DNA from: a virus
Reading direction: 5' to 3' (one strand)
IMG/VR virus record: IMGVR_UViG_3300035363_000016
Location: 1-6,499 of that record
DNA length: 6,499 bases
Of the stretch, positions 1 to 6,499 are shown in pieces (position 1 is the first letter of the stretch; each line of letters starts with the position of its first letter). The notes beneath the pieces were generated by a model. That model had not been told where the DNA came from, searched no databases, and saw nothing but the letters and a program-made list of their open reading frames with translations. The translations under genes were made by a program, and so were the position numbers.

Positions 1-73
1 TGCTTCCGGTAAAGTTTCACAAGCTAAAGCTAATCGTTGCTTTGGTTTTTATCGTCGCCTTCTTAATGAAGGT
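1..73. repeat. Terminal direct repeat, left copy, identical to 6427-6499. It marks circular closure of a 6426-bp genome.
   Basis: Base-by-base comparison shows that the 73 nt at the window start equal the last 73 nt. The repeat lies inside one continuous reading frame (gII), which fits a wrapped circular molecule. Confidence 0.95.
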
Positions 74-277
74 TATGATAATGTCAGTCAAACGATGGAG
101 CGCACTACATTTTGGCGCAATATTCAACTTTTGACTGATGTGGGGTTGTCTAAAGCTCAATTAATGAACCTTACTGCTGAAAATAATGTTATTCCTTTGA
201 TGCGTATTATTAATGTCGATTTTAGCAATCAATTCCCTGTGTGGTATCAAGAGCCACAATCACGCCTTTATGCTTAA
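2..277 (+). CDS. gII: C-terminal part of replication initiation endonuclease pII, and of the nested pX. It continues the ORF that starts at 5468 once the genome is circularised.
   Basis: The frame starting at base 2 is open to TAA at 275-277 and is in phase with 5468..6499 across the 73-nt overlap. The translation ...GFYRRLLNEGYDNVSQTMERTTFWRNIQLL..KAQLMNLTAENNVIPLMRIINVDFSNQFPVWYQEP matches the f1 pII C-terminus as I remember it (..GFYRRLVNEGYDSVALTMPRNSFW..KSQLMNLSTCNNVVPLVRFINVDFSSQRPDWYNEP). The full protein would be 411 aa, against 410 in f1. Confidence 0.9.
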   Translation, partial: ASGKVSQAKANRCFGFYRRLLNEGYDNVSQTMERTTFWRNIQLLTDVGLSKAQLMNLTAENNVIPLMRIINVDFSNQFPVWYQEPQSRLYA

Positions 278-280
278 CGT

Positions 281-300
281 TTTGCGCATGCGCAAATTTT
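281..300 (+). terminator. Perfect 16-bp palindrome TTTGCGCATGCGCAAA (281-296) followed by TTTT. Candidate weak intrinsic terminator/attenuator or operator between gII/gX and gV.
   Basis: Seen directly: the stem UUUGCG/CGCAAA with loop CAUG is followed by a T-run. It lies 4 nt after the gII stop and just upstream of the gV SD (GGAG, 307-310). Confidence 0.35.
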
Positions 301-316
301 ATTTCTGGAGATTATT

Positions 317-586
317 ATGCTGAATGTAGAAGTTAAACCACGTCAGGAAGTTCTCAACACCCGTTCTGGCACTTCCGCTAAAACTGGTAAAGATTATGTA
401 ATGCACGAACAGGGTTGTTATGTTGATCTTGGTGGTGATTATCCTGTCGAAATCAAAATTAACATTCCTGATGGCCAATTGCCTTATCGTGCTGGAAATT
501 ACACTATTGATTTATCCAGCTTCCGTGTTGATGGTTATGGACGTCTTATGGTTGATCGCGTAAAACTTTTGCCGAAAGAAAAATAA
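317..586 (+). CDS. gV: ssDNA-binding protein pV (89 aa)
   Basis: SD GGAG lies 6 nt upstream of the ATG. The translation MLNVEVKPRQEVLNTRSGTSAKTGKDYVMHEQGCYVDLGGDYPVEIKINIPDGQLPYRAGNYTIDLSSFRVDGYGRLMVDRVKLLP resembles f1 pV (MIKVEIKPSQAQFTTRSGVSRQGKPYSLNEQLCYVDLGNEYPVLVKITLDEGQPAYAPGLYTVHLSSFKVGQFGSLMIDRLRLVP). The size and the position after gII are both correct. Confidence 0.92.
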   Translation: MLNVEVKPRQEVLNTRSGTSAKTGKDYVMHEQGCYVDLGGDYPVEIKINIPDGQLPYRAGNYTIDLSSFRVDGYGRLMVDRVKLLPKEK

Positions 587-587
587 T

Positions 588-782
588 ATGGATATCGGCG
601 GCACTATTTGTGATTCAGCTAATACATGTCAGCAAATAATTTTGAAAGTCTCTGACCTATCCGCTGATTATGACTATGTTCATATTAGTCAGGTTTGGGG
701 TATAGGTTTTTCCTCGGTTCTGGGATTGTGGCTAGTTTCATACTGTCTCGGGACTATTGTTAAAGCTGTTCGTAACTCTTAG
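588..782 (+). CDS. Putative minor virion-tip protein in the gVII/gIX slot. It is a single 64-aa ORF with one C-terminal hydrophobic segment.
   Basis: The start overlaps the gV stop (TAATATG) and has no SD of its own. This matches the translational coupling of gVII to gV in Ff. The C-terminal 32 aa ISQVWGIGFSSVLGLWLVSYCLGTIVKAVRNS align without gaps to f1 pIX as I remember it (MSVLVYSFASFVLGWCLRSGITYFTRLMETSS), sharing the SxVLG..L.S core. I found no separate second small ORF in any + frame. Confidence 0.6.
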   Translation: MDIGGTICDSANTCQQIILKVSDLSADYDYVHISQVWGIGFSSVLGLWLVSYCLGTIVKAVRNS

Positions 783-790
783 GTGATACC

Positions 791-1024
791 ATGAAATTCA
801 AAAAACTTTTCAATACCGCTGTTATTTCTGCGCTGGCTGTATCTTCTTCTGCTTTTGCGGCTGAGGGTAGCACTGGTTTCAATATTGATTTCAGCGCCCT
901 TTCTAATAACATCGATTTCTCAGGTGTTATTACTGTATTGATGACTATTGCTGCTGGCGCTATTGGCATTTCTCTTGCCATTGCTGGTATTAAACACATT
1001 AAGAGCCTCGTTCGCTCTTCCTAA
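791..1024 (+). CDS. gVIII: Major coat protein pVIII precursor (77 aa). Predicted 23-aa signal peptide and a mature protein of about 54 aa starting AEGST.
   Basis: SD AGGTGA lies at 781-786. The signal peptide MKFKKLFNTAVISALAVSSSAFA is followed by AEG, as in f1 (..SFA/AEGDD). The layout is an acidic N-terminus, a hydrophobic core VITVLMTIAAGAIGISLAIAG, and a basic C-terminus KHIKSLVRSS. An intrinsic terminator follows immediately, as in Ff. Confidence 0.9.
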   Translation: MKFKKLFNTAVISALAVSSSAFAAEGSTGFNIDFSALSNNIDFSGVITVLMTIAAGAIGISLAIAGIKHIKSLVRSS

Positions 1025-1039
1025 TAACTTTAATATGGT

Positions 1040-1067
1040 ATAGGGAGGTTAAACCCTCCCTATTTTT
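1040..1067 (+). terminator. Rho-independent terminator after gVIII
   Basis: The 9-bp stem ATAGGGAGG (1040-1048) / CCTCCCTAT (1055-1063) is followed by TTTT. Its position corresponds to the central terminator downstream of gVIII in Ff phages. Confidence 0.8.
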
Positions 1068-1113
1068 ATATGGCTCAAATATTAGATTTGGTTGTATTCC
1101 TCTGGGGGTTGTT

Positions 1114-2373
1114 ATGCGCTTGGGCTGTCATTCGTGGTTTTGGATCGCTTTAACTCTCCTTCCTATATCTGCTTCTGCTGCTGTAGTACCCGGTCAATAT
1201 AAATCAGCTACAGTCACTAATTCTGTAAAAACTCTTGTAGAAAAAAAACTTATTGAACGTGGATTTAGTGCTGCTGATTCCCGTTATCCAGCTACTTTAT
1301 CTTCTGTATCTTCTCAGAGTAATAAAATAGCCAATTTCGCTAAGACTGTTTCTATCTCAGGCATTACGGGAAGAAGCTGGTTGACTGCTGGCTTACGTTC
1401 AGCTTTGTTTGGTCGTGGTGCTGTTGTTGCTCTCGCTGCTGGAGCAACTTTAGAGTGGTTGCTTAAAGATGAGGATAACATCCAGATTACAACCTATGAG
1501 CAATCTGATGATGTTGGCCTTGCTGGGTATTACTGGGGCTCTGCTAGCCGTTATGCCCCTACTGTAACGGAGATCGCAAATGGCGTTTGTTCTGCTTATC
1601 AGTATTGCAACCATTTTGTTATCCAGTCCTATAACGCTAATCCATCTCGTGAAGATTTGCGTACCGTTCGCTACTATCTCGATGCTGCGGGCAAGAATGA
1701 ATGGTCGTCAAGCACCGTTACGCGCTTCCCATGTAACAGAGATAGTACGGCTATTGCTTCTTGTCAGCCTGATTATGTTTCAACTGGCAAACCAGTAACT
1801 ACAGTTCTCCCCTATCAGGAAGCTGTTAATACCTTAACTGAGGAAGATCTTAAGAAAGAGCTTAACCCTCAGATTATTGCGGACATCGCGAATAATGTCT
1901 GGCAGCAGGCATCCAATGAGCCTGGTTATGGTGGTGTGCCTTATTCCTCTGCTTATGCTGCAACTTCTGCTGACGCAGCTGCATCAACAGCAACTAAACC
2001 TAAGGTTGGTGATTTGGTTGTGCCCGATCCCGCGTTCGGCACTGATACTGCTACGGAACCTGACCCAAGCACCGGTTCAGGTGGTGACTCTACTATTATT
2101 GGTAAAGATCCCGGCGTTGCCTCCCCTACGTTAGAACCAACTTATACGGCCAAGCAGATAATTGCGCCTATTGAAAACTCAATGCCTTTTTTAACTAACC
2201 TTGAATTACCGGTTAAATCAGCTGTTTGCCCAACTTATTCTTTTGATTGGAATGGCAAAACTTTTACTGCTGATGTTCATTGTGACTTAATTGAGAAATA
2301 TAAAACCATTATTCAGTTAATAGCTTCTATTTGCTGGTCTATTGTTGCGCTTAGAATGATTCTTTCAGCATAA
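1114..2373 (+). CDS. gIII: Minor coat / adsorption protein pIII (419 aa)
   Basis: It sits after gVIII and its terminator and has an Ff-like size (f1 pIII is 424 aa). It has an N-terminal signal peptide (..LLPISASA/AVVPG), paired Cys residues (CSAYQYC, CNRDSTAIASC, C..HC), and a P/T/D/A-rich linker. The C-terminal anchor region ..FDWNGKTFTADVHCDLIEKYKTIIQLIASICWSIVALRMILSA is similar in layout to f1 ..YEFSIDCDKINLFRGVFAFLLYVATFMYVF. I cannot assign the N-terminal receptor-binding part to any family. Confidence 0.8.
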   Translation: MRLGCHSWFWIALTLLPISASAAVVPGQYKSATVTNSVKTLVEKKLIERGFSAADSRYPATLSSVSSQSNKIANFAKTVSISGITGRSWLTAGLRSALFGRGAVVALAAGATLEWLLKDEDNIQITTYEQSDDVGLAGYYWGSASRYAPTVTEIANGVCSAYQYCNHFVIQSYNANPSREDLRTVRYYLDAAGKNEWSSSTVTRFPCNRDSTAIASCQPDYVSTGKPVTTVLPYQEAVNTLTEEDLKKELNPQIIADIANNVWQQASNEPGYGGVPYSSAYAATSADAAASTATKPKVGDLVVPDPAFGTDTATEPDPSTGSGGDSTIIGKDPGVASPTLEPTYTAKQIIAPIENSMPFLTNLELPVKSAVCPTYSFDWNGKTFTADVHCDLIEKYKTIIQLIASICWSIVALRMILSA

Positions 2374-2383
2374 GGATTAATAT

Positions 2384-2671
2384 ATGTTTGGCATTGTTCT
2401 CTCTGCATTGAATACTGTTTTAGGTTTTGTGCTCCGTGGTGTTGTTGTAAAGTTTTTGGTAATGGGAGCATGTTATTATGTTGTATCAGAGTTATTTGGT
2501 TATATAACTTATTTATTACCACAAAATACTGATATTGTTGATTTATATAATATGCTTCCTGATTCTATGATTTTTTTTAGTAACTTGTTTCTGTTGCCAT
2601 ATGGCTTAAAAATAGCATTTTCAGCAATGTTTACACGTTTTATTATTCGCAGAATACCTTTGGTGGGTTGA
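2384..2671 (+). CDS. gVI: Minor coat protein pVI-like small membrane protein (95 aa)
   Basis: SD AAGGA lies at 2372-2376. It is a very hydrophobic protein with several predicted membrane segments, placed between gIII and gI. Its stop is coupled to the gI start (TGATATG). The call rests on position and composition. Sequence similarity to f1 pVI is not evident by eye. Confidence 0.7.
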   Translation: MFGIVLSALNTVLGFVLRGVVVKFLVMGACYYVVSELFGYITYLLPQNTDIVDLYNMLPDSMIFFSNLFLLPYGLKIAFSAMFTRFIIRRIPLVG

Positions 2672-2672
2672 T

Positions 2673-3698
2673 ATGTCTATTCATGCTTATGTTGGAATAC
2701 CGGGTTCCGGTAAGTCCTATGAGGTTGTAGGGAGTGTTATACTTCCTGCCTTTATTCAGGGTCGTAAAATAATAACTAATATATCCGGCATTAATTTGCA
2801 GGCATTTATTGATTATTGTGAAGCTGATAAAAAAATCGACTCTTCAAAATTAGGAACTATTGAAATAGTATCTGATTCTGATGTATTAAAGGATAACTTC
2901 TTTCCCAACAATGGCATAGACGACCCAATTTGTAAGCCAGGAAGCCTTATTTGTCTTGATGAAATTCATAAATTTTGGGAAAAGGATAGTAAACTATCAG
3001 ATAAGGCTAAGGAGTTCTTCGCGGAGCATCGTCACTTTGCTGACCCAGAAACTAAATCTACATGTGATGTTGTATTAATAACGCAATCAGTTAAGTCTAT
3101 TGCTTTGTTTATCCGTCATCGTATTGAGTCTGTTTTCTCAATGCACAAACTTATTGCTGTTGGTAAAAATAATAGATTTAGGGTCGATATTTATAGCTCT
3201 TCTGATTTAAAACCTGTCAATAAAATAACTTCTTATCAGAAGAAGTATGATTCAAAAATTTATGCCTTATATAAGTCACATTTCGTTAATGGTGCTGTTG
3301 AGAATGTTGTAGATAATAGAACTAATATTTTTGCAAAAAAATCTCTCTGGGTAAAAATGATTTTGTGCTTATTATTTATTTTTGGTGCTATTTATCAGGT
3401 CTACTCATTTTTGCACCCAAAATCTGATAAGCCTGAAATTGTTAATAATGAGAATCACGTAAATTCTGAACCTCCTAAAATTACAGAAATTAATACTGTG
3501 ATAAAGGAGCCTACCTATAAACTCTCATCTTATTGGAGAATAACAGGCGAATTAAATAATTCTAAAGGTAAGTTTATTATTATTGCTTCGAAAGATGGTG
3601 TTATTCGTTTATTAGATAGAGATCTTTTCTTTGGAAATGACTTAACAATGTATGGGATTGTTGATAATGAAAAAGTTACTTATTACAGTGGTGTATAA
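2673..3698 (+). CDS. gI: Assembly ATPase pI, Zot family (341 aa)
   Basis: Walker A is GIPGSGKSY near the N-terminus and Walker B-like is SLICLDEIHKFW. A single TM segment LWVKMILCLLFIFGAIYQVYSFL lies about two thirds along, followed by a periplasmic C-terminal domain. The N-terminus MSIHAYVGIPGSGKSYEVVGSVILPAFIQGRKIITNISGINL resembles CTXphi Zot ([42 protein letters not shown]) more than f1 pI (MAVYFVTGKLGSGKTLVSVGKIQDKIVAGCKIATNLDL). Confidence 0.9.
   Translation: MSIHAYVGIPGSGKSYEVVGSVILPAFIQGRKIITNISGINLQAFIDYCEADKKIDSSKLGTIEIVSDSDVLKDNFFPNNGIDDPICKPGSLICLDEIHKFWEKDSKLSDKAKEFFAEHRHFADPETKSTCDVVLITQSVKSIALFIRHRIESVFSMHKLIAVGKNNRFRVDIYSSSDLKPVNKITSYQKKYDSKIYALYKSHFVNGAVENVVDNRTNIFAKKSLWVKMILCLLFIFGAIYQVYSFLHPKSDKPEIVNNENHVNSEPPKITEINTVIKEPTYKLSSYWRITGELNNSKGKFIIIASKDGVIRLLDRDLFFGNDLTMYGIVDNEKVTYYSGV
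3357..3698 (+). CDS. gXI: Possible nested pXI (113 aa) from the in-frame internal ATG of gI, just before the TM segment
   Basis: The in-frame Met (codon 229 of gI) lies immediately before the membrane segment (MILCLLFIFGAIY..). This mirrors f1, where pXI (108 aa) starts at an internal Met just upstream of the pI TM helix. The call is by analogy only. I saw no strong SD. Confidence 0.35.
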   Translation: MILCLLFIFGAIYQVYSFLHPKSDKPEIVNNENHVNSEPPKITEINTVIKEPTYKLSSYWRITGELNNSKGKFIIIASKDGVIRLLDRDLFFGNDLTMYGIVDNEKVTYYSGV

Positions 3699-3699
3699 T

Positions 3700-4905
3700 A
3701 TGAAATCCTTTATTGCTTTATTAACTTTAATCCCCTTTATTGTAACGGCTAAAGGCGTTGATTTTTCTCTTGATGGAGTCACTATTCCAAAGTCTGTATC
3801 TTTTATTTATACGAAAGTCTTTAATAAGCCTTTCATGATTGCACCTGAGATTATTGAAGATTCACGTCTAGTTTCTTTTCATATAACTCCTGATTTAGAT
3901 GAAAAACAGTTTTATGTTAGGTATTTAAATAACATGGGCGTTGGTGTTTCTTCTAAAAATGGCGTTGATTATATTTATAAGATTAAAGAGCAGGAATTAA
4001 AGATACCTTCATATACATTTACTTATAAACCGAAATATAGGTCGGTAAGTTATTTGAATGGTGTACTAAAAACTGTAGTACCTGACGGCTCTTTCGGAGC
4101 TGCTGACAATAATGTTAATGGTGTATCAATAACCTCTAAATCTATGGGTAGTCTTAACGTTGCATCTTCTGGTGATGTATTCGTTTACTATGGGCCTCGC
4201 GCCTCAATTGCTCGTCTTGAGGCGGTTATACCATCTGTCGATACGCCTACTGACGAAGTGTATGTTGGTGGCTATGTCTATGAGGTACAGACGACTCAGC
4301 GTAATGGCTCTGGGCTTGCCATTGCTGCCAACCTACTAAATCAGAAGCTGAGCATTCAAATTGGTAATCCCCTTGGTTCTGGGTCGGATAACTTCATAAA
4401 GTTCAGTAGCGGCTCTCTCAGTGCGTTGTATGAGCTGTTTAACACTGATAGCAGGTTTACTGTTGTTAGTTCCCCTGCTTTGCGTGCGCGTTCTGGTAGC
4501 CAGGCTAGTTTTGCTGTTGGATCAGATGTGCCTGTACTTGGTCAGGTAAGCTATCAGGGTGATTCTGCTGTGCAGTCAGTTGAGTATCGTTCAAGTGGAG
4601 TTATTTTTAACGTTTATCCAGAAGTTAGACAAAATTCAATTGATTTAACTATTAGCCAGGAGCTATCTAATTTCGCCAAAACTGAAACCGGAGTTAATAA
4701 CTCCCCAACATTAATTAAAAGAAATATCCAAACATCAGTTTCTGTTAGCGATGGCGATATTATTATGATTGGTGGCCTTGCTGATAATAAAGATAATAAT
4801 CAAGGTACTGGTTTATCTTTCCTTCCTTGGTTTAAAACTGAGGGTAACGAGAAGAGTAAGACAGATATTGTCATTGTACTGCAAGCGAAGAAGGTTAAGC
4901 GGTAG
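3700..4905 (+). CDS. gIV: Outer-membrane secretin pIV (401 aa from ATG 3700; the ORF is open from 3652)
   Basis: ATG 3700 overlaps the gI stop in the same TAATATG junction used at gV/ORF64, and it gives a typical signal peptide MKSFIALLTLIPFIVTAKG. Secretin-domain hallmarks are VYVGGYVYEVQ..., ..FTVVSSPALRARSGSQASFAVGSDVPV.., ..SVSDGDIIMIGGLADNK..GLSFLPWF.. and a C-terminal ..IVIVLQAKKV. The position downstream of gI is correct. Confidence 0.88.
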   Translation: MKSFIALLTLIPFIVTAKGVDFSLDGVTIPKSVSFIYTKVFNKPFMIAPEIIEDSRLVSFHITPDLDEKQFYVRYLNNMGVGVSSKNGVDYIYKIKEQELKIPSYTFTYKPKYRSVSYLNGVLKTVVPDGSFGAADNNVNGVSITSKSMGSLNVASSGDVFVYYGPRASIARLEAVIPSVDTPTDEVYVGGYVYEVQTTQRNGSGLAIAANLLNQKLSIQIGNPLGSGSDNFIKFSSGSLSALYELFNTDSRFTVVSSPALRARSGSQASFAVGSDVPVLGQVSYQGDSAVQSVEYRSSGVIFNVYPEVRQNSIDLTISQELSNFAKTETGVNNSPTLIKRNIQTSVSVSDGDIIMIGGLADNKDNNQGTGLSFLPWFKTEGNEKSKTDIVIVLQAKKVKR

Positions 4906-4954
4906 TTCGTGACAGCCCCCCGGAGGAACGAGGAGGGCGGTCACGAACTACCGC
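4899..4954 (+). other. Long imperfect hairpin directly after, and overlapping, the gIV stop. Candidate packaging signal and/or terminator (f1 hairpin A equivalent).
   Basis: The 15-bp perfect stem GCGGTAGTTCGTGAC (4899-4913) / GTCACGAACTACCGC (4940-4954) can extend through further G:C pairs in the interior (GCCC/GGGC). In Ff the packaging-signal hairpin occupies this same position at the start of the IG. Confidence 0.6.
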
Positions 4955-4995
4955 CCTTCTTCCCGCCACGTTTACCATTGTCAAATCGTCAAGTT

Positions 4996-5097
4996 CTAAA
5001 TCGTGGGGGCCCCTTTGGGGTTCCGATTTAGTGCTTGATGACTCCACCCTTTTACATCCTTGTTATGGGTGATGGATCACGTAGTGGGCCATCGCCC
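4996..5097 (+). promoter_or_regulatory. Minus-strand (complementary-strand) origin, equivalent to f1 hairpins B and C
   Basis: Hairpin 4996-5031 has stems CTAAATCG/CGATTTAG and inner CCCC-TTT-GGGG. Hairpin 5067-5097 pairs GGGTGATGG with CCATCGCCC. The sequence TCTAAATCGTGGGGGCCCCTTTGGGGTTCCGATTTAGTGCTT....GGGTGATGGATCACGTAGTGGGCCATCGCCCTG is close to the f1 IG as I remember it (CTCTAAATCGGGGGCTCCCTTTAGGGTTCCGATTTAGTGCTT...GGGTGATGGTTCACGTAGTGGGCCATCGCCCTG). Confidence 0.8.
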
Positions 5098-5141
5098 TGT
5101 TAAGCCGGTTTTGATTTTGCCTTCAGCCTCGCCGCAGGCGA

Positions 5142-5182
5142 TCCACTATGTTTAATAGTGGACTCTTGTTGCATTTTGCAAC
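5142..5182 (+). promoter_or_regulatory. Plus-strand origin core: pII nick hairpin plus the adjacent pII-binding hairpin. The predicted nick lies between T5153 and A5154.
   Basis: TCCACTAT-GTTTA-ATAGTGGA (5142-5162) is followed by CTCTTGTTGCATTTTGCAAC, with stem GTTGCA/TGCAAC at 5168-5182. The f1 origin reads GAGTCCACGTTCTTT/AATAGTGGACTCTTGTTCCAAACTGGAAC. The block TTTAATAGTGGACTCTTGTT is identical in both. Confidence 0.8.
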
Positions 5183-5186
5183 GTGC

Positions 5187-5375
5187 TTACCCCCTCGCCT
5201 CTCTTACAGTTCCCTCTATTGCGTCATTAAGATGATGTTTTATAAGGTAATTTATCAAATCTGTTTGTTTTATAATCACACCTGCCCTAGTTGTCGCCTC
5301 AACTGCTGCTTTTCTGACCTCATCTGCTACAGATTTGTTAATGGTTACAGACGATCGCTTTGCACTTTCTGACAT
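5187..5375 (-). CDS. Small minus-strand ORF (62 aa) within the IG. Putative ribbon-helix-helix (CopG/Arc/MetJ-like) DNA-binding regulator.
   Basis: On the minus strand, SD GAGGGTG precedes the ATG by about 8-11 nt. The translation is MSESAKRSSVTINKSVADEVRKAAVEATTRAGVIIKQTDLINYLIKHHLNDAIEGTVREARG. It fits an RHH layout: a basic N-terminal beta-strand (KRSSVTIN), helix A (SVADEVRKAAVEATTRAG), and helix B (TDLINYLIKHHL). The composition is protein-like, whereas the codon-registered + strand ORF over the same bases is Cys-rich and implausible. It is divergent from gII, with repeats in the shared control region. There is no homology search behind this call. Confidence 0.5.
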   Translation of the reverse strand: MSESAKRSSVTINKSVADEVRKAAVEATTRAGVIIKQTDLINYLIKHHLNDAIEGTVREARG

Positions 5376-5402
5376 TTTTTTACACCCTCTAATATTTTCC
5401 GC

Positions 5403-5431
5403 TTGCCTGCCGATAACATGTTATGTATCTT
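5403..5431 (+). promoter_or_regulatory. Candidate sigma70-type gII promoter: -35 TTGCCT (5403-5408), 17-nt spacer, -10 TATCTT (5426-5431)
   Basis: The hexamers each match consensus at 4/6 with the optimal 17-nt spacing, about 37 nt upstream of the gII ATG. In Ff the gII promoter also lies at the end of the IG. This is pattern matching only. Confidence 0.3.
5413..5424. promoter_or_regulatory. Perfect 12-bp palindrome ATAACATGTTAT. Candidate operator within the spacer of the putative gII promoter.
   Basis: The palindrome itself is seen directly. It sits between the divergent RHH-like ORF and gII. The core ACATGTT recurs at 5474-5480, just inside gII. Confidence 0.35.
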
Positions 5432-5439
5432 GGTTCGCA

Positions 5440-5463
5440 TTGAATGTTTGAATGTTTGAGTGT
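5440..5463 (+). repeat. Three tandem 8-bp direct repeats, TTGAATGT TTGAATGT TTGAGTGT, ending 4 nt before the gII ATG
   Basis: The repeats are seen directly. They cover the gII leader and the weak SD (GAGTG, 5458-5462). Tandem 8-bp units resemble the operator organisation used by some RHH repressors, for example the MetJ met-boxes. Confidence 0.6.
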
Positions 5464-5467
5464 CCGT

Positions 5468-6499
5468 ATGATTGACATGTTGGCATTAAGAATACCATTT
5501 AAAGATGAGTTTGTTACGAAACGATTGGAGGGTAATGATTTGATTGCTCACATCGATCTCGCTGATATTGCTCGTCTTTCTGGCATTGCTTTGTCTGCAT
5601 ATACCGTCGAATACGCGATTGATGGTGATTTGACTGTATCCGGCCTTAAACATGCTTATGAGTCGCTACCTACCCACTATTCAGGCATAGCTCTAAAAGT
5701 GTTTGAAGGTGGTAAGAATTTCTACCCCTGCGTAGAGATTAAGGCTTCTCCAGCTAAGGTTTTGCAGGGTCATAACGTATTTGGCCCTGTAGACCTTGAA
5801 CTTTGCGGAACTGAGCTTTTAGGCTCTCTTGCCGTTTCCCTGCCTGCTCTTTTTGATTTAGTGGACGTACCTTCAACAACTATTACACGTCTTGACGTGA
5901 CTTATTCTGCCCGTGTGGAGAATGATCACATTGCAAAGCAGGTTATTTCTTTCCTCCGCAACATTTCAAATGGTCAGACTAAAAAGACTCGTGCTCAGGA
6001 TTGGGATACGACTGTAATGTGGAATGAAAACAGTCGTCACCGTACTCTTGTTGCATATTTGAAATTTGCTGAACTGATGAACGATCTTAAAAAGTTAAGA
6101 GATACGCCGTCTGCTAAACTTGGCTTAGCTCGTCAGAATCGTTTGAAGGTAATGTCTAATCCCGACCTTCATGATTTTGCCTCTGGTTTAGTTCGTTTTG
6201 AGGCCAGGCTTAAAACTCGTTTTTTAAAGTCTTTTGGTTTTCCAGAAAAATTTGTAGATGCTGTAAATTATCAAAAATCATACGTTTCTGATTCTGGCTG
6301 TGTAATTTCTGACCTTTGGAAAAAATCATTTTCTGAACTGTTTAAAACATTCGAGGGTAGTGATATGAACGTTTATGACGATTCTAAAGTTTATTCTGCA
6401 CTTATTAACGCATATTCCTCTGTCACTGCTTCCGGTAAAGTTTCACAAGCTAAAGCTAATCGTTGCTTTGGTTTTTATCGTCGCCTTCTTAATGAAGGT
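5468..6499 (+). CDS. gII: Replication initiation endonuclease pII, N-terminal 344 codons. The ORF runs off the window end and continues at base 74 of the window after circularisation.
   Basis: The translation MIDMLALRIPFKDEFVTKRLEGNDLIAHIDLADIARLSGIALSAYTVEYAIDGDLTVSGLKHAYESLPTHYSGIALKVFEGGKNFYPCVEIKASPAKVLQGHNVFGP... closely parallels f1 pII (MIDMLVLRLPFIDSLVCSRLSGNDLIAFVDLSKIATLSGMNLSARTVEYHIDGDLTVSGLSHPFESLPTHYSGIAFKIYEGSKNFYPCVEIKASPAKVLQGHNVFGT...). Confidence 0.95.
   Translation, partial: MIDMLALRIPFKDEFVTKRLEGNDLIAHIDLADIARLSGIALSAYTVEYAIDGDLTVSGLKHAYESLPTHYSGIALKVFEGGKNFYPCVEIKASPAKVLQGHNVFGPVDLELCGTELLGSLAVSLPALFDLVDVPSTTITRLDVTYSARVENDHIAKQVISFLRNISNGQTKKTRAQDWDTTVMWNENSRHRTLVAYLKFAELMNDLKKLRDTPSAKLGLARQNRLKVMSNPDLHDFASGLVRFEARLKTRFLKSFGFPEKFVDAVNYQKSYVSDSGCVISDLWKKSFSELFKTFEGSDMNVYDDSKVYSALINAYSSVTASGKVSQAKANRCFGFYRRLLNEG
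6365..6499 (+). CDS. gX: Nested pX, from the in-frame internal start of gII. It would be 112 aa after circularisation, ending at window base 277.
   Basis: The internal ATG has SD GAGGG about 8 nt upstream. The product starts MNVYDDSKVYSALI.., matching the f1 pX start MNIYDDSAVLDAI.. at the equivalent codon of gII. Confidence 0.6.
   Translation, partial: MNVYDDSKVYSALINAYSSVTASGKVSQAKANRCFGFYRRLLNEG
6427..6499. repeat. Terminal direct repeat, right copy, identical to 1-73
   Basis: Exact 73/73 identity with the window start. Confidence 0.95.

Follow-up and report, generated by a model that had tools for sequence, protein, structure and literature searches.

The window, that is, the whole 6,499-nt stretch of viral DNA analysed here, carries on its minus strand a real small gene, with gene II on one side and the plus-strand origin on the other, whose product belongs to PHROG 2503, a group of small RstR-like regulators from inoviruses. 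The whole reading that we favour, with a probability of about 65%, is that of a real RstR-like gene whose product would be a small DNA-binding repressor of gII, acting from a control region shared by both genes; we infer that the gene is expressed and that its product dimerises, recognises an operator and represses gII.

A conserved reading frame on the minus strand

The coding sequence (5187..5375, minus strand) runs from an ATG, read as CAT at 5373-5375 on the plus strand, to a TAA stop, read as TTA at 5187-5189, and encodes a basic protein (pI 9.3) of 62 aa, MSESAKRSSVTINKSVADEVRKAAVEATTRAGVIIKQTDLINYLIKHHLNDAIEGTVREARG; its assignment draws on the conserved open frame, the codon-position bias, the match to phrog_2503 and the AF2 model. 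It is preceded on the same strand by the Shine-Dalgarno sequence GAGGG (5385..5389; 5383-5390 reads AGAGGGTG on the minus strand), the core of which ends 9 nt 5' of the ATG. Both the 62-codon minus-strand ORF and the GAGG-type Shine-Dalgarno proposed in an earlier sequence-only reading of this DNA were thus confirmed. The region is A+T-rich, and a plus-strand ORF (5148..5372, 74 aa) overlaps the small gene, so that both strands are open in the window. The frame of this plus-strand ORF is interrupted by stops in L007, IKe and PEar4; it is therefore a chance frame and was rejected as a gene, in agreement with the earlier view that only the minus-strand product looked like a protein.

Conservation was analysed in nine IKe-like genomes, comprising the window, IKe, PEar4 and six metagenomic genomes (L007, L009, L024, L025, L026 and L027). 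The minus-strand frame is open at the equivalent place in all nine, and the Shine-Dalgarno and start codon have been kept in 9/9 despite differing flanks, the former as a purine-rich motif (GAGG, AGGAG or TAGGA) located 8-12 nt 5' of the ATG. When the six frames were compared in four of these genomes (the window, L007, IKe and PEar4), only that of the minus-strand gene was free of stops. The sequence-only reading had suggested looking for a conserved frame with synonymous-biased substitution, and this is what was found: substitutions were most frequent at codon position 3, followed by 1 and then 2, and pN/pS ranged from 0.29 to 0.66, with a bootstrap P≤0.004 in 10 of the 11 pairs. Judging from these substitution patterns, the small gene is under purifying selection, also within the episomal IKe-like group. 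It should be considered that this DNA lies where f1 has domain B and may have a second role in the origin, which could add to the conservation of the gene.

The same gene in IKe, If1 and I2-2

The genomes of IKe, If1 and I2-2 have served as references since 1985-1992 and are described as encoding about ten genes on one strand, beside a non-coding intergenic region. We found the same gene intact and unannotated in the IKe record (6604-6801, 65 aa plus stop) and in If1 (5119-5322, 67 aa), and frameshifted, also unannotated, in the I2-2 reference sequence. These homologs in sister phages are 48-66% identical and lack functional annotation; the reference records of the three phages label the region intergenic. 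The premise of the sequence-only reading that the intergenic region of IKe is non-coding was therefore wrong and, since IKe, If1 and I2-2 share the gene, it is a feature of the lineage, not a peculiarity of the window phage. In the literature that we searched, no minus-strand gene is described for IKe, If1 or I2-2, and recent papers still present genomes of this type as one-stranded with a non-coding intergenic region (PMC7307601, PMC7697814). Further homologs, predicted by PGAP as 'hypothetical protein' (e.g. WP_025902261.1), occur in assemblies of E. coli, Klebsiella, Salmonella, Citrobacter, Tatumella and Pantoea. A conserved and selected reverse-strand gene adds a gene to the IKe, If1 and I2-2 model genomes and, on the practical side, bears on how the IKe-type origin/intergenic region is cut for vectors and on the tuning of phage output.

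The gene has not been kept intact everywhere. Its stop codon is lost in L007 and PEar4, and most of it is missing from PEar1, PEar2 and PEar6 as deposited, three phages that form plaques (PMC7697814). This loss, together with the frameshift in I2-2, indicates that the small gene is either dispensable for productive infection or prone to decay in culture. The same losses, including those of the stop codon, would also suit a relic of an integrating temperate ancestor, now without a role, or a host-directed regulator or orphan antitoxin-like protein; an integrating ancestor has been proposed for IKe and I2-2 in work on UPphi (PMC7307601), and in some relatives additional small genes follow the homolog. 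This reading is nevertheless quite improbable, because purifying selection is detected within the episomal IKe-like group itself and the Shine-Dalgarno and start codon persist throughout the nine genomes; neither does the window contain a toxin-like partner, given that the small gene ends at the origin.

Relation to the plus-strand origin and to Ff domain B

The stop codon of the small gene abuts the plus-strand origin core (5142..5186, plus strand), which consists of the hairpin TCCACTATGTTTAATAGTGGA, containing the nick motif, followed by pII-binding repeats and is near-identical to the viral-strand origin hairpins annotated in IKe. In 7/9 genomes, the stop codon lies 30-33 nt past the nick motif. 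This motif, AATAGTGGAC, is separated from the gII ATG by 314 nt in the window, 321 nt in IKe and 225 nt in M13. The lengths given in the sequence-only reading (315 versus about 225 nt) were consequently sound, but the extra length is not peculiar to this phage; as the IKe value shows, it is typical of the lineage.

In the Ff phages (f1/M13/fd), the corresponding place, which directly follows the core plus-strand origin and precedes gII, is taken by domain B. The M13 stretch is 89 nt shorter than that of the window and non-coding: the small gene is absent, all minus-strand frames between the origin and gII contain stops, and no significant similarity to the small gene was detected at the DNA or protein level. 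The resemblance to the f1 origin enhancer noticed earlier is real in the alignment, where TGTTTTATAAGGTAATTT of the window aligns with TGATTTATAAGGGATTTT of Ff, but it is limited to a short island, TTTATAAGG. We also looked for signs that domain B is a decayed copy of the gene and found none of significance: nhmmer gave E=0.57, with the alignment confined to the TTTATAAGG island, and a stop-tolerant protein profile search of domain B returned no match.

That island, the base composition of the region and the openness of the opposite strand in the window are what could be said for a frame open by chance in origin-enhancer DNA that has diverged, the caveat attached to the sequence-only reading. 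We reject it as very improbable. More than 100 protein clusters keep the frame, in phages with unrelated origins and replication proteins; the frame shows codon-position bias with pN/pS<1, is the sole one free of stops in the relatives and yields a confident structure prediction, and the M13 counterpart has stops in all frames without significant similarity to it.

Membership of PHROG 2503 and kinship with an RstR allele

Residues 4-54 of the small protein matched phrog_2503 (E=8.8e-10), which also matched the IKe, Dulem, Salmonella and VAI1 proteins. In the family we counted 74 clusters (90% identity) and 110 representatives (50% identity). PHROG 2503 is annotated as of unknown function.

Profile-profile comparison with hhalign linked the family alignment to an RstR-like protein of the Vibrio phage VAI1 (97.8%, E=7e-13) and to the 'environmental RstR' of CTXphi (97.8%, E=7.3e-13); when VAI1, CTXphi environmental RstR and Vibrio cyclitrophicus members were compared with the family, the values ranged from 97.8 to 98.5%. 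The CTXphi environmental RstR was also the top viral match in Foldseek (TM 0.85, rmsd 1.4 Å, probability 1.0). This allele of CTXphi/pre-CTXphi encodes 86 aa (GQ466611 ACV95583; GU942563 ADE80682; UniProt C9E7D4), and the RstR-like regulator of VAI1/VAI2 is 95% identical to it. It resembles the small protein in its PHROG, core size, divergent first slot and short promoter region, even though the identity between both is only about 25%. The sequence-only reading had suggested an RstR-type equivalent divergent from the replication gene, and homology to a CTXphi rstR allele upholds it, with repression itself as the inferred part. This homology points to transcriptional control of the replication initiator as an ancestral trait that is widespread among inoviruses, also in those that never integrate, and it offers a functional lead for a PHROG with more than 100 clusters and no assigned function.

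The two phages differ in other respects. CTXphi is temperate and integrates through XerCD, and an antirepressor, RstC, is annotated in the RS1 element, whereas the window phage looks purely episomal; in addition the small gene, unlike CTXphi rstR, is wedged against the plus-strand origin in DNA annotated as non-coding. CTXphi immunity alleles are more diverged than the remaining genome, and a comparable hypervariable immunity region was looked for here by comparing the identity of the ORF with that of the rest of the genome in four pairs. The values were 0.71 vs 0.90 (IKe and PEar4), 0.92 vs 0.89 (window and L007), 0.74 vs 0.62 (window and L024) and 0.71 vs 0.68 (L026 and L027). Divergence of the ORF was not consistently above that of the genome in these pairs, and the idea was dropped.

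Kinship extends to the environmental allele and not to the canonical CTXphi RstR (El Tor type, 112 aa), which occupies the same slot with an unrelated fold: it matched Pfam HTH_3 (E=4.9e-16) and aligned to the family profile with a probability of 0.15%. The CTXphi rstR slot is thus filled by two unrelated protein folds, and the window protein works at most like RstR-ET, without being related to it. Canonical RstR represses the rep (rstA) promoter allele-specifically and confers immunity (PMC11509585). In lux reporter assays, rstR alleles repressed their own ig-2 promoters in an allele-specific manner, rstR6 by about 11-fold (PMC11509585, Table 2). We noticed that 29/31 nt of the rstR6 forward primer match the beginning of an inovirus gene from Vibrio cyclitrophicus, which clearly belongs to the family; judging from its primer-encoded termini only, rstR6 is probably a member as well. 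The primer was absent from the viral contigs searched, and the literature search returned no experimental data for the CTXphi environmental RstR allele.

Predicted fold of the small protein

The AF2 monomer model was confident (pLDDT 90.8) and showed an extended N-terminal segment followed by helices at residues 14-31 and 37-61, in the strand-helix-helix order that had been anticipated from the sequence. DSSP assigned no strand in the monomer model, as expected if the strand pairs only in a dimer. On inspection, polar residues S9, T11 and N13 of the SVTIN strand alternate with hydrophobic V10 and I12. The order of elements is shared with ribbon-helix-helix (RHH) regulators such as ParG of TP228, CopG, Arc/Mnt, omega and the ParD antitoxins. 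With 18 and 25 residues, both helices of the model exceed the usual length in RHH proteins.

Sequence comparisons pointed in the same direction with less definition. A broad family profile aligned by hhalign to the RHH segment of ParG with 90.8%, introducing a 6-residue insertion in helix A, and ParG (1p94) matched the small-protein family with E=0.19-0.26. The single small-protein sequence had no match in Pfam, and none of the curated Pfam RHH families reached threshold; sub-threshold matches among 49 members were to ParG (16/49), RHH_3 (6/49) and RHH_5 (1/49). The best PDB match by sequence was TTHA0139 (E=0.003), for which the literature search found nothing. Foldseek gave no PDB match with E<1, and RHH proteins dominate the top of that non-significant list. 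Scanning with NCBIfam yielded one meaningless sub-threshold match only, PADLOC had no match for the protein and Rfam none for the window. The model is therefore consistent with an RHH dimer, and we regard the support for this fold as moderate: of the RHH-like fold put forward in the sequence-only reading, the confident strand-helix-helix model speaks in favour, while none of the Pfam RHH families reaches threshold.

Genomic context

In every lineage inspected, the replication gene has the small gene as its nearest upstream neighbour, in divergent orientation. This synteny holds with replication proteins of the pII/Phage_CRI, Rep_trans, I2-2-type and RstA kinds, in episomes as well as in integrated prophages, and the divergent arrangement was seen in Dulem viruses, Vibrio phages, CTXphi and prophages of Salmonella, Pasteurella and Actinobacillus. 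In the window, the neighbour is gene II, encoding the replication initiator pII (411 aa) and presumed to be the regulated target. Its 5' part lies at 5468..6499 (plus strand) and the rest at 74-277, due to a 73-nt terminal overlap; gene II of relatives contains Pfam Phage_CRI and G2P_X_C.

There is no integrase gene among the window ORFs. As to integration potential, the search for a dif-like attP gave no site above chance, the best match to the arms of what we take to be the E. coli dif sequence having 8 mismatches, the level of shuffled DNA. The ORFs of the 6.4-kb genome comprise only standard inovirus genes, with no ParA/ParF-type or toxin partner, and no co-directional ORF follows the small gene, which ends at the origin. 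Toxin-antitoxin and partition roles were rejected because these partner genes are missing; in this the small gene differs from ParG and antitoxin RHH systems, with their ParF or toxin partner.

The divergent control region and the proposed role

Between the ATG of the small gene and that of gII lies a divergent control region of 92 bp (5376..5467), presumed to contain both promoters and the operator; across the nine genomes, this spacer measures 91-136 bp. We propose, from sequence, a candidate gII promoter at 5403..5431 (plus strand), with a -35 element TTGCCT (5403-5408), a 17-nt spacer and a -10 element TATCTT (5426-5431). Found in a custom scan, it matches 8/12 consensus positions (8.5 with the spacing bonus), below the cut-off of the scan tool. 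An element of the form TTGnnT-16/17-TAnnTT, with 33-36 nt from the end of its -10 to the gII ATG, is present in the window, L009, L007, L025, L026, IKe and PEar4; in L024 the -10 of the equivalent element ends 50 nt before the ATG, and the custom scan found no equivalent candidate in L027. For the minus strand, the scans revealed no sigma-70 promoter of consensus quality or conserved position.

The spacer of this candidate promoter contains a perfect 12-bp palindrome, ATAACATGTTAT (5413..5424), which we consider a candidate operator. It is the single exact copy in the genome, and dinucleotide shuffling of the 92-nt region produced a palindrome of such length in 1.2% of cases (P=0.012). The palindrome is common to L009, L007 and L024, and an ACATGT core is co-located in IKe and PEar4. 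As to its generality, no inverted repeat found in the control region of another lineage is individually significant, and L025 has none.

By analogy with CTXphi, the product is most likely an RstR-type repressor acting on this 92-bp region. The small gene would be transcribed away from gene II, out of the shared region, and a dimer of its product could bind ATAACATGTTAT in the spacer of the gII promoter, lowering transcription of the gene for the replication initiator pII and probably also of the small gene itself. The outcome would be fewer replicative-form copies and a restrained phage output, perhaps along with a block to superinfection by the same phage; the role of RstR at the rstA promoter of CTXphi provides the precedent for such a mechanism. 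A broader proposition, to which we give somewhat less than even odds, is that the 'non-temperate' coliphages IKe, If1 and I2-2, together with the window phage, encode a functional opposite-strand RstR-type repressor that throttles gII and sets replicative-form copy number, carrier state or homo-immunity, and that this repressor was lost only in Ff, leaving domain B.

A direct action on replication or maintenance, either as an accessory factor of the origin flank or as a ParG/omega-like copy-number or centromere-binding protein stabilising the replicative form as an episome, appears unlikely, although several observations recommend it. The gene sits where the f1 'domain B' enhancer is, with its stop abutting the core origin, and the direct repeat TGTTTTATAA occurs within it in two copies, 30 nt apart; among RHH proteins, the plasmid partition protein ParG is closest to its product in sequence, and an omega-like RHH gene has been proposed as copy-number control in the episomal filamentous phage PMBT54 (PMC10534721). 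Against this, the 6.4-kb genome is devoid of a ParA/ParF-type partner, and the characterised occupants of the slot repress transcription from the rep promoter (PMC11509585). Moreover, the gene stays beside the rep promoter across four or more replication proteins and origins that are unrelated to one another, which fits control of the promoter, as in the RstR-like repressor that we favour, better than origin-specific binding.

The control region also includes tandem G/T-rich 8-mers, TTGAATGT TTGAATGT TTGAGTGT (5440..5463, plus strand), located in the gII mRNA leader. In f1, gene V protein controls gII mRNA and, by analogy, the repeats may be a translational-control target of gene V protein or, alternatively, a direct-repeat operator. 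At the 8-mer position, IKe, PEar4 and L026 carry GTGAGTG(T/C)TTGAGTG(C/T)TTGAA.

A minus-strand gene beside the plus-strand origin

The sequence-only reading had proposed a 62-codon minus-strand ORF preceded by a GAGG-type Shine-Dalgarno sequence, and the ORF was found exactly there, at 5187-5375, with an ATG start, a TAA stop and a GAGGG ending 9 nt before the start codon; it is referred to below as the small gene. For the interval between the nick motif AATAGTGGAC and the ATG of gII, which encodes the replication initiator pII, the reading had given 315 nt against about 225 nt, and we measured 314 nt in the window and 225 nt in M13. The segment is indeed longer than in M13 but, because it spans 321 nt in IKe, the added length is shared across the lineage and is not peculiar to the window phage. 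That both strands are open also held in the window, where a 74-codon plus-strand ORF (5148-5372) overlaps the small gene, but its frame is interrupted by stops in IKe, PEar4 and the metagenomic IKe-like genome L007, which ruled it out as a gene and indicates a chance by-product of the minus-strand one.

Across the window, L007, IKe and PEar4, the small-gene frame was the only one of the six free of stops, and the gene was also present in six metagenomic IKe-like genomes (~6.5-6.8 kb each). Differences followed the order 3 > 1 > 2 for codon positions in all pairwise comparisons (at positions 1, 2 and 3, respectively, 17, 9 and 28 between IKe and PEar4, and 11, 5 and 33 between the Dulem viruses 56 and 52). 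Within the IKe-like group pN/pS ranged from 0.29 to 0.66, the synonymous bias that had been suggested as a check, and pN was lower than pS in 10 out of 11 pairs (bootstrap P<=0.004; P=0.07 in the remaining pair). In all nine IKe-like genomes a purine-rich Shine-Dalgarno sequence lies 8-12 nt 5' of the ATG, despite differing surrounding sequence. The single stop-free frame and the low pN lead us to reject the caveat that the ORF might be a chance open frame in diverged origin sequence, and we estimate the probability that the small gene is real at about 0.95.

In 7 of the 9 genomes the small-gene stop codon lies 30-33 nt past the nick motif, so that gene and core origin are closely packed. L007 (1351-1626) and PEar4 have lost this stop, and translation of the resulting extension (~25-29 aa) would run through the origin hairpin on the minus strand. 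The small-gene DNA may in addition function as an origin flank. Within the gene, the 10-nt sequence TGTTTTATAA forms an exact direct repeat (5236-5245 and 5266-5275, 30 nt apart). IKe and PEar4 retain part of this repeat, which translates on the minus strand as LIKH and IIKQ and could double as an enhancer-like DNA element of that flank.

The small gene belongs to a family that includes an RstR of CTXphi

A profile search retrieved 74 clusters at 90% identity, none of which has a Pfam domain or a name beyond 'hypothetical', and an exhaustive HMMER search yielded 110 family representatives at 50% identity. The window (8.8e-10), IKe, Dulem, Salmonella and VAI1 proteins all matched a single PHROG, phrog_2503, annotated as of 'unknown function'. 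The family profile matched the 'RstR-like putative transcriptional regulator' of Vibrio phage VAI1 with 97.8% probability (E=7e-13). CTXphi and pre-CTXphi records contain a gene labelled rstR whose product is 95% identical to this protein; it is described there as 'environmental RstR; cryptic phage CTXphi transcriptional repressor' and as 'similar to RstR proteins found in non-O1, non-O139 strains', and hhalign of the family profile against this 86-aa environmental allele gave 97.8% (E=7.3e-13). Membership of the small-gene protein in this family is thus highly probable. In contrast, the canonical El Tor RstR (112 aa) is an HTH_3 protein unrelated to the family, so the rstR slot of CTXphi holds at least two unrelated folds, and it is to the non-HTH RstR that the window protein is related. 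Both types occur in one CTX prophage array (GU942563, 738-1076 and 6336-6596), where the 112-aa HTH_3 RstR adjoins rstA1 and an 86-aa RstR-like family member adjoins rstA2.

In every genome inspected, the nearest gene upstream of the replication gene was the family gene, in divergent orientation and with a gap of ~70-170 bp. The arrangement was found in IKe-like episomes (replication protein pII/Phage_CRI), in Dulem viruses, in VAI1, CTXphi and V. cyclitrophicus phages (RstA), in tandem arrays of Pasteurella and Actinobacillus prophages lacking an integrase, in Salmonella prophages, also without integrase, that carry a Rep_trans family protein in place of pII, and in I2-2, with yet another replication protein. 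The link to the rep promoter has therefore outlasted the exchange of both replication protein and origin, which argues for promoter control. Homology to the environmental RstR and the shared position support the suggestion of an equivalent of RstR divergent from the replication gene. The small gene is thus a previously unannotated addition to a known group, the small RstR-like regulators encoded divergently from the inovirus replication gene.

Homologs in classical filamentous phages

The premise that the IKe intergenic region is non-coding did not hold, as IKe carries an unannotated 65-codon homolog at the same place on the minus strand (record 6604-6801, stop included). PEar4 also has an unannotated homolog there, although in this record (6400-6740) the origin hairpin has shifted upstream and the small ORF is extended by readthrough to 90 aa. 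An intact 67-codon member (E=8e-25 against the broad profile at Z=1e6) was found on the minus strand of If1 (NC_001954, record 5119-5322, locus 820-1023), inside a feature annotated 'major intergenic region'. A 147-aa minus-strand ORF (locus 1089-1532) and the annotated ORF348 (record 6040-7086), which look like an inserted element, separate the If1 gene from the rest of the genome. In I2-2 (NC_001332, 2720-2918, minus strand) the gene is split by a single frameshift into an N-terminal half (2784-2918, profile positions 5-42) and a C-terminal half in another frame (2720-2860, positions 44-66), and repair of this frameshift gave E=5e-14. The split reflects either pseudogenization or a mistake in the 1992 sequence. 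In M13 all three minus-strand frames are interrupted by stops, and there is no significant similarity to the small gene.

PEar1 as deposited (6450-6560) lacks the nick motif and most of the small gene, and identical coordinates and identity in the DNA search indicate that PEar2 and PEar6 probably share these losses. The PEar1 and PEar4 anomalies are assembly artefacts or deletion/rearrangement variants. The PEar1/2/6 deletions and the I2-2 frameshift imply that the small gene is dispensable for plaque formation, as expected of a repressor and also of a relic.

The NCBI pipeline calls the gene in enterobacterial assemblies as a 'hypothetical protein'. No description of a minus-strand gene in IKe, If1 or I2-2 was found in the searchable literature, where the region is treated as non-coding: it has been called 'a region that is intergenic in I2-2, IKe, and M13' (PMC7307601), and annotation has been limited to ten or eleven plus-strand genes (PMC7697814). 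The observation made by the sequence-only reading is confirmed and its interpretation supported, with one correction; the small gene characterizes the IKe, If1 and I2-2 lineages and is not confined to the window phage. An RstR-like small regulator is thus now found in phages thought to have none.

Predicted fold of the small-gene protein

AlphaFold2 (49-sequence alignment) produced a confident model (mean pLDDT 90.8) with an extended N-terminal segment, a helix at 14-31, a five-residue loop and a second helix at 37-61, the predicted order being that expected for a ribbon-helix-helix (RHH) monomer. By inspection, polar and hydrophobic side chains alternate along S9-V10-T11-I12-N13 as in an RHH strand. 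The top PDB sequence match was ParG (1p94, E=0.19) with the initial profile and TTHA0139 (E=0.003) with a broader, 102-sequence one. This broader profile aligned by hhalign with the RHH segment of ParG at 90.8%, covering the strand and both helices, with the difference that the family shows a six-residue insertion in helix A. Pfam matches were below threshold only (ParG in 16, RHH_3 in 6 and RHH_5 in 1 of the 49 members), and taken together the ParG and Pfam matches point weakly but coherently to RHH. Foldseek gave nothing below E=1 against the PDB, with NikR, ParD2, Reg576, ParD1 and a TCP domain near the top. Among viral models the first hit was the environmental CTXphi RstR (C9E7D4; TM 0.85, rmsd 1.4 A, 25% identity, probability 1.0, E=2e-3), and the third a 'putative regulator' of Alteromonas phage phiAFP1. 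We therefore rate the RHH fold that had been proposed as likely but short of established.

The control region and a possible mechanism

The 92 bp between the start codons of the small gene and gII (5376-5467) contain a plus-strand candidate gII promoter (TTGCCT, 5403-5408, and TATCTT, 5426-5431, 17 nt apart). In 7 of the 9 genomes an equivalent element is equally far from the gII ATG, and in L024 it is 14 nt further upstream; no such candidate was seen in L027. The promoter spacer holds a perfect 12-bp palindrome, ATAACATGTTAT (5413-5424), which has a single exact copy in the genome; a palindrome of this length arose in 1.2% of control-region shuffles. It is common to L009, L007 and L024, and IKe and PEar4 have its ACATGT core in the corresponding position. 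No inverted repeat in the control regions of other lineages was individually significant, and no good candidate for a minus-strand promoter was found.

A dimeric RHH repressor bound at ATAACATGTTAT would block access of RNA polymerase to the gII promoter and probably also to its own back-to-back promoter. The precedent is CTXphi, in which every rstR allele acts as repressor of its cognate ig-2 (rstA) promoter (PMC11509585); rstR6 lowered luminescence from 2.18e5 to 1.94e4 on ig-2(6), with heterologous promoters unaffected (PMC11509585 Table 2). The rstR6 forward primer agrees at 29 of 31 nt with the beginning of an inovirus gene of V. cyclitrophicus, an unambiguous family member (hhalign 98.5%), and the C-terminus encoded by the reverse primer resembles that of the environmental allele, so rstR6 is probably a family member, as judged from its primer-encoded termini. 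We consider repression of gII by the small-gene protein somewhat more probable than not. CTXphi-type immunity alleles are more diverged than the genome, whereas the small gene is not consistently so. This counts against the functional reading, as do the failure to find a good minus-strand promoter, the non-significant inverted repeats elsewhere, the losses in PEar1/2/6 and I2-2, and the possible second role of the DNA at the origin.

Tandem G/T-rich 8-mers (TTGAATGT, TTGAATGT and TTGAGTGT; 5440-5463, plus strand) lie in the gII leader just upstream of the gII start, and IKe, PEar4 and L026 have similar repeats in the corresponding position. In f1, gene V protein exerts translational control on gII, and by analogy these repeats are more likely a target of such control; alternatively, they are a candidate direct-repeat operator.

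Genome of the window phage

Positions 1-73 repeat 6427-6499 directly, so the window is a complete circular filamentous-phage genome of 6426 nt. The standard genes gV, gVIII, gIII, gVI, gI, gIV and gII (5468-6499 continuing at 74-277, 411 aa) are all on the plus strand, and no dif-like site above chance was found in the window. DNA-level matches to known phages were confined to intergenic pieces of IKe and the Erwinia PEar phages (84-87%), with which (IKe and PEar4) the intergenic region is collinear, from packaging and minus-origin hairpins to plus origin to gII. The window phage is a distant IKe-like (Lineavirus-like) inovirus. At 588-782 (plus strand), where IKe has gVII (32 aa) and gIX (33 aa), it carries a single 64-aa ORF, possibly a minor coat gene that has been fused or replaced; a comparable ORF of 65 aa is called in L024.
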